Sequence record: PZ179882.1
Source: a phage
Strand: one strand, 5' to 3'
Length of the DNA: 64,000 nt
The translations under genes were made by a program, and so were the position numbers. Under the pieces are notes generated by a model that was not told where the DNA came from, made no database searches, and saw only the letters and a list, made by a program, of their open reading frames with translations. Positions within the stretch are counted from its first letter, which is position 1. Every line of letters begins with the position of its first letter. This document shows, piece after piece, positions 1 to 64,000 of this stretch.

Positions 1-1294
1 TATTAAATAATGGAATGTACTTTTTAATAATAGCGCCTTTAATACCAGAATCTTTGAGCATATCAGTCAAAATTCCTCTATGGTATTTTTCCATTACTAA
101 ATTAGTTTTTGTCTTAACAATTTTATCAAGTTCTTCTTGAAGCAGTGCTATTTCATCAGCATGGTCAATAAACTCGGATGATGCTTTTTCTATAGCCGCT
201 TTAACTTTTTTAGCTTTATCTACCGTCGTAATTAAGGATTGCTTTTTATTGCGAATATCATTTGCTAACGTCTGCTGGGTTTTAATATTATCTCGGTATT
301 CATCAACAAGAACTTTTAAATTATCACGATGTGTTGAAAGCTGTTCAAACGAATGTGTACATTCAGAAACTTTATCTTTAATTTTAGAAACAACTTTATC
401 ACCGGAACTTAATTGTGACAAACAGGTTGGACATAATCCACCTTCGTGATACATATTAATGACTTTATTATACGAGTCAATTTTTGATTTAATTAAAAAT
501 GCTTCTTGACCGATTTTATTAAATGCATCAGTCGGGTCTTCATCCAAAACAATATTAACTAATCTTTCATTAGCTTCTTCTATTTCCGATTTTAGCGTTC
601 TAGCTTCTTTTGCCAAATCGTCATACATATTCTGCAGACGAGTAAGGTTTTCACCAGACAATTTTTTCTGGCGTTCAACGTTATCATTATATATTTTAAT
701 TTGTTGGATAATACTATCTTTTTTAACATCAAGCACTTGGTTTTGTGAATTTAATTCACGTATTAGTGCTTTATTAAGCTTATCCATTTCAGCTAATGTT
801 CCTACTTCGAGCAGGTCTTCGACAAGTTTTCTTCTTGCAGGAGTGGATAGGCCCATAAAAGGGGTATATCCAGCCGTGCCGAGTACGACGATCTGTTTGA
901 AACTGGCGTATGACATTCCGATAAGCTGTTCAAATTCTGCTTGGAAATCTTTACTGCTGGCAGATTCATTAAGACGTGTACCGTTAACGGTGATTTCGAA
1001 AACATTTGGTTTTTGTCCTCTTTTGATATAGTACTTTTTCTCATCATATTCCATCCACAGTTCAACTAAAAGTTCTTTCTTATTTGTGCTGTTTATTAAT
1101 TGACCTTTCTTTACATCACGAAATGGCTTGCCAAAAAGCCCAAATGTGATGGCTTCTAACATAGTAGACTTACCACCACCATTTCGCCCAGTAATAAGAG
1201 TTTTTTGAACCTTATCTAATTGAATGTCAATAGGATTTCCACCTACTGACATTATATTTTGATACCTAACTCGGTTTAGTTTAAAATTCTTCAC
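1..1294 (-). CDS. 46: Recombination endonuclease subunit gp46 (SbcC/Rad50-like ATPase), partial; C-terminal end lies beyond window start
   Basis: Reverse translation gives VKNFKLNRVRY...GRNGGGKST (Walker A) matching T4 gp46 from memory; GTG start at 1294 preceded by AAGGAA RBS; not in ORF track because it runs off the window. Confidence 0.9.
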   Translation of the reverse strand, partial: MKNFKLNRVRYQNIMSVGGNPIDIQLDKVQKTLITGRNGGGKSTMLEAITFGLFGKPFRDVKKGQLINSTNKKELLVELWMEYDEKKYYIKRGQKPNVFEITVNGTRLNESASSKDFQAEFEQLIGMSYASFKQIVVLGTAGYTPFMGLSTPARRKLVEDLLEVGTLAEMDKLNKALIRELNSQNQVLDVKKDSIIQQIKIYNDNVERQKKLSGENLTRLQNMYDDLAKEARTLKSEIEEANERLVNIVLDEDPTDAFNKIGQEAFLIKSKIDSYNKVINMYHEGGLCPTCLSQLSSGDKVVSKIKDKVSECTHSFEQLSTHRDNLKVLVDEYRDNIKTQQTLANDIRNKKQSLITTVDKAKKVKAAIEKASSEFIDHADEIALLQEELDKIVKTKTNLVMEKYHRGILTDMLKDSGIKGAIIKKYIPLFN

Positions 1295-1554
1295 AAAAGA
1301 TTCCTTTTAATGTATCTTTTAGACCATTCTATCATATCATCATAATCTAAAAAGTATTCATCAAATTCAGCCATGCAAACAACACCTTGCGCTGCTTTTG
1401 ATGTGATATAAATTATTCCAACATATCTAGAATCTTCTTCGGTGTAATCAATATTTGCTATGAATTCATCGTTAATGTCAAATGTCGAAAACTTCACAGT
1501 ATGCATCCTTAATACAAGATACAGCCATATCTTGTAATGATTTAGGTGTGTCAT
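1291..1554 (-). CDS. Hypothetical small protein between genes 47 and 46
   Basis: ORF track 87 aa; stop overlaps gene 46 GTG start (GTGA); possible internal start at 1506. Confidence 0.45.
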   Translation of the reverse strand: MTHLNHYKIWLYLVLRMHTVKFSTFDINDEFIANIDYTEEDSRYVGIIYITSKAAQGVVCMAEFDEYFLDYDDMIEWSKRYIKRNLL

Positions 1555-1741
1555 TATCTAAAATGTTGAAGTTAAAAGATACAGCCCAGTCAGTGCAGAC
1601 TGTAACCTTTTTAATACAATTATCTTCAACCTCTAGCGGTTCAAACCAATATTCAATAATTTCTTTATGCCCAATATCATCTTTTACTTCGCATTCAAAA
1701 TGCTGACTCATCATAACATTTTTAAATTCATCAAAAGTCAT
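1478..1741 (-). CDS. Hypothetical small protein between genes 47 and 46
   Basis: ORF track 87 aa; ATG overlaps gene 47 stop; overlaps next ORF by 77 nt in another frame. Confidence 0.45.
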   Translation of the reverse strand: MTFDEFKNVMMSQHFECEVKDDIGHKEIIEYWFEPLEVEDNCIKKVTVCTDWAVSFNFNILDNDTPKSLQDMAVSCIKDAYCEVFDI

Positions 1742-2757
1742 TGTGTTGCCTCTACATATAACTGATTTGCATATTGAATAAGTGCTTCACGGTCAGAATC
1801 AGTGATGTCTGGAATTGCATTAATGTATTCTTCCATCAACGTCTGAAGAGATTGAACTTCAACTTCTTCACTGTCATCTGACTCGACAGAGTTATCAATC
1901 TTTGACACAACTCGTAATGAATGCACAACTTTTTCTAGTTCAGATTCGAACTTCGTTAGATTTTTGTCTACTTCAGTTACTATAACACGTACTGATAGAT
2001 TTGTAAAATCTTTATAGTCAATTTTTCCTTTAAATGGATAATGAATTCTACGATGCCAGGTAGTGTTGTTTGGAATAAATTCCATTCGTTCTGTTTCTGT
2101 ATCAAACATCCAGAACCCACGAGGGTCATTCTCGTCACCTGCAGTTAGTGTCCATGGTGTCCCAATATATCTGACGTTAGCAGCCTCAGAGATAGTATGG
2201 AAGTGACCAGACCACACCTCTTTATAAGTCTTAAGGAAATCAGGTTCAAGACCGTGAGATTTCATTCCTTTATAAAAATAAAATCCATTCAGCTCCCAGT
2301 GACCGACACAAAAAGAAGCAGATGAAGTTTTGATGTGTTCAAGAATTTCACCAGTATTTTCTTCACACATCCAAGGAATTAAATCAATCAAACATCCGTC
2401 AAAATCTACTGTAGTAGGCTTATCATATACTTTAACATTAGGATATTTAGCCAAAAGTTCAGTAGAAGCATTTGGAGTTAAAGTATTTTTAAAGTGCATA
2501 TCATGGTTTCCTACAACAGTATGTAGGGTAATACCAGCATCATCAAGCATTTGAACTATTTCACGAGCGAACTCCATAGTTTTATGTGTGATTGCTTTTC
2601 GCACATCAAAAATATCGCCATATTGAATCCATGTAGTAATTCCATTTTTCTTAGAATATTCTATTGCTTGTTTAATTCCATCCAACTGAATGGATTGAAC
2701 CCACTCATCATCGGCTTTAACACCTAAATGCCAATCACCTAAATTTAAAATTTTCAT
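1738..2757 (-). CDS. 47: Recombination endonuclease subunit gp47 (Mre11-like nuclease)
   Basis: 339 aa; N-terminal GDWHLG and GNHD phosphoesterase motifs; matches T4 gp47 from memory. Confidence 0.92.
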   Translation of the reverse strand: MKILNLGDWHLGVKADDEWVQSIQLDGIKQAIEYSKKNGITTWIQYGDIFDVRKAITHKTMEFAREIVQMLDDAGITLHTVVGNHDMHFKNTLTPNASTELLAKYPNVKVYDKPTTVDFDGCLIDLIPWMCEENTGEILEHIKTSSASFCVGHWELNGFYFYKGMKSHGLEPDFLKTYKEVWSGHFHTISEAANVRYIGTPWTLTAGDENDPRGFWMFDTETERMEFIPNNTTWHRRIHYPFKGKIDYKDFTNLSVRVIVTEVDKNLTKFESELEKVVHSLRVVSKIDNSVESDDSEEVEVQSLQTLMEEYINAIPDITDSDREALIQYANQLYVEATQ

Positions 2758-2917
2758 ATATCAAGAACCGTCATTGAAATGCAAAATAAAATTATTGAAA
2801 TAAATCCATCTGGAGTACTAAAGAATCCAATCCAACATGCTCTAGTGAATAGATAAAACGCTAGAAAAAGTATCACATATCCAAGAAATATCATTATATC
2901 AAACTCCGTATAAAGCT

Positions 2918-2935
2918 AAAGGGCCGAAGCCCTTT
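2918..2935. terminator. GC-rich hairpin (GGGCCGAAGCCC) at the a-gt 3-prime end
   Basis: AAAGGGC-CGAA-GCCCTTT stem-loop overlapping the a-gt stop; T-rich flank on plus side. Confidence 0.45.
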
Positions 2936-4136
2936 ATTTTGTAATAATGTCAAACTGTTCTTTAAAGCAGAAGCTTGAATCTTGATGCTGATACAAAAAT
3001 TCATAAGCTTTTTCGCGTTCGCGATCATAAAGAGCTCGGTCAGATGACAGTTCTTTAATACGTTCAAATGTTGATTCCATGTCATTTTCATCAAACCAAA
3101 CGATACCGCTATCGTGTGAAATTAATGGAGTATTATCAACACGGAATTTTAAATTTTCGCCAGTAGATTTCCAAAATACTGGAATTGTTCCACATGCACC
3201 AAGCTCGAGATGAGTGTATTCTAAAGAACGCTGTAGATATTTTTTGTCCAACTTACTCAGCTGATAACCAAATCCGGATTTACTCATGCGTTCAAGCATT
3301 TCGCTATTTACATAACGGTCGAGAATTTGCGTTGGCAAATTAGGAGCAATTTTAATTTGGTCTACTTGATGAAGACGATAATACTCGTATGGAATTCCTT
3401 TTTCTTTAATAGGAATGAATGCTGGAGAACGTTCCAGACCTTCCATAATAGTACTTAGTCCTGCAGGTTTAAGATGTTTTTCATGAAAATCAAACATCTG
3501 ATAAAAGCCTTTCCATGTAGTAGTACGACCAATCCAACGGTTGATATTCATGTTAATTTCAGAAACATCTTTCCAGTAGGTTGATCGAACCTTCGCAATA
3601 TCCATAGGAGGCTGAAAGTTATATACGGTCGGTGCTTCTTCAATATCATCAAACAGAGAAACAGTTTCCGGATACCATTCTTTCATCAAAACTTTATTAA
3701 AGTCACCATTATCAGAATGGCTAAAAATAACATCAGCTCGACGAACAGTTTCTTCTAATCCCAAATTTCGACGCAAAGAAAGAGAAGAATGGTCATGCTG
3801 ATAAACTACAACACGAACCGAAGGTTTAATGTTATCAATAATTTTTTTATAGTTATTAATGGTGTCTTCTTCTACTGAAGTAGCAGGAACTGAATTGATA
3901 ATTAAAATATCGCAATCATTTACCAGTTTAAGTGTTTTATCGTATTCTTTTGCCAATAAAACCGGAATTGAAAATGACTTATAATCATGTGCGCAATTAC
4001 GAGTAAATGATTTATCTTTAGCATAAACCAAAGTTACTTCATGACCATTTTTAATAAACCAATCACGTTGCTCAAGAGAAAATTTAGTTACACCGCAACC
4101 TTCAAGACCTCGAGCCATAAAAATACATACTTTCAT
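2934..4136 (-). CDS. a-gt: DNA alpha-glucosyltransferase
   Basis: 400 aa, same length as T4 alpha-glucosyltransferase; N-terminus CIFMARGLEGCGVTKFSLEQRDWFIKNGHEVTLVYAKDKSF recognised. Confidence 0.9.
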   Translation of the reverse strand: MKVCIFMARGLEGCGVTKFSLEQRDWFIKNGHEVTLVYAKDKSFTRNCAHDYKSFSIPVLLAKEYDKTLKLVNDCDILIINSVPATSVEEDTINNYKKIIDNIKPSVRVVVYQHDHSSLSLRRNLGLEETVRRADVIFSHSDNGDFNKVLMKEWYPETVSLFDDIEEAPTVYNFQPPMDIAKVRSTYWKDVSEINMNINRWIGRTTTWKGFYQMFDFHEKHLKPAGLSTIMEGLERSPAFIPIKEKGIPYEYYRLHQVDQIKIAPNLPTQILDRYVNSEMLERMSKSGFGYQLSKLDKKYLQRSLEYTHLELGACGTIPVFWKSTGENLKFRVDNTPLISHDSGIVWFDENDMESTFERIKELSSDRALYDREREKAYEFLYQHQDSSFCFKEQFDIITK

Positions 4137-4186
4137 TTAATATCCTCATTGTTTTGGTTTATTTTACCAAAAATTTATAAAGCAAT

Positions 4187-4206
4187 ATAGGAGCCGAAGC
4201 TCCTAT
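4187..4206. terminator. Hairpin ATAGGAGC-CGAA-GCTCCTAT upstream of a-gt
   Basis: 8-bp stem with GNRA-like loop in an intergenic region. Confidence 0.4.
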
Positions 4207-4379
4207 CCGCATAATACGCCATACAGAGGCTCATTAGAGCTTCTAAATTTTATACGCTTATATGTTATAGTTCCTTCTGCTTTAGCTTTATCATGAGACT
4301 CTTTAAAGTGTCTCATCATTTCTACTTTAGAGGAACGAATTTTATTATAATCTATTTCAGAAGTCTGGGTGTTCATCTT

Positions 4380-4586
4380 TCACAGTTGCCACCATTTTTT
4401 GACTTGATAAGAATCAACCCACACTTTCATATTAGGGTCTGCTCTTACAATAGGAGGATTAACTTCTTTGATTGAACTATCATGGTATTCTTTTTCAGAA
4501 ATTTTCACGCAAAGATGACCATTCAAAGATTCAGTAAATCCTGCATTAATTTTAAGACGCTTGAATTTTACGTGTGTAAGCATCAA
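4380..4586 (-). CDS. Hypothetical protein
   Basis: ORF track 68 aa; early-region spacing. Confidence 0.4.
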   Translation of the reverse strand: MMLTHVKFKRLKINAGFTESLNGHLCVKISEKEYHDSSIKEVNPPIVRADPNMKVWVDSYQVKKWWQL

Positions 4587-4869
4587 TCATATCCTCAATC
4601 TGCGATCTAGTAGTCTTCCAAAGAATACTAATGAGTTCATCGTTATATGGCTGTTTTAGAATATCCCGACTTTTCTTGATAGCATATTCGTATTGAGCAA
4701 AATTATTGTTTTCAGCTGCAATCTGAGCGTGTTTATAAAGACGGTTCAGTTCGCGTTTATTTTTAGACAATAACTTATTTGCTTTTCTTTCTGCTTCAAG
4801 ACGGTTCTTTTCTTCAATAGAAGAAATAAGCTTTTCCACTTCATCATTAATTTCGGGTTTATCAGTCAT
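4552..4869 (-). CDS. Hypothetical basic protein
   Basis: ORF track 105 aa. Confidence 0.5.
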   Translation of the reverse strand: MTDKPEINDEVEKLISSIEEKNRLEAERKANKLLSKNKRELNRLYKHAQIAAENNNFAQYEYAIKKSRDILKQPYNDELISILWKTTRSQIEDMIDAYTRKIQAS

Positions 4870-4870
4870 A

Positions 4871-5089
4871 TTATTTCTCTAATATAAAATAAAAATCATC
4901 ATCTGTTAAATGATACCGATAGTTTAATTCTACACCATTAGATTTAAAAGCGGTATCATACGGATTTTCTGGATCAATATCAATGTCAAGAGCTAAAACT
5001 TCCCTGAGATACATTTTAAGTAAATAGGGAATAGCTTCAACTTCAGGTATTTCTTCCAAGAATCCGGAGAGGTTAATCGTTAGCCTCAT
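4871..5089 (-). CDS. Hypothetical protein
   Basis: ORF track 72 aa; stop 1 nt from upstream ORF. Confidence 0.5.
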
Positions 5090-5630
5090 ATAAAAAATCC
5101 AAACTAGGAGAATCGTCTACAACACTTTTCTTTTCAGCCCCCGGTGTTCTATAGGTTGATTCTTCGTAATGCGTCATTTTATCGTAGATGTCTTGAATAA
5201 AAGTTTCATCTACTAACGCAACCATATCGTCGTCACGACTGTCATAGACATTGTGAACGAAGTAACTGTATTTCTTTGCAACTTCCTTACGTTCTTTTTT
5301 AATACGTTGGACGAATGCATTAAAACAAGCTTGAGTTATATATGCATGCGGGTTTTTATATTTCGTTTCATCAAAATTATGAAGCCCCTTAATAGAAGCT
5401 TCTATACCATCTGCAATCATTTCTTGTTTCCAAGACTGGGTGTATCCTGAAAAGTTGAAACGTTTAGATAAGCCTTCTGCAATAAGCATAATGGCTAATC
5501 CGATGGTATCATTCTGACGAACTACTTTATTTGGGTCTTTATTATTTGCTAATTCTGTTTTCCAATCAATAATAGCTTGTAAAAGCTCTTTATTGTTTAC
5601 GTAATTATATTTAGGCTTAGTTTCTGACAT
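5073..5630 (-). CDS. 55: Late-transcription sigma factor gp55
   Basis: Protein [23 protein letters not shown]... matches T4 gp55; ATG at 5630 with AGAGGTGAAA RBS (track start at 5636 is an upstream GTG); 185 aa. Confidence 0.9.
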
Positions 5631-5708
5631 TTTCACCTCTTAGCTCAATTCATAGATCTATTATATCATAATATTTGAAGATCTATCTTAAAGCATAGAG
5701 GATATCAG

Positions 5709-5978
5709 TTATCTAAGTAAACAGTATGCTTGGAACACTTTCTCCATCATCTTTTTAAATTCATGAATATCTATGTAATGACTAGTTAAATCAGCATGAT
5801 ATAAAAAGTCTAAAAACTTTTCATGTGTGCTAACATATTCACTTTCATTTAATTCAGAAACATGGCTTTCCCAATATCCAACACCAGTCTTATTTGGGAA
5901 AAATGAAATTTTCATATATTGGTCAACATAGAAAATTCCATAATTTTCAATAGTAATAGAAATATTAATAAATTTCAT
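5709..5978 (-). CDS. Hypothetical protein
   Basis: ORF track 89 aa. Confidence 0.5.
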   Translation of the reverse strand: MKFINISITIENYGIFYVDQYMKISFFPNKTGVGYWESHVSELNESEYVSTHEKFLDFLYHADLTSHYIDIHEFKKMMEKVFQAYCLLR

Positions 5979-6190
5979 ACATTCATCAACTTAGCCGCTT
6001 CAAGAGCTGCATCTAGTGAATCAAATTGGTCAACGTATTCAATCAATTCGCCATAATTAGCGTATAACCACCATTGGCTAAATTCATACTCAAGGATGAA
6101 TCCATTTCCTTCAATTTGAGTTAAACCAATGCCATTTGTATTTACTTCATATCCAGCAAGACGCAAATCGTTAATAAGAGCTTCGTTCAT
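5975..6190 (-). CDS. Hypothetical protein
   Basis: ORF track 71 aa; start/stop overlap with neighbours. Confidence 0.5.
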   Translation of the reverse strand: MNEALINDLRLAGYEVNTNGIGLTQIEGNGFILEYEFSQWWLYANYGELIEYVDQFDSLDAALEAAKLMNV

Positions 6191-6192
6191 AA

Positions 6193-6519
6193 TTATACCT
6201 TAGTAATTTTCAGGTCTGCAAATTTTTTCTTACGTTGATTTTTCATGCGACGAATAGTTTTATCGGAAATTTCATGCTTTTGATAAGCTTTAGATTCTAC
6301 ACCAAAAGCTTTAACATCAAATTCTGACAAGATATATTGAACCAACAATTCACGGACAGTATTGCGTCCAATCTTCTGATCATTCTGTTTCATCATCTGA
6401 TGAAGCTCTTTTTCCCATTTATCCAAAATTTGAGGAGTTACAATATCGCCTTTTTCTAGCAAAGAAACTACTTTATCATATGCGTAAGAATTGATGGCGT
6501 TTTTAATTTGAATAGTCAT
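6193..6519 (-). CDS. Hypothetical protein
   Basis: ORF track 108 aa. Confidence 0.5.
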   Translation of the reverse strand: MTIQIKNAINSYAYDKVVSLLEKGDIVTPQILDKWEKELHQMMKQNDQKIGRNTVRELLVQYILSEFDVKAFGVESKAYQKHEISDKTIRRMKNQRKKKFADLKITKV

Positions 6520-6552
6520 ACATTATCCTCAATTACGTTAAAATTTTATTAT

Positions 6553-6573
6553 CCAAAAAGGGCCGAAGCCCTT
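6553..6573 (-). terminator. Rho-independent terminator (minus strand)
   Basis: AAGGGC-TTCG-GCCCTT hairpin followed by UUUU on minus strand. Confidence 0.6.
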
Positions 6574-6772
6574 AGCTAAACTTTTTGGCACCCTTCCAGC
6601 CTTCGTACATCATTGCGGCTGATATTAATATTGCCCCTGAACAGCTTGAATATTTGTGATTCCAAAACCAGTTCAGAAAAACTTCGTCATCAATACCTTG
6701 GGCTATCATATTTTCAAAGAACTGACGACGAGCTTCGGCAATTCGTTGTGATAATTTAGATTCAGGATTCAT
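6572..6772 (-). CDS. Hypothetical protein
   Basis: ORF track 66 aa; followed by hairpin terminator. Confidence 0.45.
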   Translation of the reverse strand: MNPESKLSQRIAEARRQFFENMIAQGIDDEVFLNWFWNHKYSSCSGAILISAAMMYEGWKGAKKFS

Positions 6773-6988
6773 TTAAATTTTCCAGTTACCATTTTCATCA
6801 ATGAATTTAATCCAGTCATTTACTGACCACTTGGTCGTATCGCCTTTTGGAGCAACATTTAAAGTGTATAATCCTTGTTTAAAAAGCATTCGTTTGATAT
6901 TCATATTTTCCTCAGCTGTAACGATAGCACTCGTTTGATTTACGCTTAGCAACTCGTTGAGAAGTATTGTAATCAAAATCATCGTCAA
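6773..6988 (-). CDS. Hypothetical protein
   Basis: ORF track 71 aa. Confidence 0.45.
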   Translation of the reverse strand: MTMILITILLNELLSVNQTSAIVTAEENMNIKRMLFKQGLYTLNVAPKGDTTKWSVNDWIKFIDENGNWKI

Positions 6989-7205
6989 TGTAAACTGATT
7001 TTTTCAACTTTCTTACTTCACCACGTAATTGACGATTTAACTCATCTTTAACTTCTGAATCAATGCCTTTCATTCTACGCCATTTATCAGAGCGAAAAAT
7101 GTTTTCAACCATATCTTTATGACTTACACCATCAGGAGCTTTACGCTTTCCGAAATAGTCATAATCACGTACTTTTAAATCTTTACGACGATACGTTTTA
7201 CCCAT
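6912..7205 (-). CDS. Hypothetical basic protein (start trimmed to ATG at 7205)
   Basis: ORF track 6912..7250; ATG at 7205 overlaps upstream stop (ATGGGTAA) giving 97 aa. Confidence 0.45.
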   Translation of the reverse strand: MGKTYRRKDLKVRDYDYFGKRKAPDGVSHKDMVENIFRSDKWRRMKGIDSEVKDELNRQLRGEVRKLKKSVYIDDDFDYNTSQRVAKRKSNECYRYS

Positions 7206-7380
7206 GGAGTTTAATTTCCTTAGCAACTGAACTAAATACAGCACGGTCACAAATCATCTGTTTATGTAACTTAAGTATAAGATAATAAACTTCAAAACCG
7301 TTTACATAAGTAACACGAACAACATTACCATTAATAAAATAATATTGTCCCTTTTTAATTTCTTTATCAACCACAACCAT
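7198..7380 (-). CDS. Hypothetical protein
   Basis: ORF track 60 aa; immediately downstream of early promoter 7411..7440. Confidence 0.45.
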   Translation of the reverse strand: MVVVDKEIKKGQYYFINGNVVRVTYVNGFEVYYLILKLHKQMICDRAVFSSVAKEIKLHG

Positions 7381-7410
7381 ATCAAATCCTCAAAGGCAAT
7401 TCATATGTTA

Positions 7411-7440
7411 ATAATACCACAGTTTGAACTTCTTGTAAAC
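7411..7440 (-). promoter_or_regulatory. T4 early-type promoter (GTTTAC, 18 bp, TATTAT)
   Basis: Minus strand reads GTTTAC at 7440..7435 and TATTAT at 7416..7411. Confidence 0.55.
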
Positions 7441-7538
7441 AACTTTGTGAAAATTATTTTAGGGAATGATAAGAAGGGAACGATAGCTTAGAATGGTAAT
7501 ATACAGAATGTGAGAAAGAAGGACCCAGAGGGCCCGTC

Positions 7539-7847
7539 TTAGTCTTCTATGATATCTCTATCATATCCAAGTGAAATGAGAGTTTCTTTGAAATGTTTAA
7601 TGTTCTTTTGTCTAGAATCATTAATGAAAATGACTGGATAACGAATGTTAAGAGATGTGAATCCAGCGCGTTTAGCAAGAGATACAATCAGTGGACGATC
7701 ATACTCAATCTTACCGTTATTTGTAAGAACTTTATAGAAAGTAAAAGGAGCATTGAGCTCCTTTAGAAGTTTTGTAACTGATTGACATCCAGGACAACGA
7801 CCTACTTCATCTGGAATTCCATAGACTTCAATCTTATTTTGTTTCAC
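7539..7847 (-). CDS. nrdH: Glutaredoxin-like protein NrdH
   Basis: 102 aa; CPGC redox motif; position next to nrdG/nrdD as in T4. Confidence 0.75.
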   Translation of the reverse strand: MKQNKIEVYGIPDEVGRCPGCQSVTKLLKELNAPFTFYKVLTNNGKIEYDRPLIVSLAKRAGFTSLNIRYPVIFINDSRQKNIKHFKETLISLGYDRDIIED

Positions 7848-7849
7848 AA

Positions 7850-8062
7850 CTATTCCTTACTGAGAGCAGCATTCAGCTTATTAGTAATTTTATCCAGACG
7901 CTCATTGAACTCACTAGAAGATAGTCCTTTTTCTGGAGAAATCAAACTAATCACGAAAAATATAGCAATAAAAGGAATAAGGAAAATAGCTCCAACTGCC
8001 ATAAACAAAAAGAATGTTACGGTTGTAAGAAAATCAGCTAAACCTTTACGAAATTTATACAT
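7850..8062 (-). CDS. Small membrane protein
   Basis: ORF track 70 aa; one long hydrophobic segment. Confidence 0.5.
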   Translation of the reverse strand: MYKFRKGLADFLTTVTFFLFMAVGAIFLIPFIAIFFVISLISPEKGLSSSEFNERLDKITNKLNAALSKE

Positions 8063-8176
8063 ATTTACCCTTAATTGATTAACAAAGCATTGATAAGCAC
8101 TAAACTATATTGCGAATAAAATTCTGGACCAAAATGAAAAATCATATCATTTATAGTGTCCATAATATAATTCAAT

Positions 8177-8647
8177 TTAATCATGTTTCCACACCCCATC
8201 GGTATTTGACCAAAGTCGCTGATTATCTGATCCTCGCCACAGCTTTTTGGTCGGAAGATTTTTCTCATACTTCCCATCAATAATAACATCAACATATTTA
8301 AGCATTTCTAGTTGTTTAATATCTTCAAATTTATATCCTGTCCACAACCAAATGCTTTTATTGGGATAAAGATTTTTTACTGTTTGAACAATGCAATGAA
8401 CAACATCTCGGTTATCAGGATAGAGAGGGTCTCCTCCAGTTATAGTTAATCCTTCTATATAATCATTATTCAAACATTCAATTAATTGTTCTAGTGTTTC
8501 ACCAGTGAATGGAACGCCATTTCTAGCGTTCCATGTTGATTTATTATAACACCCTTCACATTTATGCAAACAACCTGTAACGAAAAGAACGACCCTGCAT
8601 CCAGGGCCATTCACAAAATCGCAAGGATAAAATCTATCATAATTCAT
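8177..8647 (-). CDS. nrdG: Anaerobic ribonucleotide reductase activating enzyme
   Basis: 156 aa; radical-SAM cysteine cluster CLHKCEGC; matches T4 NrdG. Confidence 0.9.
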   Translation of the reverse strand: MNYDRFYPCDFVNGPGCRVVLFVTGCLHKCEGCYNKSTWNARNGVPFTGETLEQLIECLNNDYIEGLTITGGDPLYPDNRDVVHCIVQTVKNLYPNKSIWLWTGYKFEDIKQLEMLKYVDVIIDGKYEKNLPTKKLWRGSDNQRLWSNTDGVWKHD

Positions 8648-10461
8648 TGGTGTTTAACCCTATGCATGATTTCTTTATTTTTTCCAAGATTAAATCCGCG
8701 CTCGTTCGGATTTCCCAAATAGCCACATGTTCTTCTTATTGTGTTCATCTTTTTAGGATCAGTTTCTCCACAAATAGAACAAACAAATCCGTTTTCAGTA
8801 GGAGTCATTTCATGGGTACTTCCACACGTAAAACATTTATCTACTGGCATATTAACACCAAAATAATCTAAATGTTGTGCAGCATAATCCCATACAGCCT
8901 CAAGACCTTTTAGATTATTTTTCATATCAGGAAGTTCAACATAAGAAATGTGACCGCCTGTCGCGATGAAATGATATGGGGCTTCGCGAGAAATCTTTTC
9001 AAACGGAGTAATATTTTCTTCTACTGAAACATGGAAACTGTTAGTGTACCAGCCTTTATCGGTAACATCTTTTACACTTCCATATTTTTCGGTATCAAGT
9101 TTACAGAAGCGATAGCACAGGTTTTCAGCAGGAGTAGAATACAAGCTAAAAGCAAAACCAGTTCTTTCAGTCCACTGCTTAAGATGAGCATTCATTTTAG
9201 TTAAAATTTCTTGTCCAATATCACGACCGACAAGAATATTCAATTCGTGAATACCAATGTATCCTAAGGACACTGAACTTCTACCGTTTTTAAATAACTC
9301 AATTATATCGTCATCGGGTTTAAGACGAACCCCGAATGCACCTTCTTGATAAAGAATAGGAGCAACAGTAGCTTTAACTCCTTTTAAGGAACTAATTCTA
9401 CACATCAATGCTTCAAAACATAAATTCATTCGCTCATTGAACAATTCAGTAAATTTCTGTTCATTGAACTGTGTTCCAATATAAGAATCTAACGCAATAC
9501 GAGGAAGATTCAGTGTTACAACACCAAGATTATTACGTCCATCAAGAATTTCATTACCAGTCGAATCTTTCCATACGCCCAAGAAACTACGGCAACCCAT
9601 TGGAGAAACAGGAATAGATGAACCAGTGATAGCTTTATTGTTCTTAGCTGAAATAATATCAGGATACATTCTTTTGCTTGCACACTCTAGAGCAAGCTGC
9701 TTAATATCATAGTTCGGATCGTCTTTATAAAGATTAACACCCTCTTCAACGAACATAACAAGTTTAGGGAAAATAGGAGTTATCCCATCACGACCGAGAC
9801 CTTTAATACGATTTTTCAGAATTGCTTTCTGAATCATTCGTTCAGTCCAGTCAGTTCCAGTACCAAATGTAATTGTTACAAAAGGCGTTTGTCCATTTGA
9901 ACTAAAGAGAGTATTTACTTCATATTCATAAGCTTGGAACGCATCGTATACGTCTTTTTCTGTTTTAGATTGGGCATAATTCAATGCATCAGCGATTTGC
10001 CATTTTTCTGCGTCCTCAATATGTTTTGCATAGGTGCGTTTAACATAAGGAGAAAGTACTTTGTCTACATTCGCAAAAGTCGTTCCGCCGTATTGATGGG
10101 AAGCAACTTGCGCAGTAATTTGCGCCATAATTGCAGTAGCAACGCCAATTGATTTAGGAGTTTCAATCTGTGCATTACCAAGCTTAAATCCGTTTTCAAG
10201 CATTCCTTTTAAATCTACTAAACAGCAATTAGTAAATGGAAGAGCAGGGGAATAATCAATATCGTGGAAATGGATAATTCCGCTTTCATGCGCTTTCATA
10301 ATAAAAGACGGGACCATATTTTTGGCAATGTGTTTAGACACAATACCAGCCATAAGGTCCCGTTGAGTTGGAAAAACACGAGAATCTTTATTAGCATTCT
10401 CGTTTAAAAGGTCTTTATTAGTTTTATGAATCAATCCTTCAATTTCTTTTTCAATTGTCAT
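8644..10461 (-). CDS. nrdD: Anaerobic ribonucleoside-triphosphate reductase (class III), uninterrupted
   Basis: 605 aa continuous ORF; C-terminal glycyl-radical and Zn-ribbon region (CFTCGSTHEM...CSICG...RTCGYLG) recognised as T4 NrdD. Confidence 0.95.
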   Translation of the reverse strand: MTIEKEIEGLIHKTNKDLLNENANKDSRVFPTQRDLMAGIVSKHIAKNMVPSFIMKAHESGIIHFHDIDYSPALPFTNCCLVDLKGMLENGFKLGNAQIETPKSIGVATAIMAQITAQVASHQYGGTTFANVDKVLSPYVKRTYAKHIEDAEKWQIADALNYAQSKTEKDVYDAFQAYEYEVNTLFSSNGQTPFVTITFGTGTDWTERMIQKAILKNRIKGLGRDGITPIFPKLVMFVEEGVNLYKDDPNYDIKQLALECASKRMYPDIISAKNNKAITGSSIPVSPMGCRSFLGVWKDSTGNEILDGRNNLGVVTLNLPRIALDSYIGTQFNEQKFTELFNERMNLCFEALMCRISSLKGVKATVAPILYQEGAFGVRLKPDDDIIELFKNGRSSVSLGYIGIHELNILVGRDIGQEILTKMNAHLKQWTERTGFAFSLYSTPAENLCYRFCKLDTEKYGSVKDVTDKGWYTNSFHVSVEENITPFEKISREAPYHFIATGGHISYVELPDMKNNLKGLEAVWDYAAQHLDYFGVNMPVDKCFTCGSTHEMTPTENGFVCSICGETDPKKMNTIRRTCGYLGNPNERGFNLGKNKEIMHRVKHQ

Positions 10462-10931
10462 TTTAAACTCTTTCTAAGCTGCTTCTTAAATGAAGCTATT
10501 AACTGTGTTTTAGTATCAGATTCATTATATTCAAATCCTCTTTGAAGCATCTCGGCCATCATTTCCTCTTTTCCTAAACGAGAAAATTCCTTTGATTTAT
10601 CTCCAACAAAGTTAGGGTGAATATTATTTTGGGTGTAATCGGATTTTAAATAAGTAAGTAAATTTTCTAACCATTCAAGATAATCAACACCTTGTCCCTT
10701 TAAGCCAGAACGATTAAATTTATGCTTCATTTGACCTTCTGCGGCATTGCAGAGATTACAAAGCAATCCACGTATCTTTCCTGCTTTTGGTCCATTTAAT
10801 TCATGGTCATGATCAAGATGATTAGCTTGAACATCAGGATTTAGTTCTCGTTGGCAAATTAAGCATTTACCGTTTTGTGCATTATAAAATTTTTGTTTTT
10901 CTTCTTTGTATAATTTGCCAGTCAATAACAT
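10458..10931 (-). CDS. 49: Endonuclease VII (Holliday-junction resolvase)
   Basis: 157 aa; MLLTGKLYKEEKQKFY...CLICQ...HLDHDHELNGPKAGK matches T4 gp49. Confidence 0.92.
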   Translation of the reverse strand: MLLTGKLYKEEKQKFYNAQNGKCLICQRELNPDVQANHLDHDHELNGPKAGKIRGLLCNLCNAAEGQMKHKFNRSGLKGQGVDYLEWLENLLTYLKSDYTQNNIHPNFVGDKSKEFSRLGKEEMMAEMLQRGFEYNESDTKTQLIASFKKQLRKSLK

Positions 10932-10973
10932 AATAAAACCCTTACCTTAAATAGATAAGGGTATTTATTATTT

Positions 10974-11150
10974 TTAAGTATTGTAAAACATTCGATGCAA
11001 TCGTTTATACTGTCGAATCATCTTTTTAGTAGGACGAGAATAGGTTCCTACGCAAGTGGTCATATGAGGGTCCGTAGAATGTCCTTTAATAAAAAGTTTC
11101 CAAACCTTACCGCCATTTAACTTTTCAGTATAAACCAATTCGGTTTTCAT
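10974..11150 (-). CDS. Small protein (58 aa) sharing its C-terminal 14 residues with the downstream pin-like protein
   Basis: Found by eye (below 60-aa track cutoff): ATG at 11150, TAA at 10974; translation MKTELVYTEKLNGG...RQYKRLHRMFYNT. Confidence 0.4.
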   Translation of the reverse strand: MKTELVYTEKLNGGKVWKLFIKGHSTDPHMTTCVGTYSRPTKKMIRQYKRLHRMFYNT

Positions 11151-11233
11151 TAAAATGTCCTGTCAGAAAAAGAATTTTGAGTTTTTTTCAAGTATTATAA
11201 AACATTTGATGCAATCGCTTATATTGCCGAATC
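10976..11233. repeat. Diverged direct repeat (~44 bp) at the 3-prime ends of two adjacent genes
   Basis: 10976..11019 and 11190..11233 align with about 5 mismatches; both encode ...RQYKRLH(R/Q)MFYNT plus stop. Confidence 0.6.
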
Positions 11234-11673
11234 TTTTGGTCAGAAAAAGAAATTTGAGTTTCAAGCCATTCAATGTACTCTGCGGCAGCTTGCATCAGGT
11301 TACCTTCATAGCCATCGTTATTTTCTTGCGCAGCTAATTTAGCTAATGCGTATGAAATACGTTCACCTTGAAAAGAGGCTTCAGGCTTCTGAACATCTTG
11401 GCTAGTTCTCTCTACAACTTCTTCAATTTCGCCATTTTCGACTGATTCAGTATTCCACAAGCACCAATACGTAATTGGCTTATCGTAGATGTTAATAATC
11501 TTTCCGTCGGAAAGTTCAATTTCAATAATTCCAGTATCAGGTTCTATATCATCTTCACATTCTTTTGCAAGTTCACGAACTTTAAAGACAGTACCTGCAC
11601 TAAGTTCCGGCCAGTAATTACACAGCCCTATATCAACACGATTAATTCTAAACCACTTATCTACTGTAATCAT
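11188..11673 (-). CDS. pin: Probable protease inhibitor Pin
   Basis: ORF track 11188..11691 begins at TTG; ATG at 11673 gives 161 aa, the length of T4 Pin; position between 49 and nrdC; sequence itself not recalled. Confidence 0.5.
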   Translation of the reverse strand: MITVDKWFRINRVDIGLCNYWPELSAGTVFKVRELAKECEDDIEPDTGIIEIELSDGKIINIYDKPITYWCLWNTESVENGEIEEVVERTSQDVQKPEASFQGERISYALAKLAAQENNDGYEGNLMQAAAEYIEWLETQISFSDQKIRQYKRLHQMFYNT

Positions 11674-11795
11674 GTCCCATCTCCATATCAATTAAGTCAT
11701 TTATCGTTGGTTCATTATATACTGTTTCTTCATCAGTGTAAACCGGTTCTTCCGGCTCTGGCTCTACAGTTTCCCATCTAGCCGCCCACCAAGGT

Positions 11796-11966
11796 TTAAC
11801 CCCGAAGCTTATTAAGTTCTTCATAATCAATCCAGGATTCTAATCCTGATGGCAAATCAGATTCAATTTCCCAAAGAAGCTCTTCAATTTTCTGAAGACG
11901 ATCTAGTTCTTCGGCTGGAATAGTAACCATTGACGGAGCTCGTGATACATTAATATCGTAAATCAT
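11796..11966 (-). CDS. Small acidic protein (56 aa)
   Basis: Found by eye: ATG at 11966 five nt after upstream stop, TAA at 11796. Confidence 0.4.
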   Translation of the reverse strand: MIYDINVSRAPSMVTIPAEELDRLQKIEELLWEIESDLPSGLESWIDYEELNKLRG

Positions 11967-11968
11967 AT

Positions 11969-12184
11969 TTACCCCAATTTAACCATACAATCGCCGTATT
12001 TCCACTTAGAAATAGACTTTTCACCATTAGAATAATAAACTTCGAGTTTAGCACGATTATTTTTAATTTGAATAACCTTGGCTGTCATCAAAGTTCCATA
12101 CCCATAATAAACTGCAACTTCATCACCTACATATACCGCGCTTCCGCGGTAATCATGAATATAGTCAGTTCCTTCGAGCATCAT
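11969..12184 (-). CDS. Hypothetical protein
   Basis: ORF track 71 aa; ATG overlaps nrdC stop. Confidence 0.5.
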   Translation of the reverse strand: MMLEGTDYIHDYRGSAVYVGDEVAVYYGYGTLMTAKVIQIKNNRAKLEVYYSNGEKSISKWKYGDCMVKLG

Positions 12185-12444
12185 TTAAAATATTCTCGCA
12201 GTTGGTCAAATCCACCAATATGACTTCCATCAGGAGCAAATACCTGGGGCATTGTCAAGCCGATTTGAGTATCACGACCTAGTTTAGTCAGAAGCTCAGC
12301 AATTTTCTCATCATCAAAAACACCTTTTTCCGGCATAATGTTGATAAATTCAAACGGCTGTTTCTTCACGGTCAAAAGACGTTTTGCATTATCGCAATAC
12401 ACACATTTATGAATGTTGCTATCATAACCATATACTTTAAACAT
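12181..12444 (-). CDS. nrdC: Thioredoxin/glutaredoxin NrdC
   Basis: 87 aa; MFKVYGYDSNIHKCVYCDNAKRLL... matches T4 NrdC. Confidence 0.9.
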   Translation of the reverse strand: MFKVYGYDSNIHKCVYCDNAKRLLTVKKQPFEFINIMPEKGVFDDEKIAELLTKLGRDTQIGLTMPQVFAPDGSHIGGFDQLREYFK

Positions 12445-12445
12445 A

Positions 12446-12688
12446 TTATTCCTTAATTCCTAGTACTTGTTTAAAAGTCTCGTCGTAATCAAGACTTTGG
12501 CCCGTTTGTTCTTTATGTTTGTATATAATATCACTTACTTCTGATAGCATATTTTTATATGAACGAGTTAAAGCAGATTTAAGCACGCTGTATCTATCAG
12601 GAAATTTACCATGTTCATTATAATAAGCTATTGCTAATTCACGGACTGCCTTTTCAGCAGCCTCCATATATTCTTTACGCTTGGTCAT
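12446..12688 (-). CDS. Hypothetical protein
   Basis: ORF track 80 aa. Confidence 0.5.
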
Positions 12689-12690
12689 TT

Positions 12691-13080
12691 TTAATCCAAA
12701 ATATTATTAGGCATTGGTTGAACACTCACAAGTTCTTTAAAGAACTCAGTAGAGTCAGGCAATTTAACCATTTCCGGAGCATGCTTACTGAATTTATGTT
12801 TACATTGACGGCATTTATATTCAAGCTCTGGTTTACGCCAGTTAATCAATTGAACTTGTTCAGTACCGCATTCAGGGCAATTAGGAACGTTTTTAGAAGC
12901 TCTTTCACGTCGTTCAACCATAGCCATAATAGCATCCCATGCTGGAGGTTTAAAATCTAAATCGTCGCAGCCGTGAATCTTTCCACGCATTTCTAGATCG
13001 TCTTCTTCACCAGCCATAATAATTTTAATTAAACTGGAATTACTTGAAGCTGCAATGTCTTCTAATAAACGCTTTTTCAT
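12691..13080 (-). CDS. Zinc-ribbon protein
   Basis: 129 aa; CPECG...CRQCKH four-cysteine pattern. Confidence 0.5.
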
Positions 13081-14006
13081 TTCAATACCTCAATAGCATT
13101 ACGTAAACCATTTGCTTTGGCGGTTAAAGCCTTAAGAACTTTAGTATGATCTTCAATCTGTTTTTCAACTTCAATTAAGCGTGTATTAAGATATTCGCGT
13201 TCTTCGCTCAGATTATCAGCCTTTTCTGCTTTAGGTTCTTTTACAACTGGCTTATACGTATTAGGGTTCTTCAATTTAATTAGAATGCGTGAACTGTATA
13301 ACATTGAACCATTATCTTCGGTTTCATCATACATTTCCACTACGTCCATCATCTCCACCATCGTGCAGAGTTTATAAGACAACGAACGAATAGTTTTGTT
13401 GTGCTTATTAATTTCTCTAGCTGTCATGGTGCCGAGATTACGTGAGTAATAATAAGGAACCTGGATATTAATTAATACTGATGAACCACCTGGCTTGTGT
13501 GTTACTTCATCAGCAATAACCCAGTCCTTAACATGAACTGTATTTGTACGGTCATCGCCCGCGGTAAATAGTTTACGAGCATGCTTAAAAAGCATATTCA
13601 CTTGGTCATTGAATTGACAGGCGAATTTATCAGCAAATTTAGTTTCAGGAATGGTAGATAACCAATCAGCCAAATGGGTCTTTTTAACATCGTTAACAAT
13701 AGTAAATTCAACCAAATCGGTTATAGATGTCGCAGATTTAATGAAGCTCGGCTTCATAAAGTTTTTAATGTTATCACTAGCTACAGTAGAAGATAACAGA
13801 CGAGAACGTTTAAACCATTGAAGCAAATTGCCTAACGAATGAGAATAAGCGTTTTGAGTATCTTTACAGATATGATTTTCCTGGCCAACATATTGAAGGA
13901 AATCACGAAGAATATTATTGATTACTGCTCTGTGCCCGATCTGATAATTACGATGTTTAGTAATAAGACTGTCAAAATAATCAATATAATGTTTACGAGT
14001 TTTCAT
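13077..14006 (-). CDS. Paralog-array protein P1 (N-terminal globular region plus C-terminal coiled coil)
   Basis: 309 aa; shares motif FNDQVNMLFKHARKL and a C-terminal heptad-rich tail with the three upstream ORFs. Confidence 0.65.
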   Translation of the reverse strand: MKTRKHYIDYFDSLITKHRNYQIGHRAVINNILRDFLQYVGQENHICKDTQNAYSHSLGNLLQWFKRSRLLSSTVASDNIKNFMKPSFIKSATSITDLVEFTIVNDVKKTHLADWLSTIPETKFADKFACQFNDQVNMLFKHARKLFTAGDDRTNTVHVKDWVIADEVTHKPGGSSVLINIQVPYYYSRNLGTMTAREINKHNKTIRSLSYKLCTMVEMMDVVEMYDETEDNGSMLYSSRILIKLKNPNTYKPVVKEPKAEKADNLSEEREYLNTRLIEVEKQIEDHTKVLKALTAKANGLRNAIEVLK

Positions 14007-14058
14007 GTTCTTCTCACTTGGTTAATGATTTATACTCCGAGCCATCCTTGGCTTTAAA

Positions 14059-15060
14059 TTACTTAATTAACTGTAAAGCTTGTTCAAGACGATCCAGGCG
14101 ATTAACAGATTCTTCCCAAATCCTTTTAGCCTGCTCATATTCTTTCTGCGCTTTATTAGAAATTTCTAGAGCTTCTTTATAAGCTTTTTCTAGTGCAATA
14201 ACTTCTGGACGAATTTCTACCGGTTCAGGCGAATCATCAAGACATTCCATTAGTTCCTCAAGGGTAGTTTCTTCTTTAGGAGTATTCACAATTTCATCAC
14301 ATTTTTGTTGGTAAATTTCTTTATCAGTCGGTAAATAAGCACATTTCACTTCACGAAGACTAACTACAATTTTATATCCTTCCCAACCGCATATACTCTT
14401 AAAAGGATACGTATGAATATTTTCTACTGTTTCCATACAAAGTAATGCAGTCTCTAATTGACGAGTTATATCACTAGCAATTGAGAAAAATTTATTAATG
14501 TTCTTTTGATTAGCTTCTGGCGTAAAAAATCCATAATTCACAAAAATAGCTGCTTTATTTTTATCAAGTTCATATTCTTTTATGATAATCATATCAGAAG
14601 CCCAAGGATGAATTTGACGATAATCACCATAGCATAATTTAGAAGCTGATTTTAGAATTTGCTTTTTGAAAAGTCTGAAATTACTAATCCAACGACGAGT
14701 AAAAATATTCTCAGGGTCTTCTTTAATATTAAGATGATAAGAATTAACATCACCGAACCAATTATATCCTACTACATCTTTAGTTCGTTTAATTTCTTTC
14801 CCAAATTTACCAAGAATATCCTGATTAACTAAATATGAAAGAAGACGAGAACCTTTAAAGGTTTCCTTAATATCACTTTTATCTTCGCGACTAGAAATTT
14901 TATGAACTTCATGAATAAATTTGCTGGAAGAAACAATGCTTACATCAATATTATTGAGCCATTGATTGATAATGGAAATAACGTTATTCTGACTAGACAT
15001 AGGTTTAACTTTATCATCAATAACACTATTGAATGATTTGATATATTCGTTACGAGTCAT
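14059..15060 (-). CDS. Paralog-array protein P2
   Basis: ORF track 14059..15090; ATG at 15060 preceded by GAGGAG RBS and downstream of promoter 15089..15118; 333 aa; motif FRLFKKQILKSASKL. Confidence 0.65.
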   Translation of the reverse strand: MTRNEYIKSFNSVIDDKVKPMSSQNNVISIINQWLNNIDVSIVSSSKFIHEVHKISSREDKSDIKETFKGSRLLSYLVNQDILGKFGKEIKRTKDVVGYNWFGDVNSYHLNIKEDPENIFTRRWISNFRLFKKQILKSASKLCYGDYRQIHPWASDMIIIKEYELDKNKAAIFVNYGFFTPEANQKNINKFFSIASDITRQLETALLCMETVENIHTYPFKSICGWEGYKIVVSLREVKCAYLPTDKEIYQQKCDEIVNTPKEETTLEELMECLDDSPEPVEIRPEVIALEKAYKEALEISNKAQKEYEQAKRIWEESVNRLDRLEQALQLIK

Positions 15061-15088
15061 ATTAATCTCCTCAGTAGAAAGTAAGAAC

Positions 15089-15118
15089 ATTATACCACAT
15101 CCTTGTGGTAAAGTAAAC
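15089..15118 (-). promoter_or_regulatory. T4 early-type promoter (GTTTAC, 18 bp, TATAAT) between P3 and P2
   Basis: GTTTAC 15118..15113 and TATAAT 15094..15089 on minus strand. Confidence 0.6.
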
Positions 15119-16140
15119 TAGTTCAGTGCATTTAGTGCATTGTTCAGTTTAGAACGTTGCTTCGTGAGATTTTTGACTTTTTCTTGAGCTTTTTCTAGCG
15201 TCTTTTCAGCTTCTAGCACTTCATTAGTTGCTTTAACGAGTTCATCATCTACTGCCTTGATAGACTTCTCAATCGCATCTGCATGCCATTTTTCAACAGG
15301 TTTAAGACTCGGATTTTCAATAGGAAGAAAATTCACTTTATTGAATTTCCATGCATCTTTATTACCTGAACTATACATCCAAAATTTAGGATCGTTTGAT
15401 GAGTAATTGGATAAATTTAAGTTATCTTGCACTTCCTGCTTTTTCTCTTGTGTGACTTCGTCCTTTCTCAAAAAATCGTATTTAAATGAAACGATCATAT
15501 CAAGTTCATATGTTGTTGTATGTTCCCAATTTCGCTCAAAATGAGGTAAAATCTTAGACTGAACAGCGGCAACAACATCCATATACTTAAATGCTTCTGT
15601 CAACTGTGATTTAAGGCATTCACAAATTGAAAGAGAATTTTTTGTATTAGGTTTAAAGCTAATTCGTGCAGTTCTATTATTTTCTTTTAATGGTCTTACT
15701 TCCATCTGAAGAGTATAACCATCAAATTTCAGGTTCTTTAAGTTAATGTCAGAACCTTTTAATCGACTAGCCGTCGACAAAATTTGCTTTAATTGTCTAC
15801 GGAACAGAGCAATAAATCTCCATTCAATACGATAATGATTTGGATTGAAAAATCCAGATGATAAATCGACCTTACTTTGACCAACGCCTTGAACAAATAG
15901 AGGATTTTTATAATCAATAGTTTTACAGAAATCGGTGAGCAGCTCACGAGCCGTCATTTGTGTAATATACCCTGCTTTACTAAAATTACGCACCCATTCA
16001 CTGCTATTCGTATACTTAAAGTGATGAATAACACGATTAACTTTATCAGGGTCTAAATTATTTTCACACAAAAATGTCATAACATCACGAGTATAACTGG
16101 CATTACGAACTATATCTTCAATTTGAGAACGAGTTTTCAT
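15118..16140 (-). CDS. Paralog-array protein P3
   Basis: 340 aa; motif FRRQLKQILSTASRL; C-terminal coiled coil. Confidence 0.65.
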   Translation of the reverse strand: MKTRSQIEDIVRNASYTRDVMTFLCENNLDPDKVNRVIHHFKYTNSSEWVRNFSKAGYITQMTARELLTDFCKTIDYKNPLFVQGVGQSKVDLSSGFFNPNHYRIEWRFIALFRRQLKQILSTASRLKGSDINLKNLKFDGYTLQMEVRPLKENNRTARISFKPNTKNSLSICECLKSQLTEAFKYMDVVAAVQSKILPHFERNWEHTTTYELDMIVSFKYDFLRKDEVTQEKKQEVQDNLNLSNYSSNDPKFWMYSSGNKDAWKFNKVNFLPIENPSLKPVEKWHADAIEKSIKAVDDELVKATNEVLEAEKTLEKAQEKVKNLTKQRSKLNNALNALN

Positions 16141-16148
16141 GGTATTCC

Positions 16149-17051
16149 TTAAGATTTAAGTAAATCAACAATTTTAATTAACTTTTCACGCTCAGATTTA
16201 GCTTTACTACTCAATCCAGATAGTCTGAAAATTTCATCATCATATTGCTGAATAGAAATATTTAGCTCTTCAATCTGCTTATTAAAATAAGCAATTTGTT
16301 CAGAATGTTTTTCATTACTGCGAACTGGTACAGGTTTTGTAGGTAATTTAGTTGAACTGGATTCATCTGGGCGATAAATTAAAATGCAATTTGAACCAAT
16401 CGGACATTTAGCACCAGACACATATTCTAATGTTCCGGCTTCTTTTAAAACTTCAAAAGCTAAACAGAGATGATGCCCCATATTAACATAATCTGTAGAG
16501 CGAGCTCTGATGTAATAATCATCTCCACGAGTACTAAATTTAAAGCATTTAAGGTCTTCTGTATTATTGGTCTTAAAAATCATTTGTTTATCTAGACCTT
16601 TAGCTAATCGAGCGCCTAATGCTAATAATCGTCGTTGATTTTCCCACAAATCCGCAATCATTTGGTCAAATGATAATTTCGGCATTAGTCGACCATAAAG
16701 GTCATATCCTTTATTATAATTGCGAAGGATTTCACTCGCATTAATACGAGACAACGCTCCAATTTTATTAAGGGCTTTCATGATGCGATTAGATAAACCC
16801 ATTCCAGATCCGTTTGTTCGTTGCAAATGTTTATCTAATCCAAACCCAATATCAACTTTAAATTTATCTAAAATTTCAGCATGAACATCTCTGTCAATAA
16901 CATTCAAATCCAAAGTTGGGTTAAATCTATGAAAAAATTTATCTGGCTCTCCACGACGAAGTACAGTCCATTCATTTAATTTTTTATTAACTAAAGATTT
17001 AATTACTGCATTGACATTATTAATTACTACTGACATATTTTCCTCACTCAA
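16149..17051 (-). CDS. Paralog-array protein P4
   Basis: 300 aa; motif WENQRRLLALGARLAKG; C-terminal coiled coil. Confidence 0.6.
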   Translation of the reverse strand: MSEENMSVVINNVNAVIKSLVNKKLNEWTVLRRGEPDKFFHRFNPTLDLNVIDRDVHAEILDKFKVDIGFGLDKHLQRTNGSGMGLSNRIMKALNKIGALSRINASEILRNYNKGYDLYGRLMPKLSFDQMIADLWENQRRLLALGARLAKGLDKQMIFKTNNTEDLKCFKFSTRGDDYYIRARSTDYVNMGHHLCLAFEVLKEAGTLEYVSGAKCPIGSNCILIYRPDESSSTKLPTKPVPVRSNEKHSEQIAYFNKQIEELNISIQQYDDEIFRLSGLSSKAKSEREKLIKIVDLLKS

Positions 17052-17452
17052 TTTTCAATTTTACTAAATATACAGAATAAGATGGAACAGACTATATAAG
17101 CACCACACACAGATTGAACTAATACCATTCCAAAGAACCAAACAATATTATCAAACAATGTCTGTTTTACGTCGAAAGGACGTAAACTTACAGTAATATT
17201 ATCACCTTTTTCTATTGAAGAATACATCTCTGGGGAAATATATTCACTAAATCTATAACCGTCTTTGAGTTCATATACGGCAATAAACGATAAACTAGAC
17301 CCTTTTCCTTGTGTTCCTGTAATGGTATTAACTACAGTAACATCATAATCTTTATAATGCATATAATCATTAATTGCGTAATAACCATATGCAACTACTA
17401 TACATAAACAACATATCAATAAATTCAATCTTTTAATTATCAACCGTTTCAT
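17048..17452 (-). CDS. Membrane protein, two TM segments
   Basis: 134 aa; hydrophobic N- and C-terminal segments; ATGA overlap with P4. Confidence 0.55.
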   Translation of the reverse strand: MKRLIIKRLNLLICCLCIVVAYGYYAINDYMHYKDYDVTVVNTITGTQGKGSSLSFIAVYELKDGYRFSEYISPEMYSSIEKGDNITVSLRPFDVKQTLFDNIVWFFGMVLVQSVCGAYIVCSILFCIFSKIEN

Positions 17453-17507
17453 AATAATCTCAATTAAAAGGGCTTAGAACCATTATACCATCCTTGGTAT
17501 AAAGCGG

Positions 17508-18035
17508 TTATGCGAGTACCGTCTTTAACCGTTCTTCAAACTTCCGAAGAGTATTTTGGCGTTCAGCTCTTTGCTTTTTGTAAGTTTCAATACGCTCTGA
17601 AATGAGAGAGTATCGTTCATTTACTGATTCTTTCATAAAATCAGGAATTTCACGAGAAGCTTTAATCTCGTCAAATTTATCAATAACAGCTTGCTCTTCA
17701 GCAATTAAGTTATCATACATTAAAATATCTTTCTTGATGAACTCAATATCTTCTTGAGTTACACGAGACATTTTAGATGCTTTATCCTTTTTGTACTGTT
17801 CGTTAGTATCACGAGACCAGTGTAATGTACGATTTTTATTCGTATTCTTGTAAATTTCTACAATACCGATCTCATCAATAATAACGATCCAATTCCAACG
17901 GGATTTGTAAATTTGTCCTCCATCAACAGTGATTTCACCTCCGATTGAGATGTCGTTAAAGAACTTGCTTTGCGCTTCAGATTTAAATTTGCCATCGTTG
18001 TAATTTACTAAGTTGAAAATATCTTTAGCGTTCAT
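17508..18035 (-). CDS. Hypothetical protein with C-terminal coiled coil
   Basis: ORF track 175 aa; preceded by early promoter 18064..18093. Confidence 0.55.
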   Translation of the reverse strand: MNAKDIFNLVNYNDGKFKSEAQSKFFNDISIGGEITVDGGQIYKSRWNWIVIIDEIGIVEIYKNTNKNRTLHWSRDTNEQYKKDKASKMSRVTQEDIEFIKKDILMYDNLIAEEQAVIDKFDEIKASREIPDFMKESVNERYSLISERIETYKKQRAERQNTLRKFEERLKTVLA

Positions 18036-18063
18036 TTTCTGTTCCTCCGTAGTTGATAGGGTA

Positions 18064-18093
18064 ATAATACCACAGAGGAACAGTCTTGTAAAC
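18064..18093 (-). promoter_or_regulatory. T4 early-type promoter
   Basis: GTTTAC 18093..18088, TATTAT 18069..18064. Confidence 0.55.
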
Positions 18094-18095
18094 CA

Positions 18096-18398
18096 CTAAA
18101 AGAAACTTCTTTCACAATTTTTTCCACTGAACCATGCACTTACCGCTTTCTTGGTCTCAGGAGCAGTGTTATCCATAAACCATTCAAAGGCAGCCTTTTT
18201 ATGATTCTGGAGGGCTTCTCGGGCTTTAATCTGCTCACGGTCTATTAACACTAACATATGAGCCTTTCTTGTCACCATGGACTTCTTATGATTTTTTGAA
18301 TACTCCCAGTCATTTGTCCATCGCATTGTCGTTGCGAATTGAAATACTGCTTCTTTAATTTTAGTTTCGTAAATTTCACGAGCCTTTGAGTATAACAT
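18096..18398 (-). CDS. Hypothetical protein
   Basis: ORF track 18096..18410; second ATG at 18398 has GGAGGT RBS; 100 aa. Confidence 0.5.
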   Translation of the reverse strand: MLYSKAREIYETKIKEAVFQFATTMRWTNDWEYSKNHKKSMVTRKAHMLVLIDREQIKAREALQNHKKAAFEWFMDNTAPETKKAVSAWFSGKNCERSFF

Positions 18399-18480
18399 CA
18401 CTACCTCCATTCACCAGTTTAATTCTAGTCATCTTTTTAATGGCAGTCCATATAATCTATTTCTGAACTGTCTTTTTGTC

Positions 18481-19200
18481 TTAGGATTCTTCTAAATGTC
18501 TTTTCTGAAAAGTTGATACCATACTACGATACGGTTCATTTGGATACCCGTGTTTTATAGCTTCCTTTGTAAATTTTCTCCATCCATATTTAGTTTCTTT
18601 CCAAAGCTCGAATAATTCATCTTCATATTGCCATATAGTTAAATGAGAACGCTTTGCAGCTTTAATTCCATTAATATGCTTTTCTTTTACTACAGGATTA
18701 CTTAGTTTCTTTTTAATAATATTACTAACTTTTCTAACAAAAACTGGGTCCTTATATCGTTGCGAAGTTTTTATTGAAGTGTTTAATTTAGCTTCCGGTG
18801 TGGATGTGACCTCTTTCATCTTTTTCTTCATATGCTGTATATGATTAGGATTTTTCCATAAATTTATAGAATGCTTTTTGCATTTTATCCTAGTTTCATC
18901 TGCAACCTTTCCTCCTTCACCTCCGTATGACAGGTTAACACAGTTTTTTCCATATTTCAATTTACCTGCCATGATATATAATATTTCAGCTTGTACCATT
19001 TTATCATAATTATCAAAAACTTCTAAAACCGTTTTTGTTAATATGTGGTCATTTGACACTTTTACACGTTCTATATAATTTCCACTACCAACATACGAAT
19101 CATTGATGTTATTAGTTATATGTCGACCATAATAGTATTTCTTAATACCTGTCTTTAAATTTAATATTTCAGTTTTATAGATAGTAAAATATTTTTTCAT
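18481..19200 (-). CDS. GIY-YIG homing endonuclease (Seg-like)
   Basis: 239 aa; N-terminal TIYKTEILN...KYYYG...YVGSGNYI GIY-YIG-like motifs; basic NUMOD-like C-terminus. Confidence 0.65.
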   Translation of the reverse strand: MKKYFTIYKTEILNLKTGIKKYYYGRHITNNINDSYVGSGNYIERVKVSNDHILTKTVLEVFDNYDKMVQAEILYIMAGKLKYGKNCVNLSYGGEGGKVADETRIKCKKHSINLWKNPNHIQHMKKKMKEVTSTPEAKLNTSIKTSQRYKDPVFVRKVSNIIKKKLSNPVVKEKHINGIKAAKRSHLTIWQYEDELFELWKETKYGWRKFTKEAIKHGYPNEPYRSMVSTFQKRHLEES

Positions 19201-20165
19201 TTTAATAATACCGTTTCAGCAATTTCTTCCCAACCGTTTTTGTCGGTCATAATAAAGTCAGCAAGATAAAGAGCAGTACGCAGTGAAACATTGCGTAAAC
19301 GATTAACATTAACTTTCATCCATGATAATGCTTTATAAGTTTCTTCATCAGAAAGACCGCGCTTTTGCATCATGTCGGTTGAAAGAATAACATCTTCAAC
19401 CCTGACCATAATTTCTTCATTAGTGTGAACACCCAAATCTAAATAAACTGAGCGGGACACTAATGCTTGTAAATGTGGAGCAAGTTTAGTACCACGGTCT
19501 AATTCGCGGTCAATATCAACGTTTGTGATAAAAACAATCGTTCCTTTAAATTCAAACTCACGCTCAATGCCTTTTTCTTCTAAGTAAGAAGATGCAGTGC
19601 TCCAGCAGACTTTACGGGTCTCTCCAGTGTCCAGAGCAGCTTTTAGAAGATTAAGAATGTCCATATCAGAGAAAACATCCACATCATCAATCAAAAGGAC
19701 AGAATTCTCTTCACGATTATTCCAAAGCTGCTCATAAAGACCAATACCAGAGATTTTACCATTAATGCTTTTATATTCAATGTATCCATTATCATTTGCT
19801 TTATTTAAAGCTTTATCTAAAGAATACGTTTTACCAATACCTGCTGCGCCAGAGATAATTAATGAACGAATATTTCCATTAATAATACCATTCGTCATCA
19901 TTCCCATAACATTAAATCTTTTATTAATGCGGGTTTTCATATCTTCATATGATTCTTTAACTTCTTCAACTTTTACACCATCATATGAAATATCTGATTT
20001 GTAAACCCAAACACCGCGACGTTTACCGTCAATTTCAACAAAAACTTTACCATCTCCTTGTGCATCTACCGGAGCATTATCTGGGAACCATTCGCCTAAG
20101 AGCTCAAAAGTTCCAGAGATTTCTTTACCGAAGTAGATACCCTTATTGATAGTTACAGTTTTCAT
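19197..20165 (-). CDS. P-loop NTPase
   Basis: Walker A GAAGIGKT and Walker B LLIDDVD; ATG at 20165 with GGAG RBS (track start 20183 is GTG); 322 aa. Confidence 0.65.
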   Translation of the reverse strand: MKTVTINKGIYFGKEISGTFELLGEWFPDNAPVDAQGDGKVFVEIDGKRRGVWVYKSDISYDGVKVEEVKESYEDMKTRINKRFNVMGMMTNGIINGNIRSLIISGAAGIGKTYSLDKALNKANDNGYIEYKSINGKISGIGLYEQLWNNREENSVLLIDDVDVFSDMDILNLLKAALDTGETRKVCWSTASSYLEEKGIEREFEFKGTIVFITNVDIDRELDRGTKLAPHLQALVSRSVYLDLGVHTNEEIMVRVEDVILSTDMMQKRGLSDEETYKALSWMKVNVNRLRNVSLRTALYLADFIMTDKNGWEEIAETVLLK

Positions 20166-20201
20166 TTTATTCTCCAATTTCACATTTGTTTTGATAGGGT
20201 A

Positions 20202-20231
20202 ATAGTATCACACTACTACCCTGCTGTAAAC
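20202..20231 (-). promoter_or_regulatory. T4 early-type promoter upstream of the P-loop NTPase
   Basis: GTTTAC 20231..20226, TACTAT 20207..20202. Confidence 0.55.
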
Positions 20232-20234
20232 AAT

Positions 20235-20498
20235 TTATTTTAATGTTTGCCAAATTTTTACTGCTTCGCGACGAGATACTTCTACAGCTCCAAGTTCTAC
20301 AGCTTTTTGGCGTCGCCGAGCGTGTAAGTCATAATGTTTAATGCGTTTATCTTGAAACCAAGAACGTTTCATTCCTATTGCTTCTGCCATTTCGTGAAGC
20401 TCTTCAATATCTCCATCAGTGAACATATGACAATTTTTAGTTGGATGACCGCGAAGTTTCCATCCATGATTCATTAAAACATCTACGTAAACTGTCAT
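20235..20498 (-). CDS. Hypothetical small protein (MTVYVD...HGW motif)
   Basis: ORF track 87 aa. Confidence 0.5.
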   Translation of the reverse strand: MTVYVDVLMNHGWKLRGHPTKNCHMFTDGDIEELHEMAEAIGMKRSWFQDKRIKHYDLHARRRQKAVELGAVEVSRREAVKIWQTLK

Positions 20499-20644
20499 TG
20501 ATTCTTCTCCAAATAAGTTTCGATAATTTTCTGGGCAAGATAAACCGCGTTATCTTCAGTTGCGTCTTCTAAGAAACTTTCAAAACACTCTGAAATTTCT
20601 TCTGTATCAATCAACTTTTTTACTTCAATTGGTGTAATTTTCAT
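20495..20644 (-). CDS. Hypothetical small protein
   Basis: ORF track 20495..20713; ATG at 20644 lies downstream of promoter 20682..20711; 49 aa. Confidence 0.4.
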   Translation of the reverse strand: MKITPIEVKKLIDTEEISECFESFLEDATEDNAVYLAQKIIETYLEKNQ

Positions 20645-20681
20645 TTTGTTTTTCCGTTTAAGTGTTTGTTTTGATAGTTGT

Positions 20682-20711
20682 ATAGTACCATAAAGCTTTA
20701 TGCTTGTAAAC
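20682..20711 (-). promoter_or_regulatory. T4 early-type promoter just downstream of terminator 20735..20760
   Basis: GTTTAC 20711..20706, TACTAT 20687..20682. Confidence 0.55.
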
Positions 20712-20734
20712 AATTTTGTGAAAAATTTTTGAAA

Positions 20735-20760
20735 TAAAAAAGGGAGCCCGAAGGCTCCCT
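20735..20760 (-). terminator. Rho-independent terminator downstream of the nucleotidyltransferase gene
   Basis: GGGAGCC-TTCG-GGCTCCC hairpin followed by a six-U run on minus strand. Confidence 0.7.
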
Positions 20761-20761
20761 A

Positions 20762-21775
20762 TCATTTATAATAACTTCGGTGGTTTTCAAGATAAACCCT
20801 CTCAAGGAAGTCATCCCAAAAACCCATGTCTACTTTTTGCTGCATACCGTTCTTAGAAGCTTCAGTAGATGCTGCTTCTACTTGATCGACCACATCTTCC
20901 AAAAACTCTTGAACCGTTTTAAATGGATGTTTACCCAACTTCACGTCGAGAATAAATGGAGCATCTTGGAGTGGATAAACCAAGTCACCAGTTTTGTAAA
21001 TTTCCAATAGTTGGAGTCCACCACGGCAAGCATGACTCAGAGCTTTCCAGTCAATACCTTCATTGGCTTCGGCCTTACGAGCACGTTCACCGTATTCAGC
21101 ATCTAATTTGTTCAGTGACTGCTTAAGCTCAATAAGAGAAAGCGTTGTCTGATATTTACGACCCAACACTGTGTAGAACGTCTGTGGGCCTGTTTTCTCA
21201 TGATTATGGAACACCCATTCACAGAATTCGTTTTCTGGAAGACGATGCTTAATATCTTCAACTTTAGTACGACGCTGCTTAATAGAACCATCTTCTTGGT
21301 AATCAACCCATTTCTCAGGGATTTGATTAACTACTTTCAATACATCACGTAATGCAGCCAAACGAGAACCCTTAACGCCGTATTTAGAAGCTTGCTTACG
21401 GACATATCCTAAATAGGATTTCATGTTAGTCGTATAAAAACGAGAACGGTTGTCTTGAATAAACTTCCACACATCAGGCAAATCAGATTTAACCACTAAC
21501 TCAGGTGGAGTGTGAAGCATATCTAACGCTACAGTTTCACCATCTGCTGCTAATTTAAAGAAATATTTAAGACTATACAATTCGTGGTCAATATCATCTT
21601 TAGTGTTTTTAGATGATGTGTTGTTAGTGTTTTTACTCATATGCTCTTTAACATTTCCGATAAGAATATCACGAGCAGGAGGAACAAAGATTTCTTTAAA
21701 ATCTACATCAGATTCTGGGGTAGAAGTTCCATAAAGATGACTACCAAAATAGCTTTTCATTACTGTTTTCATCAT
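20762..21775 (-). CDS. Polymerase-beta-superfamily nucleotidyltransferase
   Basis: 337 aa; N-terminal GSHLYGTSTPESDVDF fits hG[GS]x9-13Dh[DE]h; ATGA overlap with upstream membrane ORF; strong terminator directly downstream. Confidence 0.6.
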   Translation of the reverse strand: MMKTVMKSYFGSHLYGTSTPESDVDFKEIFVPPARDILIGNVKEHMSKNTNNTSSKNTKDDIDHELYSLKYFFKLAADGETVALDMLHTPPELVVKSDLPDVWKFIQDNRSRFYTTNMKSYLGYVRKQASKYGVKGSRLAALRDVLKVVNQIPEKWVDYQEDGSIKQRRTKVEDIKHRLPENEFCEWVFHNHEKTGPQTFYTVLGRKYQTTLSLIELKQSLNKLDAEYGERARKAEANEGIDWKALSHACRGGLQLLEIYKTGDLVYPLQDAPFILDVKLGKHPFKTVQEFLEDVVDQVEAASTEASKNGMQQKVDMGFWDDFLERVYLENHRSYYK

Positions 21776-22233
21776 TCAGCCTTATATTCAATAACAGGAC
21801 ATACTTTAGCTTTACGAGCTTTTAAAAATTCAACGATAACCGATTTCTTGGGTTGAATAGGAGGTAAACCTTTATACGCCCTATCAATATTTTCTACGTG
21901 TAAAGCATAATCCTTTTTCCATTTATAATCTTTATATTTTTCACGCAGTTGTGCAGGAATAACAAATGAACCGATAATAAGTAAAACAACCAAAAGTGCA
22001 AGTATAAATGCCGATGGAAGAAGAGTCCATAAACTACCAAAAATAAGCCATTTCTGTATGATTTCTGCACAGATAATAGTTAGACCTGCGAGTATAGTAC
22101 ATCCGAAAAAAGAAACGAAAAATGTAGGGATAACAATAGACCAAAAGTATGCACACAGTGTCTTAGGTCGTTTCCATTCGTCGTTAAACAGTTTGAATAA
22201 TTTATAGTGCCAAGAGTTTTCATTAATAATCAT
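21772..22233 (-). CDS. Membrane protein (about three TM segments)
   Basis: 153 aa; long hydrophobic stretches; translationally coupled to the nucleotidyltransferase. Confidence 0.55.
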   Translation of the reverse strand: MIINENSWHYKLFKLFNDEWKRPKTLCAYFWSIVIPTFFVSFFGCTILAGLTIICAEIIQKWLIFGSLWTLLPSAFILALLVVLLIIGSFVIPAQLREKYKDYKWKKDYALHVENIDRAYKGLPPIQPKKSVIVEFLKARKAKVCPVIEYKAE

Positions 22234-22235
22234 AA

Positions 22236-22757
22236 TTATCCTTTCATTGAAGGTGTAACAGTTGTTAAATACTTAATCATAGCTTCAGCTTCTGATTTTG
22301 ATAATGAAATTTCTTCATTGTTTTGACGAATAGAAATAAAATCCGGATGACGGTCACCACCAGCTTTTAAAACACACATATAAGTATCAGTTTCATCTTC
22401 AATATCTGAAATGATTGAAGCAGTTCCACATGAATGTGGTTTTTGATAAATCAATACAGCTTTTCTTCCACCGTTTGACTGTTCATAAACTTTTAACACA
22501 TCAAACAAATCGCTTCTTTTATCAATAGCTAAGATGTTGTTTTCATCTTCAATATTAAATCCTTCGGATACTTCATAAAGTGTCACCCATAAATCACCAA
22601 TATCAATAACAGCGTTCACTTTTCCATGACTTTCAAGAGCATTACAAATTTTCTTAATTTCATCATAACTCATTTTAATAATATCATCTCCTTGAATAAG
22701 GAAGATGTCATTTTTAAATTCAACACGAATTAAACCACTTCCACTTGAAATAAACAT
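22236..22757 (-). CDS. Hypothetical protein, paralog of 22764..23297
   Basis: 173 aa; C-terminus EAEAMIKYLTTVTPSM resembles DEAIALKTYLDSVIPTM of neighbour. Confidence 0.55.
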   Translation of the reverse strand: MFISSGSGLIRVEFKNDIFLIQGDDIIKMSYDEIKKICNALESHGKVNAVIDIGDLWVTLYEVSEGFNIEDENNILAIDKRSDLFDVLKVYEQSNGGRKAVLIYQKPHSCGTASIISDIEDETDTYMCVLKAGGDRHPDFISIRQNNEEISLSKSEAEAMIKYLTTVTPSMKG

Positions 22758-22763
22758 ATTTCC

Positions 22764-23297
22764 TCACTTTGAAATCATAGTTGGAATGACAGAATCGAGA
22801 TAAGTCTTTAGCGCAATAGCTTCGTCTTTGGTAAATGTGACAATATACGATCGAAAATCATCAATTTGACGAATAGTTAAGACATCACCATCTTCATAGC
22901 ATTTTGATACGTTTAAAACAGTTTCATCATTCTGATTGCAAGCGTTAGTAATAATAGCATTGCAATTTTTGAGCCATTTTAAACTATGTTTTCTTTCATT
23001 AGAATAATAAAAATATTTAATCTTATCTATAAAACTATCCCAATGGATAACTGATAAACACATTGACTCACTTTTAATATTAAATCCTGGGCATGAAGAA
23101 TAAAAATGAATTTTGTGCTCATCATTGATGCTTACTATTTTATCAGTATAAGGATATTCAATTTGGGTTAAATGAATGATTTCACTAGGCGTAAAATATA
23201 GCATATCGTCTTCTTGTGTCAAACGATACATATTATTTACTTTTTCTATAGCTAATTCACCAAAAAGCGGACTAACTTCTAATACTAATCGTTTCAT
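22764..23297 (-). CDS. Hypothetical protein, paralog of 22236..22757
   Basis: ORF track 22764..23321 starts at GTG; ATG at 23297; 177 aa. Confidence 0.55.
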   Translation of the reverse strand: MKRLVLEVSPLFGELAIEKVNNMYRLTQEDDMLYFTPSEIIHLTQIEYPYTDKIVSINDEHKIHFYSSCPGFNIKSESMCLSVIHWDSFIDKIKYFYYSNERKHSLKWLKNCNAIITNACNQNDETVLNVSKCYEDGDVLTIRQIDDFRSYIVTFTKDEAIALKTYLDSVIPTMISK

Positions 23298-23445
23298 ATT
23301 GATTCTCTTCGACTCACCCACAATTACATACTCCTTTGAATAATATCAATAATGTTGTTCACCAGATTATAAGTAAACATTGGATAATTATATTGAATCA
23401 TCACATACACAACAAACAAAACTTTCATTCTCTTCTCCTTGGCAG

Positions 23446-23477
23446 TTGGCAAGATTACTATATCATAATCTTGCCAA
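23446..23477. repeat. Inverted repeat TTGGCAAGATTA(8 nt)TAATCTTGCCAA
   Basis: 12-bp perfect arms spanning the spacer/-10 region of promoter 23457..23486. Confidence 0.5.
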
Positions 23478-23486
23478 CTTGTAAAC
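23457..23486 (-). promoter_or_regulatory. T4 early-type promoter heading the four-gene cassette 23297 to 20762
   Basis: GTTTAC 23486..23481, TATAGT 23462..23457; overlaps a 12-bp-arm inverted repeat. Confidence 0.5.
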
Positions 23487-23488
23487 CA

Positions 23489-23635
23489 TTAAATGACGTT
23501 TTCAATAAAATTCTGAAGCTTTGTGTGAGCATCAACCATGATTTTCAATTCTTCTTTAGCGAAAGCTGTACCTCTTTCCCGAGCAGAATACTCATAGTCA
23601 GAAACTGCATTAGCATATTCTTCAATTAGCTTCAT
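23489..23635 (-). CDS. Small ORF (48 aa)
   Basis: Found by eye in gap between track ORFs; ATG 23635, TAA 23489. Confidence 0.3.
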   Translation of the reverse strand: MKLIEEYANAVSDYEYSARERGTAFAKEELKIMVDAHTKLQNFIENVI

Positions 23636-23651
23636 TAAAAACATCTGCTTT

Positions 23652-23846
23652 TCAGTTTTCATTATTCCACCTAATCATTTCAAGATATTGAACTAACTTA
23701 GCTTTGGATTTATCCAAATCCTTTTTAGCTGCTTCTATACCGTCGTATGAATATCCTTCACAATGCTCAACTGCTAATTGGTATGAATCTATTTCAATAT
23801 CACGTGCTAATTTAATAATTTTTTCAAACTGTTCACGTGTTAGCAT
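23652..23846 (-). CDS. Hypothetical protein
   Basis: ORF track 64 aa. Confidence 0.45.
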   Translation of the reverse strand: MLTREQFEKIIKLARDIEIDSYQLAVEHCEGYSYDGIEAAKKDLDKSKAKLVQYLEMIRWNNEN

Positions 23847-23848
23847 AA

Positions 23849-24067
23849 TTAAACTCTCGTATTATGATCGATAATTTCATCAAGAAACATATCTAACGCT
23901 TCTAAAGCATTATCAACTTTAGCTTCAAATTCTTCAATACCTGATAAGGCAAAGTTAATGCGTTCCTCATCTGCTTTGCGAATTAAAGCTACCAATTCTT
24001 TAATTTTATCTGCTTGTTCAATGCTAGTCATTATTCCACCACATATGAAAGAGAGAATATTGCACAC
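23849..24067 (-). CDS. Hypothetical protein
   Basis: ORF track 72 aa. Confidence 0.4.
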
Positions 24068-24264
24068 GCCATATGAGTTGCAGCTTCATCACACATATCA
24101 TAACGTTTCTTAAGAAGTTCTACAAGTTCTTCACTAGTAACTTCATCCATGTCGACGAAAAAATCACCATTAATGATGACGTAGATATTTCCTTCTTGAT
24201 TGAGTGCTTCAATTTTCATGATGTTCTCCTCTTTATCCGATGGTTGTATAGTATCACAGCTCAA
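24031..24264 (-). CDS. Hypothetical protein
   Basis: ORF track 77 aa; downstream of promoter 24248..24277 if internal start is used. Confidence 0.4.
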
Positions 24265-24277
24265 ATTGAAAGTAAAC
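24248..24277 (-). promoter_or_regulatory. T4 early-type promoter
   Basis: GTTTAC 24277..24272, TACTAT 24253..24248. Confidence 0.55.
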
Positions 24278-24314
24278 TGGTAAAATGAAAAAAGTCTCCC
24301 GAAGGAGACTAATG

Positions 24315-24701
24315 TTATTCGAGGGAAAGAAGATATTTGCTCTGGTAAAACATCCCAGTAATATCATCTATCGTGCTTTGAATGGCTGGAGGCATTTCTT
24401 TATAAATGCTGTTAGATTGGTCTAGTATGCGATCAATCATTTTAATTGTGTCGGTAGGAAGTTTACTGGCATCCGGAATTGACGGCGTGTATTTTCTACC
24501 AGAATACCCCAAATATTGCTCACCAAATTTATCAATCAAATCTGGCAACTCAGAGAAAATAAAATCGTATGCTTTGTGTCTAGCATAACTTTTAGTTTCA
24601 AAATGCGCAGAATGAAAATAAGCTTGTGCAGCCATTAATAAACCTAAGTATTCATCTGCCTTTGAAGGTTTTCCACTTTGTGAAAAGTCGCTGAATTTCA
24701 T
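24315..24701 (-). CDS. Hypothetical protein adjacent to rI
   Basis: ORF track 128 aa; ATGA overlap with rI stop. Confidence 0.55.
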
Positions 24702-24991
24702 TCAGTCTCCAATTTAATGTTCATAATTCTAGCGTATGATTGTGCCATCTCCGCGCCTCGCTCTATACATTCAAAATCGGAAGAGCACGGGTCATTTTTA
24801 TAAGTCGTTCGCATAAAACTATAGAACTGTTCAGATGATTCTACGCTTTTATTTTCAAAAAGCATATAAACGTGTCTAATACCAGATTCCATAAATTTAT
24901 CAAAATGAGGATCGACATTCGCTTCAATCGGTGGAGATAAAGCAAACGCTAATCCTAGCATGGCAAATAGTGCCGTTGCTTTTAAGGCCAT
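24698..24991 (-). CDS. rI: Lysis-inhibition regulator RI
   Basis: 97 aa; MALKATALFAMLGL...DPHFDKFMESGIRHVYMLFENK matches T4 RI. Confidence 0.9.
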   Translation of the reverse strand: MALKATALFAMLGLAFALSPPIEANVDPHFDKFMESGIRHVYMLFENKSVESSEQFYSFMRTTYKNDPCSSDFECIERGAEMAQSYARIMNIKLETE

Positions 24992-25003
24992 AAAGGCCTC
25001 CTA

Positions 25004-25216
25004 TCATTTTTGTCCTGTATTTACTTTATGCCGATGCACGGCCTTAACTTTATCAAGGTATTTTTCAAAATTTCGCAATCTAGTATAGTCTGCCGGAGAT
25101 TGGTTGAGTGATACTTCTCGACGCAAAGCTGAAATGATATTTCCAACTTCCCTACGAATTTCATCTAATTGAAGAACAGTAAGATTGCGAAGTTGCTTTT
25201 CAGTTAATTGTAGCAT
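25004..25216 (-). CDS. Hypothetical protein
   Basis: ORF track 70 aa. Confidence 0.5.
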
Positions 25217-25258
25217 ATATACCCCTTTAGTTAGATAAACCTATTTATAACTTTTGCA

Positions 25259-25840
25259 CTAACCGAGCTTTTTAGTTAATTCATTCCAATGTTTTCTACA
25301 CAAAGAAACATAAATTTCATCACCAATACAGATTTGATTACCTTCTTTAACTGGTGTTCCATCTTCCATTAATCGAGCTGTCATAATAGCTTTTTTACCA
25401 CAATGACAAACTGCCTTTAGTTCAATAAGTTTATCTGCAATCGCCAAAAGTTCTTTAGAACCTTCAAATAATTTTCCAGCGAAATCAGTCCTTAGCCCAT
25501 AAGCCATAACAGGAACATTATATGTATCGACAATTCGGCTTAATTGATGCACCTGTTCAGTTTTTAAAAACTGGGCTTCATCTACAAATACACAATGAAT
25601 ATCTTTTTGTGCTTCAGCCCATTTATAGAACTCAAAAATATCCATATCATCCGTAATAATATTCGCTTCCTGTTTAATTCCAATGCGAGAAACGACTTCA
25701 CAGACAGAATCACGAGTATCAATAGCAGGCTTAAGAACTAATACACCCATTCCGCGTTCTTTGTAATTATGTGCAGCAGTCAAAAGAGAAGCAGATTTTC
25801 CAGCATTCATTGCTGCGTAAGTAAAAATTAAACTCGCCAT
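25259..25840 (-). CDS. tk: Thymidine kinase
   Basis: 193 aa; P-loop AAMNAGKS and zinc-binding CHCGK...C motifs; matches T4 Tk. Confidence 0.92.
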   Translation of the reverse strand: MASLIFTYAAMNAGKSASLLTAAHNYKERGMGVLVLKPAIDTRDSVCEVVSRIGIKQEANIITDDMDIFEFYKWAEAQKDIHCVFVDEAQFLKTEQVHQLSRIVDTYNVPVMAYGLRTDFAGKLFEGSKELLAIADKLIELKAVCHCGKKAIMTARLMEDGTPVKEGNQICIGDEIYVSLCRKHWNELTKKLG

Positions 25841-25849
25841 ATCACCTTC

Positions 25850-26035
25850 TTAAAGCGTATTCACATAAGCTATTAATTCGTTTTCTTTCTTATCAAACCG
25901 ATCAGCAAATTCTTCTTGCTGATCGGGAGATAGCGGGCCGTATTCATCATAAAAGGTGTTTGCTTCTGTATGCTCATCTAGAAGTTCATGGATAAGCTCA
26001 AACAATTTATCTTTTTGTTCTTTACTCAGACTCAT
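25850..26035 (-). CDS. Hypothetical acidic protein
   Basis: ORF track 61 aa. Confidence 0.5.
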   Translation of the reverse strand: MSLSKEQKDKLFELIHELLDEHTEANTFYDEYGPLSPDQQEEFADRFDKKENELIAYVNTL

Positions 26036-26201
26036 ATATTAATTTCCAGGAGTTTTAAAATAATTCGCTTTTGCTTAAATATTTCCATAGTTAAATGACC
26101 AGTATCTTTTTGACCGATTCCAATGGCAAAACCTTTATTGACAGCGAGTTCAATTAAATTATCAAGCTCACATAACACTTCATATTGTAACTCAAAACTA
26201 T

Positions 26202-26429
26202 TCATTTTGGTTTACCTTCTTTAACGAAATCAGGATAAGGATAAAATCCTGAATAAAATCCTTCGCCTTTATGATTGACGCATCCTTTATTAGAGCAATA
26301 GCACCAATAATCGAAATCACAAGCCATTTCATCATTACATAAAGCAAAAACAACTGGCCATTCACACTTTTCGCAGTGGGCATTTTTAAGAATACTAGTT
26401 TGGCTCATAACCATGTAACCTTTAAACAA
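26202..26429 (-). CDS. Cys-rich small protein
   Basis: ORF track 75 aa; 11 cysteines; preferred over overlapping hydrophobic frame 26198..26383. Confidence 0.45.
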   Translation of the reverse strand: MFKGYMVMSQTSILKNAHCEKCEWPVVFALCNDEMACDFDYWCYCSNKGCVNHKGEGFYSGFYPYPDFVKEGKPK

Positions 26430-26617
26430 TATTCTTCTACATGTTGTTTACGACCTTTCCTATCAATAAAGGTATATTCAACGAATGTTCCAATATAGTC
26501 TTTATCTACATCATGTGGACTATTAATTGGGCATTTAGTACGGCAAATGCGTTCCCATTGACGAATAATTTCCACTTTGTTTTTAGGATCAAACGGATGC
26601 GGGTAATGTACTTTCAT
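26405..26617 (-). CDS. Hypothetical protein
   Basis: ORF track 70 aa. Confidence 0.45.
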   Translation of the reverse strand: MKVHYPHPFDPKNKVEIIRQWERICRTKCPINSPHDVDKDYIGTFVEYTFIDRKGRKQHVEEYCLKVTWL

Positions 26618-27068
26618 AATCCACCACTATTAAATCAATATCAGGAGTAAACATGTCGATTAATTTAGAAACCTTATCCCAATCGCCGCCAGCAATACCG
26701 CAACCTATGCGTGGAATGTAAATTACTGGTTTAAACAAAAGGGTTTCTGCCTGTAGATTTAATTCTATCATGCAGTTTACTAAAGCACCATAATCAAGAT
26801 TAGGACCCGGTTCGTATTGCGTATACAGGTTATAGCATATACCAAATCCTGTAGGATTATGTTTAAAAACAATAGACATATCACCTAATTTATCACGAGA
26901 ACCGTACTCGGTAGTGGTTTTATCTATTTCTAAAATTTTGGGATAGGCTCTTGCTAATTGACCTGCTACGCCAGAGCCCATTGTGTGGAAGCAATTACAC
27001 CCGTGCGCAATAATATTACCTTGAAGAAATAGGGCGACAATATCGCCCTTGATATATTTTACAATCAT
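26589..27068 (-). CDS. Macro-domain-like protein
   Basis: 159 aa; GDI...IIAHGCNCFHTMGSGVAGQL and IPRIGCGIAGG parallel the macro-domain N-terminal and FP-ISTG motifs. Confidence 0.55.
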   Translation of the reverse strand: MIVKYIKGDIVALFLQGNIIAHGCNCFHTMGSGVAGQLARAYPKILEIDKTTTEYGSRDKLGDMSIVFKHNPTGFGICYNLYTQYEPGPNLDYGALVNCMIELNLQAETLLFKPVIYIPRIGCGIAGGDWDKVSKLIDMFTPDIDLIVVDYESTLPASV

Positions 27069-27412
27069 CTAGTACTCAATCCTCGATTATAAGAATCTAC
27101 TAAACGGTCAACCATTGAATGACAAGCGGCTTTATCTTTCTCCTCCGCAACTGAACATTCTAAGGTATTCCACTTTTTAGCATATCGTTTTAACAATGTA
27201 TCATTTTTGTATCTGCTTGATTTATCTCTTTCTCCGTCTTTATATGCATATATTAATTTCTGCGCAAATTCAGCTTGGCATGCTTTATTTTTCCCACAAT
27301 AATCCGCGGCAGTACGGTTTACATACTCTCTAATTTCAGTATATGATGTATCTGCTAACGCAGAAGCAGAAAATGAAATTAATCCTATACATAAAACCAA
27401 AATTTTAGTCAT
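27065..27412 (-). CDS. Secreted small protein
   Basis: 115 aa; N-terminal signal-peptide-like MTKILVLCIGLISFSASALA. Confidence 0.5.
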   Translation of the reverse strand: MTKILVLCIGLISFSASALADTSYTEIREYVNRTAADYCGKNKACQAEFAQKLIYAYKDGERDKSSRYKNDTLLKRYAKKWNTLECSVAEEKDKAACHSMVDRLVDSYNRGLSTR

Positions 27413-27950
27413 TTACTATTTCCAAAAGTTTATTATTTTTAAGGTAATTAGCCTTTTCTAGGACTTCAGAAGCATATTTAGAACCTGCTTTAACATTCCA
27501 TCCCGAATTATAAGAGGATATTGCTTTTCTTATATCGCCCTTATGTATATTTAACCAATAAGAAAGTTCAATGTACGCCCAGGAAGCTGAATTGGACCGT
27601 TTATTCAACATTCTTTTTATTTCAGCATCGGTCATATTATAACCAAGTTCCTTAACTCTTGCTCGCATAGTAGGCAAATAATTTTGGAACATTCCATAAG
27701 CGTGATGCTTTGGTTTAGATTTTAAATTAACTCCGCCAGAGCTTTCTTGCCATAAAATAGCAGCCATTATATGACCTAATCCGCTCTTGTGGATATTTTT
27801 GTGTGTTTTATATTTTCCATCCTTAGAAAATTGTTCCCCGAATTGATACGCGTAACGCATGTTATCGAGTTGGACATTACTGAAAGTATGCTCGGAGCTA
27901 TGTGCCATCATTGAAATGGCCAATAGACCAGCGAGTAGTGCTTTTCTCAT
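27405..27950 (-). CDS. Secreted lytic-transglycosylase-like protein
   Basis: 181 aa; signal peptide MRKALLAGLLAISMMAHS; WQESSGGVN...YGMFQ resembles SLT catalytic ES and GLMQ motifs. Confidence 0.55.
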   Translation of the reverse strand: MRKALLAGLLAISMMAHSSEHTFSNVQLDNMRYAYQFGEQFSKDGKYKTHKNIHKSGLGHIMAAILWQESSGGVNLKSKPKHHAYGMFQNYLPTMRARVKELGYNMTDAEIKRMLNKRSNSASWAYIELSYWLNIHKGDIRKAISSYNSGWNVKAGSKYASEVLEKANYLKNNKLLEIVND

Positions 27951-27957
27951 GCTTACC

Positions 27958-28419
27958 TCATTGAGTTTTAATTACTGCTTTAGAAGCCTTTCCTGGTAAA
28001 CGACGACTGTTAATAATTGCCATCCTACATTGAAGTGACGGGTCTTTGAACTTCGCATTAGGTTTACAAACTGTAAATCCAAGCCAAAGATTTCCATCTG
28101 TGATTTCTAAACGTCCAGGACGGTATTCAACCCCATCAATAAAATCCTCATCAATGTCAGGACGCGGAGGCATACTCAGGAATTCATTAACTTCTAAAAC
28201 ATGGTCTTTTATTTTATGGAATAATTCAAAAACATATGTCTCATCAATCTCCCGTTGAATTGCACGATCAAGAAGATGTTGAGAATATTTTAGATGAAAC
28301 GATGAGACTCCTGCTGCTTTTGATGCCTCACGAATCTCATTGTTAATTTGACGAAACTCCGACTCAAAGTGACGACGAAGCTTATTTCGACGGATAAAAA
28401 CTTCTGTATTGATAGTCAT
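27958..28419 (-). CDS. regB: Endoribonuclease RegB
   Basis: 153 aa; MTINTEVFIRRNKLRRHFESEF... recognised as T4 RegB. Confidence 0.85.
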   Translation of the reverse strand: MTINTEVFIRRNKLRRHFESEFRQINNEIREASKAAGVSSFHLKYSQHLLDRAIQREIDETYVFELFHKIKDHVLEVNEFLSMPPRPDIDEDFIDGVEYRPGRLEITDGNLWLGFTVCKPNAKFKDPSLQCRMAIINSRRLPGKASKAVIKTQ

Positions 28420-28446
28420 GTTATTCTCCTCTTAACTGATAGAAAA

Positions 28447-28476
28447 ATTATACCACAGTCAAGAGGAAAAGTAAAC
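28447..28476 (-). promoter_or_regulatory. T4 early-type promoter upstream of regB
   Basis: GTTTAC 28476..28471, TATAAT 28452..28447. Confidence 0.6.
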
Positions 28477-28478
28477 AG

Positions 28479-28757
28479 TTATTCTTTAAATCTAATCAAT
28501 TTATTCATAGACTTTGAAACTTCTGCACGAACCTCATGTAGATTTTTGAGCTGTTCAAGACGCTGCTCATAGTAAGCAATTTCATCTTCTTCGAGACAGT
28601 CCTGTGAATCTTCTTTAAGATAACGTGCATAGTCCTGGAAAGCGTTACGAACTACTTCCTGGAAGTCATCAAGACTTTGAATTTTCTTAGGAGCAACAGA
28701 TACACGACGAGGGGCAGTATAATACTCATAACCAAACCCTGCGCTTAATTGAGCCAT
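28479..28757 (-). CDS. Hypothetical protein
   Basis: ORF track 28479..28799; ATG at 28757 overlaps upstream stop (TAATG); 92 aa. Confidence 0.5.
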
Positions 28758-29023
28758 TAATATTTTTCCTCTGGTTGGAACACTGCGCGACAAGCCCACA
28801 TACTGGCTTCTTTGAGTTTCATTTTAGCAATAGTTAACTGATCGAGGCTTTCGGCGTAATTCTTCGCGAGTTCATCATCTTCACAGCTATCAAATGCTTC
28901 CCAGAATTCATCATATAAAGCATCAAAGATAAGCCCTAAACGAACTTCAGCATCTTTGATAGCATTCACTTTACTGATTTTATCGTCAGTATGTGGTTTA
29001 TAACCTTTAATGTCTTCAATCAT
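28757..29023 (-). CDS. Hypothetical protein in the position of T4 vs.4 (Acb2)
   Basis: ORF track 88 aa; second ORF downstream of regB; assignment is positional only. Confidence 0.45.
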
Positions 29024-29237
29024 ATTTTACTTCCTCACCTGTTCCCAAATCATATTCAACTAAACGAATAGGTTCATGAATGCCATATCCTTGAACAGAA
29101 ATTTCTGTCGTAGGATAAATTCCATTAATATCACCCATGTTCCATGCTTCGTTAAATTGCTGTTCGCCTGAATTACTAAACCACTCGGCGAAAGCATTTA
29201 GCACATCTTCAGAACCTTCAATAATTATCTTTGCCAT
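29016..29237 (-). CDS. Hypothetical protein
   Basis: ORF track 73 aa. Confidence 0.5.
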   Translation of the reverse strand: MAKIIIEGSEDVLNAFAEWFSNSGEQQFNEAWNMGDINGIYPTTEISVQGYGIHEPIRLVEYDLGTGEEVKYD

Positions 29238-29599
29238 TACAAACTCTCGGTGAAGGTACGAGCGATAACGTCGCGCTGCTGTTCCGGAGTCAGAGAGTTA
29301 AAGCGAACTGCATAACCGGATACACGGATGGTCAGCTGCGGATATTTTTCCGGATGCTTAACTGCATCTTCCAGAGTTTCACGACGCAGAACGTTAACGT
29401 TCAGGTGTTGACCACCTTCAATTTTAACTGTAGGCTGTTGCTCAATTTCAATTTCACGGGCATGCAAACCATAGAAAATTTCTGGGTCTACAAAAGAGTC
29501 CTCTTTAAAGGTTTTAGAGACAATAATTCGTGCTTGAATACCATCTTCAAAATAAATAGTACCTTTATGTGTGCCTTCAAGAATTTGATATGCTTTCAT
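29237..29599 (-). CDS. Autonomous glycyl-radical cofactor (GrcA/YfiD-like)
   Basis: 120 aa; C-terminal [27 protein letters not shown] glycyl-radical motif. Confidence 0.75.
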
Positions 29600-29605
29600 A
29601 TAACC

Positions 29606-29935
29606 TCAATTAGAAAATAAATTTATCCAAGATTGTTCTTTAATTAAAAATGGCTCAGAATCATATGCCATTAAACTCTGTGTGATTAGTCCTTTAAAAG
29701 GCCCATCAATAAATTCCATGGTAAAATATGGAATTTTATTCATTAGCCGTGCATTAGGAGCCGTGCACAAAACTCTGCATCCTTTGAATACGCCTTTTTG
29801 TAATTTGTATTGCTTGGGATAAAATTCGCTCAAAATGTTATTTTTTGCCAAAATTTCAAAATGATTCACCAATTTATTTTTAATAGTTTTTGGCGAAAAA
29901 TAAAGATATTCGAAAAGCTGAGTGTCTGTCATCAT
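29606..29935 (-). CDS. Hypothetical protein
   Basis: ORF track 29606..29986; ATG at 29935 forms ATGA overlap with upstream stop; 109 aa. Confidence 0.45.
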   Translation of the reverse strand: MMTDTQLFEYLYFSPKTIKNKLVNHFEILAKNNILSEFYPKQYKLQKGVFKGCRVLCTAPNARLMNKIPYFTMEFIDGPFKGLITQSLMAYDSEPFLIKEQSWINLFSN

Positions 29936-30519
29936 TGCATTCCGATTACGAAAAACTGTGGACGAGTAATACCACCAATGCAACATTTAATATTACAGCA
30001 GCAGTGTACAGTGTCAATATGGACACTATAAATCTTATCCATATCAGGAGATTTGACAGGCTCATCAATTATATACAAAATTCGCGAAAGCGATAAACCT
30101 CTGAACTTGCTTCCTTTATTACCAATAAAACTGCGCACAGAATCAGTAAATAAACGAAAACGTATATCATCATTAGAATAACGCGAAAATTCCTTTTTAA
30201 TATTATCTGCGGAAATTTTAGCGTAAGCTGAAGTATTAGAAAGAACAATAACTGTTCCACCGTCATACAACCAATTAGCGGCAAAATTAGTTACTGCAGT
30301 TGATTTACCAGATTGACGCCCACCATCTAGTCGAAGTGTACAATACTGTTTAAGTAAGTCTTCAAATGGCGGGATATATTCGTTTTTACAAATTTCTTCT
30401 ACTCTAGCATCAGAATGGTGTGTAAAAGCATTCATCAGGGATAGATAAGGACCAGTTAAAAATGTTCTCATTTTGTTCTCTCTAGGTTTGGGCCATTCCA
30501 TGGCGCATGAATTGTCCAT
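29932..30519 (-). CDS. P-loop protein
   Basis: Walker A GGRQSGKST; alternative ATG at 30471 has better RBS. Confidence 0.5.
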   Translation of the reverse strand: MDNSCAMEWPKPRENKMRTFLTGPYLSLMNAFTHHSDARVEEICKNEYIPPFEDLLKQYCTLRLDGGRQSGKSTAVTNFAANWLYDGGTVIVLSNTSAYAKISADNIKKEFSRYSNDDIRFRLFTDSVRSFIGNKGSKFRGLSLSRILYIIDEPVKSPDMDKIYSVHIDTVHCCCNIKCCIGGITRPQFFVIGMQ

Positions 30520-30616
30520 TTCTGTATTTACCCATTACGGCACTTGGGCTCGACCTTATTACAGGTTGGCGGGAATCCCTCACAGAATCATGAGGTCCAG
30601 GTTATTCCCATGTTAT

Positions 30617-31033
30617 TTAAATGTAAATATTTTTGCCGTAATACTTATACCAGTGTGGCTTCATTAAAATTTTTTCATCGAGTCGTTGTTGACTCAACTT
30701 AATAGCTGATTTGCATGGATTATAATCATTTTTCCATTCTACTGGAATATCGCTGATGTCAGGAACTTCAGTATCTTTTATACTAAACCCACGTTTTAAG
30801 CATTCCGTTATAATGTCTGATTGACGCTTTCGCAAAAATTCTAACTTATCGTAAAAGAACGTAACATGACCAGAACCTAAAATAAACTCGGAAGATATTT
30901 TAAAATCTTTAACCCGCTTACCATTTGCCACGTGTTTACGAACTATACCAAAAACACGTGGCAATTCACGATACTCAGCCATAAGATGTTGGTCGGTCAG
31001 TTCAGAAACAAGTGTTAAATTGATACGAGTCAT
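30617..31033 (-). CDS. denV: Endonuclease V (pyrimidine-dimer DNA glycosylase)
   Basis: [12 protein letters not shown]...[14 protein letters not shown] matches T4 DenV; ATG at 31033 with GGAGGAAATT RBS; 138 aa. Confidence 0.88.
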
Positions 31034-31060
31034 AATTTCCTCCAAGTAGTTGATGAATGT

Positions 31061-31090
31061 ATAGTATCAAAGTCCTTGGAGGAAGTAAAC
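31061..31090 (-). promoter_or_regulatory. T4 early-type promoter upstream of denV
   Basis: GTTTAC 31090..31085, TACTAT 31066..31061. Confidence 0.55.
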
Positions 31091-31091
31091 A

Positions 31092-31894
<803 letters not shown>

Positions 31895-32350
31895 TTAAAA
31901 GAGGCTGTTCATTATTCGGTAAAGTGAAGGGCCCATCACATATTGCCACTGAGTACGAGGAATAAGGGCAAAAGCATCCATCTCTGGAATCATAACACCA
32001 TCTTTATTTTCAAAATAAGACTCGCAATGGCAATTTCTAAACATCTCATGCTCTACTGGAATCGTATAATAAAATAACTGTAAGTCTTTATTACTAGAAT
32101 ATTTAAATACACCTAGGTCTTCTAGAAGGTCTGGATTATAATTGCTAAAACCAGTCTCTTCTAAACATTCTCTTCGTGCTGCATCTAGTGCGTTTAAATC
32201 AGAATTTTCTACACGGCCTTTTGGAATATCCCAGCGATGTGCCATCATTCCAGGCTTACGAGAACCAGTAACCCGTCCCATGAATAAATCTTTATCTTCT
32301 GTCATAAAGATAATACCAGCTGATAATGTTTTCATTTTAATTTCCTGCAT
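31895..32350 (-). CDS. nudE: Nudix hydrolase
   Basis: 151 aa; Nudix box ...AARRECLEETGF; adjacent to e as T4 e.1. Confidence 0.75.
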   Translation of the reverse strand: MQEIKMKTLSAGIIFMTEDKDLFMGRVTGSRKPGMMAHRWDIPKGRVENSDLNALDAARRECLEETGFSNYNPDLLEDLGVFKYSSNKDLQLFYYTIPVEHEMFRNCHCESYFENKDGVMIPEMDAFALIPRTQWQYVMGPSLYRIMNSLF

Positions 32351-32820
32351 TCAATGATAAAGTTATTTAAATTTTGAGTATATTTCTTTTCATCAAAAAT
32401 CTTTTGTTGTCTGCGTAGCCGCCATGGCATTTCGATGAACACACACCATATTCCTGATAGTATTGCTGCTGTCAAAATATTAACAAGTATGATTAAAAGA
32501 ATCCAATCTCCCGTTCTGCCTACTGGACTTTCTCCAAAGAAGCAAAATACAAATGATGTCACAGGAAAACTAATAATGTACCACAGAATCATAATTTTAT
32601 CTGTGAACCAATCAGCGTTCGTTAATTTAGCGCGACCATTATGAATACATACGAATTTATCATCTGTTGCAGTAGATGGCTTAACTGGTTGATATCCCAT
32701 TCTAAACTCCCTAATCAGCAAATTTTTCATATCTTCGGAACAGCCATTCCAGTCAACTCTATCAACTGGAATGCCATCATCCCCATCATCTAAATCATAC
32801 CAGCGAGTTTTTAAAATCAT
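32332..32820 (-). CDS. Membrane protein with C-terminal ECRK motif
   Basis: 162 aa; TM segments; C-terminus NNFIIECRKLK. Confidence 0.5.
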   Translation of the reverse strand: MILKTRWYDLDDGDDGIPVDRVDWNGCSEDMKNLLIREFRMGYQPVKPSTATDDKFVCIHNGRAKLTNADWFTDKIMILWYIISFPVTSFVFCFFGESPVGRTGDWILLIILVNILTAAILSGIWCVFIEMPWRLRRQQKIFDEKKYTQNLNNFIIECRKLK

Positions 32821-33179
32821 CTGATTTTCCTACAATCACTCACAAACTCTTTCATTGATTCATTTTCAATATAAGACATGTAGTTATTATATTCTTTTAA
32901 TTGTATTTTGTAATCCTTTTTTCTTTGCCAATTTATTTTAAAATTATCATAATGAAAATATAGAATGATACAAAAGAATGAAAATAATGAAATAATTTTA
33001 GTATAGCGAAGTTCACTCCAAACTTCTATTATATTTACTGTGCCATCGATGTTTAAAATAAGACAGTCAATTAACAATCCAAAAAGACTACCCGCAAGAG
33101 CTGCAGCCAACGCCACAGCAAAAATTAAAAATGACTCAGGAAGCGAATATTTGACTTTATTTAGTTTTGGCTTTTGCAT
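32817..33179 (-). CDS. Membrane protein with C-terminal DCRK motif
   Basis: 120 aa; two TM segments; C-terminus MKEFVSDCRKIR. Confidence 0.5.
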   Translation of the reverse strand: MQKPKLNKVKYSLPESFLIFAVALAAALAGSLFGLLIDCLILNIDGTVNIIEVWSELRYTKIISLFSFFCIILYFHYDNFKINWQRKKDYKIQLKEYNNYMSYIENESMKEFVSDCRKIR

Positions 33180-33574
33180 CGTGATTCCTTAACAAATTTC
33201 ATAATTTCATCAAATTCATACGCAGCAAGTTTAAGCTGATATTCCTTTTTAATCTTTTTACACTGTGCTTTCCAATCACGTACGCGTTTACGATAATGCC
33301 TTCCTTGATACCAGTATCCTACCCAATTTACAGGTACTAATAAAAATGGAACTATTAATGGAAGAATTAGCATTAATACAAGTATTTCGCCAGAATCAAT
33401 ATCAGTCATAACATCTAAAACACCTCCAATAATCAATAGAATTACAAATGATATGAGTATAACAGGACCCATTAATACATCGGTAGAAATTATCTGGCGC
33501 TTTAGTTCATACTTCAAAGGTTTACTTGGAAGGTATAGTGATGGCTTTGACATATTCTCTGCATTCCTTAACAA
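33161..33574 (-). CDS. Membrane protein with C-terminal FVKESRCK motif
   Basis: 137 aa; two TM segments; start probably internal. Confidence 0.5.
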   Translation of the reverse strand: MLRNAENMSKPSLYLPSKPLKYELKRQIISTDVLMGPVILISFVILLIIGGVLDVMTDIDSGEILVLMLILPLIVPFLLVPVNWVGYWYQGRHYRKRVRDWKAQCKKIKKEYQLKLAAYEFDEIMKFVKESRCKSQN

Positions 33575-34130
33575 ATTTTTCTAGTAATAAATCGCTTTCA
33601 AAATTAGGATTTTCTACGAATTTATCAAAAAGATCATCAACAATAGTAAAGATATTCTTTTTACTAAGAATACGCTTATTTTCATATTTTGTTTCAGAGT
33701 CAACTATAAGAGTAAAGAAATATTTCTTTCCCTGAAATTTTACTGTAGTATCAATATAAAATAAATTTGACTTTTGTAAATTACGTCTAAAACACGCGTC
33801 ACTTAAACTATAAATGCCAAGATAATCATAATCGTCGTTTAAATAACAAACTGTCCATTCAGGAGAAATGAAATCAGTAAATTCAACATCAAAATCACAT
33901 GTCAATGAATGAATTGATTCAATACTGTTAATAAGTATTCCAGGACGTATTAAGGACTTTTTACCTCTATAAAATCTTCCAGAAAGACTTTCGTCAGTTT
34001 CATACGAAGACCCCCAATAGTAATTACGCCCTTCTGCCATACGTTTAAGAGCATTTAGTAATTGGTCTGGAACATCAACATGTCTTTGGAACTCTTCAAA
34101 CATTGAATTGAAATCATTTTGCATTCTCAT
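33522..34130 (-). CDS. Soluble protein with C-terminal KFVKECR motif
   Basis: ORF track 202 aa. Confidence 0.55.
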   Translation of the reverse strand: MRMQNDFNSMFEEFQRHVDVPDQLLNALKRMAEGRNYYWGSSYETDESLSGRFYRGKKSLIRPGILINSIESIHSLTCDFDVEFTDFISPEWTVCYLNDDYDYLGIYSLSDACFRRNLQKSNLFYIDTTVKFQGKKYFFTLIVDSETKYENKRILSKKNIFTIVDDLFDKFVENPNFESDLLLEKFVKECREYVKAITIPSK

Positions 34131-34149
34131 TCCTATTTACTCCAAGTAT

Positions 34150-34167
34150 AAGGGGCCGAAGCCCCTT
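34150..34167. terminator. Hairpin AAGGGGC-CGAA-GCCCCTT
   Basis: 7-bp GC-rich stem between two minus-strand genes; weak U tract. Confidence 0.4.
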
Positions 34168-34171
34168 ATCA

Positions 34172-34765
34172 TTATTTCAGAGAATTAATGTATTCCTGAA
34201 CATCAGCAGAGGTAGTTTCAACCCCAGAAATATTACCGTTAAAGGTTTCAACTCGAGCAAGGGTATCTTCAATATCAACCTTAGTCAGTGCTGCAATTTC
34301 AACTACATCATCGGCAGTACTAATTCCAAGGGCATTTGCTGCACGAGTTTCACGGATATATTCCAATTTAACCGCAAGTTCTTGACGAGCATCATCTAAC
34401 TCAACTACTTTCTTGGCGATTTCAATTCGCATTTCAGCATAACCGTCAGCCTTAGTAGTCAACTGCTCAGCTGTTCGACGATATAGTAAACCGAGTTTAG
34501 CATGCATTGTTACATCTTGGCCTTCGGAAAGAAGTTTACGAATTTCACGCTCTTTTGATTCGGCCTGTCGATTCTTTTCGATAACAAGTTCACGAATACG
34601 TTTTTCTTCGTTAATAGATTTAACAGAAGCAGTTTTTAGATCTTTAATTTTATCAAGTAGTTTTGCTGCTGCAGCAGTATACTGTTCTTCGACAGATAGA
34701 TTTTTAGCCATAGCAGAACCAAGTTTAGTGCGAATAAACTCAACAATTTTCTTCAATGTGTTCAT
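34172..34765 (-). CDS. Coiled-coil protein (weak PspA/IM30-like character)
   Basis: 197 aa; extended heptad-rich helices. Confidence 0.5.
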
Positions 34766-34866
34766 AGTATTTCCTTAGGTTAATTGAGATTTAAAATCCG
34801 TAGGAGTATAATACTCTATCGTCAAATTATAGGCTCATAATATCTCAATCATGAGCCTGCGTAAAC

Positions 34867-35130
34867 TTATTTCATATTATTGAAATATTCTTCTGCGATT
34901 TCGTCGTTATCATGGTAAACTTTAGAAGACAGTTTAACATAACCTTCTGCTGTGAACATATTAATCACAACTTTTACAGTATACCACTGACCGTCTTCAT
35001 TACCCATTACTGCGTAAGTTTCAAACATCGGATGATCAGGACCGATAACTTTAATATCATTCACTGTACGACCGAAATCTTCTGAAACGCATTTCATAAA
35101 GAAGTTGAACAGTTCGCCGTAATTATCCAT
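34867..35130 (-). CDS. Hypothetical protein
   Basis: ORF track 34867..35250; ATG at 35130 with GGAG RBS lies downstream of promoter 35174..35203; 87 aa. Confidence 0.45.
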   Translation of the reverse strand: MDNYGELFNFFMKCVSEDFGRTVNDIKVIGPDHPMFETYAVMGNEDGQWYTVKVVINMFTAEGYVKLSSKVYHDNDEIAEEYFNNMK

Positions 35131-35173
35131 TTCATTCTCCAAGTTGTTTTCTGTATCAGTAGTTGATAGTTGT

Positions 35174-35203
35174 ATAGTACCATGGAAGAACAGAGATGTA
35201 AAC
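35174..35203 (-). promoter_or_regulatory. T4 early-type promoter
   Basis: GTTTAC 35203..35198, TACTAT 35179..35174. Confidence 0.55.
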
Positions 35204-35359
35204 AGTTTTGTGAAAAAATTTTTAGGGAATTCTAGGGCAGGGATGGGCAATTAAAGGATAGGATAATATATTATAAAGGGTATAAACTAAATGATGCCTA
35301 GAGAGGTCCAGAAAGGCCTAGATACCAAAAAGCCCTATCATTTAGATAGGGATTTAAAA

Positions 35360-35923
35360 TTATTTACCTAGTTTACTTATTATAGCTTCTGCAGCAGCTT
35401 TTAGCTTAGATGCAGTGTTAATACGATTTTTAATTTCAGTATACGCATCGCCAAGAACATCAAGGCTATCAGAATAAACACTTACACTATTGCGTTCGCT
35501 ATTTGAAATAGAACCTTTAGTTTTGCGGTCAAAATCGGTGTACACGTCTTGAAGATCGCGGGCTGCCTTCTTTGCATCATCCAATGCATCAAGAGCTTTA
35601 TTCAAAGCATTAACGTATTTTTTAGTGTCGAACATATTCTTAGAAATTTTAACAGGTGCGCGTTCAGGAGTAGCTAACACAGATTTAGGAACCTGAGCGC
35701 CAGATGCCAATTTCTTAGAAATTTTGAAAAATGCTTTATTGAATTTATTTTCTTGACTCATTGTAAAAGAACTATTATCGATGTTGTACATTTCAATAGC
35801 TTTAGCTTTCCACTTAAGAAAATCGCCGCGGTCTTTTGGGTCCAATTGGAAGAATACTTTAGTAAGATCTGCTTCAGATGGTAATTTTGCTGCTTCGGTT
35901 AAAAATTCGGCATAGGTTTTCAT
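35360..35923 (-). CDS. Internal (capsid-targeted) protein, IPIII-like
   Basis: 187 aa; starts MKTYAEFLTEA capsid-targeting sequence. Confidence 0.6.
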   Translation of the reverse strand: MKTYAEFLTEAAKLPSEADLTKVFFQLDPKDRGDFLKWKAKAIEMYNIDNSSFTMSQENKFNKAFFKISKKLASGAQVPKSVLATPERAPVKISKNMFDTKKYVNALNKALDALDDAKKAARDLQDVYTDFDRKTKGSISNSERNSVSVYSDSLDVLGDAYTEIKNRINTASKLKAAAEAIISKLGK

Positions 35924-36013
35924 TTAAAATCCTTGAAATAATTTATCGGTTGGTTATTAATTATTTATTACTTTGTTACTATCCGTAACAGCGTTATCCG
36001 AGTGATTCAAACT

Positions 36014-36044
36014 AAAAAGCCCCAACCTTTCGGTCGGGGCTAAG
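36014..36044 (-). terminator. Terminator-like hairpin, copy 1 of a 31-bp repeat
   Basis: AAAAAGCCCCAACCTTTCGGTCGGGGCTAAG; on minus strand a 9-bp stem (one G-U) followed by UUUUU. Confidence 0.55.
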
Positions 36045-36048
36045 AATG

Positions 36049-36522
36049 TCATTTGATTTGTTTAGCAGACCAAATGCGGTCTTTAATAATTTTTTGGATG
36101 TCTTCAACATACTCAAGAGAGTGAACATGTGGATTATCTTTGAAACTATAAGCACGGGCTAACTTTTGGCCTTCGGTTTTGATTACTAAAAGCTCTTTAA
36201 GGATAGCTTCATATTTAGCGATAATTCCTTTAACGATATTTTTTTCTTGTGCCGCTTTAGGATCTGCTTTAGGAGCAGGTTTACCCGAAGCCTTTGCAAA
36301 AGCAGCGCCAGTAGCAACTAAACTTTTCCAGGCCATACTAACTGCATTTCCCGTAAATCCTTCCGCTTTCATGTCGCGTGCAAACTGGAATCGCGATTCA
36401 TCAGAAGCATCTTTATAGGAATATTTACCCGCGGCAATGGCAGCTTTTGCAACAGCTTGAATTTCGGTGCTAGATGCTTCATTTAACACCGCTTCATTTA
36501 AAAATTGAGTATATGATTTCAT
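36049..36522 (-). CDS. Internal-protein-like protein (MKSYTQFLNEA N-terminus)
   Basis: ORF track 36049..36699 runs into the RNA region; ATG at 36522 with AGGAAA RBS; 157 aa; flanked by identical 31-bp hairpins. Confidence 0.55.
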   Translation of the reverse strand: MKSYTQFLNEAVLNEASSTEIQAVAKAAIAAGKYSYKDASDESRFQFARDMKAEGFTGNAVSMAWKSLVATGAAFAKASGKPAPKADPKAAQEKNIVKGIIAKYEAILKELLVIKTEGQKLARAYSFKDNPHVHSLEYVEDIQKIIKDRIWSAKQIK

Positions 36523-36570
36523 CTTATTTCCTGTTTTAATTTGTAGATTTAATATACTAATATTTATACC

Positions 36571-36601
36571 AAAAAGCCCCAACCTTTCGGTCGGGGCTAA
36601 G
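36571..36601 (-). terminator. Terminator-like hairpin, copy 2 of the 31-bp repeat
   Basis: Identical 31-mer to 36014..36044. Confidence 0.55.
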
Positions 36602-36905
36602 CCTTGCGGCAACCTTGTCGGGGTTCCACCTGCTAAGGCAAGTGTTTGTACGAAACGCCGGGATTCGAACCCGGTTATTAAGTAGTTGACGCTACTCAAT
36701 ATTTTTAAAAGGCCATATCTCGACCATATCCGAACGTTCCGTCAAAAACGCTACTCGGCTTACGGCAAAGATATTTCCTCGAATCGATAATTCGGTGCGC
36801 CGTTTCTGCTGTGATAGTAAAGAGCCAGAACACAGTAAAACTGTGGGAGGAAACTATACTCCAGGGAACATCAGTCCGACGACTTACCGGTAGCGACCCG
36901 GTTTC
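36602..36905 (-). ncRNA. Structured non-coding region with a tRNA-like 3-prime half; candidate small stable RNA(s)
   Basis: No credible ORF; T-arm-like CCGGGTTCGAATCCCGG (36658..36674) plus hairpins; no complete cloverleaf. Confidence 0.3.
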
Positions 36906-37256
36906 TTAATATTCTTTTAAAGAATCAATATATTCACGGCGTTTACGCCACAAATCAATTGCTTCATACGCGGATTCAGCATTTCGAATTAGCCGGCATT
37001 TATGTAAAGACTTATGATTTTGATATTGTGTAGATAACGGAATTGTATCTAAAAGGTCTTTACGATCAAAATATTCGTAACCATCTAAACCAAATGAACG
37101 ATTTTTGAGAAATTGCCAATGACCATATTCGTTTTCGACATAAACATAATCTGCATGCTGATAAAGCAAATTAATTACACGTTCAGAAATAACAGTATCA
37201 TTATGATTAAAATAGAATGTTAAATCATGAACTACTAAATAAACATTACCTTTCAT
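36906..37256 (-). CDS. Hypothetical protein
   Basis: ORF track 116 aa. Confidence 0.5.
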   Translation of the reverse strand: MKGNVYLVVHDLTFYFNHNDTVISERVINLLYQHADYVYVENEYGHWQFLKNRSFGLDGYEYFDRKDLLDTIPLSTQYQNHKSLHKCRLIRNAESAYEAIDLWRKRREYIDSLKEY

Positions 37257-37274
37257 ATTTTCCTCACTTATAAT

Positions 37275-37350
37275 TGGTCGAGGCAGTAGGGATCGAACCT
37301 ACGACCTAGGACTTAGAAGGTCCTTGCTCTTCCTTCTGAGCTATGCCCCG
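37275..37350 (-). tRNA. tRNA-Arg (anticodon UCU)
   Basis: 76 nt cloverleaf folded by eye; loop CUUCUAA; T-loop GTTCGATCC; encoded CCA. Confidence 0.85.
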
Positions 37351-37354
37351 TAAT

Positions 37355-37429
37355 TGGGTGACCGATGGGAGTCGAACCCATGACTACGAGAATCACAATC
37401 TCGAGTTCTACCAACTGAACTACGGCCAC
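37355..37429 (-). tRNA. tRNA-His (anticodon GUG)
   Basis: 75 nt cloverleaf; loop UUGUGAU; T-loop GGTTCGACTCC; encoded CCA. Confidence 0.8.
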
Positions 37430-37543
37430 ATTAATACCTACTCCAACAATCAAGATGTCTTCACACGAAATTAAGAGAAGAGTGATCAGTTCAACCCCTA
37501 TAATCGCGTCAAGTAGATATTAATGTGACAGTTGTCACAAATT

Positions 37544-37618
37544 TGGCGGACGTGATAGGATTCGAACCTATAACCAATCGCTTAACAGGCGATCGCTCTG
37601 CCATTGAGCTACACATCC
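37544..37618 (-). tRNA. tRNA-Asn (anticodon GUU)
   Basis: 75 nt cloverleaf; loop CUGUUAA; encoded CCA. Confidence 0.8.
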
Positions 37619-37622
37619 AAAT

Positions 37623-37709
37623 TGGTGGGGAGTGATGGAGTCGAACCACCCGAGTCGCAATGACAATGGATTTACAGTCCACACCGCTACCTCTACGGGA
37701 TAACTCCCC
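37623..37709 (-). tRNA. tRNA-Tyr (anticodon GUA)
   Basis: 87 nt with long variable arm; loop CUGUAAA; encoded CCA. Confidence 0.75.
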
Positions 37710-37721
37710 TAATTCGTAATT

Positions 37722-37796
37722 TGGTGGCCCTGGGTGGAATTGAACCACCATCTGGCGATTATGAGTCGCTTGCTTGAACCTTCCAGCTACAGGGCC
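37722..37796 (-). tRNA. tRNA with CAU anticodon (Met, or Ile if C34 is lysidine-modified)
   Basis: 75 nt cloverleaf; loop CUCAUAA; one mismatch in D and anticodon stems. Confidence 0.75.
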
Positions 37797-37797
37797 T

Positions 37798-37873
37798 TGG
37801 TGCTGATTGACGGAATCGAACCGCCGACCTTCTCATTACAAGTGAGTTGCTCTACCTACTGAGCTAAATCAGC
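37798..37873 (-). tRNA. tRNA-Thr (anticodon UGU)
   Basis: 76 nt cloverleaf; loop CUUGUAA. Confidence 0.85.
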
Positions 37874-37878
37874 AAAAC

Positions 37879-37968
37879 TGGCGGAGGCGATAGGATTTGA
37901 ACCTATGAGTCGCCGGAGCGACTGCCGGTTTTCAAGACCGGTGCATTAAACCACTCTGCCACGCCTCC
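37879..37968 (-). tRNA. tRNA-Ser (anticodon UGA)
   Basis: 90 nt with long variable arm; loop CUUGAAA. Confidence 0.8.
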
Positions 37969-37970
37969 AG

Positions 37971-38044
37971 TCTCCGTGGCAGGATTTGAACCTACGACAT
38001 TCTGCTCCCAAAGCAGACGCTCTACCAAACTGAGCTACACGAAG
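37971..38044 (-). tRNA. tRNA-Pro (anticodon UGG), CCA not encoded
   Basis: 74 nt; loop UUUGGGA; 3-prime end lacks CCA. Confidence 0.8.
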
Positions 38045-38054
38045 TAAATTAAAT

Positions 38055-38128
<74 letters not shown>

Positions 38129-38133
38129 AAATT

Positions 38134-38220
38134 TGGTGCGAGAAGTGGGACTCGAACCCACAAGGAAATCATTCCGCAGCATTTTAAGTGCTGTGCCTTT
38201 ACCAATTTGACCATTCTCGC
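38134..38220 (-). tRNA. tRNA-Leu (anticodon UAA)
   Basis: 87 nt with long variable arm; loop CUUAAAA. Confidence 0.85.
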
Positions 38221-38226
38221 TCTATA

Positions 38227-38859
38227 TTATTTATTACGTGAAAAAGATTGTTCTATCAATTCTGGACACTTTCGTTCTATCCATTTTCTAGCTTTTTGTG
38301 GGCTTATACCTATTATTTTAGCAGCTTTACTAACCCATCCAAATTTAGAATAATCGATTTTAACTAATTCTTCGTAAATTTCATCAGTTAAAATCTTTTC
38401 ATTAATATTTACCAGTAAATGATATAATTTATTATCATTAGCAATTTTAATGAATCTTTTATAGTTTCCGCCTTTACTTAAACCTAATGAAGTAATTGCA
38501 GATGATATAGTAGCTGAATTTAATAGTGCGTTTAAAATTTCTTCATCACTAACATTATAACGCTTTTTATTATTTTTAATATTTTTACCGGCAAAAGTAT
38601 CAGTTTGCGAATGGCAATTTGGACATAATAATCTTAAATTTGATTTAAGATGATTTTTGTTATTTCCATCAATATGGTCTAATTGCAGAACAATATGCTT
38701 ATTTTGCCATTTTGAAATTTTACAAATTGCACACTCATATGGAAAAATATTTTCTTTTATTATTTTGTCTTTCAGCTTTCCTGTACTAAAATTTGGATGT
38801 TTTCCTTCAAAAATTTCAGCTAATTTAGTATCCATAATATAATTCCCAATTATTAACAA
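38227..38859 (-). CDS. HNH homing endonuclease
   Basis: 210 aa; LQLDHIDGNNKNH...LRLLCPNCH HNH motif; stop 6 nt upstream of tRNA-Leu; start may be 38835. Confidence 0.65.
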   Translation of the reverse strand: MLIIGNYIMDTKLAEIFEGKHPNFSTGKLKDKIIKENIFPYECAICKISKWQNKHIVLQLDHIDGNNKNHLKSNLRLLCPNCHSQTDTFAGKNIKNNKKRYNVSDEEILNALLNSATISSAITSLGLSKGGNYKRFIKIANDNKLYHLLVNINEKILTDEIYEELVKIDYSKFGWVSKAAKIIGISPQKARKWIERKCPELIEQSFSRNK

Positions 38860-38945
38860 AGGCTCTCAAACAAGAACCCTTGATGATAGAGGGTATTAAT
38901 CAGTGCGATATGAGTTAATAATAACAAATAATTCTTAAAGCATAT

Positions 38946-39233
38946 TTACCATTTATAATAATACATATTTACGATGCATTCAAGACCCAAAGGATTCTTG
39001 AAAATATCATATTCAAGAGGACCTTTTTCTGTTTCAATAAAGAAATCAAAATTTACTGTATTAAATTTACGTTCTTCCTTCACTAATTTAACTTGAGAAG
39101 ATGAACGGTCAATGTAAACCTTTTCAACTTCAAAACATGTTAAAATGCCATAATCATCAATCAAAGCTTTAGCCGCGTCTTGATCATATTTATATCCATT
39201 TTCAATGGATGATACTTTTGCATAAAGAATCAT
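38946..39233 (-). CDS. Hypothetical protein
   Basis: ORF track 95 aa. Confidence 0.5.
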   Translation of the reverse strand: MILYAKVSSIENGYKYDQDAAKALIDDYGILTCFEVEKVYIDRSSSQVKLVKEERKFNTVNFDFFIETEKGPLEYDIFKNPLGLECIVNMYYYKW

Positions 39234-39235
39234 TA

Positions 39236-39634
39236 TCAGCCTTCATCAACAATAGTGTGAGTATTAGCATTTACGATTTGCCACCAATCAAAGCGATTAG
39301 AATCCATCGGTTTGTTTTCATTTTCTTTGATAATGTCACGGAGTTCATCTTCAGAGAATGCTTTAGCAATTAAATCGGTATACCCACCACGGGGATAATA
39401 ATTATCACCTGCAAACAAAAGGAAATTTACCTTCCCGGAAGCAACATATGCTTCCTTAGGATACTTGTTTCCTGCGTGGTCAACCACTTCAATATAACGG
39501 TAAGGAATATCGGTTCTTTCAACCCATTGCCATGCCGCCGCAGGGGAATCGAAAGCATCTACACCTAAACGATTATCTTCATCTTTAGACGGATTATTTT
39601 CGTAATCCGCATATACATAATATTCAACGTTCAT
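39236..39634 (-). CDS. Hypothetical protein
   Basis: ORF track 132 aa. Confidence 0.5.
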   Translation of the reverse strand: MNVEYYVYADYENNPSKDEDNRLGVDAFDSPAAAWQWVERTDIPYRYIEVVDHAGNKYPKEAYVASGKVNFLLFAGDNYYPRGGYTDLIAKAFSEDELRDIIKENENKPMDSNRFDWWQIVNANTHTIVDEG

Positions 39635-39819
39635 TATTCACCTTTAGAAATTTTATCCATAACAATAGCAATTAAACCAATTAAAAATGCTACTACAAGT
39701 GAAAAAACATTTTCTGCCGTAGTCAATAATCCGCATATAAATCCAACAATCATTGAAAAACTGAAAGCGGAAGCAGAAATTGCAATAGCAACATTTCGAA
39801 TTAATTCACAACGTTTCAT
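39634..39819 (-). CDS. Small membrane protein
   Basis: 61 aa; two hydrophobic segments; downstream of promoter 39848..39877. Confidence 0.45.
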   Translation of the reverse strand: MKRCELIRNVAIAISASAFSFSMIVGFICGLLTTAENVFSLVVAFLIGLIAIVMDKISKGE

Positions 39820-39847
39820 TTTATTCTCCTCAGTAGTAGATAGGGTA

Positions 39848-39877
39848 ATAGTATCACTACCCTATCTAAAAGTAAAC
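39848..39877 (-). promoter_or_regulatory. T4 early-type promoter
   Basis: GTTTAC 39877..39872, TACTAT 39853..39848. Confidence 0.55.
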
Positions 39878-40111
39878 TTATTTTTTACGAAAAATTGATT
39901 TATTTTCTGCTGCCCATTTTTCAATAACTGCAGCAGGACCAGTAACAACAATTTTATCACCGTAATCTTCTGCGGCGAGTTGACCGAAATTATCTAATGC
40001 ATCACGAAGAACTCCATGAGGCATTTCACCCATTTTATCTTTCTTGCCGGTGTAAATAAACTCAACTTTTACATCAGCAGTTTCAGCAATAAATTCTTGG
40101 TAAGTTTTCAT
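39878..40111 (-). CDS. Internal protein I-like (capsid-targeted)
   Basis: ORF track 39878..40123; MKTYQEFIAE capsid-targeting sequence starts at 40111; 77 aa; position upstream of 57B as T4 ipI. Confidence 0.6.
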   Translation of the reverse strand: MKTYQEFIAETADVKVEFIYTGKKDKMGEMPHGVLRDALDNFGQLAAEDYGDKIVVTGPAAVIEKWAAENKSIFRKK

Positions 40112-40145
40112 TTTGATTTCCATTTGGTTTTGTTTTGATAGGGTA

Positions 40146-40175
40146 ATAGTATCACAACTAAAACCCTATGTAAAC
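40146..40175 (-). promoter_or_regulatory. T4 early-type promoter upstream of the ipI-like gene
   Basis: GTTTAC 40175..40170, TACTAT 40151..40146. Confidence 0.55.
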
Positions 40176-40187
40176 AACTTTGTGAAA

Positions 40188-40872
<685 letters not shown>

Positions 40873-40873
<1 letters not shown>

Positions 40874-41598
40874 TATAGTACCTTTAGTGTATTTTTAATT
40901 TTAGAAAAAAGTTCTTCAAGAGAACCATCGTTTGTAATTACTAAATCGCCATCACGAATTGGCAATCCAGCTTCTGTAATATGTGTATCATTGGATTTTT
41001 GACCAGGACGAACTACATGAATTACTGTAGCACCCATCGCCCTAGCCGCATCCATTTCATGATCTTGACGGGTATCAGGAACGATATAATAATCATAACC
41101 TGAGTTAAATTTATCAAGATAATCTAAAGCAAATAATTTTACCCAGTACATGCGGTCGAAGTTATTAACAATCAAATCCGTACCTAGGGCTTGCATCAGA
41201 CGACGGACTGACCATTGATCTTCAATATTATTTATAACGTCAGTAATTTTGTTAAATGCTACGAAATTAACTGATTCTTTTCCTTCGTCATCAAAAACAA
41301 ACACACCTTTAATTGGGCTTTTACCATTAAGATAGCAAAATGCTTGTTCCATAATCGTGATTACTTCTAATTTAGTCAGATTTAAATTAGTCTCACGATC
41401 ATAGTCAATTCCTTCAAACTCTTTACGAGTTAAGCAAGGATAGTCGGTGTTTGCTGCAAATACACCCCATGCATAAGCCAATGCATCCTTAATAGGACCA
41501 GCAAGTTGATATTTAACTGCAGAATAATTATTCATGATAAAATCTGCAGTAGTATCTTTTCCACTACGCTTTACACCACTTAAAAAGATTAGTTTCAT
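40873..41598 (-). CDS. 1: Deoxynucleoside monophosphate kinase
   Basis: 241 aa; MKLIFLSGVKRSGKDT P-loop; matches T4 gp1. Confidence 0.92.
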
Positions 41599-41647
41599 GT
41601 GTTTCTCCTCAAATTTAGTTAAGATTATAACACATGAAACTTAAGCA

Positions 41648-42178
41648 TTAAACTTCTGCTATAATTTTGCCATCTTTTTCTACTTGAAAATACGTATAAG
41701 GAATCGTTGCTGTGCATACTAAAGCTGGGTCTGAATCTTCTGTGTAGCTAAATTCTACTTCAGACAGGTCAGAAACCCAAGGCTTATAAAAATTTATTGA
41801 CATCACGATTTCAGTTTTACTATTATCTAAAATGTAAAGCGTAATGTACTCAGGACCTGTTTTTTGGGCAGTATTTTCGCCTGTAAGATAGTTACTAGTT
41901 CCTAGCATCCATTCATACATTCCTATCCACGACTTAAGCTCTTCATCAACTATAAATCTCACGATGAGTGGATCGTACTCAAATGTAACACCTGGACGTT
42001 GTGCTCGGCCTAGTCCAAACGGCCCAGTCACGGTATCAGTAACAGGTATCCTAATTCCTGGAATAGGAACTGACTGAGCATTTAAAGTAAAAGCAGATGT
42101 AGTATTACTATGCGGTATTGATACTACAAAGTTAGTTGTATTTGCTTGGTTAAAAATTTGTTGCAGAGCTTGCGACAT
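41648..42178 (-). CDS. 3: Tail tube terminator / sheath stabiliser gp3
   Basis: ORF track 41648..42259; MSQALQQIFNQANTTNF start at 42178 gives 176 aa as in T4 gp3. Confidence 0.88.
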   Translation of the reverse strand: MSQALQQIFNQANTTNFVVSIPHSNTTSAFTLNAQSVPIPGIRIPVTDTVTGPFGLGRAQRPGVTFEYDPLIVRFIVDEELKSWIGMYEWMLGTSNYLTGENTAQKTGPEYITLYILDNSKTEIVMSINFYKPWVSDLSEVEFSYTEDSDPALVCTATIPYTYFQVEKDGKIIAEV

Positions 42179-42284
42179 ATATTCCTCATAATGCTTTATA
42201 AATGTTGGTGGTATAATGGGTCTAAGTCCCTTCCATTCAATTCCAATTAGAACAAACAATAGAAAAGAATGGAAGATAATAGAA

Positions 42285-43109
42285 TTAGATATTTGACCAG
42301 ACTTTGTTTGCAGAGAAACGTTTTCCTTTTGAAACGAACTGCTGAAGTGGCATTAACACAACGTTCGCCCAGTCTTTCGGGGCGATTTCAACAAGGCTAC
42401 CCATAATATTACCAGGTATATATGCCTTAATCATTTGGTCTGCACCCCTAAATCCTTTCACTTGACTCCAATCAATTTTTAATTTCGTTTTATTAGTAAT
42501 AGTAGGTGTATTTGAATATTGCTTTAAAAGCTCTTCTAGAAACTGTTGACGAGCTTTAGGTGGAATATAGTGCAAGTTCAATCCATACATTAAATTATGT
42601 TTACCTAAACCGAGGTAAATTATCAAAGGAAATTTATCCCAATAAGGAAGAGTTTCCTTGTGTTTAGCATCATAAGCAAAAGCATATATTCGTCCCGGCT
42701 GCGGGCGAACAACCTTATGTCCTTTTACTTGCTTAATAGTTTCAGCAAACCACTTTCTGGTTTTATTATTAATTGCTGCACCTTCATTACGAATTTTATC
42801 ACGCAATGTTTGTCTGAATGAATTTATCATAAGCAGTTGTCTTTCTTGCTTATTGAGTTTATTCATTGGTTTTGATTCAAGATTTTGAATCTTTTCAGCC
42901 GTTTTAATTCCTGAAGCATATTTTGACATTGCCGAAGTAAACGTAGAGTATTTGATTCCTCTTTCTTCAGCAAATTGCTTTCCTGTCATTCCTTTTGCTT
43001 TGGCCTTTTTATATTCAAGACCTATCTGAATCCATTTCTTTTCGTTTAATGATTGCTTAACCTTTGGAACTTGGGGAGTGCTTTCATTAATTATTTGAAA
43101 AATAGCCAT
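42285..43109 (-). CDS. 2: DNA end protector gp2
   Basis: 274 aa; matches T4 gp2. Confidence 0.9.
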
Positions 43110-43561
43110 TATGCCCCCTTAAAGCCAAGAGCTCGTAATCCATCTTCTGTTAGAATTCTAAATTTTATTCCACGCTTTTCAGCTAAAGATTGTGCTGCTT
43201 TCCATTTGTCGGTATTAACAGAATATGTATAAATTTCATTCATAAATCTTTTCTTCGCTGCGGTTGTTAGATGTGCTGGTTTAACTGGTGGTTGTGTTTC
43301 TTTTTTAGGTTTTATTTCAATAAAAAATTCTTGTCCAGAAGAATCTTTCATCCAAATATCCATGAAGTATCTACGTTTTTTCCCTTCTGCATTACAAAAA
43401 TAAGGAATTACTGCTGTTTCACTACCCCATGCAATAATTTCTGGATTTTTATCTAACCATTCAAAAAAGAATTTTTCCCAATTTGATCTATACGTAATTT
43501 TTTTAGGGTCACCTCTATATTTTGATATATTTTTAGGAACCCATTTTCCAGAATATGCCAT
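43109..43561 (-). CDS. 4: Head completion protein gp4
   Basis: 150 aa; matches T4 gp4; diverges from gene 53 across a late promoter. Confidence 0.9.
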
Positions 43562-43572
43562 TGGATTCTCCT

Positions 43573-43580
43573 TATAAATA
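43573..43580 (+). promoter_or_regulatory. Late promoter TATAAATA upstream of gene 53
   Basis: Exact TATAAATA 29 nt upstream of the gene 53 ATG. Confidence 0.65.
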
Positions 43581-43608
43581 GATAATATATTTATAAACAG
43601 GAGGGCCC

Positions 43609-44199
43609 ATGCTCTTTACATTTTTTGATCCGATTGAATATGCGGCCAAAACGGTGAATAAAAACGCGCCGACTATTCCTATGACAGATATTTTTAGAAA
43701 CTATAAAGACTATTTTAAACGCGCTCTTGCGGGATACCGCTTACGTACTTATTATATCAAAGGTTCACCACGCCCGGAAGAATTAGCAAATACTATATAT
43801 GGAAATCCGCAGTTGTATTGGGTTTTATTGATGTGTAATGATAATTATGATCCGTATTATGGATGGATTACTTCGCAAGAAGCTGCTTATCAAGCATCTA
43901 TACAAAAATACAAAAACGTAGGTGGAGACCAAATAGTATATCATGTGAATGAGAACGGTGAAAAATTTTATAATTTAATATCATACGATGATAATCCATA
44001 TGTTTGGTATGACAAAGGCGATAAAGCTAGAAAATATCCTCAATATGAAGGAGCACTTGCTGCGGTCGATACGTATGAAGCTGCTGTTCTTGAAAATGAA
44101 AAACTTCGTCAAATAAAAATAATAGCAAAATCAGACATCAATTCATTTATGAACGACCTTATACGTATAATGGAGAAATCTTATGGAAATGATAAGTAA
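43609..44199 (+). CDS. 53: Baseplate wedge protein gp53
   Basis: 196 aa; TATAAATA late promoter 43573..43580 upstream. Confidence 0.92.
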   Translation: MLFTFFDPIEYAAKTVNKNAPTIPMTDIFRNYKDYFKRALAGYRLRTYYIKGSPRPEELANTIYGNPQLYWVLLMCNDNYDPYYGWITSQEAAYQASIQKYKNVGGDQIVYHVNENGEKFYNLISYDDNPYVWYDKGDKARKYPQYEGALAAVDTYEAAVLENEKLRQIKIIAKSDINSFMNDLIRIMEKSYGNDK

Positions 44200-45913
44200 T
44201 AACCTTAATTGGTTTGTTGGTGTTGTTGAAGATAGAATGGACCCATTAAAATTAGGTCGTGTTCGTGTTCGTGTAGTTGGTCTGCATCCACCTCAAAGAG
44301 CACAAGGCGATGTAATGGGTATTCCAACTGAAAAATTACCATGGATGTCAGTTATTCAACCTATAACTTCTGCAGCAATGTCTGGAATTGGAGGTTCTGT
44401 TACTGGACCGGTAGAAGGAACTAGAGTTTATGGTCATTTTTTAGACAAATGGAAAACTAACGGAATTGTCCTTGGCACGTATGGTGGAATAGTTCGCGAA
44501 AAACCGAATAGACTTGAAGGATTTTCTGACCCAACTGGACAGTATCCTAGACGTCTAGGAAATGATACTAACGTATTAAACCAAGGCGGAGAAGTAGGAT
44601 ATGATTCGTCTTCTAATATTATCCAAGATAGCAATCTAGACACTGCGATAAATCCTGATGATAGACCGCTATCAGAGATTCCAACTGATGATAATCCAAA
44701 TATGTCAATGGCTGAAATGCTTCGCCGTGATGAAGGATTAAGACTAAAAGTTTATTGGGATACAGAAGGATATCCGACAATTGGTATTGGTCATCTTATC
44801 ATGAAGCAGCCAGTTCGTGATATGGCCCAAATTAATAAAGTTTTATCAAAACAAGTTGGTCGTGAAATTACCGGAAATCCAGGTTCTATTACAATGGAAG
44901 AAGCGGTAACTTTATTTGAACGCGATTTGGCTGATATGCAACGTGACATTAAATCACATTCTAAAGTTGGCCCAGTTTGGCAAGCAGTTAATCGTTCTCG
45001 TCAAATGGCGTTAGAAAATATGGCATTCCAAATGGGCGTTGGTGGCGTAGCTAAATTTAACACAATGTTAACTGCTATGTTAGCCGGAGATTGGGAAAAA
45101 GCATATAAAGCCGGTCGTGATTCATTGTGGTATCAACAAACAAAAGGCCGTGCATCGCGTGTTACCATGATTATTCTTACAGGGAATTTGGAATCATACG
45201 GTATTGAAGTTAAAACACCAGCTAGGTCTTTGTCAGCAATGGCTGCTACTGTAGCAAAGTCTTCTGACCCGGCCGATCCTCCTATTCCGAATGATTCAAG
45301 AATTTTATTCAAAGAACCTGTTTCTTCATATAAAGGTGAGTATCCGTATGTTCATACAATGGAAACTGAAAGCGGTCATATTCAGGAATTTGATGATACC
45401 CCTGGGCAAGAGCGATACAGATTAGTTCATCCGACTGGAACGTATGAGGAAGTATCACCGTCAGGAAGAAGAACAAGAAAAACTGTTGATAATTTGTATG
45501 ATATAACAAATGCTGACGGTAATTTTTTGGTAGCCGGCGATAAAAAGACTAACGTCGGTGGATCAGAAATTTACTACAACATGGATAATCGTCTTCACCA
45601 AATAGATGGAAGCAACACAATATTTGTCCGTGGCGATGAAACTAAGACAGTTGAAGGTAATGGAACTATCCTAGTTAAAGGTAATGTTACTATTGTAGTT
45701 GAAGGTAATGCTGATATTACAGTTAAAGGGGATGCTACTACTTTAGTTGAAGGAAATCAAACTAATACAGTAAATGGAAATCTTTCTTGGAAAGTTGCTG
45801 GGACAGTTGATTGGGACGTTGGTGGTGATTGGACAGAAAAAATGGCATCTATGAGTTCTATTTCATCTGGTCAATACACAATTGATGGTAGCCGTATAGA
45901 CGTAGGTTTATAA
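44183..45913 (+). CDS. 5: Baseplate hub/tail lysozyme gp5
   Basis: 576 aa; central lysozyme domain MAEMLRRDEGLRLKVYWDTEGYPTIGIGHL; C-terminal VxGxxxxx beta-helix repeats. Confidence 0.95.
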   Translation: MEMISNNLNWFVGVVEDRMDPLKLGRVRVRVVGLHPPQRAQGDVMGIPTEKLPWMSVIQPITSAAMSGIGGSVTGPVEGTRVYGHFLDKWKTNGIVLGTYGGIVREKPNRLEGFSDPTGQYPRRLGNDTNVLNQGGEVGYDSSSNIIQDSNLDTAINPDDRPLSEIPTDDNPNMSMAEMLRRDEGLRLKVYWDTEGYPTIGIGHLIMKQPVRDMAQINKVLSKQVGREITGNPGSITMEEAVTLFERDLADMQRDIKSHSKVGPVWQAVNRSRQMALENMAFQMGVGGVAKFNTMLTAMLAGDWEKAYKAGRDSLWYQQTKGRASRVTMIILTGNLESYGIEVKTPARSLSAMAATVAKSSDPADPPIPNDSRILFKEPVSSYKGEYPYVHTMETESGHIQEFDDTPGQERYRLVHPTGTYEEVSPSGRRTRKTVDNLYDITNADGNFLVAGDKKTNVGGSEIYYNMDNRLHQIDGSNTIFVRGDETKTVEGNGTILVKGNVTIVVEGNADITVKGDATTLVEGNQTNTVNGNLSWKVAGTVDWDVGGDWTEKMASMSSISSGQYTIDGSRIDVGL

Positions 45914-45916
45914 ATA
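45909..45916 (+). promoter_or_regulatory. Late promoter TATAAATA upstream of the SegC-like endonuclease gene
   Basis: Exact TATAAATA 16 nt upstream of ATG 45932. Confidence 0.55.
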
Positions 45917-45931
45917 ATTCAGAGGTGAATT

Positions 45932-46798
45932 ATGAAAAAATCTAACACTGTTCAATTTAGATACATATATAAAACAACCGTTACTAATCCGAAAGGATTA
46001 GTACGTGTTTATATTGGTAAACATGAATCTAGATATTTTGATTTAGAAAATGACAAGTATATAGGTTCCGGTGATTATATTAAAAAGATACGCAATAAAC
46101 CTGGTTATAAAATAGATTTTGAAATAATTGAATTTGTTTCTACTTATGAAATTCTTAATTTAAGAGAAAGGTATTGGATTTCGAAATATAAATCATCTGA
46201 CATTCTATGTACCAATATAAAATCCGGCGGTGATGGTTTTTCATCCGAAGATTTGAAGAGAATGTGGTCTAATCCTGAATATAGGAAAGCTCAATTGAAG
46301 GCATTAGCTAAATCAACGTCAACTAAAGAATTTTCAGAGAAAATATCTAAAATAAACAAAGAAAGATGCGCATCACCAGAATATCGAAAGAAAATGAGTA
46401 ATGCGATGAAAACTGCTTTTGAAAATGACCCGACATTAAAAATTCGTATTTCTAATACTGTTAAATCTTTATGGAAATCCGATGAATACAGAAATAAATT
46501 AATCAATCATCCAGGAAAAATAGAAGGAACGAAACAATCATGGAATGATCCTTTGATAAGAAAATCGAGATTAGATGCTAGAAATAAAAAACTAAGATCA
46601 GTTGAACCTTGGATTAGTATAGAAAAAGTCAAAAAACTTTGGGAGGATTTGGGAAAACCGCATCCGCAGAAATACAAATGGTTTAGAGAAAAAGCAATTG
46701 AACATGACCTTCCGGATGTAAGTTATAACGCAATTTTAAAAGCTTTGAAAAAATGTGATTATAAATTTACATCATTAGAGAATTCAACAATTGGCTAA
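45932..46798 (+). CDS. GIY-YIG homing endonuclease (SegC-like)
   Basis: 288 aa; RYIYKTTVTNPKGLVRVYIGKHES GIY-YIG motif; repeated W-NPEYRK NUMOD-like motifs; own TATAAATA at 45909..45916. Confidence 0.7.
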   Translation: MKKSNTVQFRYIYKTTVTNPKGLVRVYIGKHESRYFDLENDKYIGSGDYIKKIRNKPGYKIDFEIIEFVSTYEILNLRERYWISKYKSSDILCTNIKSGGDGFSSEDLKRMWSNPEYRKAQLKALAKSTSTKEFSEKISKINKERCASPEYRKKMSNAMKTAFENDPTLKIRISNTVKSLWKSDEYRNKLINHPGKIEGTKQSWNDPLIRKSRLDARNKKLRSVEPWISIEKVKKLWEDLGKPHPQKYKWFREKAIEHDLPDVSYNAILKALKKCDYKFTSLENSTIG

Positions 46799-46808
46799 TA
46801 TACTTCCA

Positions 46809-47327
46809 ATGAGCGCTGATTTAGGAGAATCCATGGAAGGTTCTTCTATCGACGTCACCTTTACCGCTCAATTAGAAACAGGTGAAACGTTAGTATCTAT
46901 AAATATAACTAGTTACGAAGAAACTCCTGGGGTTTTAGTAGAAGAAAATCGTTTATATGGAACGTATGAATCTGTATTTGGATTTGGAAATGACGCATTG
47001 AAATATCGTTTAGATGATGAATTTAAAACTGCTGCTTCATGGGAAGACCTTCCAACTGATTCTAATACTCAGTTATATCTATGGAAAGCTCCTCAAAACC
47101 TCCAGAAGACATTCACTTATGAAGTAACATTAATATATGACTACCAAGAACAAAGTGAATCTGGAGGTTCTGGCAGTAATTCTAGGTCATCTTCTGATAC
47201 TACTGAACCAACGGATCCTCCTGCTCCAATAAGAAAAACTCTTGTTAAAAATTACACAAAAACTATAGTTGGAAATTGGAGCCGTTGGGCTAATAAATTG
47301 AGAAGCTACGTATATGAGAGGCAATAA
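46809..47327 (+). CDS. Hypothetical protein with S/G/T/P-rich linker (gene 5.x position)
   Basis: ORF track 46791..47327 starts at TTG; first ATG at 46809; 172 aa. Confidence 0.5.
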
Positions 47328-47620
47328 TGTCAGGATTAAGTTATGATAAGTGTGTTACTGCTGGCCATGAAGCATGGCCTCCAACAGTTGTGAATGCTAC
47401 ACAAAGTAAAGTATTCACCGGAGGAATTGCTGTTCTCGTAGCAGGTGATCCAATTACAGAACATACAGAAATTAAAAAGCCATATGAAACACATGGCGGA
47501 GTGACACAACCTAGAACTTCTAAGGTATATGTCACTGGAAAGAAAGCTGTTCAAATGGCTGATCCAATATCATGCGGTGATACTGTGGCTCAGGCATCAT
47601 CTAAAGTATTCATTAAATAG
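47327..47620 (+). CDS. 5.4: Baseplate spike tip (PAAR-like) gp5.4
   Basis: 97 aa; [19 protein letters not shown]... matches T4 gp5.4. Confidence 0.9.
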
Positions 47621-47628
47621 GATTTAAA

Positions 47629-49611
47629 ATGGCAAATACCCCTGTAAATTATCAATTAACAAGAACAGCAAATGCTATTCCCGAGATATTCGTCGGGGGT
47701 ACATTTGCTGAAATAAAACAAAACCTCATTGAATGGCTTAATGGTCAAAATGAATTTTTGGATTATGATTTTGAAGGCTCAAGATTAAACGTTCTGTGCG
47801 ACCTTTTGGCTTATAATACATTGTACATTCAACAGTTTGGTAATGCTGCCGTGTATGAAAGCTTTATGCGTACTGCTAACTTACGTAGTTCAGTAGTTCA
47901 AGCGGCACAAGATAATGGATATTTACCTACTTCAAAATCAGCTGCTCAAACTGAAATTATGCTAACTTGTATAGATGCATTGAATAGAAATTACATTACT
48001 ATTCCTCGCGGTACTCGCTTTTTAGCATATGCAAAGGATACTTCTGTTAATCCTTATAACTTTGTCTCTACTGAAGATGTTATTGCTATTCGTGATAAAA
48101 ATAACCAGTATTTTCCACGTTTAAAATTAGCTCAAGGACGTATAGTAAGAACTGAAATCATTTACGATAAATTAACACCTATTATCATTTATGACAAAAA
48201 TATAGATAGAAACCAAGTTAAACTATACGTTGATGGAGCAGAATGGATTAACTGGACAAGAAAGTCAATGGTTCATGCTGGTTCTACATCAACAATTTAC
48301 TACATGCGTGAAACTATTGATGGAAATACTGAATTTTATTTTGGTGAAGGTGAGATTTCTGTTAACGCGGCAGAAGGAGCATTGACCGCTAATTATATTG
48401 GAGGTCTTAAACCTACCCAGAACTCTACGATTGTTATTGAGTACATCAGTACTAACGGTGCAGATGCGAATGGTGCAGTCGGATTTTCATACGCAGATAC
48501 ATTAACAAATATAACTGTCATCAATATTAATGAAAACCCAAACGATGACCCAGATTTTGTTGGGGCAGATGGCGGCGGTGACCCAGAAGATATTGAACGT
48601 ATTCGCGAATTGGGTACTATTAAACGTGAAACCCAACAACGCTGCGTAACTGCGACTGATTATGATACATTCGTTTCAGAAAGATTCGGTTCTATTATTC
48701 AAGCGGTTCAGACTTTCACTGATTCTACTAAACCTGGTTATGCATTTATTGCTGCTAAACCTAAATCAGGACTATATTTAACTACTGTACAACGTGAAGA
48801 TATTAAAAATTATCTAAAAGATTATAATTTAGCTCCTATTACACCATCAATTATTTCTCCTAATTATCTTTTTGTTAAGACTAATTTAAAAGTCACATAT
48901 GCTTTAAATAAGCTGCAAGAATCCGAACAGTGGCTCGAAGGTCAAATAATTGATAAAATTGATCGTTATTATACCGAAGACGTAGAAATTTTTAATTCAT
49001 CTTTCGCTAAATCTAAGATGTTGACATATGTAGATGATGCAGATCATTCTATCATTGGCTCATCCGCGACAATTCAAATGGTACGTGAAGTACAAAACTT
49101 CTATAAAACGCCTGAAGCGGGTATTAAATACAATAATCAAATAAAAGATCGTTCTATGGAATCTAATACGTTTTCATTTAATTCTGGACGAAAAGTTGTA
49201 AATCCTGATACTGGTTTAGAAGAAGATGTATTATATGACGTTCGTATAGTATCAACAGACCGAGATTCTAAAGGAATTGGCAAAGTTATTATTGGTCCAT
49301 TTGCTTCTGGCGATGTTACAGAAAATGAAAACATTCAGCCATATACAGGCAATGATTTTAATAAATTAGCAAGTTCCGATGGACGTGACAAATACTATGT
49401 TATCGGTGAAATAAATTACCCAGCTGACATGATTTATTGGAATATCGCTAAAATTAATTTAACATCCGATAAATTTGAGGTTCAGACTATTGAGCTATAT
49501 TCTGATCCAATAGACGATGTTATTTTCACGCGCGATGGTTCACTGATTGTATTTGAAAATGATTTACGTCCACAATACTTAACTATCGATTTGGAGCCTA
49601 TATCACAATGA
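47629..49611 (+). CDS. 6: Baseplate wedge protein gp6
   Basis: 660 aa; matches T4 gp6. Confidence 0.95.
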   Translation: MANTPVNYQLTRTANAIPEIFVGGTFAEIKQNLIEWLNGQNEFLDYDFEGSRLNVLCDLLAYNTLYIQQFGNAAVYESFMRTANLRSSVVQAAQDNGYLPTSKSAAQTEIMLTCIDALNRNYITIPRGTRFLAYAKDTSVNPYNFVSTEDVIAIRDKNNQYFPRLKLAQGRIVRTEIIYDKLTPIIIYDKNIDRNQVKLYVDGAEWINWTRKSMVHAGSTSTIYYMRETIDGNTEFYFGEGEISVNAAEGALTANYIGGLKPTQNSTIVIEYISTNGADANGAVGFSYADTLTNITVININENPNDDPDFVGADGGGDPEDIERIRELGTIKRETQQRCVTATDYDTFVSERFGSIIQAVQTFTDSTKPGYAFIAAKPKSGLYLTTVQREDIKNYLKDYNLAPITPSIISPNYLFVKTNLKVTYALNKLQESEQWLEGQIIDKIDRYYTEDVEIFNSSFAKSKMLTYVDDADHSIIGSSATIQMVREVQNFYKTPEAGIKYNNQIKDRSMESNTFSFNSGRKVVNPDTGLEEDVLYDVRIVSTDRDSKGIGKVIIGPFASGDVTENENIQPYTGNDFNKLASSDGRDKYYVIGEINYPADMIYWNIAKINLTSDKFEVQTIELYSDPIDDVIFTRDGSLIVFENDLRPQYLTIDLEPISQ

Positions 49612-52600
49612 CAGTAAAAGCACCTTCAGTTACTAGTCTCAGAATTTCCAAGTTATCCGCAAATCAGGTGCAAGTACGCTGGGATGACGTTGGTGCTAAT
49701 TTCTACTATTTTGTAGAAATCGCTGAGACAAAAACAAACTCGGGAGAAAATCTCCCGAGCAATCAATACAGATGGATTAACTTAGGATATACTGCAAATA
49801 ACAGCTTCTTTTTTGATAATGCTAATCCATTGACATCGTACATTATTAGAGTAGCTACAGCTGCACAGGATTTTGAGCAGTCTGATTGGATTTATACCGA
49901 AGAGTTTGAAACTTTTGCTACAAACGCTTATACATTTCAAAACATGATTGAAATGCAATTAGCTAATAAATTCATTCAGGAAAAATTTACTCTTAATAAT
50001 TCTGACTATGTTAATTTTAATAATGATACTATAATGGCTGCATTGATGAATGAATCATTCCAATTCAGCCCATCATATGCTGATGTTTCATCAATAAGTA
50101 ATTTTATTATTGGTGAAAATGAGTATCATGAAATACAAGGTTCTATTCAGCAAGTATGTAAGGATATTAATCGAGTTTATTTGATGGAATCAGAAGGGAT
50201 TCTATATCTTTTTGAGCGTTATCAACCTGTAGTTAAAGTATCTAATGATAAAGGACAAACCTGGAAAGCCGTAAAGCTCTTCAATGATCGTGTAGGATAT
50301 CCTTTATCTAAGACTGTATATTACCAATCTGCAAACACAACATACGTTCTAGGATACGACAAGATTTTCTACGGCCGCAAATCTACTGATGTTAGATGGT
50401 CAGCTGATGATGTTAGATTTAGTTCGCAGGATATAACATTTGCTAAACTTGGAGATCAACTTCATTTGGGATTTGATGTTGAAATATTTGGTACTTATGC
50501 TACATTACCAGCGAATGTATACCGCATTGCAGAAGCTATTACTTGCACTGATGATTACATTTACGTTGTCGCCAGAGACAAAGTTAGATACATAAAAACG
50601 AGTAATGCGCCCATAGATTCTGACCCATTATCTCCAACATATTCGGAAAGACTTTTTGAACCTGATACAATGACTATAACCGGAAATCCTAAAGCAGTAT
50701 GCTATAAAATGGATTCTATCGGTGATAAAGTTTTTGCTCTTATTGTTGGAGAAGTTGAAACATTAAATGCTAATCCTAGAACATCAAAAATAATTGATTC
50801 TGCTGATAAAGGAATATATGTTTTAAATCATGGCACGAAAACATGGAAAAGAGTTTTTGGCAACACTGAAGAAGAAAGAAGACGTATTCAACCTGGATAT
50901 GCGAATATGTCAACTGATGGTAAATTAGTTTCTCTGTCTTCGAGTAATTTTAAATTTTTAAGTGATAACATTGTTAATGACCCTGAAACTGTGGTGAAAT
51001 ATCAGTTAATCGGTGCTGTTAAATATGAATTTCCTCGTGAATGGTTAGCTGATAAGCATTATCATATGATGGCATTTATAGCAGATGAAAAGTCTGATTG
51101 GGAAACTTTTACGCCTCAGCCAATGAAATACTATGCAGAACCATTCTTTAACTGGTCTAAAAAGTCTAATACACGGTGCTGGATAAACAACTCTAATAGA
51201 GCTGTAGTAGTTTATGCTGATTTAAAATACACTAAAGTTATAGAAAATATTCCGGAAACATCACCAGATAGATTAGTTCATGAATACTGGGATGATGGTG
51301 ATTGTACGATAGTAATGCCAAATGTTAAATTCACGGGATTTAAAAAATATGCGTCTGGGATGCTTTTTTATAAATCTTCTGGTGAAATAATTTCTTATTA
51401 TGATTTTAACTATCGTGTGAGAGATACAGTAGAAATTATTTGGAAGCCGACTGGAGTATTTTTAAAAGCATTTTTACAAAACCAAGAGCATGAGACTCCT
51501 TGGTCGCCAGAAGAAGAGCATGGATTAGCTGACCCTGATTTAAGACCATTAATTGGCACAATGATGCCTGATTCTTATTTACTACAAGATTCGAATTTTG
51601 AGGCATTTTGCGAAGCATATATTCAATATCTTTCTGATGGATATGGAACTCAGTATAATAATTTACGAAATTTAATTCGTAACCAATATCCGCGAGAAGA
51701 GCATGCATGGGAATATTTGTGGTCAGAGATATATAAAAGAAACATTTATTTAAATGCTGATAAACGTGATGCTGTTGCAAGATTTTTTGAATCACGTAGC
51801 TATGATTTTTATTCTACTAAAGGAATTGAAGCATCATACAAATTTCTTTTTAAAGTTCTTTATAATGAAGAAGTTGAAATTGAAATTGAATCTGGGGCTG
51901 GTACTGAATATGATATAATCGTTCAATCTGATTCTTTGACTGAAGATTTAGTAGGACAAACGATTTATACTGCTACAGGAAGATGTAATGTTACTTATAT
52001 AGAAAGAAGCTATTCCAATGGCAAATTGCAATGGACCGTAACTATTCATAATCTTTTGGGAAGATTAATTGCCGGTCAAGAAGTTAAAGCAGAAAGACTC
52101 CCTAGTTTCGAAGGCGAAATTATTCGCGGGGTTAAAGGAAAGGATTTGCTTCAAAATAATATAGACTATATTAATAGAAGTAGATCATATTATGTAATGA
52201 AAATTAAATCAAATTTACCTTCTTCCCGCTGGAAATCTGACGTTATTCGTTTTGTTCATCCAGTAGGATTTGGATTTATAGCAATTACTCTTTTAACAAT
52301 GTTTATTAATGTCGGTTTAACTCTTAAACATACAGAGACTATAATTAATAAATACAAAAACTACAAATGGGATTCTGGATTGCCTACTGAATATGCTGAT
52401 AGAGTAGCTAAATTAACTCCAACCGGTGAAATTGAGCATGACTCAGTTACAGGCGAAGCAATTTATGAACCTGGCCCAATGGCTGGTGTAAAATATCCTC
52501 TTCCTGATGACTATAATGCTGAAAATAGTAATTCAATATTTCAAGGTCAATTGCCTTCTGAACGACGCAAGTTAATGAGTCCTCTATTTGACGCATCTGG

Positions 52601-52706
52601 AACAACATTTGCACAGTTTAGGGATTTAGTTAATAAACGTCTAAAAGATAATATAGGAAATCCAAGAGACCCTGAAAATCCAACACAGGTTAAAATAGAT
52701 GAATGA
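49608..52706 (+). CDS. 7: Baseplate wedge protein gp7
   Basis: 1032 aa; matches T4 gp7. Confidence 0.95.
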   Translation: MTVKAPSVTSLRISKLSANQVQVRWDDVGANFYYFVEIAETKTNSGENLPSNQYRWINLGYTANNSFFFDNANPLTSYIIRVATAAQDFEQSDWIYTEEFETFATNAYTFQNMIEMQLANKFIQEKFTLNNSDYVNFNNDTIMAALMNESFQFSPSYADVSSISNFIIGENEYHEIQGSIQQVCKDINRVYLMESEGILYLFERYQPVVKVSNDKGQTWKAVKLFNDRVGYPLSKTVYYQSANTTYVLGYDKIFYGRKSTDVRWSADDVRFSSQDITFAKLGDQLHLGFDVEIFGTYATLPANVYRIAEAITCTDDYIYVVARDKVRYIKTSNAPIDSDPLSPTYSERLFEPDTMTITGNPKAVCYKMDSIGDKVFALIVGEVETLNANPRTSKIIDSADKGIYVLNHGTKTWKRVFGNTEEERRRIQPGYANMSTDGKLVSLSSSNFKFLSDNIVNDPETVVKYQLIGAVKYEFPREWLADKHYHMMAFIADEKSDWETFTPQPMKYYAEPFFNWSKKSNTRCWINNSNRAVVVYADLKYTKVIENIPETSPDRLVHEYWDDGDCTIVMPNVKFTGFKKYASGMLFYKSSGEIISYYDFNYRVRDTVEIIWKPTGVFLKAFLQNQEHETPWSPEEEHGLADPDLRPLIGTMMPDSYLLQDSNFEAFCEAYIQYLSDGYGTQYNNLRNLIRNQYPREEHAWEYLWSEIYKRNIYLNADKRDAVARFFESRSYDFYSTKGIEASYKFLFKVLYNEEVEIEIESGAGTEYDIIVQSDSLTEDLVGQTIYTATGRCNVTYIERSYSNGKLQWTVTIHNLLGRLIAGQEVKAERLPSFEGEIIRGVKGKDLLQNNIDYINRSRSYYVMKIKSNLPSSRWKSDVIRFVHPVGFGFIAITLLTMFINVGLTLKHTETIINKYKNYKWDSGLPTEYADRVAKLTPTGEIEHDSVTGEAIYEPGPMAGVKYPLPDDYNAENSNSIFQGQLPSERRKLMSPLFDASGTTFAQFRDLVNKRLKDNIGNPRDPENPTQVKIDE

Positions 52707-53703
52707 TTCAAGTGTTATCTATCGTGCGATAGTTACTTCAAAATTTAGAACAGAAAAAATGTTGAATTTTTATAATTCAATTGGGAGTGGTCCGGATAAA
52801 AACACTATCTTTATCACATTTGGAAGATCAGAACCGTGGTCATCAAATGAAAATGAGGTGGGCTTTGCTCCACCTTATCCAACTGATTCTGTATTGGGTG
52901 TAACTGACATGTGGACTCATATGATGGGAACCGTAAAGGTTCTTCCATCTATGCTTGATGCGGTTATTCCTCGTAGAGATTGGGGAGATACTAGATATCC
53001 GGATCCATACACATTTAGAATTAACGATATTGTAGTATGTAACTCAGCTCCTTACAATGCTACTGAATCAGGCGCAGGATGGCTAGTATATCGTTGTTTA
53101 GATGTTCCTGACACAGGAACATGCTCAATAACATCTTTGACTGACAAGGATGAATGTATTAAGTTAGGTGGAAAATGGACTCCTTCTGTTAGGTCAATGA
53201 CTCCTCCTGAAGGTCGAGGAGACGCGGAAGGAACAATCGAACCTGGAGACGGATATGTTTGGGAATATCTTTTTGAGATTCCGCCTGATGTATCTATAAA
53301 TAGATGCACAAATGAATATATCGTAGTTCCTTGGCCTGAGGAATTAAAAGAAGACCCAACTAGATGGGGGTATGAAGATAATCTCACTTGGCAACAAGAT
53401 GATTTTGGATTAATTTACCGTGTTAAGGCAAATACTATTCGTTTTAAAGCATACTTAGATTCAGTTTATTTTCCTGAAGCTGCATTGCCAGGAAATAAAG
53501 GATTTAGACAAATATCGATAATCACGAATCCTCTTGAAGCTAAAGTTCATCCAAATGACCCAAACGTTAAAGCTGAAAAGGATTACTATGATCCGGAAGA
53601 TTTAATGAGGCATTCGGGCGAAATGATTTATATGGAAAATAGGCCACCTATTATCATGGCAATGGATCAAACAGAAGAAATCAATATTCTGTTTACATTT
53701 TAA
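52699..53703 (+). CDS. 8: Baseplate wedge protein gp8
   Basis: 334 aa; matches T4 gp8; hairpin terminator follows. Confidence 0.93.
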   Translation: MNDSSVIYRAIVTSKFRTEKMLNFYNSIGSGPDKNTIFITFGRSEPWSSNENEVGFAPPYPTDSVLGVTDMWTHMMGTVKVLPSMLDAVIPRRDWGDTRYPDPYTFRINDIVVCNSAPYNATESGAGWLVYRCLDVPDTGTCSITSLTDKDECIKLGGKWTPSVRSMTPPEGRGDAEGTIEPGDGYVWEYLFEIPPDVSINRCTNEYIVVPWPEELKEDPTRWGYEDNLTWQQDDFGLIYRVKANTIRFKAYLDSVYFPEAALPGNKGFRQISIITNPLEAKVHPNDPNVKAEKDYYDPEDLMRHSGEMIYMENRPPIIMAMDQTEEINILFTF

Positions 53704-53708
53704 ATTAA

Positions 53709-53732
53709 GGGAGCCCATAGGCTCCCTTTTTT
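53709..53732 (+). terminator. Rho-independent terminator after gene 8
   Basis: GGGAGCC-CATA-GGCTCCC followed by TTTTTT. Confidence 0.7.
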
Positions 53733-53735
53733 CTT

Positions 53736-53743
53736 TATAAATA
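53736..53743 (+). promoter_or_regulatory. Late promoter TATAAATA upstream of gene 9
   Basis: Exact TATAAATA between the gp8 terminator and gp9 start. Confidence 0.65.
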
Positions 53744-53767
53744 CTATAAACTCATAAGGAAACCGCT

Positions 53768-54634
53768 ATGTTCATTCAAGAACCAAAGAAATTGATTGAT
53801 ACCGGCGAAATTGGTAACGCTTCTACTGGTGATATCTTATTCGACGGTGGTAATAAAATTAATAGTGATTTTAACGCAATTTATAATGCGTTTGGCGATC
53901 AGCGCAAAATGGCAGTAGCAAATGGCACTGGTGCTGACGGCCAAATTATCCATGCTACTGGATATTATCAAAAGCATTCTATCATAGAGTACGCAACTCC
54001 GGTGAAAGTTGGTACTAGACATGATATTGATACCTCTACTGTAGGTGTTAAAGTTATCATTGAAAGAGGCGAACTTGGCGACTGCGTTGAATTTATTAAC
54101 TCAAATGGATCAATATCAGTTACTAATCCTTTAACGATTCAAGCTATTGATTCAATTAAAGGTGTTTCGGGTAATTTGGTAGTAACTAGCCCATATAGTA
54201 AAGTTACTTTACGTTGTATTTCATCTGATAATTCTACGTCAGTTTGGAATTATTCTATTGAAAGTATGTTTGGCCAAAAAGAATCACCGGCCGAAGGTAC
54301 ATGGAATATTTCTACATCTGGGTCAGTTGACATTCCATTGTTTCATCGTACTGAATATAACATGGCTAAATTGTTAGTTACGTGCCAATCGATAGATGGA
54401 AGAAAAATTAAAACGGCAGAAATAAATATTCTTGTAGATACTGTTAATTCAGCGGTCATTTCTTCTGAATATGCTGTCATGCGAGTTGGGAATGAAACCG
54501 AAGAAGACGAAATCGCTAATATTGCATTTAGTATTAAAGAAAATTATGTAACTGCGACTATAAGTTCTTCAACTGTCGGTATGAGAGCAGCAGTTAAAGT
54601 TATCGCTACGCAGAAAATCGGGGTGGCTCAATAA
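53768..54634 (+). CDS. 9: Baseplate wedge / long-tail-fibre connector gp9
   Basis: 288 aa; late promoter 53736..53743 upstream. Confidence 0.93.
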   Translation: MFIQEPKKLIDTGEIGNASTGDILFDGGNKINSDFNAIYNAFGDQRKMAVANGTGADGQIIHATGYYQKHSIIEYATPVKVGTRHDIDTSTVGVKVIIERGELGDCVEFINSNGSISVTNPLTIQAIDSIKGVSGNLVVTSPYSKVTLRCISSDNSTSVWNYSIESMFGQKESPAEGTWNISTSGSVDIPLFHRTEYNMAKLLVTCQSIDGRKIKTAEINILVDTVNSAVISSEYAVMRVGNETEEDEIANIAFSIKENYVTATISSSTVGMRAAVKVIATQKIGVAQ

Positions 54635-56439
54635 TGAAACAAAATATTAATATCGGTAATGTTGTTGATGATGGTACCGGTGACTACCTGCGTAAAGGTG
54701 GTATAAAAATAAATGAAAACTTTGATGAACTTTATTATGAACTTGGTGATGGAGATGTTCCATATTCAGCCGGTGCCTGGAAAACTTATAATGCTTCATC
54801 TGGACAAACACTAACGGCAGAATGGGGAAAATCATATGCCATTAATACTTCGTCTGGAAGAGTAACTCTACAACTTCCTAAAGGAACTGTTAATGATTAC
54901 AACAAGGTAATTAGAGCTAGAGACGTATTCGCTACATGGAACATCAATCCAGTTACTTTAGTAGCTGCTTCCGGAGATACAATTAAAGGGTCGTCATCAT
55001 CGGTTGAAATTAATGTTCAATTTAGTGATTTAGAGTTAGTTTATTGCGCTCCAGGACGTTGGGAATATGTCAAAAACAAACAAATTGACAAAATTGTTAG
55101 TTCAGATATTAGTAACGTAGCTCGCAAAGAATTTTTAGTTGAAGTTCAAGGACAAACTGACTTTTTAGATGTTTTCAATGGAACTAGTTATAATGTTAAT
55201 AACATAAGAGTGAAGCATCGTGGTAACGAATTATATTACGGTGATGTATTTAGTGAAAATAGCGACTTTGGCTCTCCAGGGGAAAATGAAGGCGAATTAG
55301 TTCCTCTTGATGGATTTAATATTCGATTAAGACAGCCATGTAATATTGGTGACACCGTTCAAATTGAAACATTTATGGATGGTGTATCACAATGGAGAAG
55401 TTCATATACAAGACGCCAAATAAAAGTACTAGATTCAAAACTAACATCAAAGACTTCATTAGAAGGAAGTATTTACGTTACTGATTTATCAACGATGAAA
55501 TCAATTCCATTTTCCGCTTTTGGATTAATTCCTGGTGAACCTATTAATCCTAATTCTCTTGAGGTTCGTTTTAATGGAATTTTACAGCAGCAGGCTGGAA
55601 CAGCTGGATATCCTCTGTTTTTGTGTGAAGGCGCTAATTCAGATACGCAAGAAGGATGTATATCTCTTGGCGGCGAATGGAAAGAATCAAACACGGATTA
55701 TTCTATAGAATATGAAGACGGAAAACCTATCAGTCTTTTATTTGATAGAAAATTTGAATCCGGCGACATTATCGTTATAACATGGTTCAATAACGATTTA
55801 GGAACTCTTTTAGAAAAAGATGACATTATTGAATTAACAGATGACCGTTATGTTAGCAAAGGATCATCTACTGAAGTTACTGGTGATGTGGCCTTAACAG
55901 ATTTTGATAAAATCGGCTGGCCAAATGTTGAAAAAGTTGATTCTTATACTAGAACGTATAATTCAATATCATCTATTTTCGATAGCATTTATCCTGTAGG
56001 TTCAATTTATGAAAATGCTATAAATCCAAATAATCCGGTGACTTATATGGGATTTGGTTCATGGAAATTATTTGGCAAAGGACAAGTTTTAGTAGGATGG
56101 AATGATGATGTTACGGATCCAAACTTTGCTTTAAACAATAATGATTTAGATTCTAGCGGAAATCCTTCACATACTGCTGGTGGAACAGTTGGAACAACAT
56201 CAGTAACGCTTGAAAACGCAAATCTTCCTGCAACTAAAACCGACGAAAGAGTTTTAATTGAAGACGAAAATGGATCGGTTATTATTGGAGGTTGCCAATA
56301 TGACCCAGATGAAACTGGTCCTATATATACAAAATATCGTGAAGACTATGCAACAACAAACTCTTCACATACTCCTCCTGCTAATATTAGTAATATTCAA
56401 CCGTCTATTACTGTATACCGTTGGATAAGGATTGCATAA
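54634..56439 (+). CDS. 10: Baseplate wedge protein gp10
   Basis: 601 aa; matches T4 gp10. Confidence 0.93.
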
Positions 56440-57098
56440 TGAGTTTACTTAATAATAAAGCGGGAGTTATTTCCCGCTTAGCAGATTTTCTTGGTTTTAG
56501 AACTAAGAAAAATGATATTTCGGTTATGAATAATCAGCCAGTAGGCGCTGTAACAATTTCACAAATAGCAAAAGGTTTTTATGACCCAAATGTAGAATCT
56601 GCTATTAATGATGTTAGAAATATGGCAGAGCAACAAGTTGGAGCTGTATTAGTTAATATAAGCGGCGTATCTCCTACTGGCGTGCAGCAAACAGACTATT
56701 GGTCATTTGAAGGAACTGTTACTGATACTTCAGCCAAACCAGGTGACCCAGTTATTGTTAACATGTTTGGTATTCCAGTTAAAGCTACTAACGGAATGAC
56801 TTCAATTGAATTTACCAGTGCCGTTAGAATAGCTCTACAGGAAATGGTTGTAAAATTTATTGCAATTGATTCATTTGAAGACCATCCTACCATAGGAAAT
56901 AAAATACAAGTTAAGTATTTAGATAACCAAGAACATATCTTAGAACAATACTCTGATAAAGGAATTACTTTCAAACAGGAAATAATTTCTCCTTCTAAAC
57001 CTGGGTATGGAACTTGGCAATTATTAGGTGCGCAAACTGTTACGCTAGATAGTCACACACAACCTACAGTATTTTATTATTTTGAGAGAGTAGCATGA
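56439..57098 (+). CDS. 11: Baseplate wedge protein gp11
   Basis: ORF track 56421..57098 starts at TTG; ATG at 56439 overlaps gp10 stop (TAATG); 219 aa. Confidence 0.92.
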
Positions 57099-58645
57099 GT
57101 AACAATACATATCAGCACGTATCAAATGAATCAAAATATGTTAAATTCGATCCTACTGGATCGAATTTTCCTGGCACTGTTACGACAGTACAGTCTGCAT
57201 TATCAAAAATAAGTAATATCGGCGTAAATGGTATTCCTGATGCAACTATGGAAGTTAAAGGAATAGCAATGATCGCGTCAGAGCAAGAAGTTTTAGATGG
57301 AACTAATAATTCTAAAATCGTTACACCAGCTACATTAGCAACAAGATTATTATATCCAAATGCTACTGAAACTAAATATGGTTTAACGCGTTATTCAACA
57401 AATGAAGAAACATTAGAAGGCTCAGATAATAATTCATCAATAACGCCGCAAAAACTGAAATACCACACTGACGATGTGTTCCAAAATAGATATTCGTCTG
57501 AGTCATCAAACGGGGTTATTAAAATATCATCTACACCTGCAGCTTTAGCTGGCGTTGATGATACTACGGCAATGACTCCATTAAAAACACAAAAACTTGC
57601 AATAAAATTAATTTCACAAATAGCTCCTTCCGAAGATACTGCATCAGAATCTGTGAGAGGTGTAGTTCAATTATCTACTGTTGCGCAAACTCGTCAAGGA
57701 ACTCTCCGCGAAGGATATGCAATTTCTCCGTATACCTTTATGAATTCTGTTGCAACACAAGAATATAAGGGTGTTATACGTTTAGGAACACAATCGGAAA
57801 TTAACAGTAATTTAGGAGATGTTGCAGTAACAGGTGAAACACTAAATGGTCGAGGAGCTACTGGTTCTATGCGTGGAGTAGTTAAATTAACGACGCAAGC
57901 CGGTATTGCCCCTGAAGGTGATAGTTCTGGAGCATTAGCATGGAACGCAGATGTAATTAATACTCGTGGTGGACAAACTATTAACGGTTCTTTAAATTTA
58001 GACCATCTTACAGCAAACGGAATTTGGTCGCGCGGCGGAATGTGGAAAAATGGCGATCAACCTGTTGCCACTGAAAGATATGCGTCCGAAAGGATTCCAG
58101 TTGGAACTATTATGATGTTTGCAGGTGATTCAGCACCTCCAGGTTGGATTATGTGCCACGGCGGAACCGTGTCAGGAGATCAATATCCTGATTATAGAAA
58201 CGTAGTTGGAGGAAGATTTGGTGGGGATTGGAATAATCCAGGGATTCCTGATATGCGAGGTCTTTTCGTCAGAGGAGCTGGCACGGGCGGTCATATTTTA
58301 AATCAACGTGGACAAGATGGCTATGGAAAGGATAGACTGGGCGTAGGATGTGACGGAATGCATGTTGGTGGTGTTCAGGCACAACAAATGTCATACCATA
58401 AACATGCTGGTGGTTGGGGAGAATACCAAAGACATGAAGCTCCATTTGGCGCGTCAGTTTATCAAGGATATCTTGGAACTAGAAAATATTCCGACTGGGA
58501 TAATGCTTCATACTTCACTAATGATGGATTTGAATTGGGTGGACCGAGAGATGCCCTTGGTACACTTAATCGTGAAGGATTAATTGGTTATGAAACTAGA
58601 CCATGGAATATATCATTAAACTATATTATTAAAGTTCATTACTAA
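57095..58645 (+). CDS. 12: Short tail fibre gp12
   Basis: 516 aa; matches T4 gp12 including C-terminal IIKVHY. Confidence 0.92.
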
Positions 58646-58654
58646 GGATTACAA

Positions 58655-60112
58655 ATGATTGAATTAAAAGAGTTACCTTTTGTTGATAGCGTTCCTGACG
58701 AAGGTCAGGAACGTATTTCATGGATTAAAAATGGTGAAGAAATATTAGGAGCTAGTACTAAGTATGGAAATGATGGATCAATGAATAGACCAATTGTTTC
58801 CGTGTTTAAAAACGTCGAGGTTCTTGATGAAAATGTGGGAATTCTTAAAACTGCCATTGAAACATCACAGAAAGATATTAAAACAATTCAAGGAGTTTTA
58901 GATGTATCAGGAGATATAGAAGCACTATCGCAGATCAGTGTTAATAAAAATGACATATCGAATTTAAAGACACTTACTAGTGAACACACTGAAATATTAA
59001 CTGGAACTAATAATACAGTTGACAAAATTATCGCTGATATAGGTCCATTTAATGATGAAGAAAACTCTGTTTATAGAACAATTAGAAATGATTTACTGTG
59101 GATTAAACAGGAATTAGGACAATATTCTGGCCAAGACATTAACGGTCTTCCTGTTGTTGGTAATGCTAGCACAGGAATGAAACATAGAATAATAACAAAT
59201 AGCACATTATTATCTTCACAAGGCATTCGTTTAAGCGAATTAGAAAATAAATTTACTGAATCTGACGTAGGATCATTAACTGTTGAAGTTGGTAAATTAC
59301 GTGATGAACTTGGTAATAAACCGGTAGATTTTGGACCAAATATTTATAATAGATTAAACGCTATAGATGATAAACAAACTTTAATAAATTCTGATATAGC
59401 AGAAATTAAATCTTCTATTGGATACCCAGAAAATGTTTCTATAATAACAGAAATTAATAATAACAAAAGTAGCATTGAATCTATTAATAATGAATTAAAT
59501 CAGAGTGAAGGTGTTAAACAGCGCTTAACGGCTATTGAAACTTCTATAGGTTCAGATGATATTCCTTCTAGTATTAAAGGAAAAATTAAAAATCACACAA
59601 CTTCTATTGAGTCTTTAAACGGAATTGTTGGTGAAAACACTTCGTCTGGTTTAAGAGCGAATGTTTCGTGGTTAAATCAAATTGTTGGAACTGACTCCAG
59701 CGGAGGACAACCGTCTCCTTCTGGATCTCTATTAAATAAAGTTTCAGTGCTTGAAGGAGAAGTTTCAGTTTTAAACAATAATGTTCAAAATATACAAGTT
59801 GAAATAGGAAATAATAGAACAGGAATTAAAGGTCAAGTTATTGAACTTACTTCACTTATAAATGGAAATAATCCTGACGGATCAACTGTTGAAGAACGAG
59901 GATTAACTAATTCTGTAAAAACGAATGAAACTAACATTGCGGCAGTCACACATGAAGTAAATACAGCTAAAGACAATATATCCTCTTTACAGAGCAGCGT
60001 TCAAGCTCTACAAGAAGCAGGTTATATTCCTGAAGCTCCAAAAGATGGTCAAGCTTACGTTCGTAAAGACGGCGAATGGGTATTACTTTCTACCTTTTTA
60101 TCACCAGCATAA
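58655..60112 (+). CDS. wac: Fibritin (whisker) Wac
   Basis: 485 aa; coiled-coil body and C-terminal foldon [27 protein letters not shown]. Confidence 0.9.
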
Positions 60113-60115
60113 CAT

Positions 60116-60131
60116 GGGGCCGCAAGGCCCC
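60116..60131 (+). terminator. Stem-loop GGGGCC-GCAA-GGCCCC after wac
   Basis: Perfect 6-bp GC stem just past the wac stop; no clear U tract. Confidence 0.35.
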
Positions 60132-60143
60132 AAAGGATTTTAA

Positions 60144-62654
<2,511 letters not shown>

Positions 62655-62695
62655 TAAATATTATAAACTAATTAAAGCCCAGATTAGGAGAAATC

Positions 62696-64000
<1,305 letters not shown>

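Follow-up and report, generated by a model that had tools for sequence, protein, structure and literature searches.

Probable capture of a DUF7279 helix by the T4-type Lon inhibitor Pin, and proposed re-acquisition of the lost neighbour gene, in a Tequatrovirus phage

Introduction

Among the phage inhibitors of Lon, T4 PinA is the textbook case. A classical example of a gene fusion generated by deletion also comes from T4, where the rII deletion r1589 joins rIIA to rIIB. The 'Rosetta-stone' fusions are a general class of gene fusions.

Inhibition of the E. coli Lon protease by T4 PinA (UniProt P07068) has been described previously (Skorupski et al., 1988; Hilliard et al., 1998; both as referenced in PMC8835725), and the protein is still in use as a reagent (PMC8835725). 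A modular shuffling process, termed PeSL-mediated, has been described in T4-type phages (Arbiol et al., 2010, PMC2839356; Comeau et al., 2014, PMC4122927). In this process ~50-bp repeats flank ORFans, which leave the genome as mini-circles and are then inserted again (PMC2839356). The repeats of the PeSL cassettes contain an early promoter and a stem-loop, and are located in intergenic DNA (Arbiol et al., 2010, PMC2839356).

Here we analyse the interval between pin and gene 49 in a stretch of 64,000 nucleotides of phage DNA (record PZ179882.1; the window). The phage is T4-like, belongs to the genus Tequatrovirus and resembles RB32 and pSe_SNUABM_01. For a 1.5-kb query around the repeats described below, identity is 99.1% to Salmonella phage pSe_SNUABM_01 and 98% to RB32.

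Results

Organization of the locus

The gene order on the minus strand is nrdD, gene 49, a 58-aa ORF, pin, small ORFs and nrdC (Table 1). In relatives, homing endonuclease genes are found in or beside nrdD, outside the pin-gene 49 interval. The pin frame is also open farther upstream, to a TTG at 11691 in the ORF listing. A preliminary description of this DNA had stated that the 58-aa ORF and pin both end in ...RQYKRLH(R/Q)MFYNT. This is borne out by the ORFs and their translations, in which the common ending reads ...IRQYKRLH(R/Q)MFYNT. The 58-aa protein ends ...IRQYKRLHRMFYNT and the 161-aa Pin ends ...IRQYKRLHQMFYNT.

The hairpin upstream of gene 49 has a folding energy of -18.2 kcal/mol (z -3.9). 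Its sequence is present in every locus compared, and provides the right-hand homology anchor for all alleles. In the window, ORF, PHROG and Pfam checks of the space between pin and gene 49 gave no endonuclease domain and no ORF for such an enzyme. An insertion driven by a homing endonuclease was considered and rejected, as no such gene lies in or beside the variable segment.

Table 1. Features of the pin-gene 49 region, in window coordinates
Feature	Position	Strand	Basis or remark
nrdD	8644-10461	(-)	
Gene 49 / endonuclease VII	10458-10931	(-)	
Hairpin and T-run shortly before the gene 49 start codon	10938-10962	(-)	Terminator-like, 10 pairs
Repeat copy B': native DUF7279 tail codons, TAA (10974-10976) and 6 flanking bases	10968-11019	(-)	
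DUF7279 gene, 58 aa	10974-11150	(-)	PF23945 and phrog_3272 matches; orthologs
Segment X: unique part of the DUF7279 gene, start codon and 43 codons	11020-11150	(-)	Absent from T4, T2, T6 and slur02
Relic A': non-coding remnant of the ancestral short-pin 3' end	11150-11184	(-)	Read from sequence
7-A run with non-homologous joint (between 11185 and 11184)	11182-11188	(-)	
Repeat copy B: last 14-15 pin codons (11191-11235), TGA (11188-11190) and a few A's	11182-11233	(-)	
pin (PinA), 161 aa, T4-type long form, from ATG	11188-11673	(-)	PF10465 and phrog_2167
Repeat copy A: pin codons ...ETQISFSD, immediately preceding the fusion point	11239-11261	(-)	22/23 vs 11162-11184

Two direct repeats between pin and gene 49

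The common tails had been proposed to lie in a diverged direct repeat, and this repeat is real. It is 52 nt long (10968-11019 and 11182-11233, spacing 214, 87% identity). An ungapped scan gave 45 matches out of 52. In 60 dinucleotide-preserving shuffles of 10850-11750 the number of matches averaged 29.4 and never exceeded 32. The repeat had also been said to extend past the stop codons. It does, but only by about 4-6 A/T-rich bases (TGAAAA.. and TAAAAA.. on the gene strand).

A second direct repeat, absent from the preliminary description, is a better match. It pairs 11162-11184 with 11239-11261 (22 of 23 nt, spacing 77; shuffle maximum 19). Its copy in the spacer between the two genes duplicates pin codons just upstream of the common tail. 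We reject chance, convergence on a short peptide and assembly artefacts as explanations. Nothing more than the shortness of the repeat speaks for them, whereas both match counts exceed their shuffle maxima, and more than 100 genomes that were sequenced independently have this arrangement too.

Read along the gene strand, the region is arranged as pin...A-B(stop)-A'-X-B'(stop). A (AAACTCAAATTTCTTTTTCTGAC) is followed by B (CAAAAG ATT CGG ... ACT TGA) and AAAA. Downstream are A' (AAACTCAAAATTCTTTTTCTGAC), AGGACATTTTA, the ATG and remainder of X, and B' (AAG ATG ATT CGA ... ACT TAA). The 214-nt period contains 52 and 23 nt that are repeated. A further 137 nt occur once, and specify the N-terminal 43 residues of the DUF7279 protein. 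No second copy of these 137 bp was found anywhere in the interval by repeat search or alignment. A simple tandem duplication, with the whole unit repeated head to tail, was rejected since the repetition is confined to these 52 and 23 of 214 nt. Neither copy of the 52-nt repeat contains promoter-like or terminator-like sites, and both are coding.

The 58-aa ORF is a DUF7279 gene with its own tail

The 58-aa ORF matches Pfam DUF7279 (PF23945) with 62.7 bits (cut-off 24.5), its residues 7-56 aligning with positions 1-53 of the 53-position profile. It also matches phrog_3272 end to end (residues 1-58, E 3.4e-34). Since the DUF7279 profile is matched over all 53 positions, the tail lies inside the family domain. 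The basic helix ...KKMIRQYKRLHRMFYNT at the C-terminus belongs to DUF7279 itself.

In Tequatrovirus, Mosigvirus and Dhakavirus this small gene has pin on one side and gene 49 on the other. The Mosigvirus and Dhakavirus orthologs are 45-84% identical and retain KKMIRQ(Y/F)KR(L/F)HR.FY. In Mosigvirus phiC120 and p000y, a 59-aa DUF7279 protein ending ...K(R/K)MIRQYKRFHRDFYN(I/V)Y follows a 137-aa pin ending ...EYLERRLS-stop. In Dhakavirus VR5 and JS10 it ends ...KKMIRQFKRLHRSFYN(I)/..ST..., and the preceding pin ends ...FSD(K/E)AF-stop with a stop-start overlap. Paralogs are found elsewhere. A 56-aa DUF7279 paralog upstream of the Mosigvirus pin ends ...RPTKRQLRKAKRSHRNFYREY, and two paralogs in Salmonella phage S16, with tails ...LTPRLIRRYKRINRLFNF and ...KPTKAQIRNRKKWARTYW..., flank a 116-aa gene that has no Pfam match.

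The basic C-terminal motif (R/K)PTK..(I/L)R..KR.HR.FY is conserved in the 58-aa ORF, its orthologs and the paralogs. R39, P40, T41, K42, I45, R46, K49, R50, H52, R53 and F55 are invariant in the alignment. Among the Tequatrovirus copies sampled, the tail residues are invariant except for one M-to-A change in UFV05, and the codons show six synonymous changes and one non-synonymous change.

The predicted DUF7279 fold (AlphaFold) is a three-stranded beta-sheet (residues 2-9, 15-22 and 31-37) with a helix (42-56) that corresponds to the tail. The models are only moderately confident (best pLDDT 81.6, the other four 52-61). The independently predicted S16 homolog superposes on the model, helix included, with a TM of 0.75-0.80 and an rmsd of 2.0 Å. 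A fold search against the PDB gave no significant match (best E 0.27), and the sole structural match in BFVD was this S16 homolog.

The family is narrow. A profile search of 1.84 billion representatives gave nine matches, each of them either a small T4-like ORF or a spurious repeat within a long protein. With X as the tblastn query, 326 phage records were matched, 112 of them at no less than 99% identity. A scan of IMG/VR returned six loci, which were left out of the allele counts. In the literature searched we found no mention of DUF7279. Three points are added here: the synteny of DUF7279 with pin, downstream of it in three genera; two DUF7279 paralogs around the pin position, flanking pin in Mosigvirus and the 116-aa gene in S16; and the capture of the DUF7279 C-terminal helix by pin at least twice.

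These observations bear on the direction of copying. The preliminary description implied that the tail of the ORF had been copied from pin. In this view the ORF would be young, a by-product of partial tandem duplication at the 3' end of pin. The head-to-tail arrangement of the 52-nt and 23-nt repeats, with periods of 214 and 77 nt, and the lack of the 58-aa ORF in T4, T2 and T6 are in its favor. It is nevertheless highly improbable: the ORF exceeds the Pfam threshold with its tail inside the profile, same-position orthologs exist in two other genera, the 137 bp between the copies are not duplicated, and distant pins have no such tail. In addition, the tail motif is present in paralogs upstream of the Mosigvirus pin and in S16, away from any pin 3' end, so it cannot be derived from that end. 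The direction is the reverse, with the tail native to the 58-aa gene and captured by pin.

The last 15 residues of Pin

Pin matches Pfam PF10465 (Inhibitor_I24) with 157.9 bits (cut-off 27, E 1.8e-46) over residues 4-141 only. Residues 1-146 are covered by phrog_2167, and residues 147-161 match positions 44-58 of phrog_3272. Residues 1-146 are the body of the Pin family, and 147-161 the captured DUF7279 tail. A tail of the captured type is missing from the 148-aa, 137-aa and 142-144-aa Pin homologs in the alignment. Three distant pins (P0039-P0041; 142-144 aa, 41-43% identity to the window's) end ...EFSSKSF, ...EFNAKSF and ...AFSDRGF, and the outgroup pins all end at FSxxxF-stop or earlier.

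Because the Pin profiles end at residues 141-146 and the outgroup pins have no tail, the 161-aa Pin is best described as a chimera. We conclude from these comparisons that the Pin of T4, T2 and T6 is a deletion-generated fusion of Pin(1-146) and DUF7279(44-58). The literature searched contained no description of the last 15 residues of PinA as foreign, or of its C-terminus as chimeric. The window's Pin is 94% identical to P0012, a cluster representative that has the Pin body of T4. From this identity of about 94% we infer that it probably inhibits the ATPase activity of Lon and its proteolysis as well, the experiments having been made on T4 PinA only (PMC8835725).

All fused pins sampled carry CAA (Gln) in B where every DUF7279 copy has CGA (Arg). 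This common Arg-to-Gln change points to one fusion event in Tequatrovirus. The T4-type junction has two variants, DRMIQQ in T4 and DQKIRQ in slur02 and the window, which differ at 4 of 12 nt; a second independent fusion may therefore lie behind them. Non-synonymous changes equal or outnumber synonymous ones in the sampled pin tails. These numbers are small, and would fit a captured tail whose constraint is relaxed or altered. The structure model of Pin has a mean pLDDT of 65.9, with tail residues 145-158 below 50, too weak to judge the packing of the tail on the body.

Four alleles in Tequatrovirus and parallel events in Mosigvirus

Four arrangements are found in Tequatrovirus. Type 1 (T4, T2, T6, slur02) has the 161-aa pin with A-B alone, followed by gene 49. 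The preliminary description had proposed a comparison with the 49-pin interval of T4, T2 and T6, and this shows the fused pin alone, with no 58-aa ORF. Type 2 (JEP6, NBG2, PP01, UFV05, KNP5) has a 148-aa pin ending ...SFSDRAF-stop, its TAA overlapping the ATG of the tailed 58-aa ORF (A'-X-B'). Type 3 (the window, pSe_SNUABM_01, RB32, SHFML-26, F1, AV120, ES12) has A-B-A'-X-B'. In type 4 (Sf22, Pu-Krd-SF5) the pin is 148 aa, and a deletion of 174 bp, with AAT as the microhomology, has taken out the 58-aa ORF (...GCGTTTTAAT^ACTTGA; carets mark junctions). About 507 Tequatrovirus records divide into ~255 of type 1, ~70 of type 2, ~115 of type 3 and ~70 of type 4, numbers extrapolated from evenly spaced samples of the match lists and not a census. 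The 112 tblastn matches of X with at least 99% identity agree with the figure for type 3. The fused T4-type pin is present in about half of the Tequatrovirus records sampled. Relatives without the repeat, which the preliminary description had named as a ground against its reading, do exist, but they represent allelic polymorphism and not chance similarity.

T4 and JEP6 differ by one clean 137-bp block (GACCGA^GCATTTTAATG...AAAAAG^ATGATTC in JEP6, GACCGAATGATTC in T4). Formally this fits an insertion as well as a deletion. If it were an insertion, the ancestral Pin would have been 161 aa long, and the 137-bp element X, with its start codon and 43 codons, would have entered its 3' end and divided it into a short pin and a chimeric small ORF, with the T4 type as the uninterrupted ancestor. 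We consider this very unlikely. The outgroup pins end exactly where the 'interrupted' form ends, or earlier. The tail is the only helix of the DUF7279 fold model, a fold the S16 homolog has as well; DUF7279 paralogs upstream of pin carry the tail; and the same gene has been deleted independently in Sf22 and in contigs L028 and L029.

The pin stop overlaps the DUF7279 ATG in Tequatrovirus and Dhakavirus (TAATG or TGATG), and a 9-nt gap separates the genes in Mosigvirus. A Mosigvirus contig (L028) encodes a 141-aa pin (P0038) ending ...EYLERR^FHRDFYNVY, with a deletion between two ACGTTT motifs. This fusion is independent of that in Tequatrovirus. In two metagenome contigs (L029, L030) the downstream DUF7279 gene is cleanly lost, and a 1-nt deletion fuses the upstream paralog to the N-terminus of pin (P0037). 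Counting the T4-type, Sf22-type and Mosigvirus deletions, DUF7279 downstream of pin has been lost at least four times.

A relic of the short pin and the joint behind it

Relic A' comprises the A' repeat copy and the 12 nt behind it. In the pin frame it reads ACT CAA AAT TCT TTT TCT GAC AGG ACA TTT TAA, which corresponds to TQNSFSDRTF-stop. Its TAA overlaps the ATG of DUF7279, and it supplies an AGGA motif resembling a Shine-Dalgarno sequence. It matches the SFSDRAF-stop C-terminus, with TAATG overlap, of the 148-aa pins in JEP6, NBG2, PP01 and Sf22, and also resembles the C-termini of Dhakavirus and more distant pins. As outgroup pins have similar FSxxxF-stop ends, the relic preserves the true ancestral C-terminus of pin. 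The relic codon is AGG or AAG in place of the CGA of Tequatrovirus short pins. AGGA as a compensatory Shine-Dalgarno sequence after loss of translational coupling was considered and rejected. Other genomes of the window type carry AGGGCA or AAGGCA, and Dhakavirus VR5 has AAGGCG within a functional pin end; the codon difference is thus more likely a donor allele.

At the joint, the AAAA behind the stop of the fused pin abuts the AAACTC of the relic, and TACTTGAAAA plus AAACTC gives the seven A's of the window. This run has five A's in F1 and six in pSe_SNUABM_01, SHFML-26, AV120 and ES12. The partner sites show no convincing microhomology at the joint. Joining at the 7-bp CTTGAAA found at both sites is not supported in this form, as it predicts three A's and a 73-bp period, whereas five to seven A's and 75-77 bp are observed.

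Proposed history of the locus

Taken together, we regard as probable a history that begins with a short pin and a DUF7279 gene, continues with a fusion by deletion and ends with re-acquisition of a cassette. The ancestral state follows from the comparison of genomes, and the order of events behind the window allele is what we infer. The ancestor had a short pin (about 137-148 aa, ...WLExQ.xFSDxxF-stop) followed by the small DUF7279 gene. In a T4-like ancestor, a 137-bp deletion would have removed the pin stop and the first 43 DUF7279 codons. Pin codon 146 would then be in frame with DUF7279 codons 44-58, giving the 161-aa Pin.

A diverged donor of ancestral arrangement would later have given an intact DUF7279 cassette back to a genome with the fused pin. 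Along with the cassette would have come 35 nt from the 3' end of the donor pin. On the right-hand side the exchange would have been homologous, through the tail, hairpin and gene 49. The left-hand join would have been non-homologous, connecting the AAAA behind the fused pin's stop to AAACTC, 35 nt before the donor pin stop. The result would be pin-A-B-stop, relic A' and X-B'-stop, with the 52-nt and 23-nt direct repeats. The preliminary description had called the locus a partial tandem duplication or short-homology recombination product. Of this, only 'recombination product' stands: it is a recombination product with a non-homologous joint, its tails homologous by descent, and 137 of the 214 bp between the copies are unique and code for the N-terminal 43 residues of DUF7279.

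Sequence differences between the copies argue for separate origins. B carries CAA, AAG and TGA, as in fused and ancestral alleles elsewhere, and the adjoining B' carries CAG, AAA and TAA; B was therefore not recently copied from B'. The six type-3 genomes that were compared have one and the same X-B'. Among the type-2 alleles seen, the nearest has about 93% identity to the window cassette, and in the sampled match lists no ancestral-type genome had the exact cassette allele. Re-acquisition from a diverged donor appears to be the simplest account of the window allele.

Alternatively, the window type could be an intermediate, formed from the ancestral type by a complex template-switch duplication and converted to the T4 type by a 214-bp deletion between B and B'. 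Such recombination yields the exact T4-type structure, and the same pin tail subtypes occur whether or not the cassette is present (QKIRQYKRLNQMFYNT is the ending in F1 as well as in slur02). However, this route needs two coordinated non-homologous switches instead of one 137-bp deletion and is less parsimonious. T4-type alleles have the TGA and CAA/AAG of B, not the TAA/CAG/AAA of B', so the crossover between B and B' would be confined to the last 4 nt. Furthermore, the cassette allele does not vary among the genomes compared and differs from other alleles by about 7%, suggesting that it was imported recently. We consider the intermediate route unlikely. Under the re-acquisition account, the window allele would have spread after its formation through ordinary flanking homology. 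It could also collapse, to the T4 type by recombination between B and B' (-214 bp) or to the ancestral type by recombination between A and A' (-77 bp).

Discussion

The locus holds two generations of the same gene region side by side, a case of ordinary phage genome mosaicism and accessory-gene turnover. It is a compact and datable example of T4-type genomes losing, fusing and regaining small accessory genes, with four alleles, at least four independent deletions and one probable re-acquisition, and with microhomology and short coding repeats involved. The mechanism itself is of a known kind. The specific new point is that the reference PinA carries a helix captured from a lost neighbour.

If the last 15 residues of PinA are captured, truncation at 146-148 provides a natural definition of the real inhibitor, and the natural Pins of 137-148 aa are the norm, not truncated oddities. 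The tight linkage to pin is also the first functional lead for DUF7279. The repeated joining of DUF7279 and Pin could be a 'Rosetta stone' signal of proteins that work together, a reading we regard as speculative and improbable. It draws on the tail captures in Tequatrovirus and Mosigvirus, the whole-gene N-terminal fusion in two metagenome contigs, the pin/DUF7279 stop-start overlap and the Mosigvirus paralogs on both sides of pin. If true, the basic DUF7279 helix would be a functional module, for example a handle for binding Lon or nucleic acid. T4 PinA would have internalised this helix on losing its partner, and would represent a two-component system in one chain.

Compared to the known systems, the window's Pin is a 161-aa ortholog of T4 PinA with the same long C-terminus as the biochemically studied protein. 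Unlike the T4 locus, the window keeps the donor gene DUF7279 beside the fused pin. As in r1589, one deletion would have removed a stop and the start of the next gene, joining two frames in frame. Unlike r1589, just a 15-residue helix of the downstream gene is kept, and the fusion is the common natural allele as well as the reference sequence.

The locus also shares features with PeSL shuffling. A small ORF bracketed by ~50-bp direct repeats is gained or lost between close T4-type genomes. Formally, the window allele equals a 214-bp circle integrated into the tail of a fused pin, which recombination between B and B' would excise. Unlike PeSL cassettes, the repeats in the window are the coding 3' ends of two genes and were probably born of a gene fusion, and one joint is non-homologous. 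Since they are coding and contain neither a promoter nor a stem-loop, the window segment is not a PeSL cassette. Among the described processes PeSL shuffling is nonetheless the closest, with a topology similar to that of the window allele.

Pin and DUF7279 genes

In Mosigvirus phages, two paralogs of the small-gene family DUF7279 are found, one on each side of pin, the Lon-protease inhibitor gene. In Salmonella phage S16, two such paralogs flank a 116-aa gene at the place held elsewhere by pin; this gene has no Pfam hit. The fusion of pin to a DUF7279 tail in L028 is an independent event; it arose when the DNA between two ACGTTT motifs was deleted. In the metagenome contigs L029 and L030, the upstream DUF7279 paralog has lost its stop codon through a 1-nt deletion (TATTGATATG to TATGATATG), which fuses it in frame to the pin N-terminus. 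The downstream DUF7279 gene is cleanly gone from both, with ...AAGTTAA joined directly to TAAATACCC.

At the non-homologous joint in the window, between the fused pin and the relic of the ancestral short pin 3' end, the A-run (11182-11188) contains 5, 6 or 7 A's across otherwise near-identical genomes. This polymorphism fits slippage during the replication of non-coding DNA.

Features in the window and in related loci
Feature	Location	Strand	Remarks
nrdD, 605-aa ORF without interruption	window 8644-10461	-	
Hairpin, 10-bp stem, then TTTATTATG	window 10938-10962	-	directly upstream of gene 49 start codon
Sigma-70 promoter-like site, near-consensus (TTTACA-17-TATAAT, 11/12)	window 11714-11742	-	inside 49.1-like ORF
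56-aa ORF matching phrog_3402	window 11796-11966	-	annotation 'antitoxin from a toxin-antitoxin system'
pin::DUF7279-tail fusion of the Mosigvirus type, 141 aa, ends ...EYLERRFHRDFYNVY	L028 2501-2926		Logan SRR20302901 contig
Upstream DUF7279 paralog fused to pin N-terminus, 191 aa	L029 2501-3076; L030 1510-2085		ENA metagenome contigs
Paired DUF7279 paralogs (Mosigvirus / S16)	L007 606-776 + 1201-1380; L009 likewise; L026/L027 3001-3165 + 3530-3697		

Neighboring genes and regulatory elements

The 49.1-nrdC interval is a further indel-polymorphic stretch. At the position of T4 49.2 and 49.3, the window instead has the phrog_3402-matching ORF and a 71-aa ORF, and T2 contains both sets. The pin ATG is located about 40 nt downstream of the promoter-like site, and a promoter is annotated at the equivalent spot in NBG2.

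The nrdD gene is annotated as a two-piece join (intron) in T4 GT7. In pSe_SNUABM_01, the closest relative (L001 6-1562), a shortened nrdD ORF is adjoined by a homing endonuclease gene.

The hairpin preceding gene 49, which encodes endonuclease VII, is kept in Tequatrovirus, Mosigvirus and Dhakavirus loci. The likely Shine-Dalgarno sequence (AAGG/TAAGGG) lies within its stem. In all probability this hairpin is the known one, reported by Barth et al. 1988, that regulates gene 49 as a translational and terminator element.

Follow-up and report, generated by a model that had tools for sequence, protein, structure and literature searches.

The divergent tandem genes nrdC.3-nrdC.6 in a T4-like phage: probable paralogues and candidate defence inhibitors

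With no recognisable domains to give them away, phage genes that counter host defence are difficult to detect. The window analysed here, the whole stretch of 64,000 nucleotides taken from sequence record PZ179882.1, is from a Tequatrovirus (T4-like) phage, and within it four genes of similar length follow one another on the minus strand. A fundamental question is whether these genes are copies of a single ancestor and, if so, what would four such copies do for the phage?

Gene calls and the internal promoter

The original prediction described four consecutive minus-strand genes of 309, 333, 340 and 300 amino acids, and the corresponding open reading frames are indeed consecutive on that strand: A 13077-14006, B 14059-15060, C 15118-16140 and D 16149-17051. 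The layout, the coordinates and the lengths of A, B and C stand. The length of D does not, as its start is most likely the ATG at 17036, which GAGG precedes, and not the TTG at 17051; the product is then 295 aa. The gene numbering used in that prediction does not follow the T4 names as might be assumed, and the array corresponds to nrdC.3-nrdC.6. The features are as follows.

13077..14006, minus strand: copy A, 309 aa, orthologue of T4 nrdC.3, phrog_1435
14059..15060, minus strand: copy B, 333 aa, orthologue of T4 nrdC.4, phrog_1435 (the family of A)
15089..15118, minus strand: putative T4-early-type promoter GTTTACTTTACCACAAGGATGTGGTATAAT between C and B, called from sequence
15118..16140, minus strand: copy C, 340 aa, orthologue of T4 nrdC.5, Pfam DUF7235 and phrog_2351
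16149..17036, minus strand: copy D, 295 aa, orthologue of T4 nrdC.6, phrog_2257

An early promoter had been proposed between the second and third copies, and as a sequence feature it is real. It reads GTTTAC-N17-(TG)GTATAAT from 15118 to 15089 on the minus strand. The element is conserved, with its location unchanged, in T4, in RB32 and in four relatives from IMG/VR, and Dhakavirus/Gaprivervirus have it at the equivalent position. A 343-aa version of B was rejected because its ATG falls within the promoter −10 box and a ribosome-binding site, GAGGAG, precedes the ATG at 15060. The array genes are co-oriented, non-essential accessory genes, and in relatives the locus lies between nrdC.10 and nrdC. 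Many GenBank records call them thioredoxin, a label apparently carried over from the locus designation nrdC.x; neither Pfam (E <= 1) nor NCBIfam (E <= 0.1) gave a match to a thioredoxin or glutaredoxin family for any copy.

Relatedness of the four copies

Pfam and PHROGs place the four genes in three separate families. With membership of DUF7235 (PF23882) defined by the Pfam gathering threshold of 30 bits over the full-length model, copy C is a member at 429.3 bits (E 1.2e-128; positions 1-307 of the 307 in the model), copy A falls below the threshold (14.3 bits, E 0.028, positions 139-307), and copies B and D gave no match to it in the Pfam search. Copies A and B match the full-profile HMM of phrog_1435 with E 3.5e-115 and 5.7e-165, respectively. 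The labels PF26897 and PF26899 are carried by cluster representatives of A and of D that are 96-99% identical, so that membership is by proxy. Searches of NCBIfam and PDB sequences with the array proteins returned nothing above threshold, and no solved fold matching them was found. A resemblance of A residues 30-86 to an XerD-type recombinase N-terminal helical domain (E 0.0016) was rejected: it scores 17.7 bits against a curated cutoff of 279 bits and is absent from the Pfam search.

The claim that the four genes are paralogues is supported by profile comparison and by direct bridges between globular domains. In all-against-all BLASTP, a significant match was obtained for A and B (24% identity over 226 aa, E 1e-6) and for no other pair, C and D giving E 0.1 or worse against the other copies. 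HH-suite comparison gave 98% for A-B, 86% for B-C and 93% for AB-C, while D-side profiles reached 88-95% against AB and 89-93% against C; the control neighbours nrdC.2, nrdC.8 and nrdC.10 remained below 1.5% against the array, with no sequence relationship detected. Once the tails were removed, A-B kept 98% (7e-14) and B-C 61% (8e-5), with controls at 0.1-0.5%, and a broadened D profile matched AB at 92% (6e-7).

The significance on the D side appeared only once distant D relatives from an exhaustive search had been added, the original narrow D family profile being not significant against AB or C (E 0.02-0.24). These relatives, P0203, P0205 and P0206, were retrieved with E 3e-7 to 4e-5 by profile search of 1.84 billion proteins, and against the C profile they also score 77-90%, with P0206 aligned across 249 columns. 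To avoid circularity, a rigorous D-side profile was rebuilt without Tegunavirus gp94 and a Karamvirus 332-aa protein. This profile gave 88% (3e-6) against AB and 89% (2.5e-6) against C, with controls below 1%, and 77% (2e-5) against B when restricted to the globular region. The two proteins left out serve as direct bridges. The Karamvirus protein (D side, 97%) matches a Jiaodavirus 324-aa protein (AB side, 89.5%) by BLASTP at 1.4e-7, scoring 37 bits where the shuffle maximum is 25, and gp94 (D side, 93%) matches a Mosigvirus A-type protein at 1.2e-6; both matches fall in the globular part and score above their shuffle maxima (500 scored).

Standard iterative HMMER searches leave C and D apart from A/B. 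A jackhmmer search from tail-trimmed B joins all four copies with 0 of 1128 decoys, and its links to C (4.8e-4) and D (2.8e-4) are marginal next to the best decoy at 2e-3. An earlier jackhmmer merger of A, B and C over harvested proteins was discarded as an artefact of the chimeric protein P0033, in which C residues 146-272 are fused to A residues 129-309; upon its removal the families separate. Our measure for a superfamily of A, B, C and D was profile-profile similarity beyond the coiled-coil tail, and this similarity was significant. The single superfamily across three database families is a proposal of the present analysis, and its support for C and D, from sequence comparison, is moderate.

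The recurring motif attributed to the four proteins is present in each, beginning at residue 132 of A, 128 of B, 113 of C and 131 of D, and profile-profile alignment places it in register.

13569..13613, minus strand: motif helix of A, aa 132-146, FNDQVNMLFKHARKL
14635..14679, minus strand: motif helix of B, aa 128-142, FRLFKKQILKSASKL, in register with C and with D
15760..15804, minus strand: motif helix of C, aa 113-127, FRRQLKQILSTASRL, within a predicted helix at 100-126
16596..16646, minus strand: motif of D, aa 131-147, WENQRRLLALGARLAKG, aligned to the B motif

In the D family this motif is the most conserved stretch, with columns N133-G147 invariant. The heptad-rich C-terminal tail was likewise borne out, since a/d hydrophobic periodicity is significant in the last 42 aa of every copy.

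13080..13205, minus strand: heptad tail of A, last 42 aa, shuffle p 0.0055
14062..14187, minus strand: heptad tail of B, last 42 aa, shuffle p 0.0025
15121..15291, minus strand: long C-terminal helix of C, aa 284-339, predicted by AlphaFold, tail shuffle p < 0.0005
16152..16313, minus strand: predicted C-terminal helical hairpin of D, aa 242-294, tail shuffle p 0.002

The definition used for a coiled coil was a helical stretch that lacks helix breakers and shows hydrophobic periodicity at the a/d heptad positions. All four tails fit this definition: within its own protein each ranks among the top 0-1% of windows, and 0-1 Pro/Gly occur per 42 aa. In D the tail sequence itself, not the heptad pattern alone, is conserved across the family, and the AlphaFold monomer model folds the terminal helices predicted at 242-271 and 277-294 as a hairpin. 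The D model has a pLDDT of 78; the C model, built from an A+B+C alignment, is poor (pLDDT 51), and with that reservation the order of secondary-structure elements is identical in the two. Foldseek comparison of the D model with BFVD recovered proteins of ~300-375 aa from eight further T4-like genera (E 2e-7 to 3e-4); no representative of A, B or C from Tequatrovirus was among the direct significant matches.

Divergence, alleles and copy number

The description of the copies as rapidly diverging suits A, B and C, judged by dN/dS and cross-genus identity, and does not suit D, which is more constrained. Values of dN/dS are 0.13-0.38 for A, B and C, compared with 0.00-0.13 for nrdC, nrdC.8, nrdC.9 and nrdC.10; for D they are 0.00-0.15 within Tequatrovirus, where D is as conserved as its ordinary neighbours. 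Everywhere measured the ratio is below 1, elevated in A, B and C but purifying, and positive selection was not demonstrated. Across genera, identity is 20-28% for C and 44-51% for B, against ~78% for NrdC.10, and the D family has a hypervariable N-terminus. Alleles of A within Tequatrovirus form two classes at ~90-99% and ~61% identity, T4 itself carrying the 62%-type allele, and these divergent alleles are swapped independently of B, C and D.

A survey across Tevenvirinae genera gave copy numbers of 4/3/2/2/1/1/1, and in one relative, a G8-like phage, B is present as two ORFs. The relatives in other genera (~290-355 aa) comprise the Karamvirus 332-aa, Jiaodavirus 324-aa and Moonvirus 354-aa proteins and Tegunavirus gp94 and gp111. 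They share the length class, the heptad tail and the locus with the array, match its D-side or AB profiles at 77-97% and are matched in structure by the D model, but they occur in one or two copies, not four, and all are uncharacterised. Tegunavirus gp111 and an Acinetobacter 343-aa protein were left unplaced by sequence comparison. A scan of viral contigs for related loci returned close relatives only.

A counter-defence role and its alternatives

What, then, might the array do? In T4, nrdC.5 overcomes the SIR2 defence Dsr1, as it restored plating on Dsr1 cells in one complementation experiment, performed in trans (Srikant et al. 2022, eLife, PMC9391042). Copy C occupies the same position as T4 NrdC.5 and is 94.7% identical to it in amino acid sequence. 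The expectation of a host-interaction or anti-defence array therefore has experimental backing for T4 nrdC.5, the orthologue of C, and extends by inference to A, B and D, distant paralogues with an architecture in common. Because one copy is known to disarm Dsr1, these three are good counter-defence candidates.

The neighbourhood points the same way. Gp49.2 is anti-OLD (PMC13096335) and NrdC.1 is anti-Septu (bioRxiv 10.1101/2025.11.20.689424), and the Lon inhibitor Pin also lies in this pin-nrdC island. Like the array, all three are encoded on the same strand of an early, non-essential, variable island and have no known domains; unlike it, each exists as a single copy and is far smaller, at about 80-105 aa. 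A functional analogy may be drawn with DSAD1, an SPbeta-type phage protein reported in 2022 and in later structural work, which is said to inhibit DSR2 by direct binding. Both it and NrdC.5 are phage proteins that act against a SIR2-domain, NAD-depleting defence, but DSAD1 comes from another phage group, its target is DSR2 and not Dsr1, and direct binding is a feature of DSAD1.

We hypothesize that nrdC.3-nrdC.6 are ancient tandem duplicates of one early gene that now form a diversifying set of defence inhibitors, and we regard this account as probable. The ancestor would have been a ~300-aa early Tevenvirinae gene, duplicated in tandem. From N- to C-terminus, its products would share a helical domain, a conserved helical segment with two motifs, a module of beta-hairpin, helix and beta-hairpin, a disordered linker and a final heptad helix, which probably mediates oligomerisation. 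Lying within the pin-nrdC anti-defence island, the array would be transcribed early, in part from the conserved internal promoter. Copy C (NrdC.5) would neutralise the NAD-depleting Dsr1, and each of the other copies may be adapted to a separate immune protein, or protein variant, of the host. Inhibition would probably occur by direct binding, with specificity arising from the variable regions and scaffold and avidity from the conserved core and tail.

Three other explanations were considered. Convergence, in which C, D or both are unrelated ORFans of similar size that merely share low-complexity amphipathic helices and a coiled-coil tail, would fit the poor pairwise E-values of C and D, the three families of Pfam and PHROGs and the chimeric origin of the apparent A-C jackhmmer merger. 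However, profile links persist without the tails and in register at two separate motifs, their E-values lie 4-6 orders of magnitude beyond those of the unrelated neighbours, the two globular bridges are independent of each other, and the predicted order of secondary structure is alike in C and D; we consider convergence very improbable. A different alternative accepts homology and supposes that the proteins form one hetero-oligomeric complex through their tails, not independent inhibitors with separate targets. The heptad tails on all four products of adjacent, co-oriented genes would suit such an assembly, and the conserved D tail suggests a specific partner. Yet the subunits of such a complex should hardly be present in 1 copy in some genera and up to 4 in others, nor should B be split in two, as it is in the G8-like phage, or alleles of A be exchanged without regard to B, C and D. 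Moreover, nrdC.5 alone in trans restored plating, although PMC9391042 and its supplements do not state how far the complemented T4 deletion reaches or whether paralogues were present in the mutant. On balance the hetero-oligomer appears improbable.

The last alternative concerns ancestry, namely that the original role lay in taking over the host early in infection, in regulation or in binding nucleic acid, and that the effect on Dsr1 is indirect or a one-off acquisition. The low dN/dS of D and a motif region nearly invariant across genera are what a conserved host or phage partner would impose, single-copy relatives persist in many genera, and the sub-threshold similarity of A to an XerD-type domain could hint at such a function. 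That similarity is far under its curated cutoff and missing from Pfam, however, and the genes are non-essential, A, B and C are fast-evolving and variably present, and three other genes of the region are anti-defence or anti-protease. We consider a non-defence ancestry unlikely.

If the four genes are indeed paralogues, three database families merge into one, and the best-studied phage gains a short, testable list of inhibitor candidates: nrdC.3, nrdC.4 and nrdC.6, distant paralogues of the sole gene known to overcome Dsr1. The array also offers a natural series for studying how specificity is re-targeted, with one scaffold, variable regions and copy numbers from 1 to 4. More tentatively, and with less than even odds, NrdC.3-6 may be a modular oligomerising scaffold that is retargeted by duplication and by replacement of variable regions, as at the N-terminus of D, each paralogue disabling a different immune protein. 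If this is true, the three uncharacterised copies, together with the single copies of Karam-, Jiaoda-, Moon- and Tegunavirus, would be unrecognised inhibitors of distinct defence systems.

Gene content and signals of the nrdC.3-nrdC.6 array

The window comes from a Tequatrovirus, and its 3,975-base array region is matched by 660 phage records (best 97.6%). Comparison with T4 (NC_000866) and RB32 names the four genes, referred to here as copies A to D.

Features of the array and its surroundings
13077-14006, minus strand: A, nrdC.3, 309 aa
14059-15060, minus strand: B, nrdC.4, 333 aa, start ATG 15060
15118-15089, minus strand: T4-early-type promoter predicted from sequence between C and B, GTTTAC-N17-TGGTATAAT
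15118-16140, minus strand: C, nrdC.5, 340 aa
17036 (start), minus strand: D, nrdC.6, 295 aa from ATG 17036 with GAGG ahead of it
17048-17452: nrdC.7, membrane protein, the first gene upstream of D and outside the array
11188-11691, minus strand: Pin, protease inhibitor, adjoining a 58-aa ORF

The original prediction of a four-gene minus-strand array holds at 13077-17051, with two starts revised or fixed. The most likely start of D, judged from the sequence, is the ATG at 17036, which gives 295 aa and disfavors the TTG at 17051. The start of B is assigned to the ATG at 15060, preceded by GAGGAG, since the other candidate, an ATG at 15090, falls within the -10 box of the promoter. That promoter, also part of the prediction, is present as a conserved sequence element: T4, RB32 and four IMG/VR relatives carry it in the same position, and Dhakavirus and Gaprivervirus have it between their C-like and B-like genes, though the proteins there are only 20-50% identical.

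Many GenBank orthologues of nrdC.3-nrdC.6 (window 13077-17036) and nrdC.10 are labelled 'thioredoxin'. Pfam and NCBIfam detect no thioredoxin domain in the array proteins, so this label looks like an annotation propagated from the locus name. Separately, a Seg-like GIY-YIG homing endonuclease gene (239 aa, 18481-19200, minus strand) lies between nrdC.9 and nrdC.10 and occupies the same position in RB32; T4 has none there. The 58-aa ORF beside Pin (10974-11150, minus strand) ends in about 14 residues (IRQYKRLHRMFYNT) that match the C-terminus of Pin (IRQYKRLHQMFYNT); this ORF is apparently an incomplete duplicate of pin, a reading that the RB32 annotation also hints at.

Relationships among the four proteins

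Are the four proteins related to one another? C belongs to Pfam DUF7235 and phrog_2351, D to phrog_2257, and both A and B to phrog_1435, while close homologues carry the Pfam labels PF26897 (A), PF23882 (C) and PF26899 (D); the databases therefore treat the genes as three unrelated families. On sequence comparison A and B are clearly paralogues, with 24% BLASTP identity over 226 aa (E 1e-6) and an HH-suite match of 98% (E 3e-13) that holds without the tails. Family profiles built from Tequatrovirus, Dhakavirus, Gaprivervirus and Mosigvirus homologues connect B with C (86%, E 5e-6), the predicted motif being in register, and a merged A+B profile reaches C at 93% (E 4e-7, 251 columns).

A merger of A and C in jackhmmer searches from A was an artefact of one database protein, P0033, without which standard settings keep the families apart; P0033 was left out of all later profiles. 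In this protein, from a phage contig of ~167 kb, C residues 146-272 are joined to A residues 129-309. It is a natural C-A chimera in which B is deleted. Its junction, between ...KFNKVN and MLFKHARKL, coincides exactly with the motif that A shares with the other copies, suggesting that paralogues recombined at a short stretch they have in common.

The first family profiles gave D no link to A, B or C (E 0.003-0.3), at a stage where the unrelated neighbours nrdC.2, nrdC.7, nrdC.8 and nrdC.10, used as controls, gave E 0.04-0.9. An exhaustive D-family profile search of 1.84 billion representative proteins returned only 15 matches, three of which (P0203, P0205 and P0206) are distant full-length relatives (E 3e-7 to 4e-5). 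They score 96-98% against the D profile and also 77-90% against that of C (249 columns for P0206). A rigorous D-side profile, restricted to established D members including these three, reaches 88% against A+B (2.9e-6) and 89% against C (2.5e-6), and its tail-less version still gives 77% against B (2e-5), with controls below 1%. With two further relatives added, the values rise to 95% for A+B and 93% for C, and the motif is in register in these D-linking alignments.

Two direct bridges connect the globular regions: a 332-aa Karamvirus protein (D side, HH 97%) aligns with a 324-aa Jiaodavirus protein (A/B side, HH 89.5%) at 25% identity over 157 aa (E 1.4e-7, 37 bits versus a shuffle maximum of 25), and Tegunavirus gp94 (D side, 93%) matches a Mosigvirus A-type protein (E 1.2e-6). 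A jackhmmer search from tail-trimmed B gathers all four copies and none of 1,128 shuffled or reversed decoys, with marginal links to C (4.8e-4) and D (2.8e-4) against a best decoy of 2e-3. The proposed paralogy of the four copies is supported, pairwise for A and B and through profiles and bridge proteins for C and D. These comparisons support treating the three database families as one superfamily, and the evidence for this union is the new part of the finding.

The recurring motif of the original prediction occurs in all four copies (A132, B128, C113, D131), in register in profile alignments, which also place a second shared motif upstream of it (A FKRSRLLSSTVASDNIKNF, B FKGSRLLSYLVNQDILGKF, C FSKAGYITQMTARELLTDF, D LNKIGALSRINASEILRNY). 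The predicted heptad-rich tail is likewise borne out: the C-terminal 42 residues of every copy show significant a/d hydrophobic periodicity (shuffle p 0.0000-0.0055) and score in the top 0-1% of windows within their own protein. In the AlphaFold predictions, C ends in a helix of 56 residues and D in a helical hairpin. Residues 30-86 of A (about 13749-13919, minus strand), overlapping the second motif, weakly match the NCBIfam N-terminal helical domain of XerD/XerC-type tyrosine recombinases; this match is sub-threshold (E 0.0016, 17.7 bits versus a cutoff of 279) and probably due to chance.

Copy number and divergence

Copy number varies by genus from 1 to 4, and in Aeromonas Tulanevirus no copy was found at the equivalent locus.

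Copies by genus
Tequatrovirus: 4 (D, C, B, A)
Dhakavirus, Gaprivervirus: 3 (D, C-like, B-like)
Mosigvirus: 2 (D-like, A-like)
Tegunavirus: 2, non-adjacent (gp94, D side by sequence; gp111, structural match only)
Karamvirus, Jiaodavirus, Moonvirus: 1 (single protein each)

In Dhakavirus and Gaprivervirus (loci L008, L010, L011, L013 and L014), the D and C-like genes are separated by a conserved 71-aa ORF that Tequatrovirus lacks.

Within Tequatrovirus, gene-wide pairwise dN/dS ranges from 0.13 to 0.38 in A, B and C and from 0.00 to 0.15 in D, compared with 0.00-0.13 for nrdC, nrdC.8, nrdC.9 and nrdC.10. On these values, selection is relaxed or episodically diversifying, yet purifying overall. 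Across genera, identity is 20-28% for C, 44-51% for B and about 78% for NrdC.10. The first 80 residues of the D family are hypervariable (9-31% conserved), and its motif region and tail are 59-76% conserved. In a D orthologue from Shigella phage Sf25 (P0091, 378 aa), residues 176-258, the beta-rich region plus linker, are duplicated in tandem within the protein.

Alleles of copy A fall into two old classes, the window and T4 sharing about 62% identity at a dS of about 0.8-0.9. The neighbouring nrdC.2 (12691-13080, minus strand) encodes 129 aa here and includes a CxxC...CxxC zinc-ribbon-like segment. Only 75% of its length aligns with the 104-aa T4/RB32 protein (~81% identity, dS ~0.9), which places it in the same divergent-allele block as A. 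B is split into two ORFs (193 and 158 aa) in a G8-like IMG/VR relative (L004, 8054-9100) and into 2-3 pieces in G8 and T2 records (H110, H106), and for this reason is probably dispensable or pseudogenised in some phages.

A candidate family of defence inhibitors

The genes nrdC.3-nrdC.6 are already known from T4, and one has a known counter-defence role. A T4 deletion mutant no longer plated on ECOR17 or on MG1655 carrying ECOR17 dsr1, and nrdC.5 supplied in trans restored plating on Dsr1 hosts (Srikant et al. 2022, PMC9391042); the paper states neither the mechanism of nrdC.5 nor the extent of the deletion. This is the only experimental evidence on the function of the family, and copy C is 94.7% identical to T4 NrdC.5. 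Our literature search turned up no publication on nrdC.3, nrdC.4 or nrdC.6, nor any that links the four genes to each other. The flanking genes gp49.2 and nrdC.1 act against OLD (PMC13096335) and Septu (bioRxiv 10.1101/2025.11.20.689424), respectively, and with pin nearby they mark the locus as an anti-defence island. The host-interaction or anti-defence role originally proposed for the array thus draws support from the T4 orthologue of C and from these neighbours.

The best explanation is that the array would be a diversified family of defence inhibitors on one common scaffold, in which each inhibitor would bind its target directly, the tail would drive oligomerisation and the variable regions would hold specificity. 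Because the three families are supported as one superfamily, nrdC.3, nrdC.4, nrdC.6 and their single-copy relatives are nominated as candidate counter-defence genes.

Follow-up and report, generated by a model that had tools for sequence, protein, structure and literature searches.

The macrodomain gene described here lies in a 64,000-nt window of phage sequence record PZ179882.1 (the window being the whole stretch of DNA that was analyzed). On sequence evidence it corresponds to tk.4 (adfM) of T4, and its product, like the T4-like macrodomain Tk.4/AdfM, most likely strips the ADP-ribose placed by the host system DarTG2 off phage DNA. Judged from the sequence and a predicted model, the protein is a stand-alone, single-domain macrodomain of the TARG1/DarG/SCO6735 (ALC1-like) class. 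Its domain identity, fold class, active-site residue set and position relative to T4 can all be read directly from the data presented below. The domain itself has been known since the annotation of the T4 genome, with a printed mention no later than 2006, and publication of the anti-DarTG2 role followed in 2025. What goes beyond the literature that we found is the assignment of Gln84 to the active site and the presence of a mosaic allele, 58% identical to that of T4, between near-T4 flanks.

The gene is an ATG-to-stop open reading frame (ORF) on the minus strand, which carries every gene of this stretch (Table 1). Both the 159-aa ORF and the sequence quoted for it in the initial annotation are exactly as given there. 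The same annotation had placed the gene next to tk, which is near (25259..25840) but not adjacent, given that four small ORFs, about 750 bp, intervene. Directly upstream of the macrodomain gene is vs, and directly downstream a tk.3-like ORF, whose start overlaps the last 29 nt of the macrodomain gene. At the other end, the ATGA shared with the vs stop codon suggests co-transcription and, possibly, coupled translation. Searches of six neighbouring ORFs against NCBIfam assigned no family, so that the context adds only the gene order common to T4. A scan of positions 24000-30500 for sigma-70-like sites found 22 against 25.4 expected; being at or below expectation, it is uninformative on a dedicated promoter for the macrodomain gene.

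Table 1 Features of the macrodomain locus and its surroundings, with positions in the 64,000-nt window (identity to T4 given per 50-nt block where so stated)
Feature	Coordinates	Strand	Evidence or remark
Macrodomain gene, divergent allele in the T4 tk.4/adfM slot	26589..27068	-	ORF; 58% aa identity to T4 Tk.4
Overlap of vs stop and macrodomain start, ATGA	27065..27068	-	ORF coordinates and bases
vs (valyl-tRNA synthetase modifier), upstream neighbour	27065..27412	-	99% identical to T4; context only
tk.3-like ORF, 70 aa, downstream neighbour	26405..26617	-	91% identical to T4 Tk.3; context only
His22 codon	27003..27005	-	Corresponds to SCO6735 His24; aligned with the His of SCO6735, BT1257 and TARG1; invariant
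Asn25 codon, conserved macro Asn	26994..26996	-	Corresponds to SCO6735 N27, DarG N22 and PhiKZ AdfM N23
Gln84 codon	26817..26819	-	Column of the catalytic Lys (DarG K80, TARG1 K84); corresponds to SCO6735 Gln85
Gly124 codon, IGCG loop	26697..26699	-	Corresponds to SCO6735 Gly128; invariant
Perfect hairpin, 8-bp stem, 3-nt loop, codons 7-13	27031..27049	-	Terminator-like scan
Divergent mosaic segment	26591..27027	.	DNA 40-78% identical to T4, against 94-100% on both sides
Start of macrodomain gene, vs, start of vs.1	27028-27477		90-100% per block
Macrodomain gene	26591-27027		40-78% per block
tk.3-like ORF	26441-26540		94-96% per block
tk.1/tk.2 region	25845-26390		0-52% per block
tk	25245-25844		92-100% per block

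That the protein is a macrodomain, as the initial annotation had proposed, is borne out by sequence (PF01661, relatives in the PDB and a profile) and by the predicted fold. The Pfam Macro model PF01661 aligns residues 22-136 to model positions 2-117/118 with an E-value of 5.8e-8 and 33.1 bits, above its gathering cut-off of 22. The protein also matches PHROG 335 ('phosphatase') at E 1.6e-71 and has 795 homologues at E <= 1e-3. All three quoted motifs are present, GDI at residues 8-10, IIAHGCNCFHTMGSGVAGQL at 19-38 and IPRIGCGIAGG at 118-128, and fall within conserved loops of the macro fold. A single-sequence search of the PDB retrieved BT1257 (2AFC/2FG1, E 1.6e-10), yeast Poa1p (6LFU, E 1.5e-9), SCO6735 (5E3B, E 8.5e-8), the Mycobacterium tuberculosis DarG macrodomain (5M3I, E 4.8e-5) and TARG1 (4J5R, E 0.0098). 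With a profile built from 63 homologues the E-values were 2.5e-19 for BT1257, 4e-17 for TARG1, 4.6e-15 for SCO6735 and 3.9e-12 for M. tuberculosis DarG, whereas coronavirus Mac1 and other macrodomain types came only near 0.006. The predicted structure (pLDDT 93.7) has the macro fold, with three alpha/beta/alpha layers and a central mixed sheet. In the Foldseek comparison that the initial annotation had put forward as a check, its best match is human TARG1/OARD1 (4J5S, TM 0.73-0.75). Sequence and model together indicate a macrodomain resemblance that is far beyond chance, and in both respects the protein is nearer to the ALC1/TARG1-like class, which includes TARG1, DarG, SCO6735 and Poa1p, than to the MacroD, viral, PARG or macroH2A types. 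The stronger E-values to BT1257, TARG1, SCO6735 and DarG than to other types therefore point to the ALC1/TARG1-like class.

The window phage is a Tequatrovirus. Its rI.-1, rI, rI.1, tk, vs, vs.1, regB, vs.3 and vs.6 proteins are 97-100% identical to those of T4, in the same order, and Tk.3 and Vs.4 are 91% identical to their T4 counterparts. Flanked by vs and tk.3, the macrodomain gene occupies the place that tk.4 has in T4, and its product aligns gap-free with T4 Tk.4 (NP_049723.1) over 155 aa at 58% identity (E 1e-70). The two proteins are similar in length (159 and 155 aa in the window and in T4, respectively), have identical N-termini and share H22, N25, Q84, G122 and G124. However, the window gene is another allele, with 58% amino-acid identity against 91-100% for the flanking genes, and the phenotype known for tk.4 is that of the T4 allele.

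The T4 reference annotation describes tk.4 as 'phosphatase; contains A1pp phosphatase motif', and a paper of 2006 had already noted the A1pp domain match (PMC1524935). Later, work from the LeRoux lab found that T-even phages without AdfA and AdfN still resist DarTG2, from which a then unidentified anti-DarTG2 factor was inferred (PMC11257639). When a T4 transposon library was propagated on a host with DarTG2, HIDEN-SEQ gave just one significant hit, tk.4, and clean deletion of this gene made T4 sensitive to DarTG2 (preprint, bioRxiv 10.1101/2025.11.20.689424). The same preprint reports that the AF2 model of T4 Tk.4 resembles the M. tuberculosis DarG macrodomain, names the gene adfM and considers that enzymatic removal of ADP-ribose 'seems likely' (bioRxiv 10.1101/2025.11.20.689424). 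The DarTG experiment suggested in the initial annotation had thus already been carried out by others for T4 tk.4, and its proposal that the gene reverses host (DarT-type) ADP-ribosylation gains genetic support from the T4 gene at the same position (bioRxiv 10.1101/2025.11.20.689424). The function of Tk.4 explains the DarTG2 resistance of T-even phages.

In the 63 homologues, H22, G23, N25, C26, G33, A35, Q84, P119, G122 and G124 are invariant. Active-site columns were aligned by profile alignment and MAFFT, and the position of the catalytic lysine is occupied by glutamine in some proteins of the class. The motif at this position reads NLYTQ in the window protein and T4 Tk.4 (Q84) and NMIGQ in SCO6735 and BT1257 (Q85 in SCO6735), compared with NFPTK in DarG (K80) and YLITK in TARG1 (K84). 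The column of TARG1 D125 holds A126, and with Q84 and A126 in these columns the window protein lacks the TARG1 dyad as well as the lysine of DarG. Instead, its H22, N25, Q84 and G124 correspond to H24, N27, Q85 and G128 of SCO6735, the residue set of a Gln-type hydrolase. The motif mapping of the initial annotation holds in outline, with N25 as the macro Asn, MGSG as the first glycine loop and IGCGIAGG as the second, but it overlooked Gln84, which in the place of the catalytic lysine is the most informative residue.

SCO6735 removes ADP-ribose linked to thymidine in DNA and shields cells from DarT (PMC9411070). All activity is lost in its Q85A and Q85E variants, the N27 mutant loses activity, that of G128E is reduced, and the enzyme probably works through an activated water molecule (PMC9411070). 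Uracil-linked ADP-ribose on RNA is cleaved as well (PMC13036486). Given the matching residue set, chemistry of the SCO6735 type is the likeliest for proteins of the Tk.4 family, and by this analogy the window protein probably follows it rather than that of DarG. Like the window protein, SCO6735 and BT1257 are orphan, single-domain, ALC1/TARG1-like proteins with Gln for the catalytic Lys. In contrast, they are cellular rather than phage proteins, only about 26-28% identical to the window protein, and have 5-6 extra residues following the Gln, which are absent from the phage proteins. The lysines K34 and K89 of SCO6735, implicated in DNA binding, align with S32 and G88 of the window protein and are not kept, although other basic residues could take their place. 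At the one locus inspected for a bacterial homologue (Pelagimonas, P0096), no darT lies beside the gene, which is an orphan like SCO6735.

The best NCBIfam match of the window protein is the DarG antitoxin model NF048014. We rejected membership, given that the match reaches 27.8 bits against a cut-off of 250 and covers just the macro part of the 338-position model. Compared with DarG (T. aquaticus 5M31, M. tuberculosis 5M3I), the window protein has Gln84 for the catalytic K80 and lacks both the C-terminal DarT-binding domain and an adjacent darT, its neighbours being vs and the tk.3-like ORF. A TARG1-type mechanism was likewise rejected, since Q84 and A126 stand in place of the Lys84/Asp125 dyad. 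TARG1 itself, unlike the window protein, is without the conserved macro Asn; it also cleaves thymine- and uracil-linked ADP-ribose (PMC13036486).

In the mechanism that we propose, the host toxin DarT2 would ADP-ribosylate thymidines in single-stranded phage DNA and thereby block replication. The N25 loop, together with the glycine loops MGSG and IGCGIAGG, would form a cleft that binds the ADP-ribose, and there Q84, positioned by N25, would orient the substrate so that an activated water molecule can attack it, without a catalytic lysine. Hydrolysis of the thymine-ribose bond by the phage enzyme would restore replicable DNA, and the protein would then act as a phage-carried orphan antitoxin. 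By analogy with T4 Tk.4, we infer that the 58%-identical window allele does the same, and does so catalytically. Points against this proposal are the absence of the DarG/TARG1 lysine, the absence of lysine at the positions equivalent to SCO6735 K34 and K89, and the key genetics coming from a preprint. Given that the family is very widespread in phages, DarT2 need not be the sole target. If correct, the window enzyme would be a further case of a phage orphan antitoxin-like enzyme that chemically repairs the phage's own DNA once a host toxin has attacked it.

Protection could instead come mainly from binding and inhibition of DarT2 rather than from hydrolysis of the DNA adduct. This would fit SCO6735, whose catalytically dead Q85A variant is a stronger inhibitor of DarT in vitro than inactive DarG or TARG1 (PMC9411070), and divergence restricted to one gene is the pattern expected for fit to a variable host toxin. 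We nevertheless consider it quite unlikely for a bare macro domain of 159 aa that lacks the C-terminal toxin-binding domain of DarG; moreover, the residues invariant in the 63 homologues are those of the ADP-ribose site, which argues for selection on catalysis. Another reading keeps the hydrolase and changes its main substrate to uracil-linked ADP-ribosylated RNA, or to the adduct left by some DNA/RNA ADP-ribosylating defence distinct from DarT2. TARG1, DarG and especially SCO6735 do cleave uracil-linked ADP-ribose on ssRNA (PMC13036486), and the family, with homologues in 2859 phage records from many host genera, is possibly spread more widely than DarTG2 alone explains. However, the T4 phenotype is specific to DarTG2 and the literature that we found cites no bacterial defence that ADP-ribosylates uracil, which makes such a substrate decidedly improbable. 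Yeast Poa1p, an ADP-ribose-1''-phosphate phosphatase, is similar to the window protein in sequence and fold. An enzyme of this kind, or an O-acetyl-ADP-ribose deacetylase, could clear small derivatives during infection, but the 'phosphatase' labels of T4 and PHROG rest on domain matches, not assays (PMC1524935). Furthermore, DarTG2 sensitivity is the sole phenotype reported for the T4 gene, and there is no KptA/Tpt1- or sirtuin-type gene among the neighbouring genes, so that a metabolite enzyme is very unlikely.

T4-like phages ADP-ribosylate many host proteins, and Alt, ModA and ModB make arginine-linked ADP-ribose. The initial annotation had considered that a phage macrodomain might tune these marks, and one could equally imagine the reversal of protein ADP-ribosylation by a host ADP-ribosyltransferase, not least because TARG1 and SCO6735 also clear ADP-ribose from auto-modified PARP1 E988Q (PMC9411070). 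Arginine linkage is, however, not among the reported substrates of the TARG1/DarG/SCO6735 class, whose active sites act on thymine-, uracil- and acidic-residue-linked ADP-ribose, and the tuning of the phage's own marks is therefore unsupported. The Lys/Asp dyad that TARG1 uses for ester-linked protein substrates is replaced by Q84 and A126, and the reported phenotypes give no pointer to proteins. We regard a role on proteins, of phage or host origin, as highly improbable, and removal of DarT2 marks from phage DNA remains the reading that we prefer.

Identity to T4 was calculated in sliding 50-nt blocks from a MAFFT pairwise alignment, and within the tk.3-like to vs.1 interval the low values are confined to the macrodomain gene (Table 1). 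Replacement of a sole cassette is what one expects for an arms-race gene. With 58% identity to the tested T4 protein and divergence confined to the gene, in a backbone otherwise about 99% T4, a shifted specificity is possible. There are at least two allele groups in Tequatrovirus, the window type (>=95% identity, 276 records) and the T4 type (~58%). It is conceivable, although we hold it doubtful, that these alleles are swapped by recombination, with each fitting different host ADP-ribosylating toxins, either DarT2 variants via toxin binding, as known from inactive SCO6735, or other nucleic-acid ADP-ribosyltransferases. If such a specificity swap were true, the Gln-type phage enzymes would be broader erasers of nucleic-acid ADP-ribose (DNA thymine and RNA uracil) than those of the DarG type. 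The upstream breakpoint of identity between window and T4 lies directly 3' of the hairpin listed in Table 1, which is GC-rich, is followed by a T-rich run and is identical in T4 and OE5505 in a three-way DNA alignment. RNA folding of the 76-nt hairpin stretch gave -17 kcal/mol with a marginal z of -1.68. The hairpin may mark a recombination junction or act as an attenuator, or its placement may be coincidental, and its significance is weak.

The name AdfM has also been given to PhiKZ gp104, a stand-alone phage macrodomain that counters DarTG2 (Cell Rep 2026, PMC13309987). It removes DarT2 marks from DNA in vitro, and N23A reduces the removal (PMC13309987). Unlike the window protein, gp104 is a close relative of DarG with the lysine motif FPTK (E 9e-25 to M. 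tuberculosis DarG). A direct BLASTP comparison of gp104 with the window protein gave E 0.001 over 33 residues, and a single family for the two was rejected on this nearly negative result. With gp104 being Lys-type and DarG-like and Tk.4 Gln-type and SCO6735-like, the name covers two lineages with only a distant relationship inside the macrodomain class, and they look like two independent acquisitions. Two independent papers from 2025-2026 thus apply AdfM to macrodomains that are not counterparts of each other. For the biochemistry of Tk.4, the relevant family is the lysine-less, Gln-type one. The other anti-DarT factors of T-even phages are AdfN (gp30.3, NADAR) and AdfA (gp61.2) of T4 (PMC11257639). 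AdfN is also an orphan antitoxin-like DNA ADP-ribosylglycohydrolase, but both AdfN and AdfA have folds unrelated to the macrodomain and counter DarTG1 (guanine adducts), not DarTG2 (PMC11257639).

Homologues were found by tblastn in 2859 of 50,697 phage records, among them Straboviridae, Felixounavirus-like, Pseudomonas, Vibrio, Campylobacter and other phages. At the DNA level, 236 phage records have the gene at 95-99% identity and a further 4 at 99% or more. GenBank labels for it vary between 'phosphatase', 'hypothetical protein', 'macro domain protein' and 'Poa1p_like family protein'; in ESh34 and some other records the gene has no annotated feature, and in others, such as P0002, it is called with a truncated start (130 aa). 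Hundreds of entries from Tequatrovirus, and thousands from phages overall, call it 'phosphatase' or 'hypothetical protein', for which 'anti-DarT2 macrodomain (AdfM/Tk.4 family)' would be the better label.

The surroundings differ from T4 in further respects. Between tk and the macrodomain gene there are four small ORFs in the window compared with three in T4, and the interval from tk to the tk.3-like ORF (25845-26390), with three small ORFs in the window, is itself different. The window 'tk.1' matches T4 Tk.2 at just 54%. A 75-aa Cys-rich ORF with a TTG start (26202..26429) carries the motifs CEKC and CYCSNKGC and has no match in T4 by tblastn and none in NCBIfam. Further along, a 73-aa ORF at 29016-29237 (minus strand) aligns by tblastn with the T4 vs.5 region in two segments (60 aa at 90% and 18 aa at 94%), which suggests a frame change or an extension relative to the 58-aa T4 Vs.5. 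Among T4 genes, the upstream neighbour vs is reported to show the strongest depletion in M9 minimal medium (bioRxiv 10.1101/2025.11.20.689424), so that, with adfM needed under DarTG2, two conditionally important genes stand back to back.

Follow-up and report, generated by a model that had tools for sequence, protein, structure and literature searches.

The vs.1-vs gene pair of a T4-type phage encodes a predicted exported family-1 lytic transglycosylase and a small protein with features of secretion

EtgA is a small periplasmic lytic transglycosylase of the type III system of EPEC, with IagB, IpgF and VirB1 among its relatives. Lytic transglycosylases are also encoded by phages; T7 gp16 and phiKZ gp144 are packaged in the virion, have no signal peptide and function while the DNA enters the cell. 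In phage T4, the small, all-helical, disulfide-bearing protein Spackle (gp61.3) has a cleaved signal peptide and is a periplasmic 1:1 inhibitor of the gp5 lysozyme (PMC7650644). The lytic transglycosylase resemblance of the T4 gene vs.1 is not new: its similarity to SLT was published in 2006, citing work of 2003 (PMC1524935), and some GenBank records already label the product "lytic transglycosylase". Nolan 2006 was the only paper on the function of vs.1 that a literature search turned up, Petrov 2010 mentions neither vs.1 nor vs, and the searchable literature yielded no enzymatic, localisation or genetic data on Vs.1. Less expected are the export features of Vs, given its textbook cytoplasmic role. 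The best explanation overall, with a probability of about 0.72, is that vs.1 encodes a Sec-exported periplasmic GH23 lytic transglycosylase and that the product of vs is exported too, plausibly as its partner.

The window analysed here, the whole 64,000-nt stretch of DNA, derives from a T4-type phage, and Tequatrovirus genomes match the region at 99% identity in sequence comparison. The segment 27065..27950 contains exactly two open reading frames, both on the minus strand (Table 1), which are the T4 genes vs.1 and vs, with products showing 100% (Vs.1, 181 aa) and 99% (Vs, 115 aa) identity to those of T4. The original prediction did not recognise these named genes, the published SLT similarity or the functional label of vs. 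At the position of the vs.1 Shine-Dalgarno sequence, an rRNA binding site is annotated in record X04567. From the 8-nt overlap between the genes we infer translational coupling of vs.1 and vs, and the same tight junction is also found in distant phages. A search of Rfam over positions 26000..29000 yielded no match. In T4 omics data, the RNAs of both genes are classed as early and protein appears in the middle period (PMC9697503 supplements), which agrees with their prior description as early-region genes. Both genes would be transcribed early within the run regB-vs.1-vs-tk.4. Promoter scanning was not used for timing, as the sites were no more numerous than in shuffled sequence.

Table 1. Positions in the window of the features of the vs.1-vs locus
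Feature	Position	Strand	Basis
vs.1 CDS, 181 aa, putative lytic transglycosylase of family 1 / GH23, predicted to be exported	27405..27950	-	
vs.1 Shine-Dalgarno sequence GAGG, overlapping the regB stop codon (27958..27960)	27956..27959	-	read from sequence
Predicted Sec signal peptide of Vs.1, codons 1-18, MRKALLAGLLAISMMAHS, next residue S	27897..27950	-	heuristic n/h/c-region analysis
Pfam SLT domain of Vs.1, residues 61-154	27489..27770	-	Pfam match
Motif I, codons E69-S70, putative catalytic Glu	27741..27746	-	conservation, EtgA alignment, model
Motif II, codons G86-M-F-Q89, equivalent of G-L-M-Q, in beta-hairpin	27684..27695	-	
Motif III, codons S146-Y-N-S-G150, equivalent of A-Y-N-x-G	27501..27515	-	
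vs.1/vs 8-nt overlap ATGACTAA, vs start codon and vs.1 stop codon	27405..27412	-	
vs CDS, 115 aa, labelled 'valyl-tRNA synthetase modifier'; product predicted to be exported and to have four helices and four cysteines	27065..27412	-	
Predicted Sec signal peptide of Vs, codons 1-20, MTKILVLCIGLISFSASALA, next residue D	27353..27412	-	heuristic n/h/c-region analysis
Region of vs containing the four invariant Cys codons	27122..27298	-	77/77 members
Single Cys codons of vs	C39 27296..27298; C45 27278..27280; C86 27155..27157; C97 27122..27124	-	

Vs.1 displays the features of family 1 (GH23, Pfam SLT), namely a predicted lysozyme-like, mostly alpha-helical SLT fold and motifs I-IV. The Pfam SLT domain was matched with an E-value of 1.4e-5 (25.1 bits; gathering cut-off 21.3) and by 27 of 30 Vs.1 homologues. 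Both strings previously quoted as resembling catalytic motifs, W67-Q-E69-S-S-G-G-V-N and Y85-G-M-F-Q89, were confirmed in the protein. Among 133 diverse family representatives, clustered at 50%, E69 is kept in all 133, as is Ser or Thr at position 70. In motif II, G86 is kept in 128 representatives, position 88 is Phe in 81 and Tyr in 33, and position 89 is Gln in 72 and His in 46 (Gln or His in 118/133), while in motif III Y147 is kept in 131, N148 in 112 and G150 in 132, and Y159 of motif IV occurs in 131/133. Five of these residues (E69, G86, Y147, G150 and Y159) are invariant among homologues down to 28% identity. In the AF2 model of Vs.1 (pLDDT 88, pTM 0.82), E69 sits at the C-terminus of helix 59-70 and the hairpin strands are formed by residues 84-85 and 90-91. 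Foldseek with this model ranked lysozyme-fold enzymes, mostly of GH23, at all of positions 1-35, with E-values of only ~6e-3. The best match of the family profile among PDB sequences was EtgA (E 0.005). In this alignment E69 falls on the catalytic Glu of EtgA, in its 'AWNES' motif, and the YNAG motif is aligned as well. This required the more diverse profile, that of close homologues yielding only a sub-threshold match to g-type lysozyme. No match was obtained for either Vs.1 or Vs with phmmer against PDB sequences or in NCBIfam. That the similarity of Vs.1 to solved lytic transglycosylases is undetectable directly, and that motif II reads G-M-F-Q rather than G-L-M-Q, count against the assignment. 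That Vs.1 merely binds peptidoglycan and has lost catalysis is very improbable; although its sequence similarity to characterised enzymes is marginal and its activity predicted only, strong purifying selection acts on the catalytic Glu and on each of the four family-1 motifs in the 133 representatives.

The same residues bear on the type of chemistry. Vs.1 could instead be a hydrolytic muramidase, resembling goose-type lysozyme or EtgA, with the same fold and the same Glu and with water as the nucleophile. Both enzyme types occur in GH23, EtgA is the best profile match, and Asp is found at position 84 in 27/133 representatives, at the same two-residue spacing to the hairpin Gly as in the Y-D-I-G-I-M-Q of EtgA. 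Position 84 is, however, Ala or Ser in T4 Vs.1 and most relatives, and S-Y-N-x-G and Tyr159 are family 1 motifs. The absence of an acidic residue between E69 and Q89 in Vs.1, a single-carboxylate arrangement typical of lytic transglycosylases, lends indirect support to non-hydrolytic cleavage, and a muramidase is accordingly considered unlikely. Aside from lacking the Asp before the hairpin Gly, Vs.1 differs from the EtgA-type enzymes of secretion and motility machines in being phage-encoded, in having no known partner among machine components and in its family-specific conserved N-terminal extension (residues 20-60; Q27, N30 and G38 invariant). In contrast to the housekeeping family-1 enzymes Slt70, MltC, MltD, MltE and MltF, with which it shares only 13-19% identity, too low for direct sequence detection, Vs.1 has the G-M-F-Q form of motif II and no lipobox or superhelical, LysM or ABC-like accessory domain.

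Signal peptides were assessed by positive charge in the n-region, an h-region made up of 7-15 hydrophobic, uncharged residues, and small side chains at -3 and -1, and by this crude heuristic both Vs.1 and Vs have the layout expected for Sec and signal peptidase I. Vs.1 begins with MRK, followed by a 13-residue uncharged hydrophobic core and by AHS, with heuristic cleavage after residue 18, while in Vs, MTK and a hydrophobic core are followed by ALA, with cleavage, likewise heuristic, after residue 20. The AF2 pLDDT is ~55 for residues 1-20 of Vs.1 and below 50 for residues 1-8 and 13-20 of Vs. Since only 5 of the 131 window ORFs of at least 60 aa were flagged, these signal-like N-termini are not background; the remaining three are the antiholin RI, a known secreted protein, an uncharacterised ORF and an overlapping ORF that is spurious. 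A hydrophobic N-terminus is kept in 117/133 Vs.1 family representatives and a comparable one in 76/77 members of the Vs family. Two cysteines occur in the mature part of 70/133 Vs.1 relatives and are located near both ends of the mature domain in the four distant relatives aligned; the cysteine pairs conserved in relatives of Vs.1 and Vs point indirectly, at the level of sequence, to an oxidising compartment. The Sec-type signal peptides and the lytic transglycosylase resemblance of the original prediction are thus both upheld, as signal-like N-termini, the SLT fold and a conserved Glu, the absence of any of which had been named as refuting it, were all found.

Over 2,000 virulent myoviruses with sequenced genomes, belonging to the Straboviridae, Ackermannviridae and Ounavirinae, carry relatives of vs.1. 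By contrast, tblastn of Vs.1 against plasmids gave no match, and scanning 185,579 genomes of bacteria and archaea revealed no relative. Wherever vs was found among the inspected loci it lies one to two genes downstream of vs.1, and even at 38% and 23% identity the genes adjoin, the stop codon of one overlapping the start codon of the other. It is not beside vs.1 in the inspected loci of an Aeromonas T4-like phage, S13, Ounavirinae and Kuttervirus, and Vs therefore cannot be an obligatory partner of Vs.1. In Cronobacter phage S13 the vs.1 homologue adjoins the i-spanin and o-spanin genes, while in Felixounavirus it is situated ~1.2 kb from the spanin genes, which hints at a role in the envelope. 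This adjacency comes from two lineages only, and these phages have a mosaic gene order.

Proximity to spanin genes, together with the annotation of one homologue as 'putative lysin', is also what may be expected if Vs.1 were an auxiliary lysis enzyme, held by an N-terminus of the signal-anchor-release (SAR) or membrane-tethering type, kept inactive as long as the holin has not collapsed the membrane potential, and acting only at lysis with endolysin e and the spanins. The hydrophobic core of Vs.1 is rich in Ala, Gly and Ser, and for T4 RI the choice between SAR and a cleavable signal peptide was long debated (PMC8385771). Such a role nevertheless appears quite improbable: for a membrane span, the uncharged core of ~13 residues would be short, a canonical A-x-S site comes directly after it, vs.1 is expressed early, unlike late lysis genes, and a complete T4-type endolysin is already encoded in the window (31370..31858), as befits the claim that Vs.1 is an enzyme separate from endolysin e.

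Under the preferred reading of Vs.1 as an exported lytic transglycosylase, the precursor would be exported by Sec and most likely cut by signal peptidase I after Ala-His-Ser18. The mature product would be a periplasmic enzyme of 163 residues, soluble and basic (pI ~9.7), whose fold is that of goose lysozyme and SLT (GH23). Glu69, at the helix end facing the G-M-F-Q beta-hairpin, would serve as the single acid/base catalyst, and cleavage of the MurNAc-beta-1,4-GlcNAc bond would leave a 1,6-anhydro-MurNAc end, the lytic transglycosylase reaction. Vs.1 would probably carry out limited remodelling or loosening of the sacculus of the infected cell before lysis, which could make room for the envelope-spanning lysis machinery or for prolonged growth under lysis inhibition. 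If a periplasmic muralytic enzyme is present from early infection, the absence of premature lysis needs explaining, and this counts against the proposal. Participation in DNA entry, one of the roles originally suggested, is impossible for the producing phage, as the protein is made only after the genome has entered. The other two roles suggested there, superinfection exclusion and remodelling of the wall, are speculative. In contrast to T7 gp16 and phiKZ gp144, Vs.1 is made after infection and carries a predicted export signal, so that it should be absent from the virion.

Vs belongs to PHROG 1256 (E 1.6e-39) and its homologues carry Pfam PF26829 (ValRS_modifier), while Pfam searches with Vs and its distant relatives returned nothing credible. 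Each of the four cysteines is kept in 77/77 family members, while most other positions vary and the sequence otherwise drifts to ~25% identity. The AF2 model consists of helices 22-39, 43-63, 70-86 and 91-112, the cysteines occupying the turns that join H1 to H2 and H3 to H4, and the predicted mature protein comprises 95 aa (11.0 kDa; precursor 13.1 kDa). An L-V-L-C sequence at residues 5-8 was considered as a lipoprotein signal and rejected, as it has no small residue at -1 and is too near the N-terminus. The signal-like N-terminus, the four cysteines, the helical model and the place downstream of vs.1 make Vs look like a periplasmic partner protein rather than a cytoplasmic one. Vs would most likely be exported and fold in the periplasm as a four-helix bundle with two disulfides, plausibly acting as a partner or regulator of Vs.1.

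These predicted features of a secreted protein argue against the cytoplasmic location implied by the label 'valyl-tRNA synthetase modifier', which hundreds of GenBank records give to vs, some reading just "valyl-tRNA synthetase". The ORF assigned to vs has also been designated ORF 60.9. Vs may nonetheless be a true modifier of the host valyl-tRNA synthetase in the cytoplasm, with a hydrophobic N-terminus that does not serve export and an adjacency to vs.1 that is mere synteny, a minority reading that we regard as doubtful but serious. The annotation is long-standing and reflected in the Pfam family name, the region as a whole keeps its gene order (vs.1 ... tk.4 ... tk ... rI), and binding and modification of the cytoplasmic enzyme by Vs have been reported, a T4 factor of ~10 kDa having been found to bind ValRS (Muller and Marchin 1975, 1977, as cited in PMC8076793). 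Such binding is hard to reconcile with export of Vs. Against a cytoplasmic Vs stand the persistence of the signal-like N-terminus and the four cysteines amid the sequence drift of the family, and a model in which residues 1-20 are unstructured and the cysteines sit at hairpin turns. The factor that Muller and Marchin purified in 1977 is, moreover, reportedly nearer in size to the mature form of Vs than to its precursor.

Like Spackle, Vs is small and cysteine-bearing, and it is predicted to be helical and exported, although this is a general resemblance only. The vs gene overlaps the end of that of a predicted muralytic enzyme. A speculative and rather unlikely extension is that Vs is an exported, doubly disulfide-stapled regulator or inhibitor of Vs.1 and not, or not only, a cytoplasmic tRNA-synthetase modifier, the two forming a second Spackle-like pair of enzyme and inhibitor in T4. 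If this were true, the vs.1-vs module would let the wall be remodelled without premature lysis, and the decades-old ValRS assignment to the vs ORF would be wrong, indirect or the result of compartment mixing in extracts. The mismatch between the topology and the assigned function of Vs offers a cheap and testable challenge to a widely propagated annotation. With Vs.1, the best-studied phage would have a third muralytic enzyme beside gp5 and endolysin e, and neither of those two is predicted to be exported by Sec as Vs.1 is. Knowledge of its role could show how wall integrity is kept or adjusted in infected cells between infection and lysis.

The window is a T4-type phage genome, with 99% identity between 26500..28500 and Tequatrovirus genomes such as that of Shigella phage CM8 and with most of this region covered by 574 phage records. 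The two adjacent minus-strand genes of the original prediction correspond to exactly two ORFs, vs.1 and vs (table), and the single substitution separating the encoded Vs from T4 Vs lies within the signal peptide. The genes regB, vs.1, vs and tk.4 follow one another tightly at all three junctions: the stop codon of regB overlaps the Shine-Dalgarno sequence of vs.1, ATGACTAA is common to the vs.1 stop and vs start, and ATGA is common to the vs stop and tk.4 start, coupling the start of tk.4 to the stop of vs. The tk.4 macro-domain protein is labelled 'phosphatase' in databases. An 8 bp hairpin, rich in GC and with a U-rich run after it (AGGGCGAUAUUGUCGCCCU AUUUCUUC), starts 16 nt past the vs stop codon; the 61-nt segment containing it folds at -14.3 kcal/mol (z = -2.2 versus shuffles), and it may act between vs and tk.4 as a partial terminator or RNA-stability element. 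As predicted, vs.1 is distinct from endolysin e, which has its own gene. Between denV and e a single ORF takes the place of the ipII and ipIII of T4, and the endolysin is of 162 aa; the window is therefore a T4 relative and not T4 itself.

Features of the window discussed in the text
Feature	Position	Strand	Description
regB	27958..28419		upstream of vs.1; Pfam REGB_T4, E 1e-68
vs.1	27405..27950	-	181 aa; 100% identical to annotated T4 record
vs	27065..27412	-	115 aa; 99% identical to annotated T4 record
hairpin	27031..27049	-	just within the 5' end of tk.4
tk.4	26589..27068	-	downstream of vs; macro-domain gene, Pfam Macro E 5.8e-8
denV to e interval	30617..31858	-	single ORF in place of ipII and ipIII
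ORF in this interval	31092..31388		98 aa
endolysin e	31370..31858		162 aa
secreted-like ORF	17048..17452	-	134 aa; PHROG 2547, function unknown

The resemblance of Vs.1 to lytic transglycosylases had been proposed from two motifs, both found, at residues 67-75 and 85-89, and is borne out by domain, model and profile comparisons. The Pfam SLT domain matches residues 61-154 (25.1 bits versus a curated cut-off of 21.3), and it also matches 27 of 30 homologues with identities as low as 40%. In PHROGs, Vs.1 falls within the unknown-function phrog_600, with weaker matches to lytic tail proteins and endolysins. A confident AlphaFold2 model built from 30 homologues (pLDDT 88, pTM 0.82) is of low confidence only over the first 20 and last few residues, and Foldseek ranks 1-35 are all lysozyme-fold structures, mostly of family GH23 (MltD, a GH23 chitinase, Slt), with E-values of only ~6e-3. 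Helix 59-70 of the model ends at Glu69 and is followed by a β-hairpin bearing G-M-F-Q; in their layout, this helix-terminal Glu and hairpin motif correspond to the canonical SLT arrangement of Slt70-type structures. The best solved relative retrieved with a profile of diverse homologues (E 0.005) is EtgA, the small GH23 enzyme of the EPEC type III system, in which AIAWNES and YNAG align with the AIAWQES and YNAG of the Vs.1 family.

When 1.84 billion representative proteins were searched exhaustively with a profile, 417 members of the family were retrieved, almost all of 160-200 aa. The putative catalytic Glu69, lack of conservation of which would have refuted the original prediction, is retained in all 133 aligned representatives, as is S/T70 (133/133), while G150 (132/133), Y147 and Y159 (131/133 each) and G86 (128/133) are nearly invariant. 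Among 30 homologues E69, G86, F88, Q89, Y147, N148, G150 and Y159 are invariant, and E69, G86, Y147, G150 and Y159 remain so when the set is widened to homologues at 28-39% identity from Cronobacter phage S13, Felixounavirus, Kuttervirus, Pseudotevenvirus and a Vibrio phage. Between E69 and Q89, T4 Vs.1 has no further acidic residue. At position 84 it carries Ala, and Asp occurs there in only 27/133, whereas EtgA has Asp at the site equivalent by spacing from the hairpin Gly. With its single carboxylate, this layout speaks more for a lytic transglycosylase than for a hydrolytic lysozyme. We place the probability that Vs.1 is an SLT-type lytic transglycosylase at roughly 0.7-0.8. Besides the catalytic Glu, the alignment shows as family-specific features a second conserved acidic residue, E128 in A-Y-I-E-L-S-Y-W (116/133), W132 (128/133) and a conserved N-terminal extension outside the Pfam match (residues 20-60; Q27, N30, G38).

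Nolan et al. (2006; PMC1524935) reported the SLT resemblance of vs.1 and noted that it bears out matches obtained with PSI-BLAST in the T4 genome review of 2003; some GenBank records already name the product "transglycosylase SLT domain-containing protein" or "lytic transglycosylase". No experimental study of Vs.1 was found in the literature searchable here. The identity is thus already known as a prediction, correctly rediscovered here, and the present comparisons and model give it a stronger basis in structure and evolution. In time-resolved omics of T4 (PMC9697503, supplementary files 4 and 6), vs and vs.1 fall in the early RNA class, as anticipated, and their proteins appear in the middle period; both proteins are therefore really made.

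Both proteins also carry the predicted Sec-type signal peptides by heuristic assessment, with Lys or Arg near the start, a hydrophobic core lacking charged residues, and a small-x-small site with predicted cleavage at AHS|S after residue 18 (Vs.1) or ALA|D after residue 20 (Vs). When a deliberately crude signal-peptide rule was run on all 131 window ORFs of at least 60 aa, only five passed, namely Vs.1, Vs, the antiholin RI, which is known to be secreted, an uncharacterised ORF and an overlapping ORF that is spurious. This sequence rule confirms that the feature is not a background property of this AT-rich genome. The ORF at 17048..17452, which also passes the heuristic, has an N-terminus rich in Cys and strongly hydrophobic (MKRLIIKRLNLLICCLCIVVAYG...). 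Of the 133 Vs.1 relatives, 117 have an N-terminal segment that is hydrophobic and uncharged, and those without it mostly look like truncated or mis-started gene calls. T4 Vs.1 has no cysteine. Exactly two occur in the mature part of 70/133 relatives, and in four aligned distant ones (S13, a Felixounavirus, PhaxI and Vibrio phage D508) they lie near the start and end of the mature domain, as a periplasmic disulfide would.

Relatives of Vs.1 occur in 2,046 phage records, among Straboviridae of many hosts, Ackermannviridae and Ounavirinae, and none were found in plasmids or in bacterial and archaeal assemblies (one genome per species), a distribution that marks Vs.1 as a subfamily of large virulent myoviruses. 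In Cronobacter phage S13 (locus L002, 2998..4180) the homologue is localised between alc and the i-spanin/o-spanin genes, directly upstream of the latter and overlapping the first, while in the Felixounavirus Escherichia phage adrianh (L003, 3001..5259) it follows rIIA-rIIB, next to pseT and ~1.2 kb from the spanin genes. A related Kolesnikvirus phage has the same order (rIIA-rIIB ... vs.1-like-pseT), with no spanin annotated in the stretch inspected, and the neighbours in Kuttervirus and a Vibrio phage are uninformative. The S13 and Felixounavirus contexts are a hint of a link to the envelope or to lysis and lend weak support to wall remodelling tied to the lysis apparatus.

The vs gene was found in 796 phage records, one to two genes downstream of vs.1 in all loci inspected. 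The two abut with overlapping stop and start even in a contig whose proteins share only 38% and 23% identity with those of the window, and some Pseudotevenvirus-like genomes have one extra ORF between them. It is not beside vs.1 in the loci of an Aeromonas T4-like phage, S13, Ounavirinae and Kuttervirus, and Vs.1 therefore does not strictly need Vs. Vs is annotated everywhere as a valyl-tRNA synthetase modifier, implying a cytoplasmic target, a function traced through citation in PMC8076793 to the 1970s biochemistry of Muller and Marchin; a 1986 sequence record gives it (ORF 60.9) only as an unnamed ORF. All 77 family members, from Escherichia, Klebsiella, Enterobacter, Pantoea and Acinetobacter phages, retain C39, C45, C86 and C97, and 76 have a signal-peptide-like N-terminus, while other positions mostly drift (identity down to ~25%). 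The AlphaFold model comprises unstructured residues 1-20 and a confident four-helix domain (22-39, 43-63, 70-86, 91-112), with cysteine pairs at two hairpin turns; the predicted mature protein is of 95 aa (11.0 kDa). By sequence and model, these features are the signature of a periplasmic disulfide-bonded protein, in conflict with the annotation. T4 has a precedent for a pairing of this kind: its Spackle, a small helical protein of the periplasm with a signal peptide and a disulfide, is a 1:1 inhibitor of the gp5 lysozyme (PMC7650644).

The observations behind the original prediction are thus confirmed and its interpretation supported. Most probably, Vs.1 would be exported via Sec, cleaved, and act in the periplasm as a soluble, single-domain family-1 lytic transglycosylase using Glu69. 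It would most plausibly serve, at a tentative guess, to loosen or turn over the sacculus in a controlled way after infection and before lysis. Vs might be a partner that tunes Vs.1 in the periplasm, a hypothesis of distinctly low probability. The conflict between the topology of Vs and its annotation is the part most deserving of a bench test.

Follow-up and report, generated by a model that had tools for sequence, protein, structure and literature searches.

A C-terminal motif at overlapping gene boundaries in the e.5-to-e.2 cluster of T-even phages

In the variable regions of T4-type phages, small non-essential ORFs are bounded by PeSLs, short conserved sequences present in repeated copies (PMC2839356; Comeau et al. 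2014, PMC4122927). When adjacent copies recombine, entire ORFs are lost, gained or exchanged while their expression signals are kept; the repeats themselves are intergenic and combine a sigma-70-type promoter with a terminator hairpin (PMC2839356; PMC4122927). We analysed a 64,000-nucleotide stretch of phage DNA (PZ179882.1, hereafter the window) that contains the small genes e.5, e.4, e.3 and e.2. As at PeSLs, e.2 and e.4 are gained and lost exactly at boundary repeats. Unlike a PeSL, the e.x repeat lies within coding sequence, where a translation signal (Shine-Dalgarno site, SD, plus ATG) is fused to a conserved C-terminal peptide. There was no promoter excess and no stem-loop at the e.x junctions, the only hairpin lying upstream of e.5, and the e.x recombinant proteins, unlike the products of PeSL exchange, have a peptide tag in common. 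The e.x boundary repeat works like a PeSL yet is not one.

Three other known systems invite comparison. Like translationally coupled cistrons of the ATGA or TAATG type, the e.x genes show stop-start overlap or abutment with the SD inside the upstream gene, here at four junctions. Stop-start overlaps with an embedded SD are ordinary in T4 and in many operons, but ordinary coupling neither requires nor produces a conserved peptide of 9-12 residues, whereas the e.x tail is conserved. Like class II holins and the T4 superinfection-immunity protein Imm, the e.x membrane proteins are 100-160 aa long, with two transmembrane (TM) helices, N-in/C-in topology and a charged tail; unlike them, they have no sequence relationship to any such family, and we know of no class II holin or Imm family that has its tail in common with an adjacent soluble protein. 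Finally, the tail resembles the targeting sequences of MinD and FtsA in being a short, probably helical, partly amphipathic extreme C-terminus that also occurs on a soluble protein, and differs from them in its abundance of conserved acidic residues, its invariant Cys-Arg and its marginal amphipathicity.

Gene identities and the tail motif

The window is part of a Tequatrovirus (T4-like) genome, and about 500 Tequatrovirus genomes match its cluster at 91-97% nucleotide identity. Reading the minus strand from 32332 to 34130 returned all four ORFs and the C-terminal strings quoted for them, confirming the initial annotation in its view that four neighbouring ORFs share a C-terminal motif. The four are orthologues of T4 e.5, e.4, e.3 and e.2, and each gave a full-profile PHROG match. 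The e.5 orthologue (33522..34130, minus strand; soluble, 202 aa, C-terminus ...LLLEKFVKECREYVKAITIPSK) was assigned from its ORF, PHROG 2607 (E=6e-107) and T4 synteny. On the same strand follow e.4 (33161..33553; 130 aa, ...EIMKFVKESRCKSQN; PHROG 2604, E=7e-71), e.3 (32817..33179; 120 aa, ...ENESMKEFVSDCRKIR; PHROG 2330, E=1e-59) and e.2 (32332..32820; 162 aa, ...NLNNFIIECRKLK; PHROG 2203, E=1e-77). The last cistron of the overlapping string is nudE, a Nudix hydrolase gene (31895..32335, minus strand; Pfam NUDIX, E=2e-13), whose start (MKTLS) overlaps the e.2 stop in the junction sequence. The order e.6-e.5-e.4-e.3-e.2-nudE-e is identical in the window, T4 and W143, on the early strand. A GC-rich hairpin between e.6 and e.5 (34148..34169, minus strand; core GGGGC-UUCG-GCCCC) forms the upstream limit of the e.5-to-nudE string; T4 record L13089 has a stem-loop annotated at the same place and no promoter annotated between msp4 (e.5) and msp8 (nudE).

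One gene model required correction. The e.4 protein had been called as 137 aa from a TTG; the true product is 130 aa and begins at the ATG at 33553 (MSKPSL...), a start shared with T4 and with all 98 database homologues, among which the tail is invariant. Pfam PF26873 and PF26896 are precomputed on all database homologues of e.4 and e.2, respectively, while e.3 homologues have no Pfam match of any kind; the window e.4 and e.2 proteins matched neither in the local Pfam copy. Because these are separate accessions, the tail does not represent one Pfam family. Pfam, NCBIfam and PHROGs provided no functional family for the cluster proteins, the name "sulfurtransferase" given to e.3/e.4 in some NCBI records has no support from NCBIfam, and a full-text literature search by gene names found no paper on e.2-e.5 function.

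The common tail module reads [LMI]-x-x-F-[VI]-x-[ED]-C-[RK], with hydrophobic residues at positions 1, 4, 5 and 8. Outside the cluster, this pattern appears neither in the window nor anywhere in the RB69 genome. It occurs, always on the minus strand, in e.5 at 33555..33575 (F186-V-K-E-C-R-E192; ttt gtt AAG GAA tgc aga gaa), in e.3 at 32826..32846 (F112-V-S-D-C-R-K118; ttt gtg agt gat tgt AGG AAA) and in e.2 at 32341..32361 (F154-I-I-E-C-R-K160; ttt atc att gaa tgc AGG AAA), and in degenerate form in e.4 at 33176..33196 (F120-V-K-E-S-R-C126; ttt gtt AAG GAA tca cgA TGc). The earlier statement that the four tails are related needs correcting for e.4, which reads F-V-K-E-S-R with its Cys two residues later. 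Since this Cys is encoded by the TG of the e.3 ATG (cgATGc), "ESRCK" in e.4 and "ECRK" do not correspond position by position. Other lineages depart from the motif as well: every e.4 lineage has S, I or V in place of the Cys, and Dhakavirus e.3 has K for R.

The resemblance exceeded chance for short basic tails, a point on which residue shuffles, a genome scan of RB69 and a direct-repeat search concurred. Among the 164 ORFs of the window (23,452 aa), the strict pattern [FILV][VI].[ED]CR[KE] matched only e.2, e.3 and e.5; over 2000 residue shuffles the mean number of matches was 0.0085 and the maximum 1, compared with these 3. A loose pattern reached 5 matches in just 0.25% of shuffles, and the window holds one loose off-target match (DFVKEGKPK at 26202-26429). 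In the complete RB69 genome (167.6 kb), [FILVM][VI].[ED]CR matched only e.5, e.3, e.2 and an additional gene, ORF133c; all of these matches were C-terminal and in one cluster. The direct-repeat search independently recovered the tail DNA, with 16 nt exact between e.4 and e.5 and 30 nt at 70% between e.2 and e.5.

Outside the tail, the proteins had been described as otherwise distinct. This is correct for e.2, RB69 ORF133c and e.5, which showed nothing detectable in common with e.3 beyond the last 12-17 residues (by hhalign for e.2 and ORF133c, and by single-sequence Smith-Waterman only for e.5). It does not apply to e.3 and e.4, which are true, full-length paralogues: they gave a PHROG cross-match (E=0.008), a Smith-Waterman z of 6.7 and a tail alignment of 33 columns (hhalign, P=2e-4), and Dhakavirus e.3 matched both e.3 (98%, E=4e-14) and, across the N-terminus and TM helices, e.4 (93.5%, E=2e-7). 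Between e.2 and e.4, hhalign found no similarity outside the tail. RB69 ORF132c, suspected from the BEU50 fusion to be homologous to e.5, had no detectable homology to it. The Dhakavirus protein at the e.5 position has essentially the tail alone in common with e.5, apart from a weak collinear mid-protein match (64%, E=7e-5), and may be an extremely diverged e.5 orthologue rather than a replaced body.

Junction signals and gene gain and loss

A feature missed by the initial annotation is that the motif codons double as the SD site of the next, overlapping gene. The overlaps measure 32 nt for e.5/e.4 and 19 nt for e.4/e.3, and are of the ATGA type for e.3/e.2 and e.2/nudE; at all four junctions AAGGAA or AGGAAA lies 5-10 nt before the next ATG, inside the upstream ORF. 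The e.5 motif directly abuts the t+ATG of e.4, with AAGGAA/AGAGAA as SD-like sequence. The e.4 motif holds both the e.3 SD (AAGGAA) and the e.3 ATG (33179-33177). In e.3, AGGAAA of the motif is the e.2 SD, and the e.2 ATG (32820-32818) overlaps the e.3 stop (ATGA); in e.2, AGGAAA is the nudE SD, with the nudE ATG at 32335-32333. Across Tequatro- and Mosigvirus, the SD codons are K-E (AAGGAA), R-K (AGGAAA) or R-G (cGAGGAaa). From this arrangement we infer that e.5, e.4, e.3, e.2 and nudE are probably translationally coupled. The four junction RNAs had no stable or shared hairpin (z = +1.6, -0.7, -1.9 and +1.7 versus shuffles); as they are no more structured than shuffles, coupling by hairpin melting is not indicated. 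An RNA-level explanation of the common tail was rejected on this result and on a Rfam search with zero matches, and a transcription-signal (PeSL-like) explanation on the number of promoter-like sites in the string, 23 versus 18.4 +/- 4.0 in shuffles, none of them at the junctions.

In part because the motif codons are the next gene's SD, each boundary carries near-repeated DNA. Also missed earlier was that gene cassettes are naturally gained and lost by crossover within these repeats, which are 15-30 nt long. The e.2 gene is missing exactly, as a precise cassette, in T2, RB33 and IMG/VR contig L009, all of which have a hybrid e.3 tail that is e.3-type up to TGCAGGAAA and then e.2/nudE-type (TTAAAATGAAAACA); the e.2 tail motif is the crossover site of this deletion/insertion polymorphism. 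In T4-type phages, the e.3 and e.2 tails are identical at about 24 of 27 nt. Likewise, e.4 is missing in dhabil and JS10 compared with SP18, with the crossover in a common AAG-GAGGTTC-AATG segment. These genome comparisons show whole-gene gain or loss between boundaries, of e.2 in Tequatrovirus and of e.4 in Dhaka- and Gaprivervirus. Tail-only kinship, together with whole-gene indels whose crossover lies in the repeated ends, supports the earlier proposal that recombination brought differing 5' portions together with one shared 3' end. More broadly, of about 505 Tequatrovirus records, about 64 did not span the whole e.2-e.4 query. T4 e.2 is frameshifted, truncated e.3 forms of 97 aa occur, and p000v has lost an internal stretch of e.3 while keeping its 3' remnant (motif and SD). 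The e.2-e.5 genes are dispensable under laboratory conditions and often decayed.

Conservation of the peptide

Absence of the motif from orthologues in related phages had been set beforehand as a refutation test; we found it kept in Tequatro-, Mosig-, Dhaka- and Gaprivervirus. Orthologues of e.3 were present in the three latter genera. The Mosigvirus tails are QFIMECREYVKA in e.5, EFVKEIRCKS in e.4, NFIKECRK in e.3 and RFITECRNLR in e.2, and the extra Mosigvirus member, ORF133c, ends in NFIKECRGK; in Dhaka- and Gaprivervirus the e.5-position protein has RFIAECREYAKE, e.3 TFIKECKS and e.4 EFIKEVRNGTA. Between Tequatro- and Mosigvirus the motif region was the most strongly conserved stretch of each protein (75% versus 40-50% in e.5, 71% versus 49-57% in e.4 and 54% versus 16-31% in e.2). 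Across all four genera e.3 retained 11 invariant columns only, F and C among them. In 37 DNA records Arg was encoded by AGA, AGG, CGA, CGT or CGC, Cys by TGT or TGC and Phe by TTT or TTC, with zero amino-acid replacements of F, C or R within each orthologue group. In the Dhakavirus e.5-type tail (gaa tgc cgt gaa) the SD (GAGG) lies three codons downstream, outside the motif. Because the residues are kept through synonymous codon turnover in four genera, and because Dhakavirus keeps the motif though its SD lies outside, the peptide itself is under purifying selection. Conservation at the amino-acid level would fit a functional peptide, for example a putative interaction surface.

The evolutionary depth of this test is modest, since the family does not extend beyond four closely related genera of coliphages. 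An exhaustive phmmer search with e.5 of 1.84 billion representative proteins gave just 5 matches, all T-even phage proteins or fragments, and e.5 matched nothing below E=0.5 among PDB sequences. Outside the four genera, neither tblastn with e.5, e.4, ORF133c, Mosigvirus e.3 and the Dhakavirus e.3 and e.5-position proteins nor IMG/VR scans found any family member.

Part of the tail conservation must come from overlapping constraints, namely the SD, the start codon and the next gene's N-terminus in another frame. Taken to its limit, this becomes pure hitch-hiking: tandem-duplicated hairpin genes whose common end is the next gene's duplicated translation-initiation region, with a functionless peptide and an end similarity kept by SD, start-codon and overlap constraints plus occasional gene conversion. 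Every Tequatro- and Mosigvirus copy indeed carries the next SD in its motif codons, with the next start overlapping or abutting, and e.3 and e.4 are paralogous. The exact 16-mer common to the e.4 and e.5 tails in Tequatrovirus, absent from Mosigvirus, suggests local gene conversion, and the near-identity of the T4-type e.3 and e.2 tails and the remnant kept by p000v after loss of the remaining gene would be expected as well. Against hitch-hiking, the SD does not cover F, [V/I] or C, and F and C are invariant in the e.3, e.2, ORF133c and e.5 lineages; several of the five Arg codons (CGT, CGC) are not SD-like; and the Dhakavirus e.5-type genes keep the motif intact with the SD downstream. Moreover, e.5 residues 197-202, which overlap the e.4 coding sequence, show the lowest conservation in the e.5 frame (17%, versus 75% for the motif), and the same cluster contains coupled junctions that have no motif (ORF132c to e.2 and ORF130c to nudE), so coupling alone does not force the motif. 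We consider hitch-hiking as the sole explanation unlikely.

Membrane topology and possible roles of the tail

The description of three two-TM proteins was borne out, with helices at 76-96 and 106-130 in e.2, 18-41 and 60-77 in e.3, and 30-50 and 58-76 in e.4. The e.2 protein has a 75-aa soluble N-terminal part, the two helices and a 32-aa basic tail; the tails following the helices measure 54 aa (basic) in e.4 and 43 aa in e.3. Because N-termini and tails are basic and loops acidic, the positive-inside rule would place both ends in the cytoplasm, which indicates that e.2, e.3 and e.4 are two-helix inner-membrane proteins of predicted N-in/C-in topology. As previously described, e.5 is soluble, having no hydrophobic segment in hydropathy analysis. 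Low-confidence AlphaFold2 models of e.5 (single sequence, pLDDT 35) and e.2 (15-sequence alignment, pLDDT 50) only suggest that the tail is helical.

A helical tail could be an in-plane amphipathic membrane-binding helix of the MinD/FtsA type, which would bring e.5 to the membrane without a protein partner and keep the hairpin-protein tails against the inner leaflet. This reading accommodates the helical models, the hydrophobic residues at positions 1, 4, 5 and 8, and the fact that a soluble protein encoded beside membrane proteins carries the motif at its very C-terminal end. The tail hydrophobic moment (0.35-0.69, versus about 0.32 in shuffles) was above the shuffle mean in 9/9 tails, but amphipathicity was individually weak (p 0.01-0.43), with p < 0.05 in 2/9 and non-significance in 7/9. 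The hydrophobic face comprises just four residues, one of them the Cys, and the polar face carries the conserved E/D; acidic residues at conserved positions (E/D ahead of the Cys, frequently E behind the Arg, E/N upstream) are ill suited to the anionic inner membrane of E. coli. An invariant Cys-Arg on proteins already anchored in the membrane would be left unexplained. We regard this reading as distinctly improbable, and the earlier suggestion that the tail is a targeting signal gained no support, as e.5 has no membrane segment and acidic residues abound in the tail.

A holin- or antiholin-like role in lysis timing for e.2, e.3 and e.4, with the tail as a cytoplasmic regulatory domain, is very improbable, even though their two TM helices, N-in/C-in topology and highly charged C-terminal tail correspond to class II holins and their genes lie two to four genes upstream of lysozyme e. 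No holin family matched in Pfam (E <= 1), PHROGs or NCBIfam, the same tail on soluble e.5 would be unexplained, and the genes are often lost with viability kept. The T4 holin is t, encoded elsewhere and needed for lysis, and e.2-e.4 are transcribed with early genes, which also counts against this role. Chance resemblance of short basic C-terminal tails, K/R/E-rich tails being common where phage gene 3' ends embed SD sequences and one loose match lying off target, is refuted by the shuffles and the RB69 scan together with retention of the motif across four genera. Nascent-peptide stalling at the stop codon was rejected on the variable motif-to-stop distance (0 to 14 residues), and a C-terminal degron on the charged, not non-polar, ends.

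The reading we favour, with a probability of roughly 0.6, is that peptide selection, an SD and a recombination module are superimposed on one DNA stretch. Under this account, e.5-e.4-e.3-e.2-nudE would form one translationally coupled string in the variable e-to-tRNA region of T-even phages. In it, e.2 (and ORF133c in RB69-type phages) has the same hairpin-plus-tail build as the paralogous e.3 and e.4, and each of these proteins, like soluble e.5, carries a short, probably helical module at its cytoplasmic C-terminus. The near-identical 15-30 nt at each boundary would let recombination remove or insert whole genes in frame, leaving expression signals intact, and boundary recombination appears the most economical route by which the unrelated e.5 body could have gained its tail. 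Counting against this account are the departures from the motif in e.4 and in Dhakavirus e.3, the overlapping constraints, the dispensability and frequent decay of the genes, the narrow range of genera, the weak amphipathicity, the low-confidence models and the possible e.5 orthology of the Dhakavirus protein. The likeliest role of the tail, proposed tentatively and at rather under even odds, is a common docking surface by which these jointly expressed proteins would contact a single partner or one another and so hold e.5 at the membrane. A further step, which we consider doubtful, is that it serves as an exchangeable docking tag, gathering soluble e.5 (or its Dhakavirus counterpart) and variable membrane hairpins, by way of identical C-terminal helices, in one cytoplasmic-face complex whose membrane subunits are swapped as cassettes. 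If the docking-tag reading is true, the tag DNA would be the translation-start and recombination module that permits this swapping, a coding-sequence analogue of PeSL shuffling in which new subunits arrive expressed and assembly-competent, and the purpose might be host adaptation or the exclusion of competing phages.

What the locus represents is a new form of an established mode of phage evolution, modular exchange, rather than a biological system of a new kind. One sequence serves as protein tail, ribosome-binding site and recombination target, so that genes can enter and leave in frame with their neighbours' expression preserved, which carries the PeSL concept beyond transcription signals into coding sequence. 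About half of T4 genes have no assigned function, and many of these encode small membrane proteins in variable regions. A nine-residue module conserved in four genera offers a handle on five or six such uncharacterised T4 genes, as it can be mutated, used as bait and used to define the family.

The shared tail in the e.5 to e.2 string

GC content in the window is 33-36%, and the genes considered here lie on its minus strand; about 500 Tequatrovirus (T4-like) genomes match positions 31800-34800 at 95-97% identity. Using synteny with T4 and phage W143, plus PHROG profiles, we identified the ORFs as e.5 (33522-34130, 202 aa), e.4 (33161-33553), e.3 (32817-33179, 120 aa) and e.2 (32332-32820, 162 aa), followed by nudE (31895-32335) and then lysozyme e. 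Counted from its ATG (MSKPSL), e.4 encodes 130 aa, which replaces the 137 aa given in the initial annotation. A GC-rich hairpin (34148-34169) is located upstream of e.5, as is e.6. The old T4 record L13089 annotates promoters ahead of e.8, e.7 and e.6 and none from e.5 to nudE, and a consensus scan indicated no promoter excess within the e.5-nudE string. The start of e.5 may be a second ATG (MQNDF..., compare the 603 nt in L13089) rather than MRMQ; the e.5 Shine-Dalgarno (SD)-start region AGGAATGAGAATGCAAAA (34117-34134) shares 83% identity with the junction of e.4 and e.3, AGGAATCACGATGCAAAA (33172-33189).

The four genes had been proposed to share a C-terminal motif, with three of them encoding two-TM proteins. 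All four tails are present as quoted, and hydropathy indicated a pair of TM helices in each of e.2, e.3 and e.4 and no hydrophobic segment in e.5. The three membrane proteins have basic N-termini and tails and acidic loops, predicting an N-in/C-in topology with cytoplasmic tails. A strict form of the motif, [FILV][VI].[ED]CR[KE], matched only e.2, e.3 and e.5 out of 164 ORFs in the window, against an expectation of 0.0085 matches and a maximum of 1 in 2000 shuffles; loosening it to F[VI].[ED].R added e.4 and one unrelated match. In e.4 the F-V-K-E-x-R part of the motif is present but the Cys lies two residues off its canonical position, its codon being formed by the TG of the e.3 start codon (cgATGc), which makes e.4 a degenerate member. 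In the whole RB69 genome, [FILVM][VI].[ED]CR is confined to e.5, e.3, e.2 and ORF133c. The sole off-target loose resemblance in the window was in the tk region, where a small Cys-rich ORF (26202-26429, minus strand) ends DFVKEGKPK, with an embedded SD and without Cys-Arg; we judged this resemblance to be chance.

Conservation across genera and kinship of the proteins

The original proposal was to be rejected if orthologues from related phages did not retain the motif, and Mosigvirus, Dhakavirus and Gaprivervirus all carry the tails. Mosigvirus e.5 is about 48% identical and ends QFIMECREYVKA, and the e.4, e.3 and e.2 tails of this genus are EFVKEIRCKS, NFIKECRK and RFITECRNLR; RB69 ORF133c, a further two-TM protein, ends NLENFIKECRGK. 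In Dhakavirus and Gaprivervirus, the soluble protein at the e.5 position ends KLNRFIAECREYAKE and the e.3 orthologue LETFIKECKS, and e.4 of phage SP18 ends EEFIKEVRNGTA. Between Tequatrovirus and Mosigvirus the motif is the best-conserved segment in each protein, and across genera e.3 retains 11 invariant columns in all, F and C among them. The extended consensus, [L/M/I]-x-x-F-[V/I]-x-[E/D]-C-[R/K], has its hydrophobic residues in positions 1, 4, 5 and 8, a spacing that would put them on a single helix face. The hydrophobic moment exceeded the shuffle mean in 9/9 tails, though weakly, and the tails are helical in AlphaFold2 models of low confidence.

Two of the proteins are related beyond the tail. 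A PHROG cross-hit, a Smith-Waterman z of 6.7 and a tail match over 33 columns link e.3 to e.4; moreover, the Dhakavirus e.3 profile matches e.3 over its full length (98%) and e.4 over the N-terminus and both TM helices (93.5%). By these comparisons e.3 and e.4 are paralogues. Profile comparison of e.2 and ORF133c with e.3 found only the last 12-17 residues in common, and the tail was the sole stretch aligned between e.5 and e.3 in a single-sequence Smith-Waterman comparison. The Dhakavirus e.5-position protein matches e.5 in the tail and in a weak collinear 30-column stretch. Given these tail-only similarities, the tail is a module carried on at least three bodies without detectable kinship, and duplication of a hairpin gene alone cannot account for the tail of the soluble e.5. 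Some NCBI records name e.3 and e.4 "sulfurtransferase", and one names e.3 "DNA primase"; there is no NCBIfam or Pfam model behind these names, which look like propagated misannotations.

Peptide selection and the Shine-Dalgarno overlap

Each tail runs into the translation start of the next gene. The junctions read gtt AAGGAA tgcagagaat ATG (e.5 to e.4), gtt AAGGAA tcacg ATG (e.4 to e.3), tgt AGGAAA atcag ATGA (e.3 to e.2) and tgc AGGAAA ttaaa ATGA (e.2 to nudE), such that the K-E or R-K codons double as the SD of the next overlapping cistron, as motif codons likewise do in Mosigvirus. The main rival explanation is that the peptide is merely a passenger of this initiation region, and the SD role would by itself maintain some tail similarity. 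However, no replacement of F, C or R was seen within any orthologue group of the 37 DNA records, despite turnover of their codons (Arg AGA/AGG/CGA/CGT/CGC; Cys TGT/TGC; Phe TTT/TTC). In Dhakavirus the e.5-type motif (gaa tgc cgt gaa) is intact although the SD (GAGG) is found only three codons downstream of it, and the same cluster contains coupled junctions that lack the motif (ORF132c to e.2, ORF130c to nudE). Finally, where the end of e.5 overlaps the conserved N-terminus of e.4, its six terminal residues are only 17% conserved in the e.5 frame, versus 75% for the motif. No RNA structure or Rfam family accounting for the conservation was found at the junctions. As far as sequence comparison can, the codon turnover, the shifted Dhakavirus SD, the motif-less junctions and the 17% versus 75% contrast show that the tail peptide is itself selected besides the SD constraint, and we consider the passenger explanation unlikely.

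Gene gain and loss at the repeated ends

As accessory genes, e.2-e.5 have often decayed. An e.2-e.4 query was covered incompletely by about 64 of about 505 Tequatrovirus records, and a repeat search recovered the tail DNA as direct repeats. In T2, RB33 and an IMG/VR contig, e.2 is exactly missing and e.3 ends ...EFV(S/I)DCRKLK; this hybrid is e.3-type DNA as far as TGCAGGAAA, then e.2/nudE-type TTAAAATGAAAACA, and its end is carried by the largest e.3 database cluster (163 members). Similarly, e.4 is present in SP18 and absent in dhabil and JS10 (Dhakavirus/Gaprivervirus), with the crossover within a common AAG-GAGGTTC-AATG SD-ATG segment. T4 nudE is annotated from MQEIKMKTLS (compare window 32333-32350). 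In the e.2-less phages (IMG/VR contig L009 4312; T2, L014) this upstream ATG is absent, gat tgc replacing gaa tgc, and AGGAAA is located 5 nt ahead of the second ATG, suggesting that the true start is probably MKTLS (146 aa).

Other rearrangements did not use the repeat. UFV05/06 carry an in-frame e.4::e.2 chimera (UFV06, L019 2775-3095; P0098), found on 5 contigs, in which the e.4 N-terminus and TM1 start are joined to e.2 TM1-TM2-tail at a 6-nt microhomology (TCCTGT) in TM1, with loss of the remaining e.4 sequence, the whole of e.3 and the e.2 N-domain. In p000v, e.3 has lost about 235 nt internally (L003 4464-4562 versus L004 4440-4799); the 3' remnant (VYASQMIS...NFIKECRK), identical to intact e.3, follows the stop codon of e.4 in frame, keeps the motif and still provides the next gene with its SD and ATG. 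T4 e.2 (NC_000866, about 67652-67960, versus window 32332-32820) is annotated as 102 aa and is one A short in an A-run, reading ata aaa atc caa tgg aca gaa tag versus ata aaa aat cca atg gac..., with the remainder, including the NNFITECRKLK tail, intact in another frame. This points to a frameshifted pseudogene or else to a sequencing/slippage site; other phages also have 102-aa and 122-aa e.2 forms. BEU50 (L005 3501-3983; record UNVERIFIED_ORG) has a fusion in which the e.5 N-terminal half runs into the C-terminal end of ORF132c, with loss of e.4, e.3 and about 3 kb. Since no homology was seen between e.5 and ORF132c, the fusion is either an assembly artefact or a product of illegitimate recombination.

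Another tandem family whose members share a C-terminus, not in the window, occurs just downstream of e.3 in Mosigvirus, Dhakavirus and Gaprivervirus (L003 4563-5357; L004 4796-5590; L020 3851-5095; L021 3794-4833). It consists of three to five ORFs for small soluble proteins of 65-101 aa, all ending W-x-(x)-S-S-x-x-C then stop (GAWVSSSALC, GGWVASSHTC, QGWVSSSYSC, GFWFTSSMSC, KIWYPSSC), each followed by taa, SD and ATG.

Of the phenomena described so far, PeSL-mediated modular shuffling in T4-type phages (PMC2839356; PMC4122927) comes closest. In both cases whole ORFs are inserted or deleted at short elements repeated at gene boundaries, but a PeSL comprises a promoter and a terminator, neither of which was found in the e.x element, whereas the latter comprises a coding tail and SD-ATG. 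The best-supported reading is a gene-boundary module that would be three things in one: a conserved cytoplasmic helix, the next gene's translation start and a recombination site. The shared tail was confirmed, and its proposed interpretation, as an interaction or targeting signal or as recombination onto a common 3' end, is partly supported. Searches of Pfam, NCBIfam, PHROG annotation, PDB and 1.84 billion representative proteins gave no clue to function, and we found no literature on e.2-e.5. Tentatively, with a probability of roughly one in three, the helix may be a common docking surface through which e.5 and the hairpin proteins are linked with each other or with a single partner; a membrane-binding role for the tail, to which its hydrophobic helix face might lend itself, and a holin-like role for the two-TM e.2-e.4 are less likely. 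Overlap coupling of cistrons is ordinary; the unusual part is that one selected peptide is common to unrelated bodies.
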